From a virus (lineage: Duplodnaviria > Caudoviricetes), in the IMG/VR virus record IMGVR_UViG_3300032224_000903, positions 1 to 64,000 of that record: 64,000 nucleotides of DNA. The stretch is one strand, 5' to 3'. Below, one piece after another: positions 1-64,000 of this stretch. The translations under genes were made by a program, and so were the position numbers. Below the pieces are notes generated by a model, which had not been told where the DNA came from, ran no database searches, and was given only the letters and a program-made list of their open reading frames with translations. Position 1 is the first letter of the stretch. Each line of letters opens with the position of its first letter.

Positions 1-23
1 ACCTTTTCCAACCTTATGTATTT

Positions 24-566
24 CTACACAACTTCATTTTGTGTATGTTCTAATATGGACTGACCCATTTTTTCACATTCATCGTGTCCGTAATACCCGT
101 AACAACTTTCTACCAATTCTTTATGTTCGTGACCTTTATCACAAGTAGTTATTTCATAAACATTATAACCCCAAACGTCGCCCGTAAGGTATTGGTCGTA
201 TGTTTCAACTTCACCTTTAAGGTATTCTTCAACTTTAGTTTCATCAATACCTTCTTTCTTTATCTTATACTTTGATACAAAGATAAAACCAACTTGTCCA
301 CTATCCCAACGACAATCAAAAGAACTTGTGGATATAGTTATACCCGAGTGGTCGTAAAGATACAAAGGTAAGATAACGACTTCACCTTCGTTTTTAATGA
401 TACCTTCTTTTAATTCTTCCCAACTATCATAATCTTCACTTCGATAATCGGTCTTGTCACCCAAGTCATATCGTTTGTGAAAACATACCATCGTACCCAA
501 GTTATCGTCTTCACGAGGACTATAAGGGTTTGTGTCTTGTACAACTTCTAATTCAAATTTTTTCAT
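24..566 (-). CDS. Conserved hypothetical phage protein (likely start MKKFELEVVQD at 566)
   Basis: Open frame with phage-like codon usage; DDNLGTMVCFHKRYDLGD and LYLYDHSG motifs; the upstream 20 codons of the track ORF are low-complexity. Confidence 0.7.
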   Translation of the reverse strand: MKKFELEVVQDTNPYSPREDDNLGTMVCFHKRYDLGDKTDYRSEDYDSWEELKEGIIKNEGEVVILPLYLYDHSGITISTSSFDCRWDSGQVGFIFVSKYKIKKEGIDETKVEEYLKGEVETYDQYLTGDVWGYNVYEITTCDKGHEHKELVESCYGYYGHDECEKMGQSILEHTQNEVV

Positions 567-667
567 AATGTTTAGTTTAGGGTATAAAGGTAAGTCTTTT
601 ATATAACATACACAAATATAATTCATAATATTTTGTTAAAGAAATTTCACAGATGCAGATCTTGTAT

Positions 668-1016
668 TATTGATTGGCATTGCCAAACAAATTCGGATAC
701 CATCGGAACTTCAGGTACTTCGGGAACATGAGGAACATCTTTGGGAACATCAGGAACATCGGGTACAAGTGGTACAGCGCTCAGGTGGATATTGTTTGGC
801 AGTAATACGTGTTCACTAATTCTTCTTGTTCACGGAACGTGAACATCGGTAATACGTGAACATGCCAAACAAATTTTCTACGACGCTGCGTCCCAAACGG
901 CATTGTGTGTAATACGAATATGCCAAACAACATCCGCGCATGCGCGTGGCGCATAGTCTACTATAAAAGTGTAATACGAATTGTGTAATATAATACACAT
1001 TATGGTTGCCAAACAA
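668..1016. repeat. Non-coding repeat island 1 (TGCCAAACAA, GTAATACG, 9-bp tandem repeat, GC palindrome)
   Basis: TGCCAAACAA at 681, 863, 921, 1007 (+) and 792 (-); GTAATACG x4; CGCGCATGCGCG at 935-946. Confidence 0.85.
705..779. repeat. Degenerate 9-bp tandem repeat GGWACWTCN, 8 units
   Basis: ggaacttca ggtacttcg ggaacatga ggaacatct (ttg) ggaacatca ggaacatcg ggtacaagt ggtacagcg. Confidence 0.85.
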
Positions 1017-1057
1017 TATACTCCTGCGGCACTGTAACTTCACAGGAACTATTGTAA

Positions 1058-1092
1058 AAATAAAAACCCCCCGTAACGTATTACGAGGGGAA
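1058..1092 (-). terminator. Intrinsic terminator downstream of the minus-strand early genes
   Basis: cccc-cgtaa/ttacg-gggg stem next to an A-run on + (U-run on -). Confidence 0.6.
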
Positions 1093-1121
1093 ACACAATA
1101 TGAACTATAAACAGAAAAAAC

Positions 1122-1472
1122 TTAATAGTTATAATCTACGAAATTATGAGGGGTATAATTTCTTCTAATAGGGGTACGAGTTCTATGTCCTTTTGGTTCG
1201 TATGACAAAGGTTTATCATTGTTATACGACTTCTCAATTCTACTATCAATAGTAGGAACTTCATAGTCCATCTCGGGTGGAAGACCACTCTTTACTTGCC
1301 AAACCATTTTATGGATACAATTCAGTCCCTCCTCAACAAAAACAATACCATTCGTTGTGGTTACTTTGGATTGAACCAAACCACTTTTCATATCGGTATC
1401 TATATAGATGGATACAATGTGGTCTACATTTACTAAGGTAGGTGTACCTCTGTGGGTTAATTTAATCAACAT
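1122..1472 (-). CDS. Hypothetical protein
   Basis: 116 aa ORF in a co-directional cluster. Confidence 0.7.
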   Translation of the reverse strand: MLIKLTHRGTPTLVNVDHIVSIYIDTDMKSGLVQSKVTTTNGIVFVEEGLNCIHKMVWQVKSGLPPEMDYEVPTIDSRIEKSYNNDKPLSYEPKGHRTRTPIRRNYTPHNFVDYNY

Positions 1473-1638
1473 TTGTTCTATTTTTTAAGATTACTAAATT
1501 TATTCTCGCAGGAATGACTTTTGCCAGATTACATTCATCACAACATTCGTCATCTTCGTTTTCAGTTTGTATTGGACTTGGGTCATTACCATAACCCTCA
1601 ACTTCCTTACCACATAAACAACATTTAAACTTTTCCAT
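1462..1638 (-). CDS. Small Cys-rich Zn-finger-like protein (58 aa, not in ORF track)
   Basis: Manual translation MEKFKCCLCGKEVEGYGNDPSPIQTENEDDECCDECNLAKVIPARINLVILKNRTNVD*; fills the gap between neighbours and overlaps the next start. Confidence 0.75.
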   Translation of the reverse strand: MEKFKCCLCGKEVEGYGNDPSPIQTENEDDECCDECNLAKVIPARINLVILKNRTNVD

Positions 1639-1644
1639 TTTTAT

Positions 1645-1848
1645 TTAATTTATGATTTCAAAAATATCTTGACCAATAATAAGTCCTAAGGTACGACCAT
1701 TATCCCACTTAACATTAACAACTCCATAACCAACATTATAAACCAATCCCTCACGACCAACCAAAATTGGGTGTGGGTCATCCATTGGTTCAATAAGTCT
1801 AACTCGTTTACCCACTAATTCTTTTTCTAAGTAATTGTCTATTAACAT
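1645..1848 (-). CDS. DUF4314-like SH3-fold small protein
   Basis: GKRVRLIEPMDDP...G.V..V....VNVKWDNGRTLGL pattern. Confidence 0.65.
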   Translation of the reverse strand: MLIDNYLEKELVGKRVRLIEPMDDPHPILVGREGLVYNVGYGVVNVKWDNGRTLGLIIGQDIFEIIN

Positions 1849-1867
1849 ATCATTTATATTTAGAACA

Positions 1868-1875
1868 CAAAGATA
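1868..1875 (-). promoter_or_regulatory. Bacteroidota-type -7 promoter element (TATCTTTG)
   Basis: Matches TAnnTTTG, 20 nt upstream of the 1848 start. Confidence 0.65.
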
Positions 1876-1964
1876 AAGAAAAAACTTTTATAATTCCGAA
1901 TAGATAAGAATTTATTTTCTTAAAGTTTTGTTAAAGGATTTTATACCTGTCGTCCACACTCGAA

Positions 1965-2248
1965 TATTGATTGGCATGTATGACAATCCATCTTGGTTCG
2001 GATCTCCTCCAAAACTTGTTTGGCATATCCGATAATATCCGTAGATATCCGAAACCATATCCGTATCTGCCAAACAATATCTGACGACTCAAGATTCAAA
2101 TGGTCTTGTATGACAAAGTTTGCCAAACAACAATTTCACGGACGAGGTTCTTGACCAAATTTAAATTGTTAAAACTATGTTAAGGTTGCCAAACAACAAT
2201 TTCCGGGAGACATATTCCAATGGTTGTTGTATGACAATTGCCAAACCA
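1965..2248. repeat. Non-coding repeat island 2 (TGCCAAACAA, GTATGACAA, ATATCCG)
   Basis: TGCCAAACAA at 2068, 2121, 2187 (+), variant at 2239, 2016 (-); GTATGACAA x3; ATATCCG x4; starts with TATTGATTGGCAT as island 1 does. Confidence 0.85.
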
Positions 2249-2326
2249 CATTATGGATTACGGAGATGGATATGGTCAAAAAAAAACCACCCCTTTCGGA
2301 GTGGTCGGTTAGTGGGGGAACTAACC

Positions 2327-2887
2327 TTAAAGAATTGTGTACTCTTGTTTGAGTATTTTAATTCTTTTAATGTGGTCTAAAGACATAACCTTAAAGTTTA
2401 AGGTATTCTCTAAACCATTTTGATACTTTGAGTAGTCGGTCTTTGTTTCTCTAACAAATTGTTCAAACATAACCTTTTCAATACTATTACCCTCAAAGAT
2501 ATACTTTGTTTCAAGGTAACTACTCGTGTGGTCTTGGTAACGGAAGTAAAAATTGTTAGGGTGTTTCTTACTTACCACTAAACATTTAGAAACTTGGTTA
2601 AACCAAATCTCTTTTTTGTCCTCGTTCTCAATAGGAGTGATACCCTCTTTCTTATACTTTCCGTCTAATTGTTTAAGATAATCAAAACCCGTTTGGATAT
2701 TTGATAATCTTTGTTCAACTAACACTTGGTCGTAATAAGGGTTTGGGTTACTCTTACCACTTGTCTTAAAGTCAAGATACTTGTTCATCTCAACTTTTTT
2801 TAACGTTGTCAATCCCACGTTAGGGACAAAGATATCTATACCTGATAGTATATCTTTTAGTTCAGTTTTGTTAATATTCATACTCAT
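2327..2887 (-). CDS. Hypothetical protein (likely start MSMNINKTELK)
   Basis: Long ORF; the upstream 34 codons of the track ORF overlap promoter and DnaA-box motifs. Confidence 0.7.
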   Translation of the reverse strand: MSMNINKTELKDILSGIDIFVPNVGLTTLKKVEMNKYLDFKTSGKSNPNPYYDQVLVEQRLSNIQTGFDYLKQLDGKYKKEGITPIENEDKKEIWFNQVSKCLVVSKKHPNNFYFRYQDHTSSYLETKYIFEGNSIEKVMFEQFVRETKTDYSKYQNGLENTLNFKVMSLDHIKRIKILKQEYTIL

Positions 2888-2899
2888 TGTTTGTGGACA

Positions 2900-2930
2900 C
2901 AAAGTTAATGAATATACCAATACAAAGTTA
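2900..2930 (-). promoter_or_regulatory. Two tandem Bacteroidota-type -7 elements (TAACTTTG)
   Basis: caaagtta on + at 2900-2907 and 2923-2930. Confidence 0.55.
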
Positions 2931-2946
2931 GAATATACAAATAAAG

Positions 2947-2988
2947 TTATCCACATTGGGTATGTGTATAAGTCATTGGTTATCCACA
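2947..2988 (+). promoter_or_regulatory. Two perfect DnaA boxes TTATCCACA
   Basis: Exact 9-mers at 2947-2955 and 2980-2988, 33 bp apart. Confidence 0.6.
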
Positions 2989-3009
2989 TTCACCTTCGGG
3001 AACTAATGT

Positions 3010-3205
3010 TGTGTGGCAACCCCCCTATCAGTAGTGGGTATAGTAGTAGGGGGGGTCCCCCCTCCCGTATCCCCCCTTTATATAGTGTTTTAGGGGGGTC
3101 TATAACAGGGGGTCAATGCCACGACTGAAATTTTTCCAGAAAAAAAGTGAAAAAAGGGTCTTTACCCCTAAAAGTGATTTAAAAATTTTCCAGAAATTTT
3201 AGGAG
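3010..3205. other. G/C homopolymer-tract zone at a strand switch
   Basis: Several C6 and G5-G7 tracts, then two copies of AAATTTT(T)CCAGAAA; genes diverge on either side. Confidence 0.6.
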
Positions 3206-3236
3206 ATCTTAGGTATTTATATAACAAATACAATAT

Positions 3237-3698
3237 ATGGGACAAAGACTTATTATAACAGAATCGGAAAGAAACCGTATTAAGGGTTTATATGAGAATC
3301 ACGGAGAAATGAATATACAGCATCATTTGGATAAAGTGGTGAATCAATTATCTGATGAACAAGTACAAGAATTAAAGCAAGAGTTGGGTAATTTGGGTAT
3401 TACTTCACATTCATCAACTAAGCAGGTTCTTAATGCTATTAATCATGAGGAGGCCGTACAACAATCAGATATGGATGAGGAGATGAAAAAAGAAAAGGTT
3501 GCGGATATATTGAGTAATGTTGGTTCGGGTTTAATGACTTCATTATTGGTCCCATTGATTCCAGTGGCCATTGGTCACGCAATGAACATCGGATTTGCCG
3601 GTGGTCTTGCGGTTCATATTGCTACAGCTGGTTTATTACTTCATCTTGCCAAAGCTCTCGGTAAAAAAGAAGGTAGTTCGGAATACGGAAACTATTAA
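3237..3698 (+). CDS. Tagged hypothetical protein with C-terminal hydrophobic hairpin
   Basis: N-term MGQRLIITESERNRIKGLYE; TATTTATA at 3214; hydrophobic LMTSLLVPLIPVAIG..GGLAVHIATAGLLL. Confidence 0.8.
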   Translation: MGQRLIITESERNRIKGLYENHGEMNIQHHLDKVVNQLSDEQVQELKQELGNLGITSHSSTKQVLNAINHEEAVQQSDMDEEMKKEKVADILSNVGSGLMTSLLVPLIPVAIGHAMNIGFAGGLAVHIATAGLLLHLAKALGKKEGSSEYGNY

Positions 3699-3705
3699 TA
3701 CACAG

Positions 3706-3729
3706 ACCCTCCTACACGGAGGGTTTTTT
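3706..3729 (+). terminator. Intrinsic terminator ACCCTCC/GGAGGGT
   Basis: 7-bp stem + T-run; same stem at 4803 and 5360. Confidence 0.8.
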
Positions 3730-3759
3730 ATTTAATGTTTTTTTTGTATATTATATTCT

Positions 3760-4053
3760 ATGTTAAAAGGTTTAATTGTTCTGGCATCACAGACACTATA
3801 CAATATCTTCAAGGTATTGGAAATAAAATATACCTATCAAAATAAGATTGGTGCATTACTCCTTAACTCCGTATGGATTAACTTAGTAGCACTCTCATCA
3901 ACCTACTACGCAATAGATGATCTATTAAAGGGGAACTTCTCAATCATCATATTCTATATCATCGGTAGTGTTCTTGGGAAGTATATAGGTATGAAACTCG
4001 GTAATCCCCGTAATAAGATATGGGATAGATTATTCGGTAAGAAAGGTTCATAA
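3760..4053 (+). CDS. Small multi-pass membrane protein
   Basis: Three hydrophobic segments; TATATTATA at 3747. Confidence 0.7.
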   Translation: MLKGLIVLASQTLYNIFKVLEIKYTYQNKIGALLLNSVWINLVALSSTYYAIDDLLKGNFSIIIFYIIGSVLGKYIGMKLGNPRNKIWDRLFGKKGS

Positions 4054-4132
4054 TTTCTTAACTCAATATATACGTGGGACGGTTTTGGATTTTCTATTTA
4101 TAGATAATAAACATAATCTAAAACAAAAACAA

Positions 4133-4774
4133 ATGAGATTAGACGAATTAGCTTCAAGATTAATTGTTCTTGAATCAAAAGTAAACTACCTATCTACGGG
4201 TGTTTATGATGTATTACCTGTCGCAAGTGACATAAACGAACTTAATGCGAGATTAACAATGTTAGAGGCTACTGTTGACATGTTAGTTGCAGAAAAAACA
4301 AACGAGGTAATGTCTACAATTGCTTCTACTGAAGGTACTACACCTGATGTTGATGTAATCGTATCATTATCACCAAGTGCCACCTTTCCAGAAGCATCAG
4401 AAATCGTTACAGCTATTGTTCAAGCACAAGTTGAATTACCTGCTATCGAATCTGAATCAGTTTCAGGAGCGGTTGCGGCAGCAATTACAGCAGTTGTTAC
4501 AGCACAACCAGAAGTAGTTACAGAACCATCTGATATGGTAGATGCAATCTTAGTTGCTCTTAACGATTATCAAGCTGAGTTCAATGAATCAGAAATTGAA
4601 TCTGCTGTTGAAATGTTATCTACTATCATTTCTAATACAGGTACTGAAGTAACAGACGAAATTAAAGACCAAATCGCAGTTGCTATTGGTGCACAACCTG
4701 ATCCAATGTTAGACGCAATTGAAGAGCGTTTAAACATTGTTGAGGCGAAATACAGTACATTGGTTGGTAAATAA
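4133..4774 (+). CDS. Acidic Ala/Val/Glu-rich protein with coiled-coil ends
   Basis: ATG at 4133 after TATTTATA (4095); strongly biased codons (GCT, ACT, TCT, GTT). Confidence 0.75.
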   Translation: MRLDELASRLIVLESKVNYLSTGVYDVLPVASDINELNARLTMLEATVDMLVAEKTNEVMSTIASTEGTTPDVDVIVSLSPSATFPEASEIVTAIVQAQVELPAIESESVSGAVAAAITAVVTAQPEVVTEPSDMVDAILVALNDYQAEFNESEIESAVEMLSTIISNTGTEVTDEIKDQIAVAIGAQPDPMLDAIEERLNIVEAKYSTLVGK

Positions 4775-4802
4775 TCAATTGTTTTTATTACTTATTCTTA
4801 AG

Positions 4803-4825
4803 ACCCTCCCTACGGAGGGTTTTTT
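4803..4825 (+). terminator. Intrinsic terminator ACCCTCC/GGAGGGT
   Basis: 7-bp stem + T-run. Confidence 0.8.
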
Positions 4826-4848
4826 GTTTGTATTGTATATTTATACAT

Positions 4849-5055
4849 ATGAAAATCATCCTTACAGAATCCCAACTAAAGACAGTTATCAACGAAAGAT
4901 CAATTAGATACACCGATGAGGAAGGTTACGGTATACCCGAACAGATTGATTGGTTGGTTATGCAGAAGGAGTTTATGTTTATCCAAGGGGAAGCAGGACA
5001 TAAGGTAAGATTGATCAATAACATCATCCACAACTTACAGAAACTTAAAGGGTAA
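4849..5055 (+). CDS. Tagged small hypothetical protein
   Basis: MKIILTESQLKTVINE; TATTTATA at 4838. Confidence 0.8.
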   Translation: MKIILTESQLKTVINERSIRYTDEEGYGIPEQIDWLVMQKEFMFIQGEAGHKVRLINNIIHNLQKLKG

Positions 5056-5108
5056 TAATAAGAAATAAACTTTTCTACTTTATTAGATATTTATAATAAA
5101 CTCAAAAA

Positions 5109-5354
5109 ATGGAAAAAGCAATTACAGATTCGTTAGGTAACACTATCACAATGAAATATGATGTAGATACCGATACAGTGTCAGTTAAAAATAGTGCAAT
5201 AAGTGATGTCTTCATGGAAGTAACAAAAAACACCGCAGTTGAAGATGATGTAATTATGTTACAAGAATATATAAACTATTCAGATTGGTCGGATGATCTT
5301 GGTAAAAAAGAACTAAGATCTTTTTGGGACGAAAATAAAAAAAATAAATCATAA
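5109..5354 (+). CDS. Small hypothetical protein
   Basis: 81 aa ORF; TATTTATA at 5088. Confidence 0.75.
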   Translation: MEKAITDSLGNTITMKYDVDTDTVSVKNSAISDVFMEVTKNTAVEDDVIMLQEYINYSDWSDDLGKKELRSFWDENKKNKS

Positions 5355-5359
5355 TTGAA

Positions 5360-5383
5360 ACCCTCCTATATGGAGGGTTTTTT
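5360..5383 (+). terminator. Intrinsic terminator ACCCTCC/GGAGGGT
   Basis: 7-bp stem + T-run. Confidence 0.8.
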
Positions 5384-5394
5384 ATAAAGATACC

Positions 5395-5473
5395 TCGGGT
5401 TTGAAGACCCGACTTAGGACCGGAATGGTTAACGTTCCGTTGGGATATGAATTCGCTACTCATATCCCTTTTT
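5395..5473. ncRNA. Candidate small triple-hairpin RNA
   Basis: tcgggt/acccga, cggaa/ttccg and gggatatga/tcatatccc + T-run in an intergenic gap. Confidence 0.35.
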
Positions 5474-5489
5474 ATTATATTTATATAAC

Positions 5490-6410
5490 ATGAAGATCGT
5501 AATATCAGAACAACAATTAAGACGAATTATATCTGAACAAACATCAGAACAACCCATATGTGATGAAACAGGTTGTAGTGGGACTTATACTGGTCCAGAA
5601 TTTACAAATGCACAAGGTGATATTGCTCATCAGTATTCGAATGTTATAACTAAGTCAGTTGGAATTAAATTAAAACAATTATATAAGTCAGGAACCTATG
5701 TTAAAGTTGATTTAAATAACATACAAATGTCCACAAAGGGAAAGGGTACAGGTAATGTGGTCTATAAAGTTAATATACCTTTCATTGGTGTTTCTAATAA
5801 ATGTGATGCTATGACGGGATTTGCACATGTTGGTGGATGGAATCATGTACCTGCATTGGATAAAAGAAAAAAAGAATTATTAAGTTTTATACCTGATGGT
5901 AAAACCGAAAATGTTATTCTTGATAATAAATTGGACATAAGTGGATTGAAAAAAACCAAGGAGGGATTACAGGAATATTGGATTCAGTGGAAACATAAAG
6001 ATTATCAGTCTGAATGTGGTGGTAAGGTTACTTCCGTAAATAAGGATAAATCTACACCTGTAAGTAGTGGTAACGAGAATTACGACACTTTAACAATTAA
6101 CACATCTGATTTAACGTCATTCATACAAGAGGTTAGAACTAAAACACAAGGTCTAACTGTTAGTTTGGGTTCATTAAAAACTGACGTTACCCCCGATGAT
6201 TGTTCATTTGAGATTTTATATGTTAAACCTGGTCGTAAGGATACTAGTGGTACTTGTAAAAAAATTAAAAGGTTTACAGTTGCCTTATCTACACAAAATG
6301 AAGGTGAATCCGCTGCCGATAATATTCTAAATAAAAATCCTGAATCTAAGGTTATCCGTAAGGGTACATTCGATAATGGTAGAACTTGGAAGTTAATTGC
6401 TGTGATGTAA
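5490..6410 (+). CDS. Tagged hypothetical protein, 306 aa
   Basis: MKIVISEQQLRRIISEQ; TATTTATA at 5478. Confidence 0.8.
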   Translation: MKIVISEQQLRRIISEQTSEQPICDETGCSGTYTGPEFTNAQGDIAHQYSNVITKSVGIKLKQLYKSGTYVKVDLNNIQMSTKGKGTGNVVYKVNIPFIGVSNKCDAMTGFAHVGGWNHVPALDKRKKELLSFIPDGKTENVILDNKLDISGLKKTKEGLQEYWIQWKHKDYQSECGGKVTSVNKDKSTPVSSGNENYDTLTINTSDLTSFIQEVRTKTQGLTVSLGSLKTDVTPDDCSFEILYVKPGRKDTSGTCKKIKRFTVALSTQNEGESAADNILNKNPESKVIRKGTFDNGRTWKLIAVM

Positions 6411-6453
6411 TATACCACCCTAGGGGATCTTGGTATACGATATATTTATACAT

Positions 6454-6888
6454 ATGAAACTAATGGACCTGTTAACCGAGAATACAAATGAACCAAGGGT
6501 TGTGTATTATAATACCCCCGATGGTTATAATGGTTCACCAGAAGATCATAAGATGATTAAGAAGATGATTAATGTCTATAGAGCCCTGTCTAAGGGTCGT
6601 GGTTTGGTTCAGGTACATCATGGTGGTAATTACCCTCCTTTGGATGTATCCTACGAATTGCCCCCTCTAAACACCGTTGCAATCCTTATTACATACCCCA
6701 CCAGGAAAATGAAGAACGTGGTTGATTATATATTTGATGTTGTGGGTAAGGTGAAATATACCTTCCATAACTTTGAAACACAACGAGATACCGATATTGA
6801 TAGATTTATGATGCATCGTGGTCATGAGATATCATTTGTCTATAAAAAGAGATTCGATAATTTTGGTATTGGTATCAGTAGTTCCTAA
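6454..6888 (+). CDS. Tagged hypothetical protein, paralog of 6929
   Basis: MKLMDLLTE; shared VY.A..KGRG.V, DVSYELP and VY.K.FDNF motifs. Confidence 0.8.
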   Translation: MKLMDLLTENTNEPRVVYYNTPDGYNGSPEDHKMIKKMINVYRALSKGRGLVQVHHGGNYPPLDVSYELPPLNTVAILITYPTRKMKNVVDYIFDVVGKVKYTFHNFETQRDTDIDRFMMHRGHEISFVYKKRFDNFGIGISSS

Positions 6889-6928
6889 ACCACCTTAGGA
6901 GATCTTGGTATACGATATATTTATTAAT

Positions 6929-7312
6929 ATGAAACTAATACAGACATTATTTGAGTCAGATGAGGATCGTATGATCGCCAAAGCCAAACATGTCTATAAA
7001 GCGTTTAAAAAGGGTCGTGGCATGGTTAAGATTGCATGGTTTGCTCCTGCCGATGTTTCATATGAACTTCCTGATATGGATCGATGTGTATTTCAGGTAA
7101 GACCATCTTGGGAGTATGAAGATGAGATGATGGGGGTTATTACCATGTTGGACCCCGTTAAATTTAAAATACATAATCTTATTGAGGTATTTGGTGAGGA
7201 GGGAGATGAAGGTCGTGAAGAACGTATTATAACTAATTATATCGATCAGATTGGATATGTATATCGTAAGAAGTTTGATAATTTCCATATTGCTATTGGT
7301 ACGTCATCTTAA
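6929..7312 (+). CDS. Tagged hypothetical protein, paralog of 6454
   Basis: MKLIQTLFE; shared motifs with 6454. Confidence 0.8.
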   Translation: MKLIQTLFESDEDRMIAKAKHVYKAFKKGRGMVKIAWFAPADVSYELPDMDRCVFQVRPSWEYEDEMMGVITMLDPVKFKIHNLIEVFGEEGDEGREERIITNYIDQIGYVYRKKFDNFHIAIGTSS

Positions 7313-7357
7313 TTAAACCACCCGAGGAACTCTTGGTTTACAAGATATTTATATACA

Positions 7358-7786
7358 ATGAACTTAATTAATACCCTATATGAGACCGCTGTTGACCTTT
7401 ACACAGAAACAACCTACAGATATAGGGAAGGAAGGAATACGGTTCCAGATAGACTTGATTTCGATACACAGAAGTTAATTGATTGTGGTGCGATTGTTAT
7501 TTGTAAGGGAATGAATGGTGATCCAGAATCCCCCGACTATAAGAAACATCTTGATGATGGTAGTACAAATCTTATTACATTATACAATATTAAACATGCC
7601 ATAAAAAATAATCCCGATTCGTGGATATTGGAAGCAATTAAACACCCCATCACCATTGCCCCGATTGGTTGGAAGGATATGTCCCTTGAGACCTATGACG
7701 GTAAATACAATCAGATATTGTGGTCATTGAAAAAATTGGGTATTCCATATAAGGAAATGTTAAAACATAATTCCCTTAATTTCTAA
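7358..7786 (+). CDS. Tagged hypothetical protein
   Basis: MNLINTLYE; TATTTATA at 7346. Confidence 0.8.
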   Translation: MNLINTLYETAVDLYTETTYRYREGRNTVPDRLDFDTQKLIDCGAIVICKGMNGDPESPDYKKHLDDGSTNLITLYNIKHAIKNNPDSWILEAIKHPITIAPIGWKDMSLETYDGKYNQILWSLKKLGIPYKEMLKHNSLNF

Positions 7787-7856
7787 CCTCCGATAACCCC
7801 ATTCACGACTTTCCGACGCCGGAACCCCCGTTCGAAATTTGTAAGTCTTTCTATTT

Positions 7857-8990
7857 TTGTGTCCGTTAGTTATATTGGGATATGATTAAACCTGATTAGA
7901 TGTGTTTTGATTAATTCCTTTGTTGTTAAATGCGTATGTATTCCATTGATTTATAATTTGGTCTACAGATAAAGGGCTATATAATATTACATATATAAGC
8001 CAGTTTATACCTGAATCAGATTGTTCAATATCAGTCATTATACCACGATTATCGTATGTGACATTCATGTGTGTTGCTTTAACAATATCTTTTGCTGTAA
8101 TATTTTGTTCTGGTTTTAAATTTAATATTTTTCTTAAAGATGCAAGTCTTGAATAAATTTCTGTTGGTTCTTTTAGATATTGAATTTTATCAATTGGTAT
8201 TGATTTAAATTGGTTCCAATAATACTTAGCATCTCGTGGGTCCAAGCCTAAATCTAATAGTTTCTTTTGTACGTCAGGAAACCTTTTATTTGTTTCAGGT
8301 GACACATCAGATGATAATATATTACCACCTAATAAATTTTTAGCCCAATTGATAAAACTACCTTTATCATTGTAATTTAATTTAATATCGGTATTAATTC
8401 TTTCCTCAGGGTGAAAAGGTTTTATTTTAAATAATATGTGTTGAATTTCATGTATCAAAACACTTACAGCTGGGTATTTCGAGGCTATTGCAACATTTAC
8501 GTATATTACATTTGTGGTATTGCCAACCAATTTGTCATAACGTGAACCACTTTCAACCCACGCAATTTCCAATGCGTTTTCTTTCCACTCATATTCCAAT
8601 TTTAATTGACCTAATATGTTATTATATTTTTGGAAAATAGATTCAACATCTTTCATATTCATTTTCCAATTCGCAGCAAATTTGGCTTTTGTGGTTTTAT
8701 TGTTAATCCATTTTTTCCACCATTCTACAGCTTGTGCTAAAGCATTGTCATTATATTTGGCTTTTACTTTATTCCAAGTATCGGGGTCACCAACCAATTT
8801 TTTAGGTGTTATAGGTGCTCTATTATCGTGTTGATATGATGTTGTACCATTATATGTTCCAGATTGAACACCTGTTGATATTTGTTCTGAAATTAAACGT
8901 TTTAATTGACTTTCCGATATTTGAACTTTCATATTACTAATATAAATATAATCATTTATTTAATTGTGTCCGTTAGTTATATTGGGATAT
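7857..8990 (+). repeat. 27-bp perfect direct repeat (7857-7883 and 8964-8990) flanking an inverted gene
   Basis: TTGTGTCCGTTAGTTATATTGGGATAT twice. Confidence 0.9.
7886..8932 (-). CDS. Tagged zincin-like metallopeptidase
   Basis: MKVQISESQLKRLISEQ; LIHEIQH + downstream EPTEIYSRL third-ligand pattern. Confidence 0.65.
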   Translation of the reverse strand: MKVQISESQLKRLISEQISTGVQSGTYNGTTSYQHDNRAPITPKKLVGDPDTWNKVKAKYNDNALAQAVEWWKKWINNKTTKAKFAANWKMNMKDVESIFQKYNNILGQLKLEYEWKENALEIAWVESGSRYDKLVGNTTNVIYVNVAIASKYPAVSVLIHEIQHILFKIKPFHPEERINTDIKLNYNDKGSFINWAKNLLGGNILSSDVSPETNKRFPDVQKKLLDLGLDPRDAKYYWNQFKSIPIDKIQYLKEPTEIYSRLASLRKILNLKPEQNITAKDIVKATHMNVTYDNRGIMTDIEQSDSGINWLIYVILYSPLSVDQIINQWNTYAFNNKGINQNTSNQV

Positions 8991-9002
8991 TTATATGTGT
9001 AT

Positions 9003-10799
9003 ATGAAACTATTTGATATTATAACAGAGGAAACTATACGTGATGTTTCACTCGAAAAACAAAAATTAAAAAAATCAAATTTAGAGAGTAATCCTAAATT
9101 AAGTAATTTAAATTTTACCAATGTTCAATTTGGGTATAATGATGCAAATATACTACTTATAAAAAATTTTTCATGTAAAATCCATAAATGGGTTAGACCA
9201 GATTTTACAAGATATAGTGGAGTAATGCTTGGATCCGGATGTCCGATATGTAGTAAAGAAAGAATGATAAAATCCATGACTAAATCAGACGAGGAATTAA
9301 AAGATGATTTAATCAATAGTCCAAATATAAGAAATTTAACATTTGATAATGTACAATTTAAACGAACACAAGATTCTAAAAATAATACAAAAATAAAAGT
9401 AAGAAATTATTCTTGCTCTAAACATCCCGATTGGTTTAAGGATGAATGGGCGTATTATACTTCCGTTAGAATTGGTGAAATTGGTTGCCCAACGTGCAAT
9501 TACAAGGGTAAAAAAGGTAGTGGTAAAACTGACGAGCAATGGATAACGTGGTTTAAAGAAAAATTTCCTGAATGGGATTATGACATGGGACCTGTTAACT
9601 TTGGGACTACCGAGGATGGTAGTAAAAAAACTGTTAAAAATGTTTATTGTACAATACATAACCACTATTTCCCCGAAGAAGGTAGGGGAAATCTTAGTGT
9701 TTATAAACACGATGCAGGTCAAGGTTGTTGGGATTGTAGTCTTGAACGAGAAAAGGGAAATAAAAATGATGAAAAAAAATGGATAGATAGTCTTAGTAGA
9801 TATAAAAAATTATCTAAATTATATGACTTTTCTAAAAGTAATATCATATTTAAAAAACCATTAACTAACGGACCTGTTGTTACTAACATACATTGTAAAA
9901 AATGTAAGAACGATTTTAGTAAATCAATAAAAAATGCAGATATTACAACTGGCACTTTATATGCATCTACACAAGGTCGAACTAAATGTCCAACATGTAT
10001 AAAAAATAATAATATTAAATTTTGGTCTACTTTTCAAAAAGAATGGTTAAGAACAGTTAAATCAATACATTTAAACGATAAAGGTAAACCAAAATTTAAT
10101 TATGATAGAGTTGATTTTAACAATCCCGATACATTAGAAAGAAAGTATGACCCGATAACTGGTGCAATAATACAAAGTACAAGGCGATTTGAAATTGGAT
10201 GTCCTGAACACGGGTATTTTATTCAAAGAGCAATCGAACATAAAAAGGGAGCAGGTTGTCCTGCTTGTAATGAATCAAAAGGTGAAGAATATTTAAGAAA
10301 TTTATTTTTATCCGAAAAAATAAAATTTGTGAGAGGAACAGAGGCAACATTTGAAGATTTAAAGGGAAAAACAAAACTTAATTTACAATGTGATTTTGTT
10401 TTAAATTTAAAAGATAAAAAAGTTATTGTTGAATATGATGGTATACAACATTTTGTACCAACCTTTGGGTCAACTGAAAGTACTAGAATGAAAAATTATA
10501 TCATCTCATATAGAAATGATGATATTAGAAATAATTTTGCCAAAACAAATAGTGACGGTATTTCCTTAATTCGTATTCCCTATACCATGGAATTTGCTGA
10601 TATTGATAAAGTATTAATTAGAACATTAAGATATATTAAACCAAATACCGTTGTTGAATTAGGTGATTACCCAAAAAGAATGAAACCTAAACCAATATTA
10701 GCAAAAAATCAGGTTGATTTAAGTCAAAGAATTCAAAAACCAAATAGAACTGGACCCAAATTATCATTAATGAATACATTAAAACAAATTGATGTATGA
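9003..10799 (+). CDS. Tagged Zn-repeat (DUF723/Hef-like) PD-(D/E)XK endonuclease, 5 repeats
   Basis: Repeats C-x2-H/C...GCPxC; ESKGE linker; CDF...VEYDGIQHF nuclease motif; ATG 9003 after TATTTATA 8988. Confidence 0.75.
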   Translation: MKLFDIITEETIRDVSLEKQKLKKSNLESNPKLSNLNFTNVQFGYNDANILLIKNFSCKIHKWVRPDFTRYSGVMLGSGCPICSKERMIKSMTKSDEELKDDLINSPNIRNLTFDNVQFKRTQDSKNNTKIKVRNYSCSKHPDWFKDEWAYYTSVRIGEIGCPTCNYKGKKGSGKTDEQWITWFKEKFPEWDYDMGPVNFGTTEDGSKKTVKNVYCTIHNHYFPEEGRGNLSVYKHDAGQGCWDCSLEREKGNKNDEKKWIDSLSRYKKLSKLYDFSKSNIIFKKPLTNGPVVTNIHCKKCKNDFSKSIKNADITTGTLYASTQGRTKCPTCIKNNNIKFWSTFQKEWLRTVKSIHLNDKGKPKFNYDRVDFNNPDTLERKYDPITGAIIQSTRRFEIGCPEHGYFIQRAIEHKKGAGCPACNESKGEEYLRNLFLSEKIKFVRGTEATFEDLKGKTKLNLQCDFVLNLKDKKVIVEYDGIQHFVPTFGSTESTRMKNYIISYRNDDIRNNFAKTNSDGISLIRIPYTMEFADIDKVLIRTLRYIKPNTVVELGDYPKRMKPKPILAKNQVDLSQRIQKPNRTGPKLSLMNTLKQIDV

Positions 10800-12262
10800 A
10801 ATTAATTGATATTATACCCAAAGATATGGAGCTTGATGAGGTTGGTTCACAAAAAACCGATCAAGAGTATTTTAAATCATTAAGTAAACAATACCCAAAT
10901 TGGGATTATAGTAATGCGGAAATTTATAGAAACACAAAAAATGAAAAATGTATTAAAAATGTTAAATGTAAAATACATAATGAGTTTTTCCCAAATTTAG
11001 ATACCATACAAGACGGACTTCCATTAACTAAACACATTACAAGAGGAAGAGGATGTAAAAAATGTGGATATGAAAAATTGAGTAATCAACGTAAAAAAAA
11101 TCCCAAAGAATGGATAAAAGATTTATCTAAGATTAAAAAATTTAAAAATACCGTAGATTTCAGCAATATAAAAATTGATTATACTAATCCTGAATACCCA
11201 TTAATTAGTAATTTTAAATGTAAAATACATAATCGTTTTTTTAACGGAGCACGAGAAAATAGTAAGGGAATACTTGCTTATCAAATTGGTAATAAAGATA
11301 ATATTTGTCCCGATTGTTTGAGTAACTCACAACATTACCGTGTTGCAAAATCAAATGATGAATGGATCGAAGAATTTAAAAAAAATAAAAATAACAAAAA
11401 TTTTGATTTTACTAAAACTAAGGTTTGGACTTTATCGAATAATTATTCATATGCTTTTAATATTTCTTGTAATGTAAAAGATTCTAATGGTAAAAAACAT
11501 GGTATGTTTGGTGTAGAGGATAATAATGAACCAAATGAAGGAGGACTTTTAACAACATTTCTTAAAAACGGTAAGTATCAATGTCCAAAATGTGTCTTAG
11601 ACTATAAACAAAAAAAATTCATCGATAGTTCTAAAATTATACATGGGGACAAATATCTTTACGATAAAGTAGATTTTTCAGATCCAAATACAATGTCAAC
11701 CGGTAAAAGAAAAGTATTAATTGGATGTAAAGATCATGGTTATTTTTTTCAAAATACATCTAACCATTTGAGAGGTCAGGGTTGTCCCGTTTGTAGAGAA
11801 TCAAAAGGAGAAAACTATATTCATGGTTTATTAAAATCTAAATTTGATGGGAAGTATAAAATTGAAAGAGAGAAAAAATTTAGTGAGACGGGTAATTTAG
11901 AATTTGATTTTTTTATACCTGAATTAAAAGTTGTTATCGAATACGATGGGGAAGGTCATTTTTGGCCGATTTTTGGTAGTTCAGAATCCTCTAAACATTT
12001 ATCCTATAATAAGATCTTTAATAATGACAATATAAAAAATAATTGGATTAAAAGTAAAAATAAAAATTTAAATGGAGTTAAATTGATTAGAGTTCCATAC
12101 ACTATGGAATTTAATGAAATCGATAGACCGTTACTACGGGCCATAAAAAACGCACCTCCAAATCAGATTACGTATATTGGGGAATATCCAAGGAGACATA
12201 ACCGTAAGGAAGTTAAAAGTCAATTTAAATTGTCGTTAATTGATACGTTAAAAAATATTTAA
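10796..12262 (+). CDS. Tagged Zn-repeat PD-(D/E)XK endonuclease, 4 repeats
   Basis: GCKDHGYF..NHLRGQGCPVCRESKGE; FDFFIPELKVVIEYDGEGHF. Confidence 0.75.
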   Translation: MKLIDIIPKDMELDEVGSQKTDQEYFKSLSKQYPNWDYSNAEIYRNTKNEKCIKNVKCKIHNEFFPNLDTIQDGLPLTKHITRGRGCKKCGYEKLSNQRKKNPKEWIKDLSKIKKFKNTVDFSNIKIDYTNPEYPLISNFKCKIHNRFFNGARENSKGILAYQIGNKDNICPDCLSNSQHYRVAKSNDEWIEEFKKNKNNKNFDFTKTKVWTLSNNYSYAFNISCNVKDSNGKKHGMFGVEDNNEPNEGGLLTTFLKNGKYQCPKCVLDYKQKKFIDSSKIIHGDKYLYDKVDFSDPNTMSTGKRKVLIGCKDHGYFFQNTSNHLRGQGCPVCRESKGENYIHGLLKSKFDGKYKIEREKKFSETGNLEFDFFIPELKVVIEYDGEGHFWPIFGSSESSKHLSYNKIFNNDNIKNNWIKSKNKNLNGVKLIRVPYTMEFNEIDRPLLRAIKNAPPNQITYIGEYPRRHNRKEVKSQFKLSLIDTLKNI

Positions 12263-12274
12263 TATTTATAAGAT

Positions 12275-12772
12275 ATGAAAAAAGTTATTAAAATGACCGA
12301 GAGTCAACTTAAGAAAATGGTGGAGGACACCATTAAGGAACAAAACCCCATAAACGAACGTTATGAAGAATATAACGATGATTTCGAAGATGATGACCAT
12401 AATGAGTTAGATAATTTATTTACCGACAATTTTAATACCGAGGACGACTATGATGGAGAACCACTTAGAGGTGACGACGAGGGTTTCAGTAATAAAATGA
12501 GAGTTAATCAAATTCAAAAGAAAATTAAATTAGGTGACGTTAATATGGATAGTGGGCATTACATGGCTAAAGATTATAAAAAACATAGAGAGAACGAAAA
12601 AAGAAGATACATCGGTTTAGATCCATTAAGAAATGACACACAACCTGAACCGTATAGTCCTATACGAAATTCAGATATGCCGTTACACAAATACCTTGAG
12701 AAAAAGAAGATGAGCGATTTAGATGAGGACGAAGACATTGCAATATTAGATAATTTATTTACAAAAGATTAA
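12275..12772 (+). CDS. Tagged acidic hypothetical protein
   Basis: MKKVIKMTESQLKKMVEDTIKEQ; TATTTATA 12263. Confidence 0.8.
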   Translation: MKKVIKMTESQLKKMVEDTIKEQNPINERYEEYNDDFEDDDHNELDNLFTDNFNTEDDYDGEPLRGDDEGFSNKMRVNQIQKKIKLGDVNMDSGHYMAKDYKKHRENEKRRYIGLDPLRNDTQPEPYSPIRNSDMPLHKYLEKKKMSDLDEDEDIAILDNLFTKD

Positions 12773-12782
12773 AACAAAATAT

Positions 12783-12893
12783 ATGGGAACAGCAGCAAAA
12801 AAACCACGTGCTATGAGAAGTAGACGTTCAGGAGTTAAATCATTAAATTTAGTAAAAAAGAATTTAGAAATTCTAAAGAAACTTAAGGGGTAA
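12783..12893 (+). CDS. Small basic peptide, 36 aa (not in track)
   Basis: MGTAAKKPRAMRSRRSGVKSLNLVKKNLEILKKLKG*; TAATG overlap with next gene. Confidence 0.6.
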   Translation: MGTAAKKPRAMRSRRSGVKSLNLVKKNLEILKKLKG

Positions 12894-14350
12894 TGAAAAT
12901 CCTAATTTCAGAAATCCAATTAAGGAAAGTAATATTATTGGAACAACGACCTGATAATCTCATGCCGTTTCAAGCAGATAATCCTCATTATACTGGTAAA
13001 GTTGGAGGTGCAATGGAAATTTCACCTAATGATTTAATGAGGGGATCACAAAACGCAAAAAAGGATTTAGAACAAAATGGTCCTTTAGTAATGCTTGTAA
13101 GCTCATTAATGATACCTGGTGGTGCTTTTGCACAGGAATTGTTAGGTTTGTTCATGGGTGCGACAGAATATGCAAAGGGAAATAAAAAAACGGCGGCTTT
13201 CATATCTGTTTTATCTTTAATACCATTTGTATCTCAACTTAGAAAATTAACACCTACATTAAATAATTTAGGAAAAGAAGGAATTGCAACATTATCAAGT
13301 AAATTATCTGGCACAAATAAAATTCCATTAACCACAATTGAACATAAAGCGGTTAATGAGTTGTCATACAATATTGAACCGATTAAGAATAGTCTAACTA
13401 AAATTGAAGAAGCCGTTAAAAGTACAGTTGATTATAAAGGAAGATATATAAGAACTTATGGTAAAGTTAAGTTTCAAGATTTATTTAATAAGTTAATAAA
13501 AGGAGATATAAATAAACAACAATATATTGATGAATTAGTAGGTGGATTAGAAAATACATATAATAAAGTTAAATTTACCACAATATCAGGTGTAAAGTTT
13601 TCTGAGGTTGAAATGGAAGCAATTACAAATATTTCTAAAAATATACTAAATTCTGATGTTAACTTATATACAATTAAATTAATAATTAATGGTGTAGAAA
13701 AAGAAATACCAATTAAAATTGCTTCATATGTTCAAAAGGGAGAACCGGTTATATGGGACGCAGTTGCAGATAGAAAGGCGGGTCAAATATTAGTCAACTA
13801 TCAAAAAGTTAAATCTATGTCTTTAGAAAAATTAACTAATACCCTATCTCATGAATGTGCACATTTAAAAGATTTGTCATTTACCAGTAAAAAAATGACT
13901 GATCAATATGGTAAAATTATTAATACAATTGAAAAAAGTAAAAATGAAGTTCAAAATGCTTTAACTAAATACGGATCAACGTCTCCAGAATATCAACAAG
14001 CATATGCAAAATATTCAAAATATTTTACAAAATATCAGTATCATTATAGAGAAATGTTAGCAAACAATTCAAAAGTTTTACAATCATTATCAAGAAATGT
14101 AAGAGAATTAATTGGACAATTCGGTGTTCCCGAAACTCAAAAAATGGTAAGAACAATGAAAGACGGATTAAAAAAAGGAATACCACAAAATATTGATTAT
14201 TATTTAGGTAAATTGATTGGTAAAGATAATGCTGAATATATTAGACAAATAAGAGTTTATGATAAAAATTTATATCAAGATTTGCTTAAAAAATTATCAA
14301 AACAAATTGATTACATGGAGGAACAATTAAAATTATATCAACAAATTTAA
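12893..14350 (+). CDS. Tagged protein with PT-TG-like helix motif and HExxH peptidase domain
   Basis: MKILISEIQLRKVILLEQ; GATEYAKGNKKTAAFISVLSLIPFV; LSHECAHLKD. Confidence 0.65.
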   Translation: MKILISEIQLRKVILLEQRPDNLMPFQADNPHYTGKVGGAMEISPNDLMRGSQNAKKDLEQNGPLVMLVSSLMIPGGAFAQELLGLFMGATEYAKGNKKTAAFISVLSLIPFVSQLRKLTPTLNNLGKEGIATLSSKLSGTNKIPLTTIEHKAVNELSYNIEPIKNSLTKIEEAVKSTVDYKGRYIRTYGKVKFQDLFNKLIKGDINKQQYIDELVGGLENTYNKVKFTTISGVKFSEVEMEAITNISKNILNSDVNLYTIKLIINGVEKEIPIKIASYVQKGEPVIWDAVADRKAGQILVNYQKVKSMSLEKLTNTLSHECAHLKDLSFTSKKMTDQYGKIINTIEKSKNEVQNALTKYGSTSPEYQQAYAKYSKYFTKYQYHYREMLANNSKVLQSLSRNVRELIGQFGVPETQKMVRTMKDGLKKGIPQNIDYYLGKLIGKDNAEYIRQIRVYDKNLYQDLLKKLSKQIDYMEEQLKLYQQI

Positions 14351-14352
14351 TA

Positions 14353-16299
14353 ATGAAAATACTATTAAGTGAAGATCAATATAATAGATTAATGGATGAA
14401 GGTGGTCCGGTTAGAACTGACGAACAATGGTTGGATGAATTAAAACGTAAGTATCCTAATTGGGATTATAGTAATGCGATAATATACCATGATGGAGTAA
14501 GAAAAAAAATAAAAAATGTTTATTGTTCAATACACAATCATTTTTTTCCTGAAAAAGGTGGATCAAGTATAAATGTAAATGATCAGTTAAATAGAGGAGA
14601 TGGTTGTCGTGATTGTTCTAAAGAATCAAAAGTAGAAAAAATAAGTCAAAAACTTACAAAGAGTAAAGAACAATGGATACAAGACTTATCTAATATAGAA
14701 CATTTAAAAGATAAATGTGATTTTAGTAAATCAAAAATAACATATTCGGATTCTACGAAAAAAATACCAATAGTTAACCACATTTATTGTAAAATACATA
14801 AAAAATATTTTAATGGAATATCGGCATATCAAATTCCCAATCAAAAAGATATTTGTCCTGATTGTTCAAAAGATAATTTTTTTAATAAAAGAGCAACATC
14901 TTTCGAAGATTGGATTAAAAAATTTAAATCCAATAAACAAAATAAAAAATACAACTATAGTAAATCAGAAATTTGGTATGAAGATAAATTGGTTTGGGTA
15001 AACAACATATTTTGTAATGCTAAAGGACTTGATGGAGAAAAACATGGATTTTTTGCAAAGGATGGTGTTTTGGCTGTAGGACACGCAGAAGGACAAGGTC
15101 AATGTCCTAAATGTGTTTGTGAATCTAAAACAAAAAAATTCATTGAGGACGCCAAAATGGTACACAAAAACAAATATGTTTATGATAATGTAGATTTTTG
15201 TGACGATAGTACCATAATAAGAAAAGAAGGTTTAAATAGAATAACATCACATAGAAAAGTTTTAATTGGTTGTAAAAAACCAAATCATGGTTATTTTTTC
15301 CAATATGCGTCTGTCCATAAAAATGGAAGCGGATGTCCAATTTGTAGGGAATCTAAAGGAGAAAATCATATTAAAGAATTATTAACCGGATTAAATATAA
15401 AATTTTTAAGAGAAAAAAAGTTTACAGAATCGGGTAATCTTGAATTTGATTTTTATATTCCTAAATTAAAAACTCTTATTGAATACGATGGTGAACAACA
15501 CTTTTATCCCGTATTTGGGTCCTCAGATTATACAAGAAATTTTAATTACAATAAATTATTTACAAATGATAATTTAAAAAATAGTTTTATAAAAAGTAAT
15601 AAAGATGGTATTAAACTAATAAGAATTCCATATACGATGGAACTCGGTCAAATTGATGGATTATTATTAAAGGAGATAAAAAAGACAAAACCAAATCAAA
15701 TTAACTATATTGGTGATTACCCAAGAAGGCAAGGACGTAAGGAACCTAAAAGTCAATTTAAATTAAATGAAACTAAATTATCATTTGAGAATATTATTTT
15801 AGAAAAGTTAAGAGACATGGCTCCGTCTTTAATTTATCACCATACCACAGAGGAACGTGCTTTGAGTATCATGAATAGTAATATGTTAGTAGGATCAAAA
15901 CAATATGAAGAAGTTTTAAACTTGGACCCAACATTAAAACATTCCAAACATAAAATGATGGTTTCCTTTACTCGTGATAAGAACTTTGTACCTGATGCGT
16001 CTATTGGTAATTCTGGTGACGGTCCACGGATTAAACCAGATACGTTGAAGGTAATCTTTGTTGCGGATAGAAACCGTCTTAAAACACGTTATAGAGTGGT
16101 TCCTTTTGATTATGGTGAATTGGCTAACAAAGCATGGATGGATCCTGTTCCACGTACACATAAGAACCCTGAGGTTGAAGAAAGGGTATTGACGGATAGA
16201 ATATATCCACTTAGACAATACCTTACAAATATCATCTATACAGGTCAAGATCCTGAGATACAGAAAAAAATCGATGAATATCTATCAGGTATAAAATAA
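14353..16299 (+). CDS. Tagged Zn-repeat PD-(D/E)XK endonuclease fused to a C-terminal ART-like domain
   Basis: 4 Zn repeats; FDFYIPKLKTLIEYDGEQHF; after KLSFENIILE an extra ~160 aa with YHHT...VSFTR. Confidence 0.7.
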   Translation: MKILLSEDQYNRLMDEGGPVRTDEQWLDELKRKYPNWDYSNAIIYHDGVRKKIKNVYCSIHNHFFPEKGGSSINVNDQLNRGDGCRDCSKESKVEKISQKLTKSKEQWIQDLSNIEHLKDKCDFSKSKITYSDSTKKIPIVNHIYCKIHKKYFNGISAYQIPNQKDICPDCSKDNFFNKRATSFEDWIKKFKSNKQNKKYNYSKSEIWYEDKLVWVNNIFCNAKGLDGEKHGFFAKDGVLAVGHAEGQGQCPKCVCESKTKKFIEDAKMVHKNKYVYDNVDFCDDSTIIRKEGLNRITSHRKVLIGCKKPNHGYFFQYASVHKNGSGCPICRESKGENHIKELLTGLNIKFLREKKFTESGNLEFDFYIPKLKTLIEYDGEQHFYPVFGSSDYTRNFNYNKLFTNDNLKNSFIKSNKDGIKLIRIPYTMELGQIDGLLLKEIKKTKPNQINYIGDYPRRQGRKEPKSQFKLNETKLSFENIILEKLRDMAPSLIYHHTTEERALSIMNSNMLVGSKQYEEVLNLDPTLKHSKHKMMVSFTRDKNFVPDASIGNSGDGPRIKPDTLKVIFVADRNRLKTRYRVVPFDYGELANKAWMDPVPRTHKNPEVEERVLTDRIYPLRQYLTNIIYTGQDPEIQKKIDEYLSGIK

Positions 16300-16305
16300 A
16301 ATTTT

Positions 16306-16977
16306 ATGATAATCCATAGACCGGCACATACAAGATCAAACCCAAAGAAATCTTGGATTAATTCATATAGGACATTTAGTTTTCCTCCATACTTTGATCC
16401 GAAGTACATCAACTTTAGTTATCTACAAACAATTAATGACGATAGAGTTCAACCAAGAGGTCAAGTGGCAATGCACGAACATAAGAATATGGAAATATTC
16501 GGTTATGTTGTTGAGGGGGTTTGTAGACATACAGATAGTCACGGAAAGATATTAGACATACCAGCAGGTTCAGTTCAAAGAATGTCCTGTGGTTCAGGTA
16601 TAAGACATACAGAAGGAAATACAACCGACACACCAAATCGTTATTTACAATTATGGATTAGACCAAATGTAAAAGACACGGAACCAATACACGAGTGGTA
16701 TCAATTCACAAGGGAAGATAAGTTAAATAGGTTTTGTGATATAACAGAGAAATTACCCATAAAACAGGACGCAAGATTGTTATCGGGTATATTCACAGAA
16801 AACTTTAGTTTTGACCTTAATTCGTCTCGTAGGTACTATCTATACATAGTATCGGGAACTTCCACATTAAACGACATACCTTTAATTGAAGGAGATGGTT
16901 TAAGTTTTGAGGAAGAAAGTAAAATAAATATCACACCTAACGAAGAAACTGAAATCATTTTGTTTGATTTAGCATAA
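16306..16977 (+). CDS. Pirin family protein (YhhW-like)
   Basis: D.V.P....MHEHKNMEI..YV.EG...H.DS.G and GSGIRHTE motifs. Confidence 0.9.
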   Translation: MIIHRPAHTRSNPKKSWINSYRTFSFPPYFDPKYINFSYLQTINDDRVQPRGQVAMHEHKNMEIFGYVVEGVCRHTDSHGKILDIPAGSVQRMSCGSGIRHTEGNTTDTPNRYLQLWIRPNVKDTEPIHEWYQFTREDKLNRFCDITEKLPIKQDARLLSGIFTENFSFDLNSSRRYYLYIVSGTSTLNDIPLIEGDGLSFEEESKINITPNEETEIILFDLA

Positions 16978-16989
16978 TATTTATATCTA

Positions 16990-18414
16990 ATGAAACTTCA
17001 GGTTACAGAATCACAATTAAAACTTATTGAACAACAACAGTTAAATGAACTGAAGTGGTTGGCTAATATCCAATCCCATATTGTTAGAATGGATGTTCCA
17101 TTAACACCATCCTTAGTTAATTACATTTGGGGTAAACAAAGAGTTACAACATTTCACGTTGGGGACGTTCACGGTATTGATGAGATCGGTGCAATGGTTG
17201 GAACAAGAAAATCTTTATCTACATTTAGATATATGGATAAAGAGTTGGTTAAAAATATGAAAGGAGTACAAACCGAAGGTGGAATTATTTACCAAATTGT
17301 GGGTGATTTACAGTTTGATTCTCCAACCGATATAATGAGTGCTCCTGATGAGACGGGCAGAAGATGGGTAAACATTAGAAGTTTCCATAATGACTTTCAA
17401 AATAAAGTTGAACTTGAATATGTAAAGTATGAGAAATTTGGAGATATAGATGAACTATCAAAATCCCCAAAAAATTTAATTGAGTACTATAGATTAATAG
17501 ACCAATTGGTTCGAGAAAATGCTAAAGAAATACGTGAACATTTTACTGACATTAAAAAAAATAGAGGTGGTAGAGAAAGTATGTGGAATGAAACAGTTGT
17601 AAACAATATTGAAGTCGAGGATATATTGTGGAAAGAAGATATTATTGAATTTTTAAATACATGGGAAACAAATGAACAAAAGATAAAGGTACTTGAAGAA
17701 ATTGGTACAAAATTAAGTTCAATATCAACGGGTGTTGTTTATTTATCAGACGGAGGTGGCACATTTGGTTTTAGGGATATTAATCCAATTAAATGGATTG
17801 AGAAAAGAGGTGGTTTAACTAATTTTAAAAAATATGTTAAGAAATTCCATGTAGACAGCGAACCAAGAACAATACGAATTAATGAGGATAAACCAAACTC
17901 AAATAATCCACCATTTGAGAAAGGAGTTGAAGGTGGTATTTTAAGTACGCCAGATAAACCTGTTGATAATACCGCTTGTGTTGTCTTTAGTGGAGTTGGT
18001 TATGCCACACCTAAATGGATGTTAAGTCAAATGCCACAAGAATTAAAATTCAAAAAAACAATTTTAGTATTACCATTCACAAGTGATATAACACAAGCAA
18101 AAAGAATATTGGGTAAAACATCCATAAAATCTGTTTTAGGTTTTAGTCAAGGTGGACTTAAAGCGTGGCCAGCAAGTGGGGAGTATGAATTTGTTGGATT
18201 AATTGACCCTACAACAAAGGAAGATTCACTTAGATATCACATTAACGATAAAAGGGTACACATGATTTATAACCCAATTAATTGGGGATTTCCTGAAGTT
18301 GTTAAATGTCAGAAGAGAGCAGCAGAAATAATGTTAGGTAATGCGGTATTACTTAATATAGGACATAGTGAAATGCCGGCCGAATTCTTTAGAAGATTTG
18401 GAAATTATCTTTAA
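16990..18414 (+). CDS. Tagged two-domain protein: unknown (possibly ART-like) domain + alpha/beta hydrolase
   Basis: MKLQVTESQL; internal IRINE; GFSQG nucleophile elbow, LIDP, GHSE. Confidence 0.65.
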   Translation: MKLQVTESQLKLIEQQQLNELKWLANIQSHIVRMDVPLTPSLVNYIWGKQRVTTFHVGDVHGIDEIGAMVGTRKSLSTFRYMDKELVKNMKGVQTEGGIIYQIVGDLQFDSPTDIMSAPDETGRRWVNIRSFHNDFQNKVELEYVKYEKFGDIDELSKSPKNLIEYYRLIDQLVRENAKEIREHFTDIKKNRGGRESMWNETVVNNIEVEDILWKEDIIEFLNTWETNEQKIKVLEEIGTKLSSISTGVVYLSDGGGTFGFRDINPIKWIEKRGGLTNFKKYVKKFHVDSEPRTIRINEDKPNSNNPPFEKGVEGGILSTPDKPVDNTACVVFSGVGYATPKWMLSQMPQELKFKKTILVLPFTSDITQAKRILGKTSIKSVLGFSQGGLKAWPASGEYEFVGLIDPTTKEDSLRYHINDKRVHMIYNPINWGFPEVVKCQKRAAEIMLGNAVLLNIGHSEMPAEFFRRFGNYL

Positions 18415-18980
18415 CTGAGAGAACTTGATGCTCTTGATAATAAACTCTTAACTTTTTTTGCGTAATTGTTTGATCCACAAGATGGTGGCATACAATAGAT
18501 ACGATTTAACTTTGTAATATATTGATCTTTAGATAAGTTAGATAACTTATTATAATCTTGCCACATTTTATAATCCTTAACCGAATCCTGCCAATTATCA
18601 AAACTAGCATGACCTCTATTGGCTCCTTTTGATAATGTTTGTCTTTGTTTTGGTTGTCTCATCCCAAATAGGTTATTATTATCTAAAAATATGTCGCTTT
18701 TAAAATAACCCGTTTCTAACATAGATTGTGCCATTGCAACATCAGGATACATAATACCTTGATTTTTAAGTTCTTGTGCTAAGTTTTTCTCAGAAAATGG
18801 TTTAATATCAACCTTTTGTGATGTTTTTTGTTCTTTATCACCAAATTTAGATTTAACATAATCAACAGTTGATTTACCAATATCATATATCTTTTTACCT
18901 ATATCAACGGATCCGGCCCCCCCTATTTGTTCATTAATTAACCTATTAAGATCACTTTGTTTAATTCTGACGATTTTCAT
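18411..18980 (-). CDS. Tagged glucosaminidase (GH73-like peptidoglycan hydrolase)
   Basis: AMAQSMLETG......NNLFGM...F..WQDSV.DY; TATTTATA on - at 18985-18992. Confidence 0.85.
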   Translation of the reverse strand: MKIVRIKQSDLNRLINEQIGGAGSVDIGKKIYDIGKSTVDYVKSKFGDKEQKTSQKVDIKPFSEKNLAQELKNQGIMYPDVAMAQSMLETGYFKSDIFLDNNNLFGMRQPKQRQTLSKGANRGHASFDNWQDSVKDYKMWQDYNKLSNLSKDQYITKLNRIYCMPPSCGSNNYAKKVKSLLSRASSSLS

Positions 18981-19006
18981 TATTTATAAATATTTCAATA
19001 AATATT

Positions 19007-19037
19007 TTGGATATTCCAAAATACATACATATCTTTG
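19007..19037 (+). promoter_or_regulatory. Host-type promoter with upstream inverted repeat TTGGATATTCCAA
   Basis: TATCTTTG at 19030; same layout at 29454-29483. Confidence 0.7.
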
Positions 19038-19056
19038 TCCTGTTAAATTAAAATAT

Positions 19057-20568
19057 ATGAAAAAATTCTACCTTGGTTTTATCTTGTTGGTTATAATTTC
19101 TTGTAATAAACAAGTCGATTATAGTAAGGATATAAATGAATTAAAATCACAAATTTCTTTATTACAAGGGCAAGTTGGTGGGTTACGTAAAACTACCGAT
19201 TCTTTAACTAATGAGTTAAAGAACATTAACACCCAAGTAACTAGCGTGTCTCGTAAAGTTGATTCGATATTAAATAGAATAACTATTATCAACACACAAT
19301 TAATAGATTTAAATGGTCAATTACTAAAAAATAGTACAGACATTACTGACCTTATAAAAAAAATAGAAGATCTTCAAAATGAGTTAATTAACTTAACTAA
19401 GTTAATTCAAGATTTAAAATATCAACAAGTTACAGCGTCCGGTTATGAAATTGTTCCTGTTGATTCAAGATTAAAATCAGACGGAACAGGTGAAATAACT
19501 GTTCCTGTTATTATATTAAATTATTTACCAACAACAGACAATATTTTATTAGATAGATACAAAGTACATGGATCAAATGTACCATATATGGATCATCATA
19601 AGTATACTTTAGAAAGAGCAAAAACAAAAATATTAACAGAAAAAATTATTGAAAAAAAATATATTGAACAGGGTACAAAATTCCATGATTATGGAACAAA
19701 TACAGTAAAACCATATATTAACATAGATGTTGTTGCATATATAAATGTCAGTAATGTTGGATATGTATTATCCGATTCTACACTTATGGATACTGTGGGT
19801 AATGGTATTAAAGTTAAAATGTATTATTATAAATTAGATTTTAAGGAATTACTTACAAGAATTAACTTAAAGAAATATGTTGAGGAAATGGGAGTAAAAG
19901 AGGTTTGGTTTACTTCATTTACTAAGGAAGTGGGTTCTTATAGTTATAATGTACCCGAATCAAATATGGCGGGACCATATGGGAATATATCAAATGGAGG
20001 ATTACCTAACATTCCTGTTTATAGTAAAACTTATGTAATGTATGGTTTTAACGGATGGAGAGGTGTGGACACGGACTTACATAATAGAGGTCATCAAATT
20101 GAAAGACAAATGAAACAAATTGATATTGATACTTGGCAAAATTTTACAAAAGGGAACGCCGGTATAATAACCCACTGGGCACCAAATTCAAAAAATGCTT
20201 ACGAGTATGGTAATAAGGAATCAAGTAAATCTGATATTATGACTTGGAAACCATCAGGAGGTACTTTTATTGATGTTAACGTTTACACTTGGATAAATAA
20301 ATCCTATAAATTTGAAAGTGAAATTAATATGATTTCTCCAGCATATAATAATATTGTAAATACTAATTATAATAATGATTTTTCATATCCAAACCCAAAT
20401 CAAATGATGGGGGCAACTACGGAAATAAAATATCATGTTTTTTGGTGGCAATCAATACCTGGTTTTAATAACGGAATAGTAGACGGAACTAAAAAAATTA
20501 CGAATTGGTGGGATATTTTTTACAATTGGGATAATGCAAATAATAATAAAACAAAATTATATTATTAA
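19057..20568 (+). CDS. Predicted lipoprotein with N-terminal coiled coil
   Basis: MKKFYLGFILLVIISC lipobox-like; heptad repeats to about aa 125. Confidence 0.75.
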   Translation: MKKFYLGFILLVIISCNKQVDYSKDINELKSQISLLQGQVGGLRKTTDSLTNELKNINTQVTSVSRKVDSILNRITIINTQLIDLNGQLLKNSTDITDLIKKIEDLQNELINLTKLIQDLKYQQVTASGYEIVPVDSRLKSDGTGEITVPVIILNYLPTTDNILLDRYKVHGSNVPYMDHHKYTLERAKTKILTEKIIEKKYIEQGTKFHDYGTNTVKPYINIDVVAYINVSNVGYVLSDSTLMDTVGNGIKVKMYYYKLDFKELLTRINLKKYVEEMGVKEVWFTSFTKEVGSYSYNVPESNMAGPYGNISNGGLPNIPVYSKTYVMYGFNGWRGVDTDLHNRGHQIERQMKQIDIDTWQNFTKGNAGIITHWAPNSKNAYEYGNKESSKSDIMTWKPSGGTFIDVNVYTWINKSYKFESEINMISPAYNNIVNTNYNNDFSYPNPNQMMGATTEIKYHVFWWQSIPGFNNGIVDGTKKITNWWDIFYNWDNANNNKTKLYY

Positions 20569-20645
20569 AAATCCACCAGTATTCTACTAGTATTGTAATA
20601 TCTAATTTAAAACTAGACTAGTATACTAGATAAATATTAGATTTT

Positions 20646-21449
20646 TTACAAAAAAGTTAAATAATCTTTAAGACCTTTTTCTAAATTGAATTGTGGTTCC
20701 CATCCAACCATCCAATTTTCTGAATTACTTTTAGTATGAAATTGATATCCTTCAGGGATATCTTTTTCATTATGGTAACTATATTTTATTTCTAAAATGT
20801 CCAATACATCTTCAAAAGTTCTCGATTCACCACACCCAACTTCATACCATTGACCTCTATTATCGTCATAGTTTTCTAATGCAAATAAATTGGCGTTTAT
20901 AATATCTTTAACATATACGAAGTCTCTTTGTGGTTTTTTGGGGAATAACTTGATTTCCTGACCTTCTTTTTGTTTTTGTAACATTTGATAAGCAACAGAC
21001 GCCATCTTCCCTTTTTGGTCCTCTAATGGACCATAAACGTTAAAATAACGTAAAGCAATACCACCACATTTAACAACGTATTGTTCTGCGGTATATTTGC
21101 TCCAACCATAAAGATTTGATGGGTATTCATCATTTGTTCCATAATTTGCAGCAGAAGAAGAATAAATAAACTTTTTACCCAATAACTGACACCATTCGGC
21201 AACTCTACGAGTAAACTCAAAGTTCCGTGTCATCATGTAATTAACGTCAGTTTCTAATGTATCTGAACACGCACCAACGTGAAATACCACTTCAGGATCA
21301 AACTTATTTAATGTATAATATATCTCATTATACCAATCGGTAACATCAAAAATGTCTTCATTAATTTCTAATATTTCGTGTTGGTCTTTCAACTCATTTA
21401 ATAAGTTTTTCCCAATAAACCCATTTGTTCCTGTTATTAAAATTTTCAT
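20646..21449 (-). CDS. hldD: ADP-L-glycero-D-manno-heptose 6-epimerase-like NAD-dependent epimerase
   Basis: ITGTNGFIG, GACSDT.ETD..YMM..N, SSAANYG, YGWSK, RYFNVYGP.E.QKGKMASV. Confidence 0.8.
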   Translation of the reverse strand: MKILITGTNGFIGKNLLNELKDQHEILEINEDIFDVTDWYNEIYYTLNKFDPEVVFHVGACSDTLETDVNYMMTRNFEFTRRVAEWCQLLGKKFIYSSSAANYGTNDEYPSNLYGWSKYTAEQYVVKCGGIALRYFNVYGPLEDQKGKMASVAYQMLQKQKEGQEIKLFPKKPQRDFVYVKDIINANLFALENYDDNRGQWYEVGCGESRTFEDVLDILEIKYSYHNEKDIPEGYQFHTKSNSENWMVGWEPQFNLEKGLKDYLTFL

Positions 21450-21451
21450 AA

Positions 21452-22210
21452 TTATTTTTTTTGTCTTACTATTGGTACACTCACCCCTCTTTTCTGAACA
21501 ACGATTGATGCCATTTTATTTGCATATATTATTGATTCCTCAACATTTTTGGTTTCCAAATATTTGACCGTAAACGACGCAGTGAATGTATCGCCAGCAC
21601 CACTAACATCAATTGTTTCACGAGGATCGGGTGATGGGTATATGGTATCCATATATTTTGCCCCTTTTGATCCTAATGTAACTAATATTTTGTTTGACCA
21701 ACATACATCAAAATCGTGTTTTAAAAATTCAGATTCATTCAATTTAATAAAATTGAAACTAGATAAAATTTTATTACCTATTTTTTTCTTTGTATCCATG
21801 ACAATAAAACGAGAATGATATGCAACTTCTAATAATATTTTTTCGTTCAAATATCCCTTATTGTAATCACTTACAATAATTGCATCAGATTCTTTTATCT
21901 CGTCTATTACACTATCGGTCAATTCCAAAGGTGTGATTGTTTCCTCACCCTCATCAACCCTAATAAACATATGATTAGATTTATCATCCACATATCTTGT
22001 TTTTTTAATTGGTTGAAATTGGTGTAAATGTTTAATTGTTACATCTTGATCTAGTGACTTCAAATTTTCAACTACATTTCCTGCCATTCCAAAATTTCTT
22101 TCTATATACAACGGATTAAAAACTGGTACAGGTGCCTCAGGACTTAATCTCTTTGTTTCACCATATACGAATATATCCGTACAAAATTCACCTATTACTG
22201 TTATTTTCAT
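21452..22210 (-). CDS. PfkB-family heptose-7-phosphate kinase (RfaE/HldE domain I-like)
   Basis: RLSPEAPVPV, GMAGNV..NL, SDYNKG, DVSGAGDTF. Confidence 0.85.
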   Translation of the reverse strand: MKITVIGEFCTDIFVYGETKRLSPEAPVPVFNPLYIERNFGMAGNVVENLKSLDQDVTIKHLHQFQPIKKTRYVDDKSNHMFIRVDEGEETITPLELTDSVIDEIKESDAIIVSDYNKGYLNEKILLEVAYHSRFIVMDTKKKIGNKILSSFNFIKLNESEFLKHDFDVCWSNKILVTLGSKGAKYMDTIYPSPDPRETIDVSGAGDTFTASFTVKYLETKNVEESIIYANKMASIVVQKRGVSVPIVRQKK

Positions 22211-22213
22211 ATT

Positions 22214-22600
22214 TTACTTTTGACTATCACCTTTCCAAACTCTATATGAGTCTGAGTCTTTATGTTCTGTCGACACTTCAAATACCACCCCATCTGTTAG
22301 TGCCTCTAATTGATGTGGTTGTCCTGGTCTTTGTCTAACGGTATCGCCAACTTTTAGTTTTTGTTCAATTGTTTCCGCAGTTTCCGTGTCAATCCATCTA
22401 TAGATAAATTCACCTTTATCAACATACCAAGTTTCATCTTTAATCATATGATAATGCATTGAAAATTTAGCTCCTTGTTTAAATCTTAAAAGTTTGCCAC
22501 AATACATTTCATTATTTTCAATTATAATCTCATCTCCCCATCCTTTAGGGACACAACATCCTTCGGTTTTTAAAGCGTTAATTATTATTGGTTTTTCCAT
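22214..22600 (-). CDS. Cupin (sugar isomerase-like)
   Basis: KGWGDE, YCGKLL, SMHYH..KDETWYV, H.LEA; start after TATATTATA at 22604-22612. Confidence 0.75.
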   Translation of the reverse strand: MEKPIIINALKTEGCCVPKGWGDEIIIENNEMYCGKLLRFKQGAKFSMHYHMIKDETWYVDKGEFIYRWIDTETAETIEQKLKVGDTVRQRPGQPHQLEALTDGVVFEVSTEHKDSDSYRVWKGDSQK

Positions 22601-22660
22601 AGATATAATATAATCAAACAAATCCTAAATTCCAAGTATTTATATAAAAACACATATAAA

Positions 22661-23125
22661 ATGGGTAAGAAGTTAAAAATAACAGAAGATCAATTAAAAA
22701 GATTGGTTGGAAATAAAACTAGAATTCAAGAACAAAATGAAGGTTATATGGATGAGGAAATAGACGGACCTTCAAAAGAAGAGTATTTTGCTAAACATGG
22801 TGATGACAATGTATTTGGTTGGACTGGTAGTTCAAATAAAACATATCAAGATTTACCTGATGGTGATTATGATGATGAAACATATGATGATTTTGATACA
22901 TTACATAGTGCACATCCTGACTTCCACAAACATTACAGTGGAAATATGGGACCTGATCATGCAAGGAAAATGTTTGGCACATATAAAAACCATCGTGGAC
23001 CATTACACATTAAGAGAAGAAGACCTATGGATGAGATGGGGATGGAAGAAGATGGTATGATGAACGAATCGATTAAACAATATAAAACCGAATTTAATAG
23101 GTTTTTAAAGAAACCAAAAAAATAG
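22661..23125 (+). CDS. Tagged acidic hypothetical protein with tags at both ends
   Basis: MGKKLKITEDQLKRLV...IQEQ; C-term MMNESIKQYKTEFNRFLKK. Confidence 0.8.
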   Translation: MGKKLKITEDQLKRLVGNKTRIQEQNEGYMDEEIDGPSKEEYFAKHGDDNVFGWTGSSNKTYQDLPDGDYDDETYDDFDTLHSAHPDFHKHYSGNMGPDHARKMFGTYKNHRGPLHIKRRRPMDEMGMEEDGMMNESIKQYKTEFNRFLKKPKK

Positions 23126-23131
23126 TTAATG

Positions 23132-23158
23132 AACCCTTCAGAAATGAGGGGTTTTTTA
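23132..23158 (+). terminator. Intrinsic terminator
   Basis: aacccttca-gaaa-tgaggggtt + T-run. Confidence 0.75.
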
Positions 23159-23186
23159 TTATAGATATAAGGATATTTATATAGAT

Positions 23187-25034
23187 ATGAAGATTTTAGA
23201 TACCTTATTGGAGGGATTACTACTTGAATTAAGTGGAAGAGAAATATATCAAAAGTATTATTCTAAAATACCATATGAGACATTTTTAGATATTGTAATG
23301 GCAGACCCCAAAACAAACATAGATGGGACAGGTGAATTACTATCAATAGGGAAATACTCAAAATTACTTTTAACATTTTATCAAAAAGGAAGTTTAAGGG
23401 ATGAGGATTTAGCAAAGGCCGAAGAATACTTGGAATGTGTTTATGCACATAACATTTCATTGGATATTGGTAAATTAAAAAATTTAGGGGACCTATATCA
23501 AGTAGTTCAAAAATACCTAATTGCAGACACACAAGATCTTAACGAAATATTAAAGGCACTTGTTATTGATCAAGATTATAAATTACTACATCAAGGTAAG
23601 GATTGGGATTTTTATCAACCTCTTACAGAAAAGGGTTCTGCGTATTTAGGTTTTGCCACCGAGTGGTGTACAGCATGGGGTCAATACTGTCTTAATAAAA
23701 AATATAGAGAAAGACAAAACCATTTTGAAAGACATAACGGACAAGGTCCTTTATTCATTATGATGAGTAAAATTAATCCATTAGACAAATATCAATTTCA
23801 TTTTGAAACAAATCAATATATGGACCCAAAAGATAGTAGAATTAATTTTACTGAATTTTGGCCAAACAAAGATGAAATTAAAAATTATTTCTTCCCATCA
23901 TTAGTTAGAGAAACATCGGAAGAAGAAGTAAAAAGTGAATTACAAAGAATATCTATTTTACCTGATGGAGATGGTATGTTAATATTAAAAAAATCAATTG
24001 GAACTGTTAACAACCCATTAGTGGAAGCAATTATAAATGAAGATGATGATGCGTTAGAAGATTTGATCGATGGTGAGGAGAGAGATGGATCTGTTTATGT
24101 TTATAGTGGTAGACTTATTATACAAGTTGACGGGATACCAGGAGAAGATGCAGAAGGCGTTGAAAGATCAATCGATCAATATAGAGGAGAGTCAAATAAT
24201 GGTTGGGAATGGGTTCATAGTGATATGGAAAATAGATTTTACGATGTAGATGATTATGAAGATGAACTTGAAAAAATTTTTAAATCTTATTATGATAATC
24301 ATAAAATAGAATTACAACAAGAATTGGGTATTAACTCATATGAAATTTTTAAAGAAGATTATTTTGATAACTATCTTGGTGATGATTATGTTAAAGATAC
24401 TTTTGTGGACGACATAACTGATTTATCGTATATAAGTTATGAGGCTGAAAATGATAGAGAAGCGGATGCAATTGAAAAGTATTTGTCTTTTGGTTCTTCG
24501 GATGAACTTAATTTTTCGGTTGTTTTCTTAGTACAATTTTTAATTAAAAGAAATATTGTTGGACTTGGTGGAGACTATGATTGGACAATACAAGACATGG
24601 TTAGTAGTTATATTAGTCATTATAGTTTAACAATTGAAATAGAAGAACCGGTTTATAATTACGAAACAACCTATCCAAAATATGGTGACAATAATTACAT
24701 TACAAAAAGTACCGACCAACATTTTGGTAAATTATTAGATGACCCTGAAACAAATCATCAATGTGTTGAGTTAAGAAAACAATTAAATTACATTATTAAA
24801 ACTTTATTTAAAGGATCTACTAATTTTGAAAATGATCATGTAAAAATTAAGTTAAAATCAAATAAAATTGATTGTGAAAAAGGAACAGTTAATATTGAAT
24901 TTGTAAATAAAAATACCGGTCAGGTTTTCTATAACAATAATGTTAAAATTGAGAATTTACCGAGATATGCAACTAACTATGAATTAGATTTAAAAGAATC
25001 TAAATTAAAATTGAGTGCTTTAATTTATAAGTAA
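23187..25034 (+). CDS. Tagged hypothetical protein with conserved WCT-motif domain
   Basis: MKILDTLLEGLLLE; ATEWCTA...KYQFHF; C-term LKESKLKLSALI. Confidence 0.75.
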   Translation: MKILDTLLEGLLLELSGREIYQKYYSKIPYETFLDIVMADPKTNIDGTGELLSIGKYSKLLLTFYQKGSLRDEDLAKAEEYLECVYAHNISLDIGKLKNLGDLYQVVQKYLIADTQDLNEILKALVIDQDYKLLHQGKDWDFYQPLTEKGSAYLGFATEWCTAWGQYCLNKKYRERQNHFERHNGQGPLFIMMSKINPLDKYQFHFETNQYMDPKDSRINFTEFWPNKDEIKNYFFPSLVRETSEEEVKSELQRISILPDGDGMLILKKSIGTVNNPLVEAIINEDDDALEDLIDGEERDGSVYVYSGRLIIQVDGIPGEDAEGVERSIDQYRGESNNGWEWVHSDMENRFYDVDDYEDELEKIFKSYYDNHKIELQQELGINSYEIFKEDYFDNYLGDDYVKDTFVDDITDLSYISYEAENDREADAIEKYLSFGSSDELNFSVVFLVQFLIKRNIVGLGGDYDWTIQDMVSSYISHYSLTIEIEEPVYNYETTYPKYGDNNYITKSTDQHFGKLLDDPETNHQCVELRKQLNYIIKTLFKGSTNFENDHVKIKLKSNKIDCEKGTVNIEFVNKNTGQVFYNNNVKIENLPRYATNYELDLKESKLKLSALIYK

Positions 25035-25053
25035 TTTTTCATATATTATATTA

Positions 25054-26406
25054 ATGAAAATTATATACGGTTATGATATGATGACCTTTAATGGTCCATT
25101 ACCTAATTGTCTTAATCCAAAATTTATACCCACGATTTACGAAGGATCTAAATATGATTATAGACAATCATATCATTATTTTAATAAGGTATGGGGGTGT
25201 GATTATTCAGTTTTTAATAGTAATGATTATGATCAAATTACCGAATATAAATCTGTTTATGAAATTGTAAAAGATCGTAAAAAAAATAATAATTATAAGT
25301 GGTTTTATGTTATTGAACCACATAGTGGTTTAGATTTATTTTTTGGACATCATAAAGTCCACGATGAATTTTTATTAAACAATATTTCTGAATTATCTTT
25401 AAATGAAATAAAAAACTATAATGGCAATATTTTAATAAATTACGTTGTTGATGGGGGATTAGGTATTAATGAATCTAATTTAAAAATGATAGTGGATTTT
25501 ACTAGAAAAAATAAAATCCCCGATAATAAAGTATTTTTTATTTTTGCGGATTTTAAACTTAAAGGAAATTTTGAAAAGTTAGGTGTCAATTACAATGTTT
25601 TAGATTTTAATTTTTATTTACATTTTAAATCGTCAGAATTTAATAAACTAATTAATGACCAAACAAATAAAGTTTTAATGCCCGTTGATTACGAAGAAAA
25701 CATTAATACAAATAAAAAAGATTTCTTATTATTAACCAGACATTGGAAATTACATAGAATATTCTTATTGAATCAATTATATAGATTAGGGTTAGAAAAT
25801 AATTTAGTTTCGTGGGAAAAAAGTTATTATAACGAAAACATGATAAATGAATTATTCAAATATGACAAAAATGAGGAATTTGCTCAACTTTTAAAAGAGA
25901 CGTCAAAACATATTGACGTTGAGGACTTAGTGAATGTTAGTGGATATGGTTATGAAAATAAAGAAATGTATTTGAATACATATATCAGTATTGTCACCGA
26001 ATCAATATTTTTTCAAACAGACGTAAATTATCCTACTGGATTTATATCTGAAAAGATTTGGAAACCTATTGGACATTGCCAACCGTTTATATTGGCGGGT
26101 CCTTCTAAATCATTAAGATACATTAGAGAAAGATATGGTTTTAAAACATTCCATCCTTATATTGACGAGACATACGACGATATCGATGATGATATGGAAA
26201 GATTAAAATCTATACAAAAGGAAGTTGGTCGATTTAGTAAAAAAACAAAAGAAGAAAAAGTTCAATTTTTAAATGATGTTAAAGAAATATGTTTTTTTAA
26301 TCAAAATAAATTTTTAGAGTTTGATAAGAATTACAGAAATTCGTTAGATAAAAATAATGAACTTAAATTAGTTCATTCGTTTTTAACAACGTCGTCTCTA
26401 ATCTAG
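25054..26406 (+). CDS. Putative glycosyltransferase-like (GT-B) protein
   Basis: YISIVTES, ISEKIWKPI, QPFILAG, GFKTF...IDETYD motifs; TATATTATA 25042. Confidence 0.55.
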   Translation: MKIIYGYDMMTFNGPLPNCLNPKFIPTIYEGSKYDYRQSYHYFNKVWGCDYSVFNSNDYDQITEYKSVYEIVKDRKKNNNYKWFYVIEPHSGLDLFFGHHKVHDEFLLNNISELSLNEIKNYNGNILINYVVDGGLGINESNLKMIVDFTRKNKIPDNKVFFIFADFKLKGNFEKLGVNYNVLDFNFYLHFKSSEFNKLINDQTNKVLMPVDYEENINTNKKDFLLLTRHWKLHRIFLLNQLYRLGLENNLVSWEKSYYNENMINELFKYDKNEEFAQLLKETSKHIDVEDLVNVSGYGYENKEMYLNTYISIVTESIFFQTDVNYPTGFISEKIWKPIGHCQPFILAGPSKSLRYIRERYGFKTFHPYIDETYDDIDDDMERLKSIQKEVGRFSKKTKEEKVQFLNDVKEICFFNQNKFLEFDKNYRNSLDKNNELKLVHSFLTTSSLI

Positions 26407-27214
26407 ATTTTATAAAATCAATTGCAATTTCAGAAAATTTCTTATATCCAAAATAACCAGGGTGAGTATCTTCAGTATAATCATGTGTTTCATCTTTAAT
26501 TGTCAATTTGTGTTTATGACAAAAATGACTTGTGGTATATACGTCATCTTCAATTATTAGTTGATGCTTTAAATCTAAATCCACATAAACTTCATCAAAT
26601 GGATTTTTTAATTTAGTATTATCAAACATATAATAATATTGAATTCCTAATTTATCTAAAAAAGTAAATAACCCAACCAAGTCACCTTGAAATCTATTAG
26701 AATAAACAATCGGGTCATGAAAGTTATCAATATATTTTAAAACATCACTTTCTATTTTACCTTTAAAAAAATTATCGGAATATGGATTATCATTTGGTGA
26801 GTAAGAATAAACAACAGATAAATCACTTAATCTACCATCACTATAATCATCATATCTAACATTCACAATTATATAGTCATTAATTTCCTTACAAAACATA
26901 TCAACACGATGAATTGGGTCGGTTATCTCAAATAGGAATAATGTTTTTTTCGCATTTTCAATTCCGACTTTTTGTATATATTCATAAGTTCTTCTAATTA
27001 ATCTTGGTGCGCCGGACCCGCATTGTGCATCGTGTACTAATTTACATCCAAAATAGTCAGATATATATTTTGCATATGTTACGTCCTTTTCATTATCCCA
27101 CTCAACTCCATGTGAATTTTTATATATTTCTTTAACACCAATATTATATAAACCACCTCCCGCACTTAATGAGGAACCGTTACAGTAAATTGTGTGAATG
27201 TTTTTTAATTTCAT
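26363..27214 (-). CDS. SGNH-hydrolase-like protein
   Basis: YCNGSSLSAGGG block I; THPGYFGY block V. Confidence 0.7.
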   Translation of the reverse strand: MKLKNIHTIYCNGSSLSAGGGLYNIGVKEIYKNSHGVEWDNEKDVTYAKYISDYFGCKLVHDAQCGSGAPRLIRRTYEYIQKVGIENAKKTLFLFEITDPIHRVDMFCKEINDYIIVNVRYDDYSDGRLSDLSVVYSYSPNDNPYSDNFFKGKIESDVLKYIDNFHDPIVYSNRFQGDLVGLFTFLDKLGIQYYYMFDNTKLKNPFDEVYVDLDLKHQLIIEDDVYTTSHFCHKHKLTIKDETHDYTEDTHPGYFGYKKFSEIAIDFIKSRLETTLLKTNELI

Positions 27215-28940
27215 TTAATAAATCTTTTGATAATTGTAGATGTCCTTTTTCGGATAAATGTAAATCATCTACTTTGTTATTTGTTTCTTCTAAAATTCTC
27301 ATATAATTTCTATATGGTATAAAATTTTTAAAACATTCTTTTTTATGATTAATATGACTAAAGTGTTTGAATCTTAACCCAATTTTGTTTGATTCTTCTA
27401 ATTTAGTTTTATTATTATCATCTGCATTTATGATTACCACTTTTAAACCTTTACTAACATCTTCTTTTATTTTTAAAACGTCAATATCGGTATTATAATC
27501 ATATATAACATCACTATTTTTTCTAATTAAATCTTTCAAATCCTCATCGGCGGAACCCCATCTTGAGAAATAAATTGCCAATCTATCATCCTCTATCATT
27601 TCTTCTGACCAAATCCTATCAGGATATTTAATATCATTTTCAACCCAAGTCCAAAAATAAACATTCTCGGTTAGTAAAAGATCTTTAATTATTTTAATGT
27701 AATTATTTATTTCTTTCCACCATACATTATATGTCATTTTATTTAATGCAATTTGATTAGTGGTATTTTTATCTACGTCGTCGTTTTGTTTTGGGTGAGG
27801 ACTAAACGGCATAATGTCAACAAATTCATTCACTTCATTTGCAATTCTAAATCTACTTTCAGTTGTCCACCCAAACACCACAATGTCGTTTTTTTGAATC
27901 TCATTATATTTTTCTAAAAATGTGTCCATTATTGTGTAGTTAGAACAACCACCTTTACCATAATTGATAACATCGACATCTAATTCAGAAGATAATACGT
28001 CCGCAAAGTTTTTAGGTGTATACCCTAATAGATTACTATATTCAACTGACCACTGACTTCCCGCAATATTATGAGATTCAAAAGACTGTGTATGTGAATC
28101 ACCAAATACAAATAATTTTGGTTTTAATTTATCTGTGAGTATTTTTATAATTCTTTCAGCATATAATTTATGGCCATAATAACCAGGATGTAAATCATCG
28201 GTATACCCCTTTAAATCGTGCGATACAGTTAAACCATTAAATCCTGAAAATTGATTTATACAACTATACCCATCAAACTTTAAATCTCTATATTCTAATT
28301 TATCGTAATATTTTTGAAATGGAGTTTGGAGTGTATTGTTATCAAACATATAAAAATATTCAATATCATTAGCATCCAAAAATGAAAATAAACCGGCAAG
28401 TTCTCCTACAAATTTTTTAGTATATGTAACAGGGTTATGATATTTTTCTAAATAGATTTTTACTTCGTTTTCAATCTCACCCTCAAAAAATTTATGATCA
28501 TAATAAATTCCATCTTCGGTTGTTGTTTCTTGTATTTGAATTGATGATATTTTACCTTCATTATCCCATTCATTATCATATCTAACATTGACAATAACGT
28601 AGTCATTTATTTTTTCACAATAAAAATCAATACGATGTACCGGATCTGTTATTTCAAATAAGAATAATGTTTTTCTTGCATTCTCAATTCCAACTTTTTG
28701 AATATGGTTATATGTCATTCTTATTAAACGAGGAGCACCTCCACCTGATTGTGCTTCATGTATCAATTTTGTACTAAAATGATCCGCAATATATTTTGGA
28801 TATGTCACATTCTTTTCATCTCCAATATCAATATTAAGTAATCTTTTATATTCCGTTTTGTTCATTGGTACGTTCATACCCCCACCCGCAGTTAGGGAAG
28901 ACCCATTTACATAAATTGTATTAAATTTCCACCATTTCAT
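27180..28940 (-). CDS. Tandem SGNH-hydrolase-like protein (2 domains)
   Basis: YVNGSSLTAGGG...LHPGYYGH; VFGDSHT...GKGGCSN...LHLSEKGH. Confidence 0.7.
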   Translation of the reverse strand: MKWWKFNTIYVNGSSLTAGGGMNVPMNKTEYKRLLNIDIGDEKNVTYPKYIADHFSTKLIHEAQSGGGAPRLIRMTYNHIQKVGIENARKTLFLFEITDPVHRIDFYCEKINDYVIVNVRYDNEWDNEGKISSIQIQETTTEDGIYYDHKFFEGEIENEVKIYLEKYHNPVTYTKKFVGELAGLFSFLDANDIEYFYMFDNNTLQTPFQKYYDKLEYRDLKFDGYSCINQFSGFNGLTVSHDLKGYTDDLHPGYYGHKLYAERIIKILTDKLKPKLFVFGDSHTQSFESHNIAGSQWSVEYSNLLGYTPKNFADVLSSELDVDVINYGKGGCSNYTIMDTFLEKYNEIQKNDIVVFGWTTESRFRIANEVNEFVDIMPFSPHPKQNDDVDKNTTNQIALNKMTYNVWWKEINNYIKIIKDLLLTENVYFWTWVENDIKYPDRIWSEEMIEDDRLAIYFSRWGSADEDLKDLIRKNSDVIYDYNTDIDVLKIKEDVSKGLKVVIINADDNNKTKLEESNKIGLRFKHFSHINHKKECFKNFIPYRNYMRILEETNNKVDDLHLSEKGHLQLSKDLLNEIKKHSHNLL

Positions 28941-28983
28941 AGTAGTTTAAATATAATTTAAATATTTATAAGAAACAAGTTTT

Positions 28984-29412
28984 GTGAGAATAATCATATC
29001 AGAAGGTCAATTAAAGAAATTAAAAAAATCCATTAAGAAGGTAAAATGTGATAAATGTGGATGGGAATGGGATTTATCCGATGGAGAAAACGACCCCTAT
29101 ACCTGTCACAAATGTGATCACGTTAATAAAGAACAAGAGGTTGATGAGAGAAGTCGTAGTTTTGCATTTACAAGGAAAAAAAGAAAGTTCAGTAAACCCG
29201 AGAGAATGTCCAATCCTTTAAGATATAAAGAAAGTGATAGAATTGAGGAAGAAAAACCTTTAACAAATAAACAAGTTAAAAGTATTGAAGATCTTAATAA
29301 GGACGCTAAATTCCTGACTTGTAAGAATTGTAGAAAGAAGTTCACTCAAACAACACACAAAAACAAGAAGTCTTTACCAATTTGTCCTTATTGTGGGACA
29401 CATAATAACTAA
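28984..29412 (+). CDS. Tagged protein with two Zn ribbons
   Basis: MRIIISEGQL; CDKC..CHKC and CKNC..CPYC; TATTTATA 28963. Confidence 0.75.
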   Translation: MRIIISEGQLKKLKKSIKKVKCDKCGWEWDLSDGENDPYTCHKCDHVNKEQEVDERSRSFAFTRKKRKFSKPERMSNPLRYKESDRIEEEKPLTNKQVKSIEDLNKDAKFLTCKNCRKKFTQTTHKNKKSLPICPYCGTHNN

Positions 29413-29502
29413 TATAATTAAAATAGAATTATACAAATATTTTTATAATTTTTTTGGATATTCCAATAATATCTATATCTTTGTAGTCTAAATTAAAAAA
29501 CT

Positions 29503-29967
29503 ATGAAAAAAGTATTATTGTTAGTATTAGTTACCCTATCGACGTTATGTGGATATTCTCAAGACACAAAACAGTTAATTAAAAGCACTTTTAATGGTGA
29601 ACTTAAAAATGATCAATTTTGTAAAAATGGTTATTATTTTATTACTGTTGACACGGTATTAAAGAAGAATATAATTGAAAACGGTCAATTGGTGTCTACT
29701 TTTGACTATAACGAATACAATAAAAAAAGTGACGTAACTTATAATGTTAATGAAATAATGAAATATTTTGGGTTTAATGAATATTATAACTTAAAAGAAT
29801 TTAAAAATATCCAAACAACAATATTTGGTTTATCAAAAATACATATAAGTGCATTATCAGATAAAAACGGATATACCTATTTAATTGATTGGTGGTTTTC
29901 TGAGGGAAATGATTATACTAAACTAAAAGGAGTTACAATTAGTAAGGTAAATAAAAAGGAGAGTTAA
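29503..29967 (+). CDS. Secreted hypothetical protein
   Basis: Signal peptide MKKVLLLVLVTLSTLCGYSQ; host-type promoter 29454-29483. Confidence 0.75.
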   Translation: MKKVLLLVLVTLSTLCGYSQDTKQLIKSTFNGELKNDQFCKNGYYFITVDTVLKKNIIENGQLVSTFDYNEYNKKSDVTYNVNEIMKYFGFNEYYNLKEFKNIQTTIFGLSKIHISALSDKNGYTYLIDWWFSEGNDYTKLKGVTISKVNKKES

Positions 29968-29980
29968 ACTCTCCTTTTTT
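29953..29980. terminator. Bidirectional terminator
   Basis: aaaaaggagag-ttaaa-ctctcctttttt between convergent genes. Confidence 0.8.
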
Positions 29981-30765
29981 TATTTTTGTGGTTGTTGACC
30001 TTGTTGATTTGGTTGTTGTTTTCCTGTAATGGAATCTAATTCACGAACATAATTATAAATTTCATTTTGTTGTTCTTTTACTTTTTGTTCTCTAGCATAT
30101 GACATAAGAGATTCTCTTAAGTTATTTAAAATATTAGGTTGTGCACGAGAAATTAAATCATATGCGGCCTTAATATTTTGTCCCATACCATAATATAATC
30201 GTAAAAATAATCTGGATAGTTTATCAATGTCACTTGTGTTATCATTAGAAATTTCAAATTTACTAATAACTCCTTGATTTTTATTTAATTTTTGTAAAGC
30301 CGTTTCTATTGAATCTTCGTACAATTCAACAAAAAACGATCTTTCTCCTCGTTGAAATGTTGAATCTTGAATATAATTTACAGTAAAACTTAATCCCGAT
30401 TTTACATCATCCCATTTTCTTTGATAATGATCCGCATCATATTTGCTGGTAAATCTATCATCACCTGCCATATTACGATTATATTTATATGGTTTTAATC
30501 CATCCCCATTTACTGTAATTATTTGAGTTGGGTTTAACTTACTAACAAATATGAATATTTTTTTAGATATATTTTCCAAGATTTCCTTAACTATATAATC
30601 ATTTTTAGTCATTTTCAATGGAGCAATTGAATAATGTTTTGTATTATCTTTTGGTGCCGGTTGATTTGTTGTTTGACCGTTAGATGGAGCCGTTTGTTCT
30701 TGGATAACCTTATTAATCATCAATCTTAATTGGGATTCCGTTAATCTTACTACTTTTTTAGACAT
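29980..30765 (-). CDS. Tagged hypothetical protein
   Basis: MSKKVVRLTESQLRLMINKVIQEQ; TATTTATA on - at 30779-30786. Confidence 0.8.
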   Translation of the reverse strand: MSKKVVRLTESQLRLMINKVIQEQTAPSNGQTTNQPAPKDNTKHYSIAPLKMTKNDYIVKEILENISKKIFIFVSKLNPTQIITVNGDGLKPYKYNRNMAGDDRFTSKYDADHYQRKWDDVKSGLSFTVNYIQDSTFQRGERSFFVELYEDSIETALQKLNKNQGVISKFEISNDNTSDIDKLSRLFLRLYYGMGQNIKAAYDLISRAQPNILNNLRESLMSYAREQKVKEQQNEIYNYVRELDSITGKQQPNQQGQQPQK

Positions 30766-30826
30766 AAATCTTTTAATATATAAATACTATTGTTTTTATA
30801 AATGTATTTATAATAAAAGAAAAATT

Positions 30827-31669
30827 ATGCTATTAAAATTAGGATCTGAAGGAGAAGACGTAAAAAAACTTCAAATTAAGTTAGGGGTTGACCCAATAGG
30901 TAAGTTTGGACCAAAAACCGAAGCGGCGGTTAAAACTTGGCAATCGTCAAATGGTTTAACGGCTGACGGTATTGTTGGGGATGGGTCTTGGTCTAAATTA
31001 TTTGCTGAAAGTACCGTATCAGTACCCACGGTTATTACCGAACCTGCACCCGTTAAAAGTGTAGGTGGATTAAAATTAGAAGCATTAAGAGGACATGTTC
31101 CTGACGCTGTGATAGCTCAAATTCCCGATACTGCTGCTAAATTTGAAATTAATACTCCATTAAGACTTGCACATTTTTTAGCACAATGTGGTCATGAAAG
31201 TGGTGGATTTAGACTAACAAAAGAAAATTTAAACTATTCCGCTAAGGGATTAGTAGGAACATTTAATAAGTATTTTAAAACGGAGGCGGACGCTAAACCG
31301 TACGAAAGACAACCTCAAAAAATTGCAAATAGAGTTTATGGTGGAAGAATGGGTAACGGTCCTGAGTCTTCAGGTGACGGTGCTAAATTCTGTGGACGTG
31401 GTTATATTCAATTAACAGGTAAAGATAACTACACCGCGTTCGGTAAATCAATTAATGAAGATATGTCGGCCAATCCCGATAAAGTTGCTTCATCTTATGC
31501 TTTATTATCTGCGGCTTGGTTTTTTAATAAGAACGGATTACATAAAATGGCAGATGGTGGATCATCTGATGCTGTTGTAACATCTATAACTAAAAGAGTA
31601 AATGGTGGAACAATAGGTCTTGCAGATCGTATTAAACACTTTAAAGAATATTATTCATTACTATCATAA
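30827..31669 (+). CDS. Endolysin: peptidoglycan-binding domain + GH19 lysozyme/chitinase-like domain
   Basis: LKLGSEGEDVKKLQ..DGIVG; LAHFLAQCGHESGGF, ENLNYS, GRGYIQLTGKDNY. Confidence 0.9.
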   Translation: MLLKLGSEGEDVKKLQIKLGVDPIGKFGPKTEAAVKTWQSSNGLTADGIVGDGSWSKLFAESTVSVPTVITEPAPVKSVGGLKLEALRGHVPDAVIAQIPDTAAKFEINTPLRLAHFLAQCGHESGGFRLTKENLNYSAKGLVGTFNKYFKTEADAKPYERQPQKIANRVYGGRMGNGPESSGDGAKFCGRGYIQLTGKDNYTAFGKSINEDMSANPDKVASSYALLSAAWFFNKNGLHKMADGGSSDAVVTSITKRVNGGTIGLADRIKHFKEYYSLLS

Positions 31670-31697
31670 AAAAAGGGACATTAAGTCCCTTTTTTTA
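31668..31697. terminator. Bidirectional terminator
   Basis: A-run gggac-attaa-gtccc T-run. Confidence 0.8.
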
Positions 31698-31698
31698 T

Positions 31699-33333
31699 TT
31701 AATACATTTCTTTTATATCTACGTCTGTTTCTGGATTTAAATCCGTAAATCTACGTGAATCGTCGTCATCATTTTCTTCATCCTTAGGATGCATTTTAGT
31801 ACCCTCTAATTCTGACCATTGTTTAGCACCTATAAAGTGACCACCAGCTAATTCATTATCCTCGTCAATTGGATAAACACAATATAAAGAACGATTATCA
31901 ATTGGACCATTTTCACCTACCACATATGTCTCAACTAAATATGATTTATCTTGGTCATCAACATATAAAATAGTTGAGGATTCTGTGTAATCAGGTTCAA
32001 ATTTAATACCATCATGAATAACCCAATCTACTTTAGCTAAATTGTAAAGACCAAATTTCTTCTTATTCTTTTTGCTTTTATATAATCTAATTTTAGGATT
32101 ATCAATACTTGTTCTAGCCGTGATAAATTCATTTTCCATTAAATGTTGATAAATGAATGCAACACCTAAATCCGATAAACTTTGATTAGAGATTCTTCCG
32201 TTTTGATCCTGTCTTGATCCGACAGATTTAAGAGTATTATCTAATAATCTAAATTCATTACCTGTTTTTTTAATTGCGGACATTAATTCATAAGATGAAA
32301 ATTTATCAACAGCATCTCTGGCAGTTACTGTTAAAATATATAAATTCCTAAGATTGGTGTCCATACTCTTCCAAGATTTCTCAGTTGATACTACACCACC
32401 ACCATCTAAATAAGCCTTTTTTAATTCTCTTCTCGCTGCGGCAAATTCATTTCTACCTGAGGATTCCGTAAGTCTATTTGCCATGTTTCTATCAAATAAC
32501 TCAGCCTCATCGTATGCCACATATTCAAACTTATCTCTATGTTCAGCTAATTGTGGATATATTCTAATAACTTCTTCCCATGATTTAGGATTATCACCAT
32601 CATTTAACATGCTAGTCATTTTAAATCCTGTATAACCATGATCACGTTCACAATATTGTAATGCACAGACATAGTATCTATAAACATCCTTGTTAGGATT
32701 ATCTTTAGGATTTTTAGATTCGTCAATAACAAACCAAAACGTTCTTTTTGGTCTATAGGTTCCCCATAAATTGGAACGAGAATCTGACGTATTTCTACCC
32801 GTTACACACCATTGAACACCTGAATATTTTTCCGCCATTGCTTGTTGGTAAAAACCATATTTAATGGATTCTCTGGCGTCGGATACAAAGTGAACTTTAA
32901 AACCTTCTTCATTAATAACAACATCTCTATCACTTAACCATAATTTCTTAGATGCTGATACCTTCTTTTCGTCAGATGTTAATTTACCTTTAAATTCGTC
33001 CTCATCTCCCGCAGTTAATACTGCATCTCTAAATTCATGTAATAAAGATTCAATTTCTTCTAATGAGTATTGACTAATATCCATTAATTTAGATTGGTCA
33101 AAAACGGGTAATCCATGATTACCGTCGTGTCTCATTAAAAAAGTATAAACCGCAGGATTATTAATGGTTAAACTTTTTTGTTTTTCCGTAAATAATATTA
33201 AATCAGCCTCGGCTTGTTGTATTTGTTCAGGAGTTGGATTATCACCAAACCATTTCTTTAATAGAAAATTAAATAATTTCTTATTCTTTACCTCTTCTAC
33301 TATAACGTCATAAACTAAATCTTGTATGTTCAT
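31699..33333 (-). CDS. Tagged hypothetical protein with WCVT-motif domain
   Basis: MNIQDLVYDVIVEE; VQWCVTGR...TFWFVID. Confidence 0.75.
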   Translation of the reverse strand: MNIQDLVYDVIVEEVKNKKLFNFLLKKWFGDNPTPEQIQQAEADLILFTEKQKSLTINNPAVYTFLMRHDGNHGLPVFDQSKLMDISQYSLEEIESLLHEFRDAVLTAGDEDEFKGKLTSDEKKVSASKKLWLSDRDVVINEEGFKVHFVSDARESIKYGFYQQAMAEKYSGVQWCVTGRNTSDSRSNLWGTYRPKRTFWFVIDESKNPKDNPNKDVYRYYVCALQYCERDHGYTGFKMTSMLNDGDNPKSWEEVIRIYPQLAEHRDKFEYVAYDEAELFDRNMANRLTESSGRNEFAAARRELKKAYLDGGGVVSTEKSWKSMDTNLRNLYILTVTARDAVDKFSSYELMSAIKKTGNEFRLLDNTLKSVGSRQDQNGRISNQSLSDLGVAFIYQHLMENEFITARTSIDNPKIRLYKSKKNKKKFGLYNLAKVDWVIHDGIKFEPDYTESSTILYVDDQDKSYLVETYVVGENGPIDNRSLYCVYPIDEDNELAGGHFIGAKQWSELEGTKMHPKDEENDDDDSRRFTDLNPETDVDIKEMY

Positions 33334-33384
33334 ACTACATAAATATATAATAAATACCTTTTTATTAACTTAAAAACGGGTATA

Positions 33385-33738
33385 TTATTGAGATATGAAC
33401 ATATCTGAACTTGTTAGATTTTTTTTAAGGGTAGATAATTCGTCGGTAACCGATTTTAATAACCTTTCAATCATAAGAACTTTCATTAAACTATCGGCGT
33501 CAGTTGTACTAACGTCATTAGTTTGACCACCAAAAAGAGCTAATTTTATTAAACTATCGGTTTCACTCTTGGATTGTTTCTCTTTTTTTCTTTGAAAATA
33601 CTTTCTTGAATTCTCTCTTGTGCAGTCAATACAATAATTGCTATGACCATCTAAAACCAATTTGTTCTTGTAAAAATTGTCAAGTGTTTTCGGTGTTTTA
33701 CAACCCGAACATCTCTTCTCATTTTTCTCTTCTGACAT
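33385..33738 (-). CDS. Zn-finger + coiled-coil protein
   Basis: RCSGC...F.K......NYCIDC; host-type TACCTTTG at 33762-33769. Confidence 0.7.
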   Translation of the reverse strand: MSEEKNEKRCSGCKTPKTLDNFYKNKLVLDGHSNYCIDCTRENSRKYFQRKKEKQSKSETDSLIKLALFGGQTNDVSTTDADSLMKVLMIERLLKSVTDELSTLKKNLTSSDMFISQ

Positions 33739-33843
33739 AAATCTATTTTTTGATTAAGACACAAAGGTAATGTATATTAAAAGAAAAACCCAAATATCAT
33801 AAAAAATATTTGGGTATAACTTATATTATATTATATTTTAATA

Positions 33844-34146
33844 TTAATTATATTTTATATTTGCACTTTTTGGATTTTTTGGATTAGGACCCCAAATTTC
33901 TGGTTGACCATTTTTAATTGTTACAAATACACCAGTCCCAACAGGAACATTTACTTTTAATTTTACATTGTAATATTTTACATTATTCATTTCGGATGTC
34001 GCTTTGACTTTGGCAATTCCGTTGTTGATTGTAACAATTTTACCTTCATAAGATTCCGTTGTTTGTTCTTGTAAATCCTTATTATCTGTGATTTGATTAT
34101 CAATAATCTTCTTAATTTGACTTTCTGTGAATATATATTTTTTCAT
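33844..34146 (-). CDS. Tagged small beta-barrel-like protein
   Basis: MKKYIFTESQIKKII...LQEQ. Confidence 0.75.
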   Translation of the reverse strand: MKKYIFTESQIKKIIDNQITDNKDLQEQTTESYEGKIVTINNGIAKVKATSEMNNVKYYNVKLKVNVPVGTGVFVTIKNGQPEIWGPNPKNPKSANIKYN

Positions 34147-34147
34147 A

Positions 34148-34477
34148 CTATTTTGTTTTTGGTGTTCTTGGTTTTTTTATGATCGTTGTTTCCAACTTGT
34201 CATTTTCAACCCTAAGAAAATCAACCGTAACTTTAAGTTCAGCCACTTGACGAGTTAAATCTAACACCATTCTTCTTAAATCATCCTTTTCTTTTGCGGC
34301 AGATTCTAATAAAGCTTCTAATTTAGAGATACGATCTTTACAGTCATGTCTAATAAAGTCTTCGTCTCTTTCCTTATGCATTGCTCTTTTCTCATAGAAT
34401 CTCCAAGCACTTGCCGATCCTAAAACGGTAACTACTGTACCTAAAACCGCCCAAAGGGTATTAATATCTGCTGCCAT
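34148..34477 (-). CDS. Single-TM coiled-coil protein, holin-like
   Basis: N-terminal TM LWAVLGTVVTVLGSASAW then coiled coil; TATTTATA on - at 34484. Confidence 0.55.
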   Translation of the reverse strand: MAADINTLWAVLGTVVTVLGSASAWRFYEKRAMHKERDEDFIRHDCKDRISKLEALLESAAKEKDDLRRMVLDLTRQVAELKVTVDFLRVENDKLETTIIKKPRTPKTK

Positions 34478-34698
34478 AGTTCTTATAAATATAAAAATAA
34501 AAATAAAAATTAACTTTTCAGGGTTTATTGGTCCAATAATGGGAAAAAATTTTTACCTGACAAATAGACACCCTATTTTTAGGTGTTTTTACAATATATA
34601 ACTTATTTATTTTTGTTGTCGGGGGACAAAATAAACTAATATAAATTAATATACGGGAGATTTCACAAACTCCCCTTTTTTATGTATATTATACAATT

Positions 34699-35367
34699 AT
34701 GATTATCTATTCAAATGGTTGTTCACATACACACGTACATTGTGTTGAGAAAGATGAAATATGGTCAAGTTTAATAATGAAACATTTTACCAATGACTAT
34801 TTTATGTTTATATCCAGTACAAATTCATTTAATTTGAGCGATACTGATAAGAAAAACATATTAATAAACGAATCGAGATGTGGTGCAGGTAATGATCATA
34901 TTTTTCATAGAACATTAGAAACGTTAACATATTTGATACAAAATAATAAAAAGCCAGATTATGTTTTGATACAATGGTCAGGTCCGAATAGAAGACAACA
35001 TTGTTTACCTAATGGAGAAATGAAAAATGTAAATTTACACGATAATATAGAATATCATGTTAAATTTGAACCAATGGGTAGTTTACATACATTACATTAT
35101 ATTTTTTCATTACAAGAATTTTTAAAAAAAGAAAATATAAAATATTGTTTTTTTAATTATATGGAGTTAGATAAATCAATAAAATATAATTCAATTTATA
35201 ATGAAATAGATATGGATAATTTTATTGATTTTGGATTAGGTAAAAACATTTTAACTACGGGGATATTGGAAATGATGAAAGAAAAGGGATTTAGTTGTGA
35301 CGACCTCGGACATCCAAATAAAAAGGGTAATGAATTTATTGCAAATGAAATATTAAAAAAATTATGA
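34699..35367 (+). CDS. SGNH-hydrolase-like protein
   Basis: YSNGCSHT, CGAGNDHI, IQWS...R, GHPNKKGN; TATATTATA 34685. Confidence 0.7.
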   Translation: MIIYSNGCSHTHVHCVEKDEIWSSLIMKHFTNDYFMFISSTNSFNLSDTDKKNILINESRCGAGNDHIFHRTLETLTYLIQNNKKPDYVLIQWSGPNRRQHCLPNGEMKNVNLHDNIEYHVKFEPMGSLHTLHYIFSLQEFLKKENIKYCFFNYMELDKSIKYNSIYNEIDMDNFIDFGLGKNILTTGILEMMKEKGFSCDDLGHPNKKGNEFIANEILKKL

Positions 35368-35915
35368 GTAAGATAATTAACTTTTTCGGTGGTCCTGGCA
35401 TAGGTAAATCCACACAAGCATCAGGTTTATTTACCGAGATGAAAAAACACCATATGAGTGTTGAATATACATATGAGTTTCCAAAAGAAGTTGCGTGGGA
35501 AGGAAATGTATCTCAATTAAAAGACCAATTCTTCATCACCGCAAATCAACATAGAAACATTAGTCGTCTTTATGGTAAGGTAGATTATATTATTGTTGAT
35601 TCACCTATAGTATTGGGTTGTTTCTACGAACAACGATATGGTGAAGGTTATCCAGCATCACACTACTCAATGTCAGGTTTAAGTAATTTCCTTTGGTCTT
35701 TATTTAAGAGATATGACAACATAAACATATTACTAAAAAGAAATGATGAGACATATGATACAAATGGTAGACTTCAGGACCTACAGGAAGCTATTGAAAT
35801 TGATGAGGACATTAAACAAACATTGGATGTTAATAACATACCTTATAGTGAATTTATTGTTCATAATAACACTGCTTTGGAGATTTACGAGTATTTAAAA
35901 GAAAGCAATTTATGA
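35364..35915 (+). CDS. P-loop NTPase / nucleotide kinase-like (AAA_28/NadR-like)
   Basis: GGPGIGKST Walker A; IVDSP. Confidence 0.8.
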   Translation: MSKIINFFGGPGIGKSTQASGLFTEMKKHHMSVEYTYEFPKEVAWEGNVSQLKDQFFITANQHRNISRLYGKVDYIIVDSPIVLGCFYEQRYGEGYPASHYSMSGLSNFLWSLFKRYDNINILLKRNDETYDTNGRLQDLQEAIEIDEDIKQTLDVNNIPYSEFIVHNNTALEIYEYLKESNL

Positions 35916-36571
35916 GGAAAAATTTAGGTTCTTATATTGGAATTACATTAATGACTATTATGTTATTAACAATCACAGTGTTCACTTTCGCACAAGACGT
36001 AGTAGTTTTAAAACATACAAATTACACTTCACATTATTCAAAATCAAAGAAATATCCAGTAATGGTTGAGTGGTGGATTACTAAAGCTAAAATAGGTTGT
36101 CCCACACCATTAGCAAGAAAAGACAATTTTAAACCTGACCCAAAATTACCAAATGAAACTGATTTACTTGAAGATTATAAGGGTTCAGGTACTGATAGGG
36201 GGCATATGATGCCAGCGGCCGAGAACTTATGTCAAACACCCGAAGTCCAAGATGAGTGTTTCTATTTCTCCAATATGGCGGCACAATATCACTCATTAAA
36301 TGCTGGAGATTGGAAATCTGTTGAGATGTTAGAAAGACAAATATCAATGGAAAGTGATAGTGTTCATATTTGGTGTGGTAATTTTGGTGAAGCTAAAAGA
36401 ATAGGTAGAGTTGCGGTTCCAACTAATTGTTGGAAAGTTATATATGTGGTTAAAACCAAAGAATGGTTTTGTTATTTGTTTGATAATAACACATCAAAAC
36501 CTGACGGTATTAATAACAATAGAGTCGATAAATCAGACATTGAAAAACTAACACATTTTAAATTTAAATAA
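35912..36571 (+). CDS. Secreted DNA/RNA non-specific endonuclease (NucA/EndA family)
   Basis: DRGHMMPA, SNMAAQ...LNAG.WK..E; N-terminal signal or anchor. Confidence 0.9.
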   Translation: MRKNLGSYIGITLMTIMLLTITVFTFAQDVVVLKHTNYTSHYSKSKKYPVMVEWWITKAKIGCPTPLARKDNFKPDPKLPNETDLLEDYKGSGTDRGHMMPAAENLCQTPEVQDECFYFSNMAAQYHSLNAGDWKSVEMLERQISMESDSVHIWCGNFGEAKRIGRVAVPTNCWKVIYVVKTKEWFCYLFDNNTSKPDGINNNRVDKSDIEKLTHFKFK

Positions 36572-36780
36572 TGTTAAATAAGGAATTAGTAAATTATCAG
36601 GATAGACTTTTTTATATCTTTAAAAAATTAAAACAAGACCGTATTGTAGAAGGTTCTGTTAATGATTTAAAGGAACATTGGGGTTGTGATGTTGTAGTTA
36701 AAAGTAGAATTAATAATGACGATACACTTCTTTTTTTAATAGAAATTCCCGAGGCTGAGATTGTGAAAGATATAATATAA
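36571..36780 (+). CDS. Small hypothetical protein
   Basis: 69 aa, translationally coupled to the previous gene. Confidence 0.65.
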   Translation: MLNKELVNYQDRLFYIFKKLKQDRIVEGSVNDLKEHWGCDVVVKSRINNDDTLLFLIEIPEAEIVKDII

Positions 36781-37173
36781 TTACATATTTTTCTTAATAT
36801 GTTTTAAACATATATTAGTATATTTTTCTTCATTACGTTTAGCCTCTTTCTCCAATGGATTTTGAGAATAATAATGAGTTTTTTCGTAATTTCTATATTT
36901 TGTACGAGATTGTAAATAATGAGTATATTCATGTATCATAGTTGCTACAATATCATGTATTGTGGTGTTATTAGGTAGGTATAAGGTTATTGTGTTCCTC
37001 CAAAAACAGTAGTTTCCGTAAATTTCAGAATTCCCCATTTTTCTTTTTCTTTCACTAACTTTAAAGATTAATTTTCTCCTTTTTCTATCGCACAGACCAA
37101 AATACTTCTCACACCACTTCAAAGTTTGCTTTGCGTAGTATGTTTTGGATCCTATGTCGATAGTTCTAGCCAT
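36781..37173 (-). CDS. Small HExxH metallopeptidase-like protein
   Basis: TMIHEYTHYLQ...NPLEKEA. Confidence 0.7.
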   Translation of the reverse strand: MARTIDIGSKTYYAKQTLKWCEKYFGLCDRKRRKLIFKVSERKRKMGNSEIYGNYCFWRNTITLYLPNNTTIHDIVATMIHEYTHYLQSRTKYRNYEKTHYYSQNPLEKEAKRNEEKYTNICLKHIKKNM

Positions 37174-37525
37174 TGTTTTTATCTATTTTAATCGTCCTGG
37201 TTGTTCTTTTAGTTGGTTTTGAGGTTACGTCATTAACCGCGTCAAAGTTCTCAGCAATGTCGTTTAGAATTGCAGCAAACTCATAATTCTCCGATTCTTC
37301 GTTCTTCTTCCAAAGAACACTAACGAAACTCCTTAATTCTAAATCTGTCAGTTTGGCTCTTACTTTAACTGCATTTTTCATCAGTTTTAAGACCATGTAC
37401 TGAACACCTAATTTCTTATCTTGATTTAAGGAGAAGTAATTACTGATCGTCACATTAGATAAAATCGACGCCGATACATTCTCCAAAAATGAAATGAACG
37501 ACGGATGGTTAATGTTTACATTCAT
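37166..37525 (-). CDS. Hypothetical protein
   Basis: 119 aa ORF. Confidence 0.7.
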   Translation of the reverse strand: MNVNINHPSFISFLENVSASILSNVTISNYFSLNQDKKLGVQYMVLKLMKNAVKVRAKLTDLELRSFVSVLWKKNEESENYEFAAILNDIAENFDAVNDVTSKPTKRTTRTIKIDKNNG

Positions 37526-37631
37526 AAGTCTTTTCGTTTTTAATAAATACTTTTATTTTTGTTCTAAAAATGGAAAAGGGGATAAGTTTTTATTAACTTA
37601 ACCCCTTGACCTTCAATTTATGAAATATTCA

Positions 37632-37991
37632 CTATTTCCCCCATTTACCATTCTTTACTAATTGAGCAATGATGGAATAAACTGATAAGTCTTGATAAGT
37701 GTCATCCACCGCCTCCCCTACGTTGTCCTGAGCCCCTAAAACAACGAGTTGCTTAATTCTTTGGATCTTATCGTTCATACGGAACCAAAGTCCCATTTGG
37801 GATAGTTTACGGTCTTCCTCCTTACTTAAATCCTTACCTAAGGCGATGTTATCAGGACCATAATTGGACTGTTTCTTACAGAAAGTCTCATATTGGTCTC
37901 TCATTATTTTTTTGAATTCTTTGGTCATTTCGGGATACTTTTCCTCGATTTCTTTGATGACCGGATTTACTTGTGGTTTCTCTTCAGACAT
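37632..37991 (-). CDS. DUF1599 / nucleotide-modification-associated domain protein
   Basis: F..KQSNYG, RMNDKIQRI, D...DLSVY pattern. Confidence 0.75.
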   Translation of the reverse strand: MSEEKPQVNPVIKEIEEKYPEMTKEFKKIMRDQYETFCKKQSNYGPDNIALGKDLSKEEDRKLSQMGLWFRMNDKIQRIKQLVVLGAQDNVGEAVDDTYQDLSVYSIIAQLVKNGKWGK

Positions 37992-38063
37992 AAAATATCA
38001 TTTATATTATATAATAACGATTTTCTTTTGTAATACAAAATATTTATATAAAAACATATACAC

Positions 38064-38309
38064 ATGGCTTCTAAGAAATACCAAGAAATGCAGGCTTCAG
38101 GAGAAAAACCACATTCAGACCAACCTAAACACAAACAACTTATTAAAATGTTGACTTTCAGGGTTGTACCGGCTTATTACAAGGAAATCGAGAAGGTTGC
38201 AAATCATAAAGACATCACAGTTTCTAAATTAATTAGAACATACATTAAAGAAGGTATGAAAAGAGATGGTGAATTAACAGATAGAGAAGAAAAAAGCTTC
38301 GGTTTATAG
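38064..38309 (+). CDS. Ribbon-helix-helix DNA-binding protein
   Basis: MLTFRV..AYYKEIEKVA....ITVSKLIRTYI; TATTTATA 38041. Confidence 0.65.
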   Translation: MASKKYQEMQASGEKPHSDQPKHKQLIKMLTFRVVPAYYKEIEKVANHKDITVSKLIRTYIKEGMKRDGELTDREEKSFGL

Positions 38310-38317
38310 TATTATTT

Positions 38318-38647
38318 ATGGAAAAACAAATTATTACCGAAAATCAGGTAAAAGATATATTAGAAAAAGTTTTAATGGAACAAACCTCCAAGGTTTCACG
38401 TAATGAGTTCAGTAGAGTTCAGTTCAAGATTGAAGAATTACAAAATTCTCTTAATGAAACAGTTAAAGAATTAAGAAAATTGGAAGATTCTATTCCAAGT
38501 GGTTTACAAACCCTTACAAAATCAAGAGTTTCCATGATTTCTTCCAATTTGACCAATTCACAAAAATTGTTGGCAATTGTCAAAGACAAAATTAGAAATT
38601 ATAAGAGAAGTTTATATTCTCAACCTATAGAAGAAAAGAAAAAATGA
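38318..38647 (+). CDS. Tagged coiled-coil protein
   Basis: MEKQIITENQVKDILEKVLMEQ. Confidence 0.75.
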   Translation: MEKQIITENQVKDILEKVLMEQTSKVSRNEFSRVQFKIEELQNSLNETVKELRKLEDSIPSGLQTLTKSRVSMISSNLTNSQKLLAIVKDKIRNYKRSLYSQPIEEKKK

Positions 38648-38979
38648 TAAAATTTAGTGATTTATTGGTAGAATCGGAAAAAATAGGTTTTGACGAGTTT
38701 TCGGCGAAGAGATTAAAGGGTGCAACCAAAATTAGTGAAGATGCTAAGAAAAAGGGTGGTCCTGCTATGTTAACATACCACCATTTTAAGGTAAAATTAC
38801 CATATTATAAGAAAGCTTCTGAAGGTAAGTTCAAATTAGACGAGGCAAAAACAGAATTTAAAGAAAATCTTGATAAATTGTGTAAATTGACAGAAACTGT
38901 TGATATCCAACAAGTTGAGTTTCAAAAATTAGTGGGTTTAATTGAAGTTTTGGGTGAATTGATAATAAAACACTCTTAA
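38644..38979 (+). CDS. Tagged hypothetical protein
   Basis: MIKFSDLLVE. Confidence 0.75.
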   Translation: MIKFSDLLVESEKIGFDEFSAKRLKGATKISEDAKKKGGPAMLTYHHFKVKLPYYKKASEGKFKLDEAKTEFKENLDKLCKLTETVDIQQVEFQKLVGLIEVLGELIIKHS

Positions 38980-39341
38980 AGTAAACCATCTTTCTTCTTC
39001 ATTACTCGTTTTCCCTTTTTTGTGAGAAAAAACATCTCCTCAGTTGTATCATCTTCATATGAGTCAACTAATCCTTTCTCTTTTAATTCATATAATACAC
39101 TACCAGCCACAATTTCACGTAAAACCACCTCAAATTCATCATCATTGAACACTCCAAGGAATTCATCGTCTTCATTTTCTAATTCACCTAATATAAACTT
39201 CTCAGTTAGTTTATCTAAAAGGTATTTCTCGGCAAATACGGTAGATTGGATCTCGTAATCAGCAAAAAACTCACTTTCTGTTAAATCGGTTATAATCTCG
39301 TTAGTCATTTCAACTACGATAGGTTGGTATATTTTATTCAT
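38976..39341 (-). CDS. Acidic hypothetical protein (likely start MNKIYQP)
   Basis: ORF; upstream extension of the track ORF is low-complexity. Confidence 0.7.
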   Translation of the reverse strand: MNKIYQPIVVEMTNEIITDLTESEFFADYEIQSTVFAEKYLLDKLTEKFILGELENEDDEFLGVFNDDEFEVVLREIVAGSVLYELKEKGLVDSYEDDTTEEMFFLTKKGKRVMKKKDGLL

Positions 39342-39454
39342 TATCATTAAAATTGATCTATTACAAATAATAACCAAAAACAAATAAAAAAAGAAATTTG
39401 GATGACTTTTGTTTTCCACATTTATTTGTTATATTATATAAAAATTAATTATAC

Positions 39455-40708
39455 ATGAAGAAAGGAAAAATTTTCGTACAGATTGCATCTTACAGAGATC
39501 CTGAGTTAATCCCTACAATTGAGGATATGATTAACAAAGCAAAAAACCCACAAAATTTAACATTCGGTATCTGTTGGCAATATGATAGTAGTGAACCTAT
39601 TACGATGTTTGACGATATTGAACAATTTAGAATTAGTAAACATCATTATGGTGAAAGTGAAGGGTTAGGTTGGGCAAGACACATCACCAATACATTATAT
39701 GATGATGAAGAGTACACATTACAAATTGACTCACATCACAGATTTGTACAAGATTGGGATGTTATCGTTTTAGAAGATTTTAAACAAGCAAAGAAATTAT
39801 CTAAGAAACCCATAATTTCAACATATTGTACACCATTTAATCCAAAAGACAATGAAGATAAATGGATCCCAACTCCATGTTTAATGTCACAATATGAATT
39901 TAGCGGTGACAGATTATTGATGAGTATGCCTTGGTATATCCAAGATCATAAAACAAGAACTGAGGTTATTAAAGCAAGAACTATAAGTGGTCATTTCTAT
40001 TTTACTTATGGTAAATTTATTAAAGAAGTGCCATATGATCCAGATATCTATTTCGGTGGTTACACTGAAGAGACAACATTAAGTGTTCGTGCATTTACAA
40101 ATGGTTATGATTTTTATAGTCCATATCGTATGGTTATGTGGCATGAATATACGAGAAACTATCGTGTTAAACATTGGGACGATCACGGAACAAATAGTGA
40201 GACAAAGAAAACAAGCGGTCAACGTGATGTTTATGCTCGTAATAAAACCCGTCAATTATTTGGTACTGAGGAATACGGTATTGACATGGGCGTTTATGGT
40301 TTAGGTACTGATAGAACTTTACATGACTATGAAGTGTACGGCGGGTTTGATTTTAAAAAATGTATTATTCAAGATTATACATTAAAAGTTAAAGAACCAC
40401 CAAATCCGTCAGATTGGGAAAATCAATTTATTAAAAACAAATATGATTTAACTTTGGATTGGGATTTAGATTTCTTTAAGAAATTTGAATTTACTAAACC
40501 TAAATTTATGACTTTTGCTATTCATACAAGTGCGGGTATTGAATTATATAGAAAAGATTTTACAGTTGAGGAAAACCCTCAATATGTAAATTTAGAAAAT
40601 AATAAAACTACGGTTAATTTAGAGTGTATTGAGAAACCCGGTAAGATTGTAATGTATTTATTTGATGAAGATAAACAATGGAGTGATCGATACGAAAAAA
40701 CAATTTAA
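39455..40708 (+). CDS. GT60-like GlcNAc transferase (Skp1 hydroxyproline GlcNAc-T family)
   Basis: IFVQIASYRDPEL..TI, GLGWAR, LQIDSHHRF, PYDP..YF.G.EE...S.R.FT.G; TATATTATA 39430. Confidence 0.8.
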   Translation: MKKGKIFVQIASYRDPELIPTIEDMINKAKNPQNLTFGICWQYDSSEPITMFDDIEQFRISKHHYGESEGLGWARHITNTLYDDEEYTLQIDSHHRFVQDWDVIVLEDFKQAKKLSKKPIISTYCTPFNPKDNEDKWIPTPCLMSQYEFSGDRLLMSMPWYIQDHKTRTEVIKARTISGHFYFTYGKFIKEVPYDPDIYFGGYTEETTLSVRAFTNGYDFYSPYRMVMWHEYTRNYRVKHWDDHGTNSETKKTSGQRDVYARNKTRQLFGTEEYGIDMGVYGLGTDRTLHDYEVYGGFDFKKCIIQDYTLKVKEPPNPSDWENQFIKNKYDLTLDWDLDFFKKFEFTKPKFMTFAIHTSAGIELYRKDFTVEENPQYVNLENNKTTVNLECIEKPGKIVMYLFDEDKQWSDRYEKTI

Positions 40709-41886
40709 TGAGGATTGCATTTATAGTGATTGGTAATAGTAGAAGAAGTAACTATCTTAATAGTTACAATTTAAGATATGGTAATGGAGGAGGTTCAGGA
40801 ACCGACACTAGTTCTGTGTTGGTTGCTGAATATTTGGCTAAACAGGGACACGAGGTTGTTTTTGTTGCGGATAAATTAGATGAACCATTAGTTAATTTAT
40901 ATAAATCAAAAGGTATAGATTATGTTCCAGGACAAGAATACTACGGTGTAAAATATACAAACATTGAATTTGAAGGAATTGAAAATAAAACATTTGATGT
41001 TTTAGTTGGTATGTTATGGTTTCAAGATTATGATAAATTACCAATCACAGTTACCAAAACATTAATTTATTGGTCACATATGCAGTGGATATATGGAACT
41101 AAAGAATTTGTTACATATGCGGAAAAAAATAATTTATCTGTTGGGTTAGTTCATATTTCTAAATGGGAAGAAGAAATGAATAAAGATGTTTTTCCTTACA
41201 TTCAAAGCATTTATCAAAATTCCAAAAAAACAATAATACCAAATCCAATTTTTGATGAAATGATTAATGAAGTTTTAAATCAAAATATTCAAAAAAAGAA
41301 AAATAAATTTATATTTCACGCTCTTTGGACAAGAGGAGGTAATGTTGCGGTAGAGACTGTTAGAAATTTAAATTTAGAAGATAAAGAATTTCATGCGTTT
41401 GATTATTTAATGGTAATTCATGGACATGAAGATAATTTTTTTCGTAATCATCAAGGGGTTGATAAAAAAACATTATTTACTCATTTATCTGAAAGTGAAT
41501 ATTTTATTTATCCATTATATACACCATACAAAGATGTTCATAAAGATACATTTGCATGTACAGTTGCGGAAGCTTTAGCTTTAGGTGTAATTGTTGTAAC
41601 ATATCCATTAGGTGCTTTACCTGAAAATTATAAAGATTATTGTGTATGGTTAGATGCACCACCAAATACAAATTTAGATTTAATGCAAACGGAAAAGTTA
41701 TCTAAAGATGAAGAAGGTTTTTTTAATTATACGGAAAATATTGTAAATAAAATAAATTACTTAGAAAATAATCCAGAAATAAAAGAACACTATAGAAACG
41801 CAGGTAAACAGTATATTTTAGATAATTTTAATATTGATAAAATAGGTAAAATGTGGGAAAATTATATTAACGAATTAACAAATTAA
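40708..41886 (+). CDS. GT-B (GT4-like) glycosyltransferase
   Basis: DTFACTVAEALALGVIVVT.PLGALPE (E-x7-E-like) motif. Confidence 0.8.
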   Translation: MRIAFIVIGNSRRSNYLNSYNLRYGNGGGSGTDTSSVLVAEYLAKQGHEVVFVADKLDEPLVNLYKSKGIDYVPGQEYYGVKYTNIEFEGIENKTFDVLVGMLWFQDYDKLPITVTKTLIYWSHMQWIYGTKEFVTYAEKNNLSVGLVHISKWEEEMNKDVFPYIQSIYQNSKKTIIPNPIFDEMINEVLNQNIQKKKNKFIFHALWTRGGNVAVETVRNLNLEDKEFHAFDYLMVIHGHEDNFFRNHQGVDKKTLFTHLSESEYFIYPLYTPYKDVHKDTFACTVAEALALGVIVVTYPLGALPENYKDYCVWLDAPPNTNLDLMQTEKLSKDEEGFFNYTENIVNKINYLENNPEIKEHYRNAGKQYILDNFNIDKIGKMWENYINELTN

Positions 41887-42999
41887 ACATATGAGAATAG
41901 CGATAATTATAATCGGCAATACGAGAAGAAATAATTACTTAAATGGTCACAATTTAAGATATGGAGGAGGAGGAGCATCTGGTACAGATACAAGTTCTAT
42001 ATTAGTGGCAGAATATCTATCAAACCAAGGACATGATGTTGTTGTTTGTACGGATAGATTAGATCAACCCCTTGAGGATGAATTAATAAAAGAAGGGAAA
42101 ATATATACCCCTGGGTTAAAAAGTTATGGAGTAACATATACAAATCAAGATTTTGATGGGGTAGAAAATAAAGAATTTGATATATTGGTCAATATGTTAT
42201 GGTTTCAAGATTATGATAAATTACCGATTACGGTCACCAAAAGTGTCATATATTGGTGCCATATGCAATGGATGTTTGGGTTAGATGAAATTTTAAAATT
42301 CGCATTAAAAAATAATTTATCAATTGGAATTGTTAACGTATCTGATTGGCAAAGAGGTTGGTCTCAAGGTGTTATAGATACAATTAAAAATAGACACAGT
42401 AGGACAAAACAAATATTAATACCTAACCCAATATTTGATGAAATTATAAACGAAGTTAAAGAAGAAAATTTAACTAAAAAGGATGGTAAGTTTATTTTTC
42501 ACGCAACATGGCCAACAGGAGGTAATGTGGCATTAGATGTTGTACGACAATTAGACATAGAGAATAAAGAATTTCACGCATTAGATTATTTTATTAGTGT
42601 TGATAACCACGTAGATGAATTTTTTCATAATCATAAATCTTGTGATAGGAAAACATTATTTAGACACTTAGCCGAAAGTGATTACTTTATCTATCCATTA
42701 TATACAATACATAAAACAATTAGAAAAGATACATTTGCATGTACAGTTGCGGAAGCTTTAGCTTTAGGTGTAATTGTTGTAACATATCCATTAGGTGCTT
42801 TACCTGAAAATTATAAAGATTATTGTGTATGGTTAGATGCTCCTGAAGGTGTTGATATGAATAAAATACAAGAAGAAAATTTAGCGAGAGATGAGGATGG
42901 TTTATTTACTCAAACAAAACATATTGTTGATAAAATAAATTACTTAGAAAATAATCCAGAAATAAAAGAACACTATAGAAACGCAGGTAAACAGTATAT
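41542..42999 (+). repeat. Identical tracts shared by the tandem GT paralogs: 116 bp (41542-41657 = 42725-42840) and 70 bp (41747-41816 = 42930-42999)
   Basis: Base-by-base comparison. Confidence 0.9.
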
Positions 43000-43072
43000 A
43001 ATGGATACCTTTAATTTAGATAAGATAGGTAAAATTTGGGATGGATTTATTTATGAATTAATTAAATTATAA
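41891..43072 (+). CDS. GT-B (GT4-like) glycosyltransferase, paralog of 40708
   Basis: Same motifs as 40708. Confidence 0.8.
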   Translation: MRIAIIIIGNTRRNNYLNGHNLRYGGGGASGTDTSSILVAEYLSNQGHDVVVCTDRLDQPLEDELIKEGKIYTPGLKSYGVTYTNQDFDGVENKEFDILVNMLWFQDYDKLPITVTKSVIYWCHMQWMFGLDEILKFALKNNLSIGIVNVSDWQRGWSQGVIDTIKNRHSRTKQILIPNPIFDEIINEVKEENLTKKDGKFIFHATWPTGGNVALDVVRQLDIENKEFHALDYFISVDNHVDEFFHNHKSCDRKTLFRHLAESDYFIYPLYTIHKTIRKDTFACTVAEALALGVIVVTYPLGALPENYKDYCVWLDAPEGVDMNKIQEENLARDEDGLFTQTKHIVDKINYLENNPEIKEHYRNAGKQYIMDTFNLDKIGKIWDGFIYELIKL

Positions 43073-43076
43073 TATT

Positions 43077-43823
43077 ATGGAAGAACAAAAGTATGAATTA
43101 TTACCTTCGGTAATTGAGGTTAAAAATTATCATAATGACGAATCTGGATTTTTTAATGTTTTTATGCATTGTTGTATTGCGTGGGAATTAAGAAATAATA
43201 GAATATGGGAACCTCATTTACATGAAGTTTTTGAAAAGTATATCACTAAAGATAGTGTAGTATTGGAAGCGGGATGTCACATAGGTAGCCATAGTATTAA
43301 GTTATCTAAATTATCAAAAAAATTATACTGTTTTGAACCATTAAAGCAATCAAATGAAGTTTTAATGTTAAATTTAAATAATAATAATTGTAATAATACT
43401 ATTTTATCTAATAAAGGATTATCTGATGAAATTGGTACATCTTATTTTGATTGGATTCCAATCGGTAATTTAGGTGGATCAGGTTTAGTAAATAACCCAA
43501 TGGGAAATCCAGGTCATCCATCTTGGCTTAGTAAGGAAGATGAAAAATACAATATTGATTTAACAACAATAGATTCTTTAAATTTAGACCAATTAGATTT
43601 TATGAAATTAGACGTAGAGGGTTACGAACCTAAAGTTTTATTGGGTGGTATTAATACAATAAAAAAATATAGACCAATAATTACTTTAGAATCATGGTCC
43701 AATCATTTCGGGGGATTAGATTTTGAATATACAAAAAACCAATTTAAAATGTTATTAGATTTAAATTACACAATAACACAAATAAACCCTAATGGACCAG
43801 ATTGGTTATTTTTACCACAATAA
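43077..43823 (+). CDS. FkbM family methyltransferase
   Basis: VLEAGCHIG.HS, FEP, FMKLDVEGYE..VL.G. Confidence 0.85.
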   Translation: MEEQKYELLPSVIEVKNYHNDESGFFNVFMHCCIAWELRNNRIWEPHLHEVFEKYITKDSVVLEAGCHIGSHSIKLSKLSKKLYCFEPLKQSNEVLMLNLNNNNCNNTILSNKGLSDEIGTSYFDWIPIGNLGGSGLVNNPMGNPGHPSWLSKEDEKYNIDLTTIDSLNLDQLDFMKLDVEGYEPKVLLGGINTIKKYRPIITLESWSNHFGGLDFEYTKNQFKMLLDLNYTITQINPNGPDWLFLPQ

Positions 43824-43826
43824 TTT

Positions 43827-44486
43827 ATGAAGATACAAGATTTTTTTCAAAAGGGTTATTATATTAATTTAGATAGACGACCTGATAGAAATGAAGTTTT
43901 TAAGAGTGAAATGGGTAGGGTTGGATTAGGTGATTTTTTTGAAAGGGTTTCAGCTGAAGACGGGATTTTGGAACCTGACCATTTAAAAAAACATCATTAT
44001 TGCGCTTATACCCATTATAAATTGTTTCAAAAAATTTATGATGAAGGTCATGAATATGTTTTAGTGTTTGAGGATGATGCCTTTTTTTATGACGGATGGG
44101 ATAAATTTGGAATTGAATTGGTTGAAAATGCTTTAGATGAAATACAAAATTTTCCTGATTGGGATATGATTTATTTAGGGGGATGCCCAATAAGTAAAAT
44201 TAAAAAAGTATCTAATACATTATGTTCCGCTAATTTAATATTAAACGCTCACGCAATTGGATTTAAAAGATCAACAATTAAATTTGTATTGGATCATTAC
44301 ACCCCATTCCAAGATTCTTTTATTGATAGTTGGTATGGGGCGTATAAAGATATTAAAAAATATATAATTAACCCAATTGCAGTCCCTCAAGGACCAATGT
44401 CAAGTGATTTAGATACATTTGGACATAGTGCAACAATGAACACATATTTTAATTGTTATAAAACTGCTTTTGATAAAATAGACTAA
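43827..44486 (+). CDS. Glycosyltransferase family 25
   Basis: YYINLDRRPDR, H..L, LVFEDDA. Confidence 0.8.
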   Translation: MKIQDFFQKGYYINLDRRPDRNEVFKSEMGRVGLGDFFERVSAEDGILEPDHLKKHHYCAYTHYKLFQKIYDEGHEYVLVFEDDAFFYDGWDKFGIELVENALDEIQNFPDWDMIYLGGCPISKIKKVSNTLCSANLILNAHAIGFKRSTIKFVLDHYTPFQDSFIDSWYGAYKDIKKYIINPIAVPQGPMSSDLDTFGHSATMNTYFNCYKTAFDKID

Positions 44487-44488
44487 TA

Positions 44489-45319
44489 ATGAGAAAAATT
44501 TCAACACCATTTACTAATGATTATATAACCTGTCAATTAAGAGGTAGAACTGGTAACATGATGTTTGAACTTGCTCATGGTTATGTAAAGGCATTAAAAT
44601 ATAATAGACAATTTATTGCACCAAATGAAAATGGAGCTAACATTTTTAAAAATAATTTATTTAGAAAATTTGATTTTTTTAACATAAATCTTAATAATGA
44701 TATAGTTCATGGACCATTTGAATATACAATATTAGAACCTAATAATGGAAGACCAACCGTTTTCGAGGGATATTATCAATCTGAAAAATATTACAATGGA
44801 TATGATGAAGTAATTAAAGATTTATATTCCCCAACATTTGAATTCATAGATAGGGCAATCAAAGATTATCCATTTTTATTAAATTCCACCGTTGCAGCAA
44901 TAAATGTAAGAAGAGGCGATTATTTAACACAACCAAGACACCATCCGGTTATAACAAATGATTACATAAATGAATCTTATAAACATTTACCACCACACGA
45001 TGTTTTATTAGTTGTTTCGGATGACGTTGAGTGGTGTAAAGAAAATATAAAATTACCTAATGTAATTTTTAATGATAACGGTAAATATTTTAATCACGAG
45101 GCATTATGGTTATTATCCCTTTGTGATCATTTTATTATTTCAAATTCCACATTTAGTTGGTGGGGGGCTTGGTTATCTAGAACAGAAAATAAAGTTATAA
45201 TATCTCCAGATATTTGGTTTGGTCCAGATATCCCAATTAACCCTAAAGATATATGGTGTGAGAGTTGGATTAAAATAGCCACTAAATGGGTTGACGGTTT
45301 TATTGAATTAAAAAATTAA
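44489..45319 (+). CDS. Alpha-1,2-fucosyltransferase-like (GT11)
   Basis: GRTGNMMF, GYYQSEKY, VRRGDY, ISNSTFSWWGAWL. Confidence 0.85.
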   Translation: MRKISTPFTNDYITCQLRGRTGNMMFELAHGYVKALKYNRQFIAPNENGANIFKNNLFRKFDFFNINLNNDIVHGPFEYTILEPNNGRPTVFEGYYQSEKYYNGYDEVIKDLYSPTFEFIDRAIKDYPFLLNSTVAAINVRRGDYLTQPRHHPVITNDYINESYKHLPPHDVLLVVSDDVEWCKENIKLPNVIFNDNGKYFNHEALWLLSLCDHFIISNSTFSWWGAWLSRTENKVIISPDIWFGPDIPINPKDIWCESWIKIATKWVDGFIELKN

Positions 45320-45320
45320 T

Positions 45321-46402
<1,082 letters not shown>

Positions 46403-46406
<4 letters not shown>

Positions 46407-46546
46407 TTGGAGGTTTTCTTTTTTTCTTCAGGTTTCTTCAAACCTATTTTTAATTCTTCTCTTTTTTCACGAGCAATTTTTTCAAGTTGTTTATGTTGCT
46501 CTGAAATTTTCTTTCTCTCCTCATCGGACATTGCTAAAATTGCCAT
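46403..46546 (-). CDS. Small charged protein, 47 aa (not in track)
   Basis: MAILAMSDEERKKISEQHKQLEKIAREKREELKIGLKKPEEKKKTSN*; directly follows the 46549 gene. Confidence 0.6.
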
Positions 46547-46548
46547 AA

Positions 46549-46869
46549 CTATATTGTTTTATTTTCCATTATTTCTATTGAGTCGTCTCTCTTATGTTTT
46601 AACATCTCACATTTTTCGTATTCCTCTCTATCTTCAAAAATAATAATCAAGGCATCCAATATCTCAATGTAAAGTTGTAAATCATTATCATAAGATAAGA
46701 TAGTACAGGTATTATTATACTCATTTAATATCTCATTGTCAACGGCAACCATAAAATTGGATATCATCTCCAATTCATCCTCATCATAATTGTCATTATG
46801 TAAGACCCTTGTTGATTGTAAAAGAAAGTTGGATGACATACTCATACTATTATCATAAATATCACTCAT
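46549..46869 (-). CDS. Acidic hypothetical protein with UVR-like C-terminus
   Basis: EDREEYEKC..LK. Confidence 0.65.
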   Translation of the reverse strand: MSDIYDNSMSMSSNFLLQSTRVLHNDNYDEDELEMISNFMVAVDNEILNEYNNTCTILSYDNDLQLYIEILDALIIIFEDREEYEKCEMLKHKRDDSIEIMENKTI

Positions 46870-47189
46870 ATAATGTCTTTTAATTTTTTATCTAGTATCT
46901 TAAAGCACTCCAAGAATCCCTCCACCTCAGTTTCATCTCTCGTAGATAAAGAATCTTGCGTTGGACCAAATATCACCCCATTTTTAAGTGATACTGAAAA
47001 TACCCATTGGTTTGGGTTATACATTTCAATTGTTAGGTACACACCTTCCTTATCAAAAAACTGATAAAGTTTTTTTGAGTCATACAACCCTAAAGTTGAT
47101 AGACTTATAACCCCAACATTTGGAAACATAACACTCTTAAACCGTTCAAAAGCAACGGGATACAAATATTCAATAACATACCAATCCAT
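46866..47189 (-). CDS. Hypothetical protein
   Basis: 107 aa ORF coupled to 46549. Confidence 0.7.
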   Translation of the reverse strand: MDWYVIEYLYPVAFERFKSVMFPNVGVISLSTLGLYDSKKLYQFFDKEGVYLTIEMYNPNQWVFSVSLKNGVIFGPTQDSLSTRDETEVEGFLECFKILDKKLKDII

Positions 47190-47284
47190 ATTACTAATAA
47201 TAAGAAAAATATCTCTATTTTGTATCTATAAAGGGTATATTTTTTGATTTTGATTGAAATCAATATAATTATGATTGTTTAGCC

Positions 47285-47524
47285 ATGTATATAAGAGAAT
47301 TTTATTATAATGACGATAACAGAATGTTATACGTTGAATTTTCCACCGATAATGATGGAGACGATACCTATAGGGTATTGGAATTAACTGTTGAGGACGT
47401 CATGTATTACTCTCCTGGTATCATCCATGAAAATGATATGTATGACATAGAGGAAAATGATGTAATTGACATGATCAATCAATATTCAACCGAAAATGAC
47501 TTACCCGAAGAATCAATTTTGTAA
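47285..47524 (+). CDS. Acidic hypothetical protein
   Basis: 79 aa ORF. Confidence 0.7.
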   Translation: MYIREFYYNDDNRMLYVEFSTDNDGDDTYRVLELTVEDVMYYSPGIIHENDMYDIEENDVIDMINQYSTENDLPEESIL

Positions 47525-47536
47525 TATTTATATAAT

Positions 47537-47908
47537 ATGAGTTTTTTAACTGACGAGAAAAAGGAGATATTAGACAAGTTTGTCCTATTTGTAAAGGAAC
47601 AATTGGAACTTAAAACTGTTCCTACTGTTAAGATACAAAACAATAGAGACGGTCTAAAAACGACCGCAAACTACGACTACACCAAAGAAAACAAGATTAT
47701 TAAGGTATGTGCTAAGAACCGAGCATTAGTGGATGTATGTAGAAGTATTGCTCATGAGATGGTTCACCACAAACAATTTGAACAAGGACGTCTTAAAGTT
47801 CAACCACCCGATATTGGAGGTGAAATAGAGGATGAGGCTAACGCTAAGGCGGGTCAGTTTATCAAAATGTACTCCAAAGAAGATCCAAATATTTACAACG
47901 AAGATTAA
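47537..47908 (+). CDS. Small HExxH metallopeptidase-like protein
   Basis: SIAHEMVHHKQ...EDEANAKAG; TATTTATA 47525. Confidence 0.7.
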   Translation: MSFLTDEKKEILDKFVLFVKEQLELKTVPTVKIQNNRDGLKTTANYDYTKENKIIKVCAKNRALVDVCRSIAHEMVHHKQFEQGRLKVQPPDIGGEIEDEANAKAGQFIKMYSKEDPNIYNED

Positions 47909-47990
47909 AATCTTTCTTTTTAACCCAAAAAAGGGTATTTTTCCCTATACCAATATCGTATTCAAAAGTTTTATTGGATATTTATAGACT

Positions 47991-50015
47991 ATGAAGTTGG
48001 GCTTAACCGAAAAACAATATAATCATTTACTTACTTTAATATCTGAAACGGAATTAGAGGAACAATCCGAACCTCCTGCTGCTGAACCTGAAAAGGGTAC
48101 ATCGGATAAACAGGCGGGTGGTCAAGGTTATCCTGAGGTTGGTAAATGGGAAAGTGGCGTAACAAGGGGTCCAGGCAATCAAGTAGGTATAACTAAATGG
48201 TCTGATGTTGTTGGTTCTAAATTGACAAGAAGTAAAGGTAATCAATTGAAAGAACAGTCTACACCGAATTTAATTCCGATTGGTGATAATTACAATAAGT
48301 TATTTAAAGGTAAAGAAAAACCAACACCTCCAATTCCGGCAATTGAAAAATATCCAAATAATCAACAAATGGATAAAAATGGTAATATAACCTACCCATA
48401 TGAGAAAAAAAATATGGAGGGTAATTATCTTTATTGGTATTATAAAAGTCCCATAAAATCAATCGCAGATGTTGGCTTCCAAGATAAACTTAATATAAAA
48501 TATAGACAAGATTTAAATAGTTGGATGATATCCAATATGAACATGACATTGGAAGATTGGGAAAGATATCACGGTAGAAAAAGTAAAAGTGGTAAAAATG
48601 TACCTAAAGGGTTTAATCCAGATTTATATGATGAATATCTTTCTAAAGAACAAGATTTAAGAAAAAGAGCTACAGATATGTTAAAAAAAACCATATCTGG
48701 AGACCCTAAAGATAAACAAAAATATGATAATATAATTAAACAATTAGATAATTTAAAAAAAGAATATAGTAATTCTGAATTTAGTTATGGTATAACTAAA
48801 GACGAACTAAATCAATATAACGAAAAGAAAAAGTTAATTGACGATTATTATGGTAATATGTTAAAATCTATTGGTGGTGGAAATAATTCACAATCTATAT
48901 TAGAACCAATAAAAAAAGATAATACATACATTCCTAAAAATATTAATATACCAAATCAAATCGACACATCAAATCAATATAATTTAATTAAAAAAGAATG
49001 GTCTGAACAACTAAAAACTTTAGACCTTTTATTTGGTAAAGATAATTGGACAAAAGATGTCAGTATTTTGGGTCAAGAATTTGATAGAATTTGGGATAAG
49101 TGGGGATCAGTAATACAAATCATTGGTAATATTGCAATAATAGCAGTTTCAGGTGGTATTGCTGGAGTGGTTGAGGGTGCCGCTGGTGCGATTGGATTTA
49201 CGGTGTCGTCAGGAGCACTTAGAGCTGCGGCACCTTATGTTGCTGATTCTGTATTTAATACGTTAATTGGTACTTATGAATCATCAAGAGGTAAAAATGA
49301 AGAGGCTTTAATTTCTTTCCTATGTGCAATGGTTCCATATGTAACTTATGGTAAAAATATTGGTAAGGTATCTATTGAAACTGCGGAAGGGTTATCTAAA
49401 AAAATTATATTAAATAAATTTGATACAAAAGAAAGTATGGATCGATTTATTAAGTCATTAACTCCAGAGGAAAGATATATTTTCAGAGAAACAATGTCAT
49501 TACCTAAAGAAACAATAAAAACAAACTTTGATTTAGCGGTTAAACAGATAGGTAAAACCATAAAAGGTGCGGGTTTAAAAATACCTAAAGCTGGAATATC
49601 AATTTGGGGTCCGTTATTATCAAAACAACTTAGTGTTGAAGGTGGAATACCGGTTTCTGCTGCCATTATAAATGCTCTTTTTAAATTTATACAAAATAAT
49701 GAAATGATAAATTTAAGTTCAGATGATTTAATTAAAACTAGACAATATCTTGATGGTAAATTAAAAAATTCATCTCCACCTACCACCATGATGATATCAG
49801 ATAAAATTGTTGAAGGTATGGGAAATGGGTCGATTAAAACTTTCTTTGATGTAAAAAACGTAGTAAATGAAATGATATATAATGAACCAACAGATGAAGA
49901 TATTGATTATCTTAATAAGAAATATGGAAAATATGGTTTAAATTTATCAAAATATAAAAAAACTAAAAAAGTAAACCCTATTAGCTCTTTTAGTGGGTTA
50001 AAATTAAACAACTAA
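47991..50015 (+). CDS. Large tagged protein with Gly/Ala-rich hydrophobic hairpin and PT-TG-like motif
   Basis: MKLGLTEKQY..LISE..LKEQ; IIGNIAIIAVSGGIAGVVEGAAGAIG; GTYESSRGKNEEALISFLCAMVPYV. Confidence 0.75.
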   Translation: MKLGLTEKQYNHLLTLISETELEEQSEPPAAEPEKGTSDKQAGGQGYPEVGKWESGVTRGPGNQVGITKWSDVVGSKLTRSKGNQLKEQSTPNLIPIGDNYNKLFKGKEKPTPPIPAIEKYPNNQQMDKNGNITYPYEKKNMEGNYLYWYYKSPIKSIADVGFQDKLNIKYRQDLNSWMISNMNMTLEDWERYHGRKSKSGKNVPKGFNPDLYDEYLSKEQDLRKRATDMLKKTISGDPKDKQKYDNIIKQLDNLKKEYSNSEFSYGITKDELNQYNEKKKLIDDYYGNMLKSIGGGNNSQSILEPIKKDNTYIPKNINIPNQIDTSNQYNLIKKEWSEQLKTLDLLFGKDNWTKDVSILGQEFDRIWDKWGSVIQIIGNIAIIAVSGGIAGVVEGAAGAIGFTVSSGALRAAAPYVADSVFNTLIGTYESSRGKNEEALISFLCAMVPYVTYGKNIGKVSIETAEGLSKKIILNKFDTKESMDRFIKSLTPEERYIFRETMSLPKETIKTNFDLAVKQIGKTIKGAGLKIPKAGISIWGPLLSKQLSVEGGIPVSAAIINALFKFIQNNEMINLSSDDLIKTRQYLDGKLKNSSPPTTMMISDKIVEGMGNGSIKTFFDVKNVVNEMIYNEPTDEDIDYLNKKYGKYGLNLSKYKKTKKVNPISSFSGLKLNN

Positions 50016-50047
50016 AATAACTATTTATATAAAATATACAATTGTAG

Positions 50048-51757
50048 ATGATGAAAAAAATATTAATTAATGAGATAAATAGACAGTTAAAGTTGATGGG
50101 AGTTAATAAAATCTTGTCTGAAGGCGTTATAACCAATTGGGCTAGAGATTTTTTTCAAGCATCTAAGGTTGGTGTTGGGGTTAATAAAAGAAACGATCTT
50201 ATAAAATTATTTGATGAATCTATTAAAGAGGTTCCAATTGGTGGTTTTAAAACTTTTGAGGATTTAGAAAAGAATTTAGATATTTTTTTTAGAACTGGTA
50301 GATCGAACATTGCGGAAAGTGATTATACTAAATTAGCATTAAAAATGCTTGAGAAACTTTCTAAAGAGACCACAAATTATAAACAAATATCTGAAATAAT
50401 GTTAAATGCTTATAGAGGTGTTAATGGAATTGTTGCTGGAACACCAAGTGGTGATTTAGTTGAAAAGATGATTAGTTTATCAAAAACCGCCGGTAAATCT
50501 CCAGATGATTTAAAAGTGTTTAATCAACTATCACAAGACCTAATATCAAGAAGAATTGTTGATCCGTCAATCCCTAATTTAATAAAAAATATATATTATA
50601 ACGCAATAATTCCAAATGATGTTATAAAAACAATAGATGGATTTGTTACATATCTAAAAGGTTTACCTGGTATAAAACAAATATATGAAATAAACGCAAA
50701 AAAAGAAATGGACCGACTTGGTATGCAATCAACGTTTGACCAAATTGAATCAATTTTAAGACAATTTGATGATTCTCTTATTGAGGGTAATAATATTAAT
50801 TTTGATGAAGTATCAGCAAGAAATACGTTGTCTAAACTATCTGAAAAAGTTTCTTACGGTAAAAAAGATATCTTAAGATTTCTTTGGTTAGATGTTAAAA
50901 AAAGATTACCTCAAACCACAATATTACAACTTGAAGATGCAAACGGTGTATTAAATTATAATAATCTTAATGAATGGTTTACATATTTTGAAAAGGCATC
51001 TGGAAGTGAAGGAATAAAAAAACCTAATGAATATATTGGTAGATTAAAGGCATTAATTAGAATATTTAACGATCCGGTACATTACAAAGATGTAAAAACA
51101 TTTGGTAAAATAAAATTAGGATCTGAAAGAATTATTAAAGAATATTTTACAGGGTCCGCTAGATTAAAAGACGAAATTGCACAAATTGAGAAGGTAATGG
51201 GTAAGAAGGGAAAATTAGGTTATAATATTGGTGAGAGATTAGTTGCGTATGTTTTTTATTATCCACTTGTTGGGGCTTTTTTACAAACAATAGGCGATTA
51301 CCTTGAAAACACAGGATCGGTAACAAATGATGGTAAAGGATATAATATATTGGGGATTGGTGAGGTGGGAAAAGATTGGAGTATTTTACATGGAGAGACA
51401 TGGATTACTCCAGGAAAAAGAACAGGGTCTAATCTTGAAGGATTATGGAACTCATTTGCAATAAACTCAAAAGAATTTTTATATCCATTTAATGCAAGTT
51501 TTCAACAAATAAGTGTGATATCACCAGCACTTGCTGACCTTATTAATAAATTTGCAACAAACTTAGCCGGAGATAAAATAAATCCTGAAGAATTGGATAA
51601 AACTAAAAAGGCTATTATTGTAGAACAAACAGATACTTTACAAAAAATACAAATTGAAGGTGGAAATAGTTTGGAGATTAAAAATTTTATAGATAGTGTA
51701 GGTATGGAGCCATTGAATAAAACAAAAGAAATTTTTAAAATAGATACAACACAATAA
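50048..51757 (+). CDS. Large tagged protein with a TM segment
   Basis: MKKILINEINRQLKLMG..ILSE; LVAYVFYYPLVGAFL; TATTTATA 50022. Confidence 0.75.
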   Translation: MMKKILINEINRQLKLMGVNKILSEGVITNWARDFFQASKVGVGVNKRNDLIKLFDESIKEVPIGGFKTFEDLEKNLDIFFRTGRSNIAESDYTKLALKMLEKLSKETTNYKQISEIMLNAYRGVNGIVAGTPSGDLVEKMISLSKTAGKSPDDLKVFNQLSQDLISRRIVDPSIPNLIKNIYYNAIIPNDVIKTIDGFVTYLKGLPGIKQIYEINAKKEMDRLGMQSTFDQIESILRQFDDSLIEGNNINFDEVSARNTLSKLSEKVSYGKKDILRFLWLDVKKRLPQTTILQLEDANGVLNYNNLNEWFTYFEKASGSEGIKKPNEYIGRLKALIRIFNDPVHYKDVKTFGKIKLGSERIIKEYFTGSARLKDEIAQIEKVMGKKGKLGYNIGERLVAYVFYYPLVGAFLQTIGDYLENTGSVTNDGKGYNILGIGEVGKDWSILHGETWITPGKRTGSNLEGLWNSFAINSKEFLYPFNASFQQISVISPALADLINKFATNLAGDKINPEELDKTKKAIIVEQTDTLQKIQIEGGNSLEIKNFIDSVGMEPLNKTKEIFKIDTTQ

Positions 51758-51766
51758 ATTTAACTA

Positions 51767-52885
51767 ATGGCAAAGAATACAGGAGAAGAAAGAAGAATAT
51801 TTTTATTTAAAAATTTTGGTAAATACATCAAAGTTAATTATAAAAATAAACCAACTAGTTTGGTTGATTTAAATTTAGGAGAAGAAGCCCCGAAAGGAGC
51901 TGGTTGGAATAAATTTATTGAAATGTATTTTAGTGATGAAAATGGAGTATTAGATTTTTTTAAAGATATAAAAAAACTTTACGGTCTATTCAGTGGTCAA
52001 AACCAAACAACTTTACAAAGTTTAGTACCAAAAGTTAATTTACAACAGAACGACCCAACCAATTTGTTTATTTTCTATGCTTGTGATATGCCGTGGGCAC
52101 AAAATATCGGGTATTGTACTGGAAAACCAAATATAGACGACAAAGTTGGTGATTATACCACAGATAATACTTTAATTAAAAAGATAAAAATATCAAAAGG
52201 ACCCGATAATATAGACTCAACTAAAGAAAGTCTATACATTAATTCACCTTATTTTGAAAAATTACCCAAATTAGGTAATTATAATTTATCCGATTATGCG
52301 GTTTCTAAATTAACACAGTCAGCAACTGATTCTCCAATTTTTACGTTATCGAACCAATCAGGAGAGTCTCTTCCAAACGCCACTATTACATTTGACAATA
52401 CGGGATTTACATTTCAATTTTTAACATTTAAAATAATAGCAACTAAGATTAAATCTGAACCAGTTGATACAACTAAAAAAGACAATACTGTAGTAAAAAA
52501 AGACGATACTGTTGTAAAAAAAGACGATACTGTTGTAAAAAAAGATAAAGACGATGAAATACCAGTTGTAAGAACAAAACCGTTGTATTTTGATACAGAT
52601 AAAGAAGATGATACACCAACTAAAGATTGTGGAGACTTTCCTTTTACGTTAGGTTGTGTAAACACTAAAATAGGTGATTTAAGTGCTAAATTATTTAGAG
52701 GAGATAGAAAAAAAGATGTTTATACTCAAAAATTACAAGACTTTCTTTACCATACAGGAAATTTTGGATCAGAAAATCCTAATAAAGAATTATCTAAAGA
52801 TTTATGGAATGATTTAATGAACAGACAAGTAATTAAAGAATCAGTAAAAAAAGTTTTAAAAGAATATATTAATAAGAAAAAATAA
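51767..52885 (+). CDS. Protein with KKDDTVV repeats, possible degenerate PG-binding domain and C-terminal tag
   Basis: FPFTLGC...KLQDFL; C-term VIKESVKKVLKEY. Confidence 0.7.
   Translation: MAKNTGEERRIFLFKNFGKYIKVNYKNKPTSLVDLNLGEEAPKGAGWNKFIEMYFSDENGVLDFFKDIKKLYGLFSGQNQTTLQSLVPKVNLQQNDPTNLFIFYACDMPWAQNIGYCTGKPNIDDKVGDYTTDNTLIKKIKISKGPDNIDSTKESLYINSPYFEKLPKLGNYNLSDYAVSKLTQSATDSPIFTLSNQSGESLPNATITFDNTGFTFQFLTFKIIATKIKSEPVDTTKKDNTVVKKDDTVVKKDDTVVKKDKDDEIPVVRTKPLYFDTDKEDDTPTKDCGDFPFTLGCVNTKIGDLSAKLFRGDRKKDVYTQKLQDFLYHTGNFGSENPNKELSKDLWNDLMNRQVIKESVKKVLKEYINKKK
52475..52537 (+). repeat. In-frame 21-bp tandem repeat x3 (KKD[N/D]TVV)
   Basis: aaaaaagacRatactgtWgta units. Confidence 0.9.
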
Positions 52886-52897
52886 CATATTTATATT

Positions 52898-52990
52898 CAG
52901 AGTTTGGCGGTTTGGTCGCCGTTAAATGATAACTCTGTAAACGAAAAGGAGGTATTTTAAATCTCGGCAAAGGGTCTTCGGACCTTTTGT
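52898..52990 (+). ncRNA. Candidate ~90-nt structured RNA behind TATTTATA
   Basis: cagagtt/aactctg and ggcg/cgcc stems; AAAGGAGGT; ends in agggtc-ttcg-gacctt + T-run. Confidence 0.45.
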
Positions 52991-53000
52991 TGTTTTATAG

Positions 53001-53029
53001 AAAAACCCCTCATTTCTGAAGGGTTTTTT
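53001..53029. terminator. Bidirectional terminator downstream of tmRNA
   Basis: aaaaaccc..tca-tttc-tga..gggttttt. Confidence 0.7.
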
Positions 53030-53034
53030 AAGTT

Positions 53035-53432
53035 TGGTGGAGACGAAGGGAGTCGAACCCTTGTCCGATCCGCAGCACCATAGATGGACTACACGTTTAT
53101 TCTATTATTCACAACAGACAAATAGTAAGTTAATATCGGGAAACTTACAAGACCGTTCCTGACCGGATTTTCAAGAGCCGCCAAGTTTGCTCCAACACTC
53201 TAGGGTTATGTTCCACCGAAAGGACTTCTGTTCCTAGGTTATACGTCCATCAACCCGATTTGTAAGTGTGCTATTAGGCTACAGCTACAGTAGAAGTTGC
53301 GATTAAACCACAAGCTTCCATAACGTTATAAACGTTGTCTTTTGTTTTTTACCACCGTGTATTAAAGTCATAGATGATGTCTGACTACGTGCCCATTTAC
53401 CATACCAACGTCCGTCAAATCCAGGCGTCCCC
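53035..53432 (-). ncRNA. ssrA: tmRNA (one-piece)
   Basis: 5' GGGGACG pairs with 3' CGTCTCC-ACCA with G3:U wobble; T-arm GGTTCGACTCC; tag ORF 53339-53274 DNVYNVMEACGLIATSTVAVA**; TATATTTG promoter at 53442-53449. Confidence 0.92.
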
Positions 53433-53508
53433 ATAGTAATACAAATATAGATAAAAAAGGGTTAAAAAACTAATTTTAACCCTTAATACCAATATGTTAG
53501 AAAAAAAA

Positions 53509-53706
53509 TTACTTAGTAGTAGTTTTCTTAGCTTTTGGAGCCTTGTCAGTTACTTTTTTAACTTTAGCTTTAACTTCTGCAACTTTCTCTTTTACAACTT
53601 TAACTTCAGCAACAACCTCAGTTTCTAATTGTTGTAATTCTACAGCTTTTTCAGCCATTGTTCCAGCACCTAAAAGTTTCTTAATTAAATCAATAATTTT
53701 TTTCAT
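53509..53706 (-). CDS. Small Lys/Ala/Val-rich protein
   Basis: 65 aa with histone-like C-terminus; TATTTATA on - at 53721. Confidence 0.7.
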   Translation of the reverse strand: MKKIIDLIKKLLGAGTMAEKAVELQQLETEVVAEVKVVKEKVAEVKAKVKKVTDKAPKAKKTTTK

Positions 53707-53740
53707 AATTTTTCTTTTTATATAAATATATCAAAAATGA

Positions 53741-54421
53741 CTAAATTGTCAAGGGTAACCGTTTTTCAAATAACGCCTCAAATAGTAGTTTATTCTTTTC
53801 CCATTGTTTATTGGTTATACCTACTGATTTATGAGTGACCCCAAATTTGGTTGTTAAACCGATCTTAACCCCTTCAAATTGGTTCTCAACACAGAACGAA
53901 ATATCGTAGAAATGAAACCCTTCAAACTGTTCGTTAAATTCCTTCTTTATAAGACTTTTACGGACCATAAAGAATAAACCATCCACAATTACAACATCTT
54001 TAAGAACGTCGTTAAATACCCCCTTAGAATAGTGATTTACGTGTCTTTTACCCTCATGGATATGACCAACCACACCAAACATATTTTCACGATTATCCCA
54101 CCATCTTCCACTCGTTAATTTATCGGTTCCCGCAATTCCAATAATTCCATAATCAGCATGTTTTTCAAACAACTTAACAATCTTTGGGGTGATATTTGGT
54201 GTCTCCAAAATAAGGTCGTCATGCATGAAAACAACGATGTCATTAACACTTTCTTTTAACCCTTTGTTATAGACTTGTGTTAATGACATTTCGCCGTCAT
54301 TTTCATACATCAATATTTCCGTATTTGGATGGGAAAATATTCTTTTTACATGATCGTAATATGTTGGATCAATCTTTCTTGTGGATATAACCACACTTAC
54401 CATTTCATTATTCTTCGACAT
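53741..54421 (-). CDS. GT2-like glycosyltransferase
   Basis: YNKGL, VFMHDDL, G.AG, VDGLF, FHFYD.SFC. Confidence 0.8.
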   Translation of the reverse strand: MSKNNEMVSVVISTRKIDPTYYDHVKRIFSHPNTEILMYENDGEMSLTQVYNKGLKESVNDIVVFMHDDLILETPNITPKIVKLFEKHADYGIIGIAGTDKLTSGRWWDNRENMFGVVGHIHEGKRHVNHYSKGVFNDVLKDVVIVDGLFFMVRKSLIKKEFNEQFEGFHFYDISFCVENQFEGVKIGLTTKFGVTHKSVGITNKQWEKNKLLFEALFEKRLPLTI

Positions 54422-55157
54422 ATAGTACTTGTATTTTATGATTGATTTCGACTAAATCAATAACAATCGGTTTATTAATTGGTTCATAGGCGGCGGTACA
54501 GATTGATGCATTTACAAATGCGGTTTTTTTACCATACTCAATTCCATAACCTTCATGAATGTGACCAAACACATTTACCAATGGGTTTATTTCACCAATT
54601 CTGTTTATTAAACATTCACACCCAACATGTGTATTAGGTTGTCTCCAATTATTAACTAAATCTCCATATCCATTTGGTGGACTATGTGTTATTAAAACAT
54701 CTGTGTCCTCAGGTATACGGTTCCACTTCTCTTGTAATTCAATACCTAATCTTGGTAAGTTAAATGCCCAATCATAGAACCAAGGTTGCCAAGGACTACC
54801 ATAAAATTTGATAGGTCTTGAGAACTCGGGAGTTTCAATCGTAATAAAATCGTCCTCCAAATAAGTTACATTAGATTGAGATAAATTATTGGGAGACATT
54901 AAATGACTTAACCATTCGTAATCTTTTCTGTGATGAGGTAAATTTATTCTTTCAAAACAATGGTCGTGATTACCAGATATGAATATTTTTTGATCCCATC
55001 CACCTAAGTTTTTAAACCATTGAATAAAATCGGTAACGTCTCTTTCTCCACCTCTATTTGAAATATCACCCGCGTGAATTAACACATCACCCTTTGGTAA
55101 AGGATGCTCCATCTCATGATGAAGGCTGTGGGTATCTGAAATACATACTAATCTCAT
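54408..55157 (-). CDS. Metallophosphoesterase (calcineurin-like, MPPED type)
   Basis: ISDTH, HAGDI, GNHD, THSPP, FGHIHEG; TATATTTG promoter 55162. Confidence 0.9.
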   Translation of the reverse strand: MRLVCISDTHSLHHEMEHPLPKGDVLIHAGDISNRGGERDVTDFIQWFKNLGGWDQKIFISGNHDHCFERINLPHHRKDYEWLSHLMSPNNLSQSNVTYLEDDFITIETPEFSRPIKFYGSPWQPWFYDWAFNLPRLGIELQEKWNRIPEDTDVLITHSPPNGYGDLVNNWRQPNTHVGCECLINRIGEINPLVNVFGHIHEGYGIEYGKKTAFVNASICTAAYEPINKPIVIDLVEINHKIQVLYVEE

Positions 55158-55193
55158 ACCACAAATATAGGTATTTTTTTGGAATATACCAAA

Positions 55194-55799
55194 TTATACT
55201 TCAAAAACTAAATTAACTCGTAATTTATCTGAATCGTTGATAAAAGAATGTATCGTGTTTCCAAATGTATATATGGAATTAGAATCTAAATTACAAATAC
55301 GACAAGATTCGTCATATTGTAAAAAGTAATTATTAAACTCATCTATATTATCTTTTAATTCAATATGTTTTTGATTAATAATATCTTCAGTATTGTCAAA
55401 CATTATAAAATCAGAATATGCCTCATAACTAAAAAATCTGTCATGATTATTAAATGAAACTAAATGTCTATTTTTACCATGATCTCTATGAAAGTGAACA
55501 TACGTTTTCGGTGGATACGTCATCAACCACATCATTTTAATATTATAAATTGATTTTAGATATTCAATAGATTCTTTTATCGAATTGGTAATTAATTGGT
55601 TATTTAAAGATCCAATTGGAGTCCTTTCAATGTCTATAACAACTTCTTTATCTTTTGGAGATATTCCATCGTAGTAAACAAAATCATTATTAATTCCTTT
55701 AGGTAATTCGTGAGAATAAAAATTAAAAGATTCAAAAAAGTCTTTTAATAAATTAAAACTTGGGTGATTGATTGTTAGTTCTTTTTTAATAATATCCAT
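55194..55799 (-). CDS. 2OG-Fe(II)/cupin oxygenase, Asp/Asn beta-hydroxylase-like
   Basis: HFHRD...HSFIN.S...RVNLVF. Confidence 0.6.
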   Translation of the reverse strand: MDIIKKELTINHPSFNLLKDFFESFNFYSHELPKGINNDFVYYDGISPKDKEVVIDIERTPIGSLNNQLITNSIKESIEYLKSIYNIKMMWLMTYPPKTYVHFHRDHGKNRHLVSFNNHDRFFSYEAYSDFIMFDNTEDIINQKHIELKDNIDEFNNYFLQYDESCRICNLDSNSIYTFGNTIHSFINDSDKLRVNLVFEV

Positions 55800-55815
55800 A
55801 TTAATAAATAGTCAT

Positions 55816-56768
55816 AAAAAAAGTCAGAATTTCTTCTGACTAATCTTGTATAGGCCGTATGGTTTTACATACATTCACCACCACTTTGTTTTTCTAAACA
55901 AAGAAAATAAAACTCTGAGAATACAAGTTTTAACAATCGACTTAGGAACATTATTTGTTTCTTTCCCTTTCCACGAACTTTTGATTCGTACCGATCAATG
56001 ACGGTCAATTAGATTAACCAATCCTAAAGTCATCAGATACTCTTTTATTACTTATTACTCAACAAATCTGCCGACCTGTTTCAACCTTGCGGGTTTAGAG
56101 AACTTTCTTAAAAATCATATTGGGATTGAGTCCCTTTATGGCCGTGAACCTCTCACGACTAAGTAGTCACCTGTCTCCAATGACTGACGAACACTTTTTC
56201 TTTTTATGTATGATTTTTATACCAAAATAAAAATTTAGTTTTCCGAATTGGGAAAGTAGTGGTTCGTCACCTAGCCAAGTCATCTTTTGAACGACTCGAT
56301 ACTAAACTACTCTCTGAAGTGTCCCCACCTCCATATTTTTGGTTTCCTTCGAGATTAAACCCTTGGTAGGATTTAGTCAAGGACACTAACAGCACCACCT
56401 GTTTTTTGTCATACCTTCCATCTTACGACGCTACGGTTTTAAGACCACCATTGTATTGAATCACGCAATTGTATAATCGGATAACTATACTTCTCACAAA
56501 CTAATTCTATGGATTATTCTTATTGGTGTTCCCACCTCAACCAAACAACTCGGATTGCTTGGTCATCTAACCATTTCGCTACGGAGTTACCCTCACTACT
56601 TCAGGTCAAACGATATTCCACTTGTCTACTCGAGATCCATTACTGAATCCGCAATTTGTCCCAACCAAGGACTCCTCACTTTATCCCACTTTCATGGTTT
56701 ATTTTATTGACTATAGACGGCCAATATTTTTATTCAAAGAACATTATCTTTTGGATTATTCACCCTTC
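55816..56768 (-). ncRNA. Candidate large structured RNA (~950 nt), GOLLD-like
   Basis: No credible ORF; TATCTTTG at 56774-56781; terminator 55816-55841; GGCCGU/ACGGCC end-closing helix; many hairpins; near tRNA and tmRNA genes. Confidence 0.65.
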
Positions 56769-56805
56769 TTTTACAAAGATAAGAAATGTTTTCTAATATT
56801 CCAAA

Positions 56806-57021
56806 TTATTTTGAAACTTTTTTAGATTTTTTTTCTTTTTTAATTTCATATGATCCACCTTGATCGTGACCAACTTCAACATTCTCTTTTGGTGATTCAG
56901 TTATAATACCTTTCCATTCTGTTTTAGTTGTGTATTTCCATGTTGTACCGGCCATTTGGTAAGCTTGTTTTTCATCAACTCTAATAATATTTCCTGTTTT
57001 AGTATTTTTTAAACACTTCAT
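56806..57021 (-). CDS. Small basic hypothetical protein
   Basis: 71 aa ORF. Confidence 0.7.
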   Translation of the reverse strand: MKCLKNTKTGNIIRVDEKQAYQMAGTTWKYTTKTEWKGIITESPKENVEVGHDQGGSYEIKKEKKSKKVSK

Positions 57022-57187
57022 ATTTTCTATTTTTAATAATATAAGAAATTTTATTTAAAAAACAAAATAATCAATAGGGACAGTTCCTTCACTTCTGTCT
57101 TGTCTCTCCGTAGCAGTCAGCACTATTGATATTTGATGGATGAAAAACATCTATTCTTCTTGCGGACTTCCATCGGAGTCCCATATC

Positions 57188-57418
57188 TTATAAAAATCTA
57201 CTACCTTGTCTTCTTCTTGCCTCTTCGGCTTCCCTATACCAACGAATCCAAGTTAATGAAACATCAACGGGGGCAAGTATCCAAGCCATTACTAAAACCA
57301 TGATGGTATCTAATTCTGGCGAACCACCTGTGGGGTCGTTAGAATATCTTTTGTCTAAATTTTTAAACAACTGATACAAACAATAAATAACGCAAATAAC
57401 ATAATAACCTATAAACAT
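57188..57418 (-). CDS. Small membrane protein
   Basis: Two hydrophobic segments. Confidence 0.7.
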   Translation of the reverse strand: MFIGYYVICVIYCLYQLFKNLDKRYSNDPTGGSPELDTIMVLVMAWILAPVDVSLTWIRWYREAEEARRRQGSRFL

Positions 57419-57431
57419 AACTTTTAATTTT

Positions 57432-57782
57432 TTATTTCCAAAATAATGATATAATAATAATTGTGAAAGCCAACAGTAATTGAACTGCGGTTTTCATTGT
57501 GAACGGTTGACCAAAATGATATGGATAAAGAACCGCAGCAATCATAATACCTGTTACAAAAAATATGAACCTATTACTCCACATCTCACCGTTAAATGCC
57601 ATTACACCATAATGAGATGCTTTAATCCATAAGAATGTACAACCGACCGCAATTAAATAAGGCCATGGAGTTTTAATCCAATTTTCCATTTTAAATTGCC
57701 AATACATAATATACCAATGACCTATCGATCCCAAAAGGAAAAGTGATATTGATGTAAGTAAATTAACTATTTGTGGTTTCAT
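57432..57782 (-). CDS. 4-TM membrane protein
   Basis: Four hydrophobic segments; start MKPQIV. Confidence 0.7.
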   Translation of the reverse strand: MKPQIVNLLTSISLFLLGSIGHWYIMYWQFKMENWIKTPWPYLIAVGCTFLWIKASHYGVMAFNGEMWSNRFIFFVTGIMIAAVLYPYHFGQPFTMKTAVQLLLAFTIIIISLFWK

Positions 57783-57818
57783 GATAATAGTATACAAAAA
57801 ATATTTAACAAAACAAAA

Positions 57819-57945
57819 TAGATGACAGCACCCATAACAGGGGTTTGGCCTCGGGTTACATCACGTATAGAATAAACCAAAGTATATTCTGCCCCGATAT
57901 TGTGCGACGGCCTCATCAGTTTCTACTGAATCCTTCGTCATCTAC
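57819..57945 (-). ncRNA. Candidate structured RNA downstream of tRNA-Ser
   Basis: 8-bp closing stem tagatgac/gtcatcta with internal hairpins. Confidence 0.45.
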
Positions 57946-57949
57946 TTTT

Positions 57950-58038
57950 TGGCGGAGAGAGTAGGATTCGAACCCACGGACCTGTTACAGTCTACAGTTT
58001 TCAAGACTGTCGCGATAGACCAACTCTGCCATCTCTCC
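57950..58038 (-). tRNA. tRNA-Ser(TGA), CCA encoded
   Basis: Cloverleaf with long variable arm; anticodon loop CTTGAAA; GGTTCGAATCC. Confidence 0.95.
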
Positions 58039-58238
58039 GTTGACACCTTTATTTATCCAACTCATAGGTGTCTTAGCTGTCCCCTTTCGGGTTAGGAATA
58101 GACCATTGGGTTACTATATTTACCCCTTATAGTAGACGGTCAATCTAAATAGAACCTTGTCCTATCATCAGTTCCATATGGTCGTCAAACCACTTCTCTT
58201 CATATTGGACATACTATTCGGTGACTAACCGAACCGTG

Positions 58239-58313
58239 TGGGAAAGTTTGGATTTGAACCAAAGACCTTTGCTTTATGAGAGCACTGCTACTAACCAACT
58301 GAGCTACATTCCC
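58239..58313 (-). tRNA. tRNA-CAT (Met or Ile2) with stem mismatches
   Basis: Anticodon loop CTCATAA; T-arm TTTGG-TTCAAAT-CCAAA; T6:T67 and G27:A43 mismatches. Confidence 0.8.
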
Positions 58314-58322
58314 TATTTGTCG

Positions 58323-58407
58323 CTGACACGGTAGGAGTCGAACCTACGGTGGATTTTACTCACCAGATTAACAGTCTGGACCATTCGGCCTCTATGGCAA
58401 CGTGTCA
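58323..58407 (-). tRNA. tRNA-Asn(GTT) with long variable arm
   Basis: Acceptor TGACACG/CGTGTCA-G; CCAGA-CTGTTAA-TCTGG; ~15-nt variable region. Confidence 0.85.
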
Positions 58408-58687
58408 TTCTATCTTCCAAAAAATTTGATTCTAATCCAACTTAAATTGCACCATCCGATTCATTGATCTGGTTGACAAAGTCCTCGATTGGATTAGTCT
58501 CAAAAAGTTACAGGTTTTTCGTACCATCTATGTACATCATAACAGATATAATCTGCGGTTACATTTTCGTATTGGGCTAATTACTCCCGACTTATAGTAA
58601 CTCTACCCTCACCGTTCTACATCTAGATTCAAACGGATCTTTTGGGATTCATAGACAGTGGGGTCACACCACCGTCGTCACCTGTTG

Positions 58688-58760
58688 AGCCTCGTTACGG
58701 ACTTGAACCGCAGACCTAATCATTACAAATGACTTGCTCTACCAACTGAGCTAACGAGGC
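58688..58760 (-). tRNA. tRNA-Thr(TGT)
   Basis: Canonical cloverleaf; anticodon loop TTTGTAA; TATCTTTG promoter 58799-58806. Confidence 0.95.
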
Positions 58761-58897
58761 TTATTTTATTTCAATATGTCAAAGAACCACTTATTTTACA
58801 AAGATAATAAATATATATGAATATACAAAATTATTTTTAATCTTTTACAAAAAACCCCCACCTTTAGGGTGAGGGTTATCAATATATCAATATATTA

Positions 58898-59680
58898 CTA
58901 TTCACTCCAATGTTTATCTCTAAGTTCATATACATCAATTGGTTCACGTTTCATATGACTTCCCTGATTGTAAAATGCACCTTTTTTCAAGAATCCACCT
59001 AAAAAGTTTCTTCTCATTCTATTTGAGTTGTTAGCTTCCGACCCGTGTACACAATGTGAGTGTAATAAAACCACTTGTCCTTTTTTTAGAATTCCTTCTA
59101 CCTTACGGAAATCGTGTCCCTCAGGCATAATACAAGGTTTACCTCTTTCATTTCTCCAAAATGATGGATTAGTTTTTGCTCTTTCCTCATCAACCTCAAT
59201 TGGTAATGTTTGTAATCTATGTGAACCTTCGTAGTTCCACACGGAACCATTACCATTGTCGTGGTTATCCAATGCTAAGGCCGTATTAATAATTTCATTG
59301 TGTTTACAACCCGTGTAAAAGGCGTTTTGGTGCATATCTCTACCTAATTGTCCTGGTGGTTTAAAATACGACCATGATTGCATTCCGTCGATTTCACCCT
59401 CCATAAGAAACTCACAAGCTTCAATAATTTTAGGATGAACATATAGTTTTGCAAGTTTATCCGATAATTTATGTGGATATGCGAATGGATCCCATTCACC
59501 CCACTCCTTACCATCGTCTGTTAATGTTCCTTTTCTCTCCTGACGTAAACGTTCAAGTTCATCATTGATTTCGTCACATTCTTCTTCTGTTAAGAGTTCT
59601 AATGTGGTAAATCCTCGGTATCTCCAATCAAATGTCATTTGTTGGATTTCCAATTCTGTAAGATGTTTAAAATTTCCCAT
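58898..59680 (-). CDS. Phytanoyl-CoA dioxygenase (PhyH) family 2OG-Fe(II) oxygenase
   Basis: YFKPPG..HQN, ALALDN, GS...GSH, HGS..N.S...RR; TATATTATA on - at 59698. Confidence 0.85.
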   Translation of the reverse strand: MGNFKHLTELEIQQMTFDWRYRGFTTLELLTEEECDEINDELERLRQERKGTLTDDGKEWGEWDPFAYPHKLSDKLAKLYVHPKIIEACEFLMEGEIDGMQSWSYFKPPGQLGRDMHQNAFYTGCKHNEIINTALALDNHDNGNGSVWNYEGSHRLQTLPIEVDEERAKTNPSFWRNERGKPCIMPEGHDFRKVEGILKKGQVVLLHSHCVHGSEANNSNRMRRNFLGGFLKKGAFYNQGSHMKREPIDVYELRDKHWSE

Positions 59681-59874
59681 AATAATTTATTTAATACTAT
59701 AATATAACATCATTTTATTATAAAACAAAATATTTGTCAAAAAATAACTCATGAGTTTCATCAGTAGTCCAATTAGAAAGTATTTATAAACAGACAAAAA
59801 ATAAACGTATCTCTCTCAAGATATTATGTATTATAATAATATGTAGTTCTAAGAGAATTTAAACTTGGAACAAC

Positions 59875-60522
59875 ATGGAAAAATTAAGAACATTATCGGT
59901 TAACATTAAAGAAAAATTAGCACAGGTATTTTTATCCTTGTTTGCTTTATGGATCATATTCGCACTTTTGTTTGCGGTTTTTATGTCTTACTTGGAATTC
60001 TCTGGTAATACTGAAATGGCTCGTGACGTATCAAATTGGATTATGTGGAGGATTGATGGTACGTTCAAGAACTCACCTGAAAATATATTGTACAAGGCTG
60101 AAGACCATATTTGGGTGGAGAGTGTTACCAATGAGGTTAAAATGGGTAAATTGGCAGGCAACAGAAATTTAGCTTTTGGTGTAAAAAATACATTGGAAGA
60201 ATTCTTACAGGAGAAGGGGTATGATTTGACACCGTCGGCTCCGTACAAATTAAAAGTTCAAATCGTTTATTTAGACGTTCTCACAACAAAAAAGAATATT
60301 TCGGTTTTTCACAAAAATGAAGAAGAAGTTGTCATTCGTATGAAAGGAATTTTATACAAGGATGGTAAGAAAGAAAAAGAACTTATGGTTGAAGAATCAT
60401 CTTCAGAAATATCCATGTCAACATTAATTGTGGACGAAGGTGGTCAATTCAATCAAACATCATTAAGTAATGCTTTGAAAAAGTCTGCTGATAAATTAAT
60501 AACCAAATTATTTGAAAAGTAA
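59875..60522 (+). CDS. Membrane-anchored CsgG/HfaB-like protein
   Basis: N-terminal TM; alpha/beta pattern HIWVESVTN..AFGVKNTLEEFL..GY; TATTTATA 59781. Confidence 0.45.
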   Translation: MEKLRTLSVNIKEKLAQVFLSLFALWIIFALLFAVFMSYLEFSGNTEMARDVSNWIMWRIDGTFKNSPENILYKAEDHIWVESVTNEVKMGKLAGNRNLAFGVKNTLEEFLQEKGYDLTPSAPYKLKVQIVYLDVLTTKKNISVFHKNEEEVVIRMKGILYKDGKKEKELMVEESSSEISMSTLIVDEGGQFNQTSLSNALKKSADKLITKLFEK

Positions 60523-60524
60523 CT

Positions 60525-62180
60525 ATGAAAAAATTATTAACTCTACTTGGAATACTAGTAATATCCATAGCCACAAATGCACAATTAACGGTCAATCAAT
60601 TAGTAACTCCTACAACAGGGTTAAAGGTTGGTGATACAGTTTCGGTAAAATATACCGTTGCGAGAGGTACAACAACTCCTCGTTATTTTTGGTTAAGATA
60701 CCAATATAACAATAAAGCACTTGCATATGTTTCAACAACGTTCTCACAAGGAACATCAGTTCAAACATTCTATACAAGTTGGTCATCTTATAAGTTTACC
60801 GCAAGTACCGCAAATAGTATTACTGCAACAAGTTTATATGATCAATATAAAGCAACACCTTGGGCGTATACCACTAACGCAGATTGGAATGTTGGGCAAT
60901 TAACAGTTCAAAGAACAGATGCATCAATCAACGGAGATATTGCAACTCAAAAATATGTAATAAAAGATTTGGGTGATTATACAAACATACACAAATTAGA
61001 TTTATCATATTCAATTGATGCAGCAGGAGCTAACATAGGACCAATTACAACTGATCCAGGTACAATGTCTTTATCAAATGTAGTTGGTAATACATCTCAA
61101 TTTAAAGTAAGAGTCTTATTCCCAACAGGTTATGATATTACAGCACATAGTGTGTCTTTAATACCATTAAAGACAACAGGTGAGATTGATTGGACGGCAC
61201 AGGCAATTGCAACTAAAACATTAGACGCAAGTGGTGAGGCAACATTTACAACCGAAGCAAAAGTAGGTGACGAATTTGCTGTATTTGTAAATGCAGCGTT
61301 ACAAAAAACATTTATGAATAATATCATTACAGTATCTGATGCGTACAAGGCTTTTTTAGGTATTACACAAGTAGACTTAACAGGAACACCAACATATTTT
61401 AACAGACCAACATTACAAAAGAATATTGGTTTGATTACAAAAGGTAAAACAACATTTAGTGAAAGTGACTCATATAATTTATTTGCAAATGTTATGGGAA
61501 TTGATGTTTCATCAACTGCTATGATTCCATCAAATGCTGCACCTGTAAATGGTGTTGTGAATTTTAAATGGTATAACGGTTTATTAAATCAAAGTTGGTT
61601 AGATGGTGTACCTACTTACAAAACAAAAGTAACATCCTCAAATCAAGCTGTAGATATGGTATTTGCTTGGGGTGGTGATTTGGATTGGTCACATTCATCC
61701 GATCCTGACGTGATTGCTGCAAGAGTTGCTGCTGGTACTTATGCTAATTCAGTAAAAGACGGTTCAACTATAAAATCATTTGCGGTAAGTTCAATGAGTT
61801 ATACTCCAACAGTTGAAAAGGCAACATTAGGATTAAACTCTACAATAGTTAATGGTAAAGTTGTATTAACAGGAACTTTAACAAAAGAAGGATTGGCGGG
61901 TTTAGAAGTAATATTACAATACGATAATACAAAATTAACATTTGATAACATTGCATTTGATGCGGGTCCAAGTGTAACTAACTTCTCAACAAACGGAGAT
62001 GGTAGATTGACATTTGGTTCTATGGATCAAAATAAGACGGCAAGAATTAAAATAGGAACACCATATAAATTAACTTTCACACCAAAAGAAACCATTACAA
62101 ATACCGCTGGTTTATTCTACACAGTTTTAGCCGATGCGGTTGATGGAAGTGGAAACAAAATCAACTTAATAGTTGAATAA
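60525..62180 (+). CDS. Secreted protein with cohesin-like Ig domains and a dockerin-like segment
   Basis: Signal peptide; RYQYNNKAL and LQYDNTKLTFD cohesin-like motifs; TVSDAY..F / ESDSY.LF helix pair. Confidence 0.6.
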   Translation: MKKLLTLLGILVISIATNAQLTVNQLVTPTTGLKVGDTVSVKYTVARGTTTPRYFWLRYQYNNKALAYVSTTFSQGTSVQTFYTSWSSYKFTASTANSITATSLYDQYKATPWAYTTNADWNVGQLTVQRTDASINGDIATQKYVIKDLGDYTNIHKLDLSYSIDAAGANIGPITTDPGTMSLSNVVGNTSQFKVRVLFPTGYDITAHSVSLIPLKTTGEIDWTAQAIATKTLDASGEATFTTEAKVGDEFAVFVNAALQKTFMNNIITVSDAYKAFLGITQVDLTGTPTYFNRPTLQKNIGLITKGKTTFSESDSYNLFANVMGIDVSSTAMIPSNAAPVNGVVNFKWYNGLLNQSWLDGVPTYKTKVTSSNQAVDMVFAWGGDLDWSHSSDPDVIAARVAAGTYANSVKDGSTIKSFAVSSMSYTPTVEKATLGLNSTIVNGKVVLTGTLTKEGLAGLEVILQYDNTKLTFDNIAFDAGPSVTNFSTNGDGRLTFGSMDQNKTARIKIGTPYKLTFTPKETITNTAGLFYTVLADAVDGSGNKINLIVE

Positions 62181-64000
62181 TGAGGAAATTACTAACAATA
62201 TTATTCTTATTCATATTTTCAATAACCTACTCCCAATCAGGTGTGGGTTATTTAAATTATACTGTTTATAACATTATAAGTAATGGGGCAGGAGCATATG
62301 CGTATAATTCAAATGATTTTGTTAATATGTTTGATGTTACAAAAGGAGCAAGTGTTCATACATCAGGTACGGCAGCAGTTAATTCTGCAATGTTAGATTT
62401 TAATGGTAGGTGGATAACAGGATTACCATATAACGGTTCATATACTGGTATTAAAATTACTGGATGGTTTGTTCCAAAAGAAACAGGAACATATCAATTT
62501 TTTATAAATGGTGATGATGCCGTTGATTTTTCATTAGATGGAAAAGTTGTAACATCTTTTTATGGTCCACATGGATTTGGTGCAAACGTAGTAGGTTCTG
62601 TTAGTTTAGTTGCTGGTAAATCATATACCTTTATGGCAAGATACCAAAACTGGTCAGGTGGTTGGGGTATGGATTTAGAATGGAAAAGACCATCACAATA
62701 TAATTGGGCTATTCAAGCGGATGAGTGTTATTCAACATCACCATCAACACCAACTAAAAAAGCAATAACTAATTTTAACTTCAATACAAATATTACACCA
62801 ACAACATTTTCAGTAGGTTCGGCATTGAGTTCGGCAGGTTCAATTGATATAACAACATTATTAGATAGTAATAAAATAAATACAGGATATAAGGCAATAA
62901 TTACACCAGGTCAAGTTGAATGGTCATATACAAATCCAAACGCAAATTGGTTAAATGGTAATAGTAGATTGTTGATTGATATGAGACAAGTTGGTGGTAT
63001 AGACCCAACTAAAATTAATAGTGTAAAAATATTTGATGCATATGAAGGTAATATGACATATACATCACATGATGCAAATGGTTGGGCAATATATACAGTA
63101 CCATCACCACTAACAAAAATAACCGATGGAACATCTGCAAATAATTCATCTATTAGAAATGTAAATGGTTGGAATACTGATTACGCATTTCAAAGTACCA
63201 TATCACTTGCAGCAACTCAATCATATAAAACACAAACAATAACCACATCAACCACAAATAACTTAACAACATTGTATAATAGTATTGTTACAGTATCTGA
63301 TGTTTATTTGGCATTTAAAGAATTAGCAAATAATGGTTTATTTGGTAATCAAAATGGTAATGAGTTTGGATATGGTATTCAGTACAAAAACGCAGATGTA
63401 AATGATGATGGTACATTTAATGAGGCTGATTGTTTTGCATTATTACAAAATTTAACAGGAGTAAAAACATTAGTGGATACATTCAACTTAAACAAAACAA
63501 TGAGAATTATACCACAAACAAAATATGATAGTATTGGTAAATCTAATTGGACAACATTTACAACGCCATTAGGGAGTTCTTATTCATTTGATATTAACAC
63601 AGGTAAATCAACCGACACATTAAATTTAGCGGTGGCTTGGAAAGGTGATGTTAACTTATCTCATTCAACAACACCGAAGTCAAACAATTTAACATCAATG
63701 TCGTTAAGATCAATGAGTATTAGTAATGAAATCAACGCATCTATAATGACAGAAGTAATTGGAGATAGTGTTTATGCATATATTACATTAGACCCATTAG
63801 GACAAAATTTAATGGGTGCACAATTTCAATTAAAATACGATAATTCAGTATTAAAATATAATAGAGTAAAATTTATAACAAAAGGTTCACCTACAAATTG
63901 GGGTGTAGATAATGATGGGTTTGTTGGTTTAGGTTCATTAATTACGGGTAGTAGTTCATCATTGGATAATACAACTCAATATATTATATCGTTTACCGCA
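62180..64000 (+). CDS. Secreted PA14 + dockerin-like + cohesin-like protein (3' truncated; not in track)
   Basis: MRKLLTILFLFIFSITYSQ; TGWFVPKETGTYQF.INGDDA PA14 motif; NADVNDDGTFNEAD; QFQLKYDNSVL. Confidence 0.75.
   Translation, partial: MRKLLTILFLFIFSITYSQSGVGYLNYTVYNIISNGAGAYAYNSNDFVNMFDVTKGASVHTSGTAAVNSAMLDFNGRWITGLPYNGSYTGIKITGWFVPKETGTYQFFINGDDAVDFSLDGKVVTSFYGPHGFGANVVGSVSLVAGKSYTFMARYQNWSGGWGMDLEWKRPSQYNWAIQADECYSTSPSTPTKKAITNFNFNTNITPTTFSVGSALSSAGSIDITTLLDSNKINTGYKAIITPGQVEWSYTNPNANWLNGNSRLLIDMRQVGGIDPTKINSVKIFDAYEGNMTYTSHDANGWAIYTVPSPLTKITDGTSANNSSIRNVNGWNTDYAFQSTISLAATQSYKTQTITTSTTNNLTTLYNSIVTVSDVYLAFKELANNGLFGNQNGNEFGYGIQYKNADVNDDGTFNEADCFALLQNLTGVKTLVDTFNLNKTMRIIPQTKYDSIGKSNWTTFTTPLGSSYSFDINTGKSTDTLNLAVAWKGDVNLSHSTTPKSNNLTSMSLRSMSISNEINASIMTEVIGDSVYAYITLDPLGQNLMGAQFQLKYDNSVLKYNRVKFITKGSPTNWGVDNDGFVGLGSLITGSSSSLDNTTQYIISFTA

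Follow-up and report, generated by a model that had tools for sequence, protein, structure and literature searches.

Free-standing homing endonucleases are thought to be cytoplasmic and to act late in infection, and they must spare the genes beside their landing site. Three nuclease genes in a 64,000-nucleotide stretch of phage DNA (the whole stretch analysed here, hereafter the window) raise the question of why such enzymes would carry a short leader at the N-terminus and a conserved tail at the C-terminus. The leader is present at the start of all three proteins, as an earlier note on the sequence had described. Our preferred answer, which we consider likely on the strength of sequence comparisons, is that these are three free-standing homing-endonuclease-type genes whose cassettes are exchanged by recombination at leader and tail linkers. 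Coordinates below are window positions, and all features given by position lie on the + strand.

Zinc-finger modules and a Vsr-type nuclease

Nuclease 1 (9003..10799; 598 residues) matches PHROG 559 (7e-26). It consists of a type B leader (residues ~1-10), five Zn modules (28-425), a Vsr-type nuclease, a Y-P-x-R motif and a K-L-S-L tail (586-598). Its stop codon overlaps the start of nuclease 2 (10796..12262; 488 residues), the protein used for structure prediction (AF2 model, pLDDT 83.5) and for the hhalign comparison of modules. In nuclease 2 the leader spans residues 1-15, modules M1-M4 residues 20-336, the Vsr-fold domain residues 333-464 and the tail residues 478-488. Nuclease 3 proper (14353..15804) covers residues 1-484 of its open reading frame, with a leader, four Zn modules, a Vsr-type nuclease and a tail whose last residues are I-I-L-E; the whole frame, including a fused domain discussed below, runs from 14353 to 16299. 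The three frames are paralogs, as the earlier note proposed, with 39-42% identity in our alignment. The E-S-K-G-E linker, the D..EYDG..HF nuclease motif and Y-P-x-R that it listed are present in all of them. Across 32 relatives, S336, G338 and E339 in the linker, D371, E382, Y383, D384, G385, H388 and F389 in the nuclease motif, Y464, P465 and R467, and L479 and S480 in the tail are invariant. The predicted catalytic residues D371, E382, D384, H388 and D411 are likewise invariant in 32 sequences that include the three paralogs.

The AlphaFold check suggested in the earlier note recovers a Vsr-fold nuclease domain. Residues 333-464 superimpose on Vsr (1cw0_A; Z 12.4, rmsd 2.6, 118 aligned residues), on I-Bth0305I (3r3p_A; Z 10.1, rmsd 2.6 over 94 residues) and on 3hrl (Z 8.6); Foldseek alone gave an E value of 3.8e-3 for the nuclease model. 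Neither paralog 2 nor the family profile retrieved anything useful from the PDB in sequence searches. PHROG 559 and PHROG 9084 are both homing endonuclease matches. The nuclease family has 676 homologs, the more distant of which pass Pfam DUF723 and DUF4379, and tblastn against phage records matched 509 records annotated as 'endonuclease' or hypothetical. Fold, PHROG matches and family together bear out the proposal that the proteins are nucleases of the homing-endonuclease type, built of Zn-finger repeats and a Vsr-fold domain. The nucleases are a widespread kind of free-standing homing-endonuclease-type gene (DUF723/DUF4379 Zn fingers with a Vsr nuclease). The leader and tail are absent from the wider family; they are additions particular to this phage lineage.

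The module counts of five, four and four in nucleases 1, 2 and 3 agree with those first noted. Paralog 1 has two extra N-terminal modules followed by M1, M2 and M4, without M3. In hhalign comparisons of module sub-alignments, M1-M2 scored 98.7%, M1-M3 97.2%, M2-M3 98.2% and M1-M4 89.6%, and any module compared with the nuclease domain, as a control, scored 0.1-0.3%. Every module contains C-x-x-H or C-x-x-C followed by C-x-x-C. A Pfam search with the three window proteins gave nothing at E 0.01, and at E 10 only sub-threshold Zn-ribbon rows. PF14311 reached ~10-12 bits on the window proteins against a cut-off of 24.5, with no PF05265 row; PF05265 is listed for the window's own protein in a precomputed table. 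Both cut-offs are passed by four homologs, P0041, P0045, P0034 and P0091, which match the query at E 1e-74 to 1e-41.

Known homing enzymes provide a context for this architecture. The window's family has a Vsr-type nuclease behind Zn-finger modules, the arrangement that the earlier note gave for Hef. Hef of phage U5 and F-LimIII/VII/VIII/X of LIMEstone1 are free-standing in T4-type phages and alternate with other homing endonuclease families at one slot (PMC2988022, PMC3296691). No Hef protein has been reported to be fused in frame to the next gene, or to have a leader resembling a capsid-targeting sequence or a conserved tail at its C-terminus. I-Bth0305I (PDB 3r3p), the EDxHD prototype, shares the Vsr-like catalytic fold and has a conserved acidic/His set of its own (PMC3239194). 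Its gene lies in an intron and its DNA binding relies on NUMOD-like regions, whereas the window nucleases are free-standing genes with 4-5 Zn modules and have E-x-D-G-x-x-H instead of a literal E-D-x-H-D. Variable Zn-finger arrays are a recognised trait of phage homing endonuclease genes (PMC10448857). The CapR/DUF723/DUF4379 genes in the 'HEG islands' of Barth et al. (PMC10448857) likewise vary in module number, with recombination between repeats, and both those genes and the window nucleases cluster where identity between phages breaks. The genes in the islands are mostly of the T5orf172 (GIY-YIG-like) type, come from vibriophages and lack a leader (PMC10448857). Those in the window, by contrast, have a Vsr-type nuclease, and their cassettes end in leader and tail codons.

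Leaders, tails and linkers

Neither megablast of the region nor tblastn of a conserved 474-residue neighbour gave a match among phage records (50,697 in the megablast search), so no cultured relative is known. Paralog 2 by itself found no relative in IMG/VR; relatives were obtained through the family alignment in metagenomes and through the neighbour gene. The complete 335-kb genome of one relative has one nuclease copy, compared with at least three in the 64-kb window. The genes sit in a hyperplastic variable region of a large T4-like phage. This phage with a T4-like head is probably a jumbo phage of Bacteroidota.

Among the 18,948 residues encoded in the window, the type A leader pattern has nine matches and the type B pattern four, all N-terminal; the patterns were drawn up post hoc, from tags already seen. 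A promoter-like T-A-T-T-T-A-T-A (8988..8995), 7 nt ahead of the first codon of nuclease 1, belongs to a ~45-nt block of promoter and start that is near-identical before seven nuclease genes in five genomes. The promoter block and first seven codons are 89-98% identical to those in the related loci L001, L002 and L004, compared with 64-70% for the gene bodies, and the D-I-I codons do not vary. Leaders have also been exchanged between genes: some are of type A, others of type B, and P0018 has a double one.

The earlier note described the tail as tag-like. A K-L-S-[LF] tail is real, but its likeness to the N-terminal tags is weak and was overstated. An ungapped profile of the tail found no N-terminal tag, and gapped scores of tag N-termini against the tail reach only the ~95-99th percentile of internal 14-mers. 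With such weak support from both tests, we do not call the tail a tag, and we set aside the idea that it is a copy of the type B tag. Synonymous changes occur while K-L-S stays fixed, which suggests that the tail is constrained as protein. The same variation led us to reject, for K-L-S-L, conservation acting purely on DNA as the promoter of the next gene. For the last three tail codons, which abut the promoter motif, DNA-level conservation is possible. A 3' linker (12227..12274) comprises the final 36 nt of the nuclease 2 gene, with its tail codons and stop, and the promoter-like motif of the gene at 12275; it matches, at 90%, the end of another nuclease subtype found in L001. On account of these shared 36 nt and of the joint positions described below, the genes behave as cassettes bounded by leader and tail linkers.

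In T4-type genomes, the short conserved regulatory linkers of PeSL promoter/stem-loop cassettes likewise serve as recombination joints (PMC2839356, PMC4122927). Unlike PeSL, the linkers in the window extend into coding sequence, with leader and tail codons, and joints there therefore make in-frame hybrid or fused proteins.

A credible alternative, which we place somewhat short of an even chance, is that the leader and tail have no role in the nucleases at all. They would be scars of, and substrates for, recombination with the genome's most repeated short sequences, attached to ordinary cytoplasmic homing enzymes made late in infection. The contrast in identity between the promoter with the first codons and the gene bodies, the invariant D-I-I codons and the free swapping of leaders are what such passive ends would be expected to leave. 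There are also precedents, in that free-standing homing endonuclease genes of T4 share or carry their neighbours' promoters (PMC2988022) and PeSL-type linkers mediate shuffling in T4-type phages (PMC2839356). The protein-level constraint on the tail argues against it. So does the retention of leader residues E9 and E15 in at least 90% of the 32 proteins. Moreover, another subgroup of homologs has a second, unrelated leader placed exactly before the ancestral start Met; in IMG/VR neighbourhoods this second leader type has two or three examples, too few to judge.

A slot with three kinds of allele

Cassette exchange, which we favor, is most readily followed at the slot just upstream of a conserved gene that we call YHH, compared across 16 related loci. 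The slot is empty in nine of them (L081-84, L086, L089 and L091-93). Four (L001, L085, L087 and L088) have a GIY-YIG-type gene there, and three (the window, L003 and L090) have a Vsr nuclease fused in frame. The GIY-YIG-type assignment comes from 12 of 25 family members matching PF01541 (best 1e-7); the family profile found nothing in the PDB. The locus of nucleases 1 and 2 (9-12 kb) has no empty allele among the related genomes examined, each of which has at least one nuclease.

A micro-ORF (12783..12893) encoding a conserved, basic protein of 36 residues marks the upstream side of the hot spot, and its stop overlaps the next start (T-A-A-T-G). It is found in 10 related loci with five different genes after it, and all insertions in the hot spot start exactly behind it. 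Between the micro-ORF and nuclease 3 lies a leader-bearing gene for 485 residues (12893..14350). This gene is missing at the same place in L003 and is thus an extra cassette. At the DNA level, the type A leader of nuclease 3 (14353..14400) and that of the GIY-YIG-type slot gene in L001 are 92% identical. At the (L/M)-D-E codons, which mark the 5' crossover, similarity passes over into the nuclease body. The 3' crossover between nuclease subtypes lies in the tail codons.

An alignment of the fusion joint (15775..15822) to L082 (an empty allele), L001 and L090 shows the tail codons of nuclease 3 leading directly into E-K-L-R-D-M of the YHH gene's own leader, with neither a stop nor a separate start. 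The joints fall after the T-A-A-T-G-A-A-A of the micro-ORF (an ATG-AAA start) and within the YHH leader. The YHH domain behind the nuclease (15805..16299; ~164 residues) has 85% DNA identity to its counterpart in L001, and in 13 of the 16 related loci YHH is a separate leader-bearing gene of 173 residues. The flanking genes are 85-95% identical, compared with 64-70% for the nuclease bodies. Our model of the fusion protein is confident to residue ~466; the tail, joint and YHH domain have pLDDT below 50, and the model is therefore uninformative on linker exposure and on the YHH fold.

Majority and parsimony, applied to the alleles in place of a rooted tree, suggest that the slot was filled by insertion rather than emptied by loss. 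For paralog 3, the notion of mobile elements that insert into tag-coding DNA and duplicate it finds direct support, as far as insertion is concerned, in the three kinds of allele and in joints that lie in leader codons. Duplication does not fit: the leader was swapped, since paralog 3 has the type A leader that a GIY-YIG-type gene bears elsewhere.

These observations can be combined in a model. The array of Zn-finger modules would read a long DNA site, which the Vsr/EDxHD-like domain would cut. The late-type promoter and first leader codons would form the 5' linker of a cassette, and the K-L-S tail codons with the promoter or leader of the next gene the 3' linker. Recombination inside these linkers would allow cassettes to be gained, lost or exchanged. 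In paralog 3, recombination at the linkers would have inserted the nuclease in frame into the YHH leader. The enzymes would cut a nuclease-free allele and spread by its repair, that is, by homing.

Aeh1 mobE in nrdA and inteins (PMC3045599) are likewise cases of a homing-type gene within a host reading frame that leaves the host gene functional. mobE splits nrdA into two ORFs, and inteins splice themselves out. The fusion in the window, unlike these, is a single fused ORF kept in three diverged genomes, and any release would need a phage protease or an internal start.

Possible capsid loading and the meaning of the leader

A function for the leader would be compatible with cassette exchange and would add to it. 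It is possible, though we hold this with some doubt, that the leader is a capsid-targeting propeptide like the T4 CTS and that the nucleases are built into the prohead core. A gp21-like protease would trim them at L/I-x-E, at the N-terminal end and in most members also before the K-L-S tail, and, ejected together with the DNA, they would cleave a rival or resident genome ahead of any gene expression. G001 and G002, two relatives that have this locus too, carry genes for a PF03420 prohead protease (E 5e-21 and 6e-23) and for a gp23-type capsid protein (E 2e-63), along with an acidic scaffold-like ORF, although these genes are known from the relatives and not from the window's own contig. In the window ORFs, 14 of the 22 occurrences of [LIVM]-x-E-Q fall within the first 25 residues, with 2.2 expected. 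[LIVM]-x-E is found in the leader of 32/32 family members and right before the tail in 23/32, but no Glu precedes the tail in paralogs 1 and 2, and these motif tests were post hoc, made after the data had been seen. The absence of leader and tail from the wider family and the disorder of the leader region in the AF2 model are also consistent with a propeptide, although the leader might merely travel with the promoter-start linker.

The T4 internal proteins and Alt are unrelated cargo with a common 10-residue CTS, cut after L/I-x-E by gp21 (PMC9026906, PMC3012670). Alt is trimmed at both ends, and ten CTS residues are enough for the packaging of foreign proteins such as EcoRI and staphylococcal nuclease (PMC9026906). 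The window resembles this system in having a short N-terminal leader, ending in [LI]-x-E, on unrelated proteins. It differs in that no natural cargo of T4 is known to be a homing endonuclease; nucleases were packaged only artificially. Because of the gp21-type protease and gp23-type capsid protein of the relatives and the conserved L/I-x-E motifs, loading of the nucleases into the capsid through the leader, which would be the virion delivery proposed in the earlier note, is plausible. A fuller scheme, which on present sequence evidence we regard as rather unlikely, would join capsid targeting, protease trimming and ejection with release of the YHH protein; most family members would then have a propeptide at the C-terminus as well. 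The nucleases would then cut related or competing genomes ahead of gene expression. The gp21-like protease would resolve the nuclease-YHH fusion at the rebuilt I-L-E/K-L-R-D-M site, between E and K, and leave a mature YHH protein identical to that of the empty allele.

It is improbable that the nucleases have been domesticated, no longer home and serve the phage in host DNA degradation, competitor exclusion or DNA-binding regulation: the constant presence of nucleases at 9-12 kb in every related genome seen, the predicted catalytic set intact in 32/32 sequences and the co-option of homing endonuclease Zn-finger domains as regulators elsewhere, such as CapR (PMC10448857), would suit this, but subtype (A, B or C) and number (one to three copies) vary between genomes, long multi-module recognition fits rare sites and not bulk degradation, and the slot is shared with a GIY-YIG-type gene, as is typical of selfish elements.

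As homing cassettes, which is how we read these genes, they provide a natural case of homing-type genes beginning with a leader that is common to many further proteins of a phage whose head is of the T4 type. One of them sits in frame inside the leader of another gene in three diverged genomes, and the locus offers empty, GIY-YIG-type and Vsr-type alleles of a single site. Even without packaging, gene cassettes here use a coding leader sequence as their recombination linker. Should the leader prove to be a capsid-targeting propeptide, the three enzymes would become the first homing nucleases known to be packaged in nature. Resolution of the fusion by the same protease, if true, would be a protein-level counterpart of intron and intein splicing that makes the insertion harmless, and the fusion would show a new route by which a selfish gene can stay silent, through release by the head protease.

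Zn-module arrays and the Vsr-like nuclease domain

The window is densely coding, with a G+C content of ~30%. Its three nucleases, encoded on the plus strand by the ORFs at 9003-10799 (598 aa), 10796-12262 (488 aa) and 14353-16299 (648 aa), are paralogs with 39-42% identity in alignment. When they are aligned with 29 metagenomic relatives of 44-64% identity (32 proteins in all), the Cys/His ligands of the Zn modules, the linker S-x-G-E, the nuclease motif (D371, E382, Y383, D384, G385, H388 and F389), D411, Y464, P465 and R467, as well as L479 and S480 in the C-terminal tail, are all invariant. Profile-profile comparison of the paralog 2 module sub-alignments gave 98.7% for M1-M2, 97.2% for M1-M3, 98.2% for M2-M3 and 89.6% for M1-M4, versus 0.1-0.3% for any module against the nuclease domain. 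Paralog 1 has two additional N-terminal modules and lacks M3. The earlier note had described three Zn-repeat nuclease paralogs with 5, 4 and 4 modules, and our analysis agrees on both the paralogs and the counts, apart from the proposed likeness of the tail to a tag.

The AlphaFold model of paralog 2 has a mean pLDDT of 83.5, with residues 1-18 disordered. Residues 333-464 superimpose on E. coli Vsr (1cw0_A; Z 12.4, rmsd 2.6 Å, 118 aligned), the I-Bth0305I catalytic domain (3r3p_A; Z 10.1, rmsd 2.6 Å, 94 aligned) and the DUF559-type protein 3hrl (Z 8.6, rmsd 2.6 Å, 89 aligned); Foldseek by itself gave an E value of 3.8e-3 for the model. All three paralogs are assigned to homing-endonuclease families 559 and 9084 in PHROGs. 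A Pfam search of the window nucleases returned no family above threshold; more distant homologs, found at E values of 1e-74 to 1e-41, pass for both DUF723 and DUF4379. Phage homing endonucleases are known to carry repeated Zn fingers of the CapR/DUF723/DUF4379 kind, in arrays whose module number varies (PMC10448857), and the established homing families include the Vsr-like EDxHD lineage (PMC3239194). Therefore, the architecture of the window nucleases, a Zn-finger array followed by a Vsr-like nuclease, is already known in kind.

The N-terminal leader and the C-terminal tail

In the wider nuclease family, the first element is a Zn module and both leader and tail are absent. All 32 close-family proteins carry an N-terminal leader, mostly of type B, which in the nucleases has [LIVM]-x-E at positions 7-9 and 13-15. 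The same motif stands directly ahead of the x-K-L-S of the tail in 23 of them. Synonymous variation in the tail codons leaves K-L-S-L fixed, which argues for constraint on the tail at the protein level. The suggestion that the tail is itself tag-like did not hold up convincingly, its likeness to the N-terminal tags being weak. Among the window ORFs, the type A pattern has 9 matches and type B 4, all N-terminal, and 14 of the 22 [LIVM]-x-E-Q occurrences fall within the first 25 residues (2.2 expected), in tests devised post hoc with the tags already seen.

An unrelated 615-aa protein at 23187-25034 has a type B leader and ends in E-S-K-L-K-L-S-A-L-I-Y-K. Outside the nucleases, this C-terminus is the closest match to the nuclease tail, ranking near the 0.1% level of background, and a class of C-terminal signals may exist. 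Within the nuclease family, P0018 has a double leader, other members show further leader swaps, and P0009 carries another C-terminal fusion. A subgroup of distant homologs (P0036, P0041, P0043, P0046, P0052, P0056, P0063, P0067, P0069 and P0113, and L105 3573-5219) has a different N-terminal extension of 11-20 aa ending in [LI]-x-E; in several members it exactly precedes M-P-K-K, the start of leaderless homologs. The family may have acquired leaders more than once.

Alleles and joints around the YHH gene

Synteny with the window is seen in four metagenomic loci (L001-L004) and 13 IMG/VR loci (L081-L093), and sixteen of these carry the conserved, leader-bearing YHH gene (15805-16299 in the window, joined behind nuclease 3). 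Upstream lies a strongly basic 36-aa micro-ORF (12783-12893), conserved in 10 related loci, that ends in T-A-A-T-G and overlaps the start of the next gene; this coupling is constant. The position directly behind it is a hot spot for insertions, with five different genes there in different genomes. In nine loci the slot is empty, and next after the micro-ORF stands the 173-aa YHH gene, which has a type B leader of its own. In L001, L085, L087 and L088 the micro-ORF is followed by a 405-411-aa GIY-YIG-type gene, whose family keeps a Y...Y-x-G...R...H...E pattern and matches Pfam GIY-YIG in 12 of 25 members (best 1e-7). In the window, L003 and L090, a Vsr nuclease and the YHH domain form a single in-frame fusion.

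Between alleles, DNA identity extends through the micro-ORF as far as A-T-G-A-A-A and returns at the E-K-L-R-D-M codons inside the YHH leader. Nuclease 3 opens with 48 nt that match the leader of the L001 GIY-YIG-type gene at 92% identity, and at the (L/M)-D-E codons the similarity moves to the L001 nuclease. The L090 and window fusions are far more diverged in the nuclease part than in the YHH part, so by sequence comparison one joint at the YHH leader serves different nucleases. The pirin-like gene at 16306-16977, present in the window, L003, L081, L090 and L091 and absent from L001, L082-L089 and L092-L093, is another presence/absence cassette adjoining the YHH gene.

Flanking genes are 85-95% identical versus 64-70% for nuclease bodies, and the last 36 nt of nuclease 2, a four-module type, together with the following promoter are 90% identical to a different nuclease subtype in L001. 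Loci matching 9003-12262 (L081-L093 and L001-L004) hold at least three subtypes (~490-600, 545-584 and 364-436 aa) that have promoter and type B leader in common and occur in varied combinations, as a single copy or two, ahead of the counterpart of the window gene at 12275. That gene (12275-12772) encodes 165 aa versus 422 aa in L001 (7295-8563), where it includes an endolysin-like peptidoglycan-binding stretch (PHROG matches ~1e-9); the window copy retains the ends only. A leader-bearing minus-strand gene at 7886-8932, between 7883 and 8957, is absent from L001, L002 and L004, whose flanks overlap there on one repeat copy, consistent with an insertion. Vsr-type nuclease copies number one in a complete 335-kb relative versus at least three in the window.

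Probable homing-type cassettes and the question of capsid delivery

The best explanation, which we hold to be probable, is that the nucleases are homing-endonuclease-type cassettes in a hyperplastic region of a phage with a T4-like head. The cassettes would recombine at linkers coding for leader and tail, and one of them, nuclease 3, would have inserted in frame in the leader of its YHH neighbor.

By analogy with T4, the nucleases might be head cargo delivered by the capsid, a reading we regard as a real possibility, though less likely than not. Two jumbo-sized relatives with the nuclease locus, G001 (335,630 bp; L087/L095/L100) and G002 (L085/L094/L099), encode a T4-type head module, in which a Peptidase_S77 prohead protease of the T4 gp21 type is accompanied by a gp23-type major capsid protein and an acidic, scaffold-like ORF; the 89.7-kb contig that holds the window is probably part of a genome of this type. 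Their protease begins with G-I-L-I-E, recalling L-I-E near the T4 gp21 N-terminus. In T4, gp21 cleaves after L/I-x-E and both ends of Alt are trimmed; ten leader residues are enough to load foreign proteins, including nucleases, into the head, whose internal proteins are diverse and have the leader alone in common (PMC9026906; PMC3012670). The fusion joint reads I-L-E | K-L-R-D-M versus L-L-E | K-L-R-D-M in the empty allele, and cleavage there would give the same mature YHH protein; the fusion model is uninformative past residue 466. Equally, the leader could be carried along with the promoter-start linker, in which otherwise diverged nuclease genes are 89-98% identical.

The pattern of alleles and joints matches that of free-standing homing genes that replace one another at one slot, where segH and hef take the places of mobC and mobE (PMC2988022). 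It also resembles the shuffling mediated by PeSLs, which are short conserved linkers (PMC2839356), although in the window lineage the linkers are partly coding.

Follow-up and report, generated by a model that had tools for sequence, protein, structure and literature searches.

GOLLD was described in 2009 and is present in Rfam, and cage structures of this RNA have been solved. Traits that characterize the family include a structured 5′ domain of about 400 nt with weaker conservation than the 3′ domain, self-assembly into a symmetric cage of RNA alone, and expression as a stable RNA whose level rises during lytic growth. The env-38 GOLLD, an 833-nt RNA, was resolved by cryo-EM as a 14-mer cage (PDB 9MEE; Kretsch et al. 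2025, PMC12286853), with conserved adenosines in L14 and with the self-pairing loops L21a and L21b joining the half-shells; for bridge B8, a switch of L21a between GC and CG has been published in the same work. The GOLLD of Streptococcus agalactiae has 700 nt, forms a 12-mer (PDB 9L0R) and is without P9, P11a-c and P21b (summarized in PMC12990946). ROOL and OLE are, like GOLLD, large and ornate RNAs that form protein-free assemblies, ROOL being also phage-borne and located near tRNA islands, while their sequences and folds are unrelated to the RNA analyzed here.

We analyzed a 64,000-nt stretch of viral DNA (hereafter the window), in which an initial annotation had pointed to an ORF-free structured RNA, taken to be either a member of GOLLD or a large ornate RNA of a new kind. 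Scanning the whole window with Rfam 15 gave a sole strong match other than tRNAs, to GOLLD (RF02032, gathering threshold 150 bits), at 56314-55912 (-), with 297.6 bits, an E value of 3.8e-84 and the complete model (1-416 of 416) aligned without truncation. The alignment extends over the long hairpin that carries the CAAAAG loop, the A/U-rich linker, the 10-bp pseudoknot and all downstream hairpins, and holds two non-standard pairs in all, both outside the pseudoknot. ROOL and OLE were matched neither at the gathering threshold in the whole window nor at E values up to 1 in 55300-57300, and a permissive Rfam scan of the latter interval yielded, beyond GOLLD, nothing but a chance-level match to rliD. 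The comparison with these three families, which the annotation had proposed as a check, thus places the RNA among known rather than novel ones, given the strength and full length of the RF02032 match: the sighting was real, and the family is already known. The conserved core spans 56724-55912 (-), 813 nt. In line with what had been noticed at first, the unit has a GC content of 36.9%, as against 30.6% for the window, which ranks it in the top 2% of equal-sized windows, and no credible ORF was found in it, the longest frame reaching 47 aa on the strand of the RNA and 67 aa on its complement. The features located in the window are collected in Table 1.

Table 1. Coordinates of the GOLLD unit, its predicted signals and neighboring RNA genes in the window
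Feature	Position	Strand	Remarks
Putative -33 element TTTG	56802..56805	(-)	adjoins the stop codon of the 71-aa ORF upstream
Putative -7 box TATCTTTG	56774..56781	(-)	sigma-A consensus TAnnTTTG, positions -12 to -5
Predicted leader	56725..56769	(-)	about 45 nt; flank alignment and A2
GOLLD 5′ domain (cap domain in env-38)	56315..56724	(-)	410 nt, outside the Rfam model; nhmmer and covariation
Expansion site	56410..56440	(-)	longer GUAA-capped hairpin in the window; A2 comparison
P13/P14 hairpin	56252..56314	(-)	A-rich loop CAAAAG at 56289-56284; Rfam model positions 1-62
Variable linker J13/15	56186..56251	(-)	A/U-rich; 66 nt, 24% GC
GOLLD 3′ domain (ring domain in env-38)	55912..56185	(-)	Rfam alignment
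10-bp pseudoknot	56185-56176 with 56027-56018	(-)	every pair standard in the Rfam alignment
CGCAAG loop	56091-56086	(-)	62/64 aligned sequences
GGCA loop	56072-56069	(-)	62/64 aligned sequences
3′-tail hairpin 1, CUUUGUUU/AAACAAAG	55884..55903	(-)	followed by conserved UGGUGG; near-subclade-specific
3′-tail hairpin 2	55853..55879	(-)	GUAUG/CAUAC core; overlaps ACGGCC of the proposed closing helix
Proposed closing-helix strands GGCCGU/ACGGCC	56722-56717 and 55861-55856	(-)	bases present
Predicted intrinsic terminator AGUCAGAA-GAAA-UUCUGACU, then U7	55815..55841	(-)	stem 55841-55822, 8 bp
TTTGGAWATTCCAAAA..TATCTTTG sites	19006-19037, 29453-29483	(+)	
TTTGGAWATTCCAAAA..TATCTTTG sites	55162-55193, 56774-56805, 58799-58829	(-)	
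tmRNA	53035-53432	(-)	same strand as GOLLD
Four tRNAs	57950-58760	(-)	same strand as GOLLD

To compare this locus with its relatives, a motif scan of IMG/VR was used, which returned at least 120 viral contigs; 122 loci were fetched and searched by nhmmer, with window positions 56730-56315 as the query for the 5′ domain, and the window was aligned with 63 non-redundant relatives (alignment A2, 64 sequences). Among the matches listed, the GOLLD region is 93-97% identical to IMG/VR viral contigs of 67-335 kb, and the total length of GOLLD ranges across loci from 804 to 858 nt. When the region was compared with phage records by blastn, its 5′ part alone was matched, the records being LR745206 and LR756502, uncultured huge phages that measure 634 and 642 kb. 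In both, a full GOLLD match follows shortly downstream. Among 185,579 representative bacterial genomes, scanning for the pattern produced 20 matches, all of them due to chance: nhmmer confirmed none, and none of the 19 such loci scanned with Rfam was GOLLD. The presence of this env-38-type GOLLD in at least 120 viral contigs, together with the lack of a true match in representative bacterial genomes, is consistent with a lytic-phage lifestyle.

Immediately upstream of the leader lies a candidate promoter with the pattern TTTG-N20-TAnnTTTG (TTTG-N20-TATCTTTG, 56805-56774, (-)); in Flavobacterium, the consensus for sigma-A is TAnnTTTG, located at -12 to -5 (PMC9723704). A host-type promoter had been annotated at 56774, which is indeed the last base of TATCTTTG. 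A TAnnTTTG box occurs within 150 nt upstream in 53 of the 64 aligned sequences, compared with 19 of 64 control windows; it is conserved in the upstream alignment of near as well as distant relatives, where a TTTG or TTGACA element is found about 20 nt above it. It is this conservation, and not the counts, that supports the pattern, TTTG-N-TAnnTTTG being not enriched over the window as a whole (9 found vs 5.8 expected). A generic sigma-70 scan gave no enrichment, and its match TTGAAT/TATAGT at 56737-56710 was rejected because it lies inside the conserved RNA. From the position of the promoter, transcription is predicted to start at about 56769; the leader that would follow varies in length and sequence among relatives, with GUUCUUUGA..AAAAUAUU kept in the near subclade. 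An extended motif of the Bacteroidota -33/-7 type, TTTGGAWATTCCAAAA..TATCTTTG, is present at five sites of the window, three of which head the tRNA cluster (58829-58799), GOLLD, and a metallophosphoesterase gene (55193-55162), and the five look like one promoter class of the phage. Judging from this promoter motif, of the sigma-A type and with its box kept upstream of GOLLD in most relatives, the host of the phage is probably a member of the Bacteroidota.

At the opposite end, the tail that follows the Rfam match in the near subclade comprises a covarying hairpin (55903-55884), UGGUGG, a second hairpin, GGCC and a near-invariant terminator, in this order. The terminator, annotated from the start at 55816-55841, was upheld: its 8-bp stem and U7 are conserved in the nearest relatives, and a dedicated subclade-tail scan found it kept almost letter for letter in 25 IMG/VR loci. 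In relatives, the stem of tail hairpin 1 changes on both sides, for instance to UUUAGUUU/AAACUAAA or UUCAAUU/AAUUGAA, while tail hairpin 2 is supported by the fold of the tail (z = -2.9) and has equivalent local hairpins in other tail variants. In some other clades, a tRNA-Met begins 3-17 nt past the core in place of this module. The promoter and terminator motifs together suggest a primary RNA of about 955 nt, 56769-55815 (-), and the boundaries first given for the unit, 55816-56768, were accurate, with the predicted start 1 nt away. The three hairpins named at that stage are also real, gagtc/gact being the stem of P14, acgaa/ttcgt a 3′-domain stem of the Rfam model, and ctttgttt/aaacaaag a hairpin of the 3′ tail that covaries in relatives.

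A helix closing the RNA, GGCCGU/ACGGCC, had been proposed as well. The bases are there, but little speaks for their pairing: relative to shuffled tails, the duplex between the 5′ end and the tail has a z score of -1.5 in the window and a median of +0.45 in the 64 sequences, 6 of which fall below -2, and ACGGCC belongs to a local hairpin with which the helix would compete. The helix occurs in the nearest subclade only, and even the 3′ GGCC is found in 7 and absent in 3 of the 10 tail variants among the 25 loci of the subclade-tail scan. Some relatives carry GGCCGC/GCGGCC, yet these seemingly compensatory bases belong to tail hairpin 2 as well, and the first two bases of the helix overlap with the first helix of the 5′ domain, which is well supported. 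In view of the median duplex score and of the overlap with the local hairpin, we rejected the closing helix as an established feature and consider it improbable that it is real. We are similarly doubtful of a broader version, in which the subclade-specific 3′ module replaces tRNA-Met and its GGCC(G) may pair with the GGCC(G) of the 5′ end; if true, the closing pairing would tie both ends of the RNA, adding an element that is absent from the solved structure.

Rather than being made from its own promoter, GOLLD might mainly be cut from a longer transcript that starts upstream, either at the promoter of the tRNA cluster (58829-58799) or at the small ORFs. No terminator intervenes between these upstream ORFs and GOLLD, the genes from 59680 to 53035 are all on the same strand, and in some relatives tRNA-Met lies 3-17 nt downstream of GOLLD or, mostly at 87-204 nt, upstream of it, suggesting co-transcription and processing in those phages. 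Moreover, the promoter directly adjoins the upstream ORF, and transcripts that read through from there are possible. Against this stand the sigma-A-type promoter placed 45 nt before the core, whose TAnnTTTG box recurs upstream in the relatives, and the separate promoters of the same type that head the tRNA cluster and the next gene. We thus regard processing from a longer transcript as an unlikely main source of the RNA and favor transcription from its own promoter, although the two are not mutually exclusive.

As Rfam models the 3′ half of GOLLD only, the 5′ 410 nt of the RNA are without a catalogue match, and one could suppose that this large ornate RNA forms a new class, whose likeness to GOLLD is confined to size and setting. 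This reading is ruled out, for practical purposes, both by the full-length, high-scoring GOLLD match of the 3′ half and by the 5′ half itself, which is common to more than 100 other GOLLD loci and to the solved env-38 RNA. By nhmmer, the 5′ domain was found in 115 of the 122 loci among the matches listed, always directly upstream of the 3′ domain. Running RNAalifold on 63 unique sequences (the misaligned row L080 being left out) predicted 21 helices with 144 pairs over 56745-56250, that is, the 5′ domain plus the P13/P14 hairpin, and 19 covarying helices lie within the 5′ domain at 56315-56724. Standard pairs occupy 95.9% of the cells at these 144 pairs, compared with 38-42% when the 3′ partner was slid by 1-3 columns and with 81.8% after shuffling letters within columns, and compensatory changes were observed at 85 of the 144 pairs, compared with 2-9 in the slid controls. 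The relatives thus keep the GOLLD helices through compensatory changes. The short ORFs on the opposite strand, which reach 67 aa, might hint at a protein-coding region that has decayed or escaped recognition, but this reading can be dismissed, since the substitutions among relatives are compensatory in helices and not codon-patterned and the full covariance-model match also speaks against coding. With the full RF02032 match joined to a standard 5′ domain of the env-38 type, the annotation's first option, a GOLLD member, stands, and its second, a new large ornate RNA, falls.

The GOLLD RNA of the window shares with env-38 its full-length architecture. The env-38 construct starts with AUGGCCGCUAUGGUC, the counterpart of which in the window is AUUGGCCGUCUAUAGUC at 56726, followed by collinear conserved blocks; in both RNAs, a 5′ domain that begins with the (A)UGGCCGY-CUAURGUC motif is followed by the P13/P14 hairpin with its CAAAAG loop, an A/U-rich linker and a pseudoknotted 3′ domain bearing CGCAAG and GGCA loops, and both RNAs are phage-associated and near tRNA genes. 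The features by which a GOLLD RNA is recognized are found here as a structured 5′ domain of 410 nt within a core of 813 nt (for a family length of about 800 nt), the A-rich loop of P13/P14 followed by the linker and a pseudoknotted multi-hairpin 3′ domain, and a place in a phage beside tRNA genes, with four tRNAs and a tmRNA within 3 kb. The P13/P14 hairpin shows compensatory changes at 13 pairs, and its CAAAAG loop is present in 63 of the 64 aligned sequences, the remaining one having CAAAAA. Both exceptions to the CGCAAG loop are the huge phages, which have UCGAA, a switch from GC to CG, and the closing pair of the GGCA loop covaries; at all three loops, which are motifs of cage contact, the window carries the majority form. 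No tRNA or tRNA-like element was found in the linker or the flanks beyond the four tRNAs.

The two RNAs differ in that the core has 813 nt in the window and 833 nt in env-38, that the solved env-38 construct is without the leader (45 nt) and the 3′ tail (97 nt, made up of two hairpins and the terminator) of the window, and that env-38 lies downstream of a tRNA-Met, whereas none abuts GOLLD in the window. The longer, GUAA-capped hairpin of the window at 56440-56410 corresponds in most relatives to a short one, CC-GAAA-GG; the matching place in env-38 is likewise extended, but by a different extension. This appears to be P11a/L11a of the published numbering, and the site is known to vary in GOLLD (PMC12990946). 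The S. agalactiae RNA is of the same family and has the same conserved 3′ domain, while a GGCA hairpin at the position of P21b and the extended P11a-like hairpin place the window closer to env-38 than to the Streptococcus form. We therefore hold with high confidence that the window encodes a GOLLD RNA gene of full-length env-38 architecture, on a large freshwater phage with a probable Bacteroidota host.

The surrounding DNA is that of a large freshwater phage, in which PHROG and Pfam matches are sparse (HNH endonucleases, a metallophosphoesterase, a glycosyltransferase, a PhyH dioxygenase). GOLLD lies, as had been noted, between the tmRNA and the tRNAs, set apart from them by three protein genes in one direction and by three small ORFs in the other, and all genes from 59680 to 53035 share its strand. 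A 201-aa ORF at 55194-55799 (-), without a Pfam or PHROG match, is present in the window and in locus L115 and absent from the otherwise collinear L086, L103, L039 and L029, in which the metallophosphoesterase gene comes directly after the terminator; this ORF is an insertion or deletion between close phages. In the tRNA cluster, tRNA-Asn(GUU) at 58322-58407 (-) has 86 nt and a long extra arm (ARAGORN; Rfam 43.3 bits), which is unusual for tRNA-Asn, and the spacers at 58408-58686 (279 nt) and 58039-58237 (199 nt), both (-), are unusually long; Rfam gave no match for either spacer, and their predicted folds do not surpass those of shuffled sequences (z about -1.2).

Across loci, tRNA-Met(CAU) is the tRNA that recurs next to env-38-type GOLLD, on either side: it lies 3-17 nt past the 3′ end or upstream, mostly by 87-204 nt, in IMG/VR loci that include L041, L054, L046, L105, L071, L070, L016, L081 and L020, and others. 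The tRNA-Met of the window is about 1.5 kb upstream of GOLLD. In the huge phages, GOLLD occupies 3433-3838 of L001 (LR745206) and 3414-3820 of L002 (LR756502), and the self-pairing loop is in both cases of the rarer CG type; a tRNA-Met is found about 90 nt upstream in L001, and a gene recognized by Rfam as tRNA-like about 10 nt past the core in L002.

Taken together, these observations are compatible with the following model. The main sigma factor of the host would start transcription at about 56769 from TTTG-N20-TATCTTTG, and the terminator at 55841-55815 would end it, so that the primary RNA would measure about 955 nt. By homology to env-38, copies of this RNA would then assemble into a closed cage free of protein, the most likely number of chains being 14, both cage formation and this stoichiometry being transferred from that structure, and the Streptococcus form being a 12-mer. 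Its 5′ domains would form two caps and its 3′ domains rings, the linker would face inward, and the half-cages would be joined by the self-pairing loops, here CGCAAG and GGCA. Tentatively, the cage might hold or shield elements of the translation machinery, such as tRNAs or parts of the ribosome, during lytic growth, a guess that fits the fixed place of GOLLD in phage tRNA/tmRNA blocks; storage or shielding of translation components is a published speculation on GOLLD (PMC12286853, PMC12990946).

The locus carries little weight as a discovery, the family being known, but the by-products of its analysis may aid work on the function of GOLLD. The freshwater phage GOLLD set appears to carry its own promoter of Bacteroidota type and, in the near subclade, its own terminator as well, signals that cleanly delimit a predicted transcription unit of about 955 nt and point to the phylum of the host, and a 3′ module specific to this subclade sits where some other phages have tRNA-Met.
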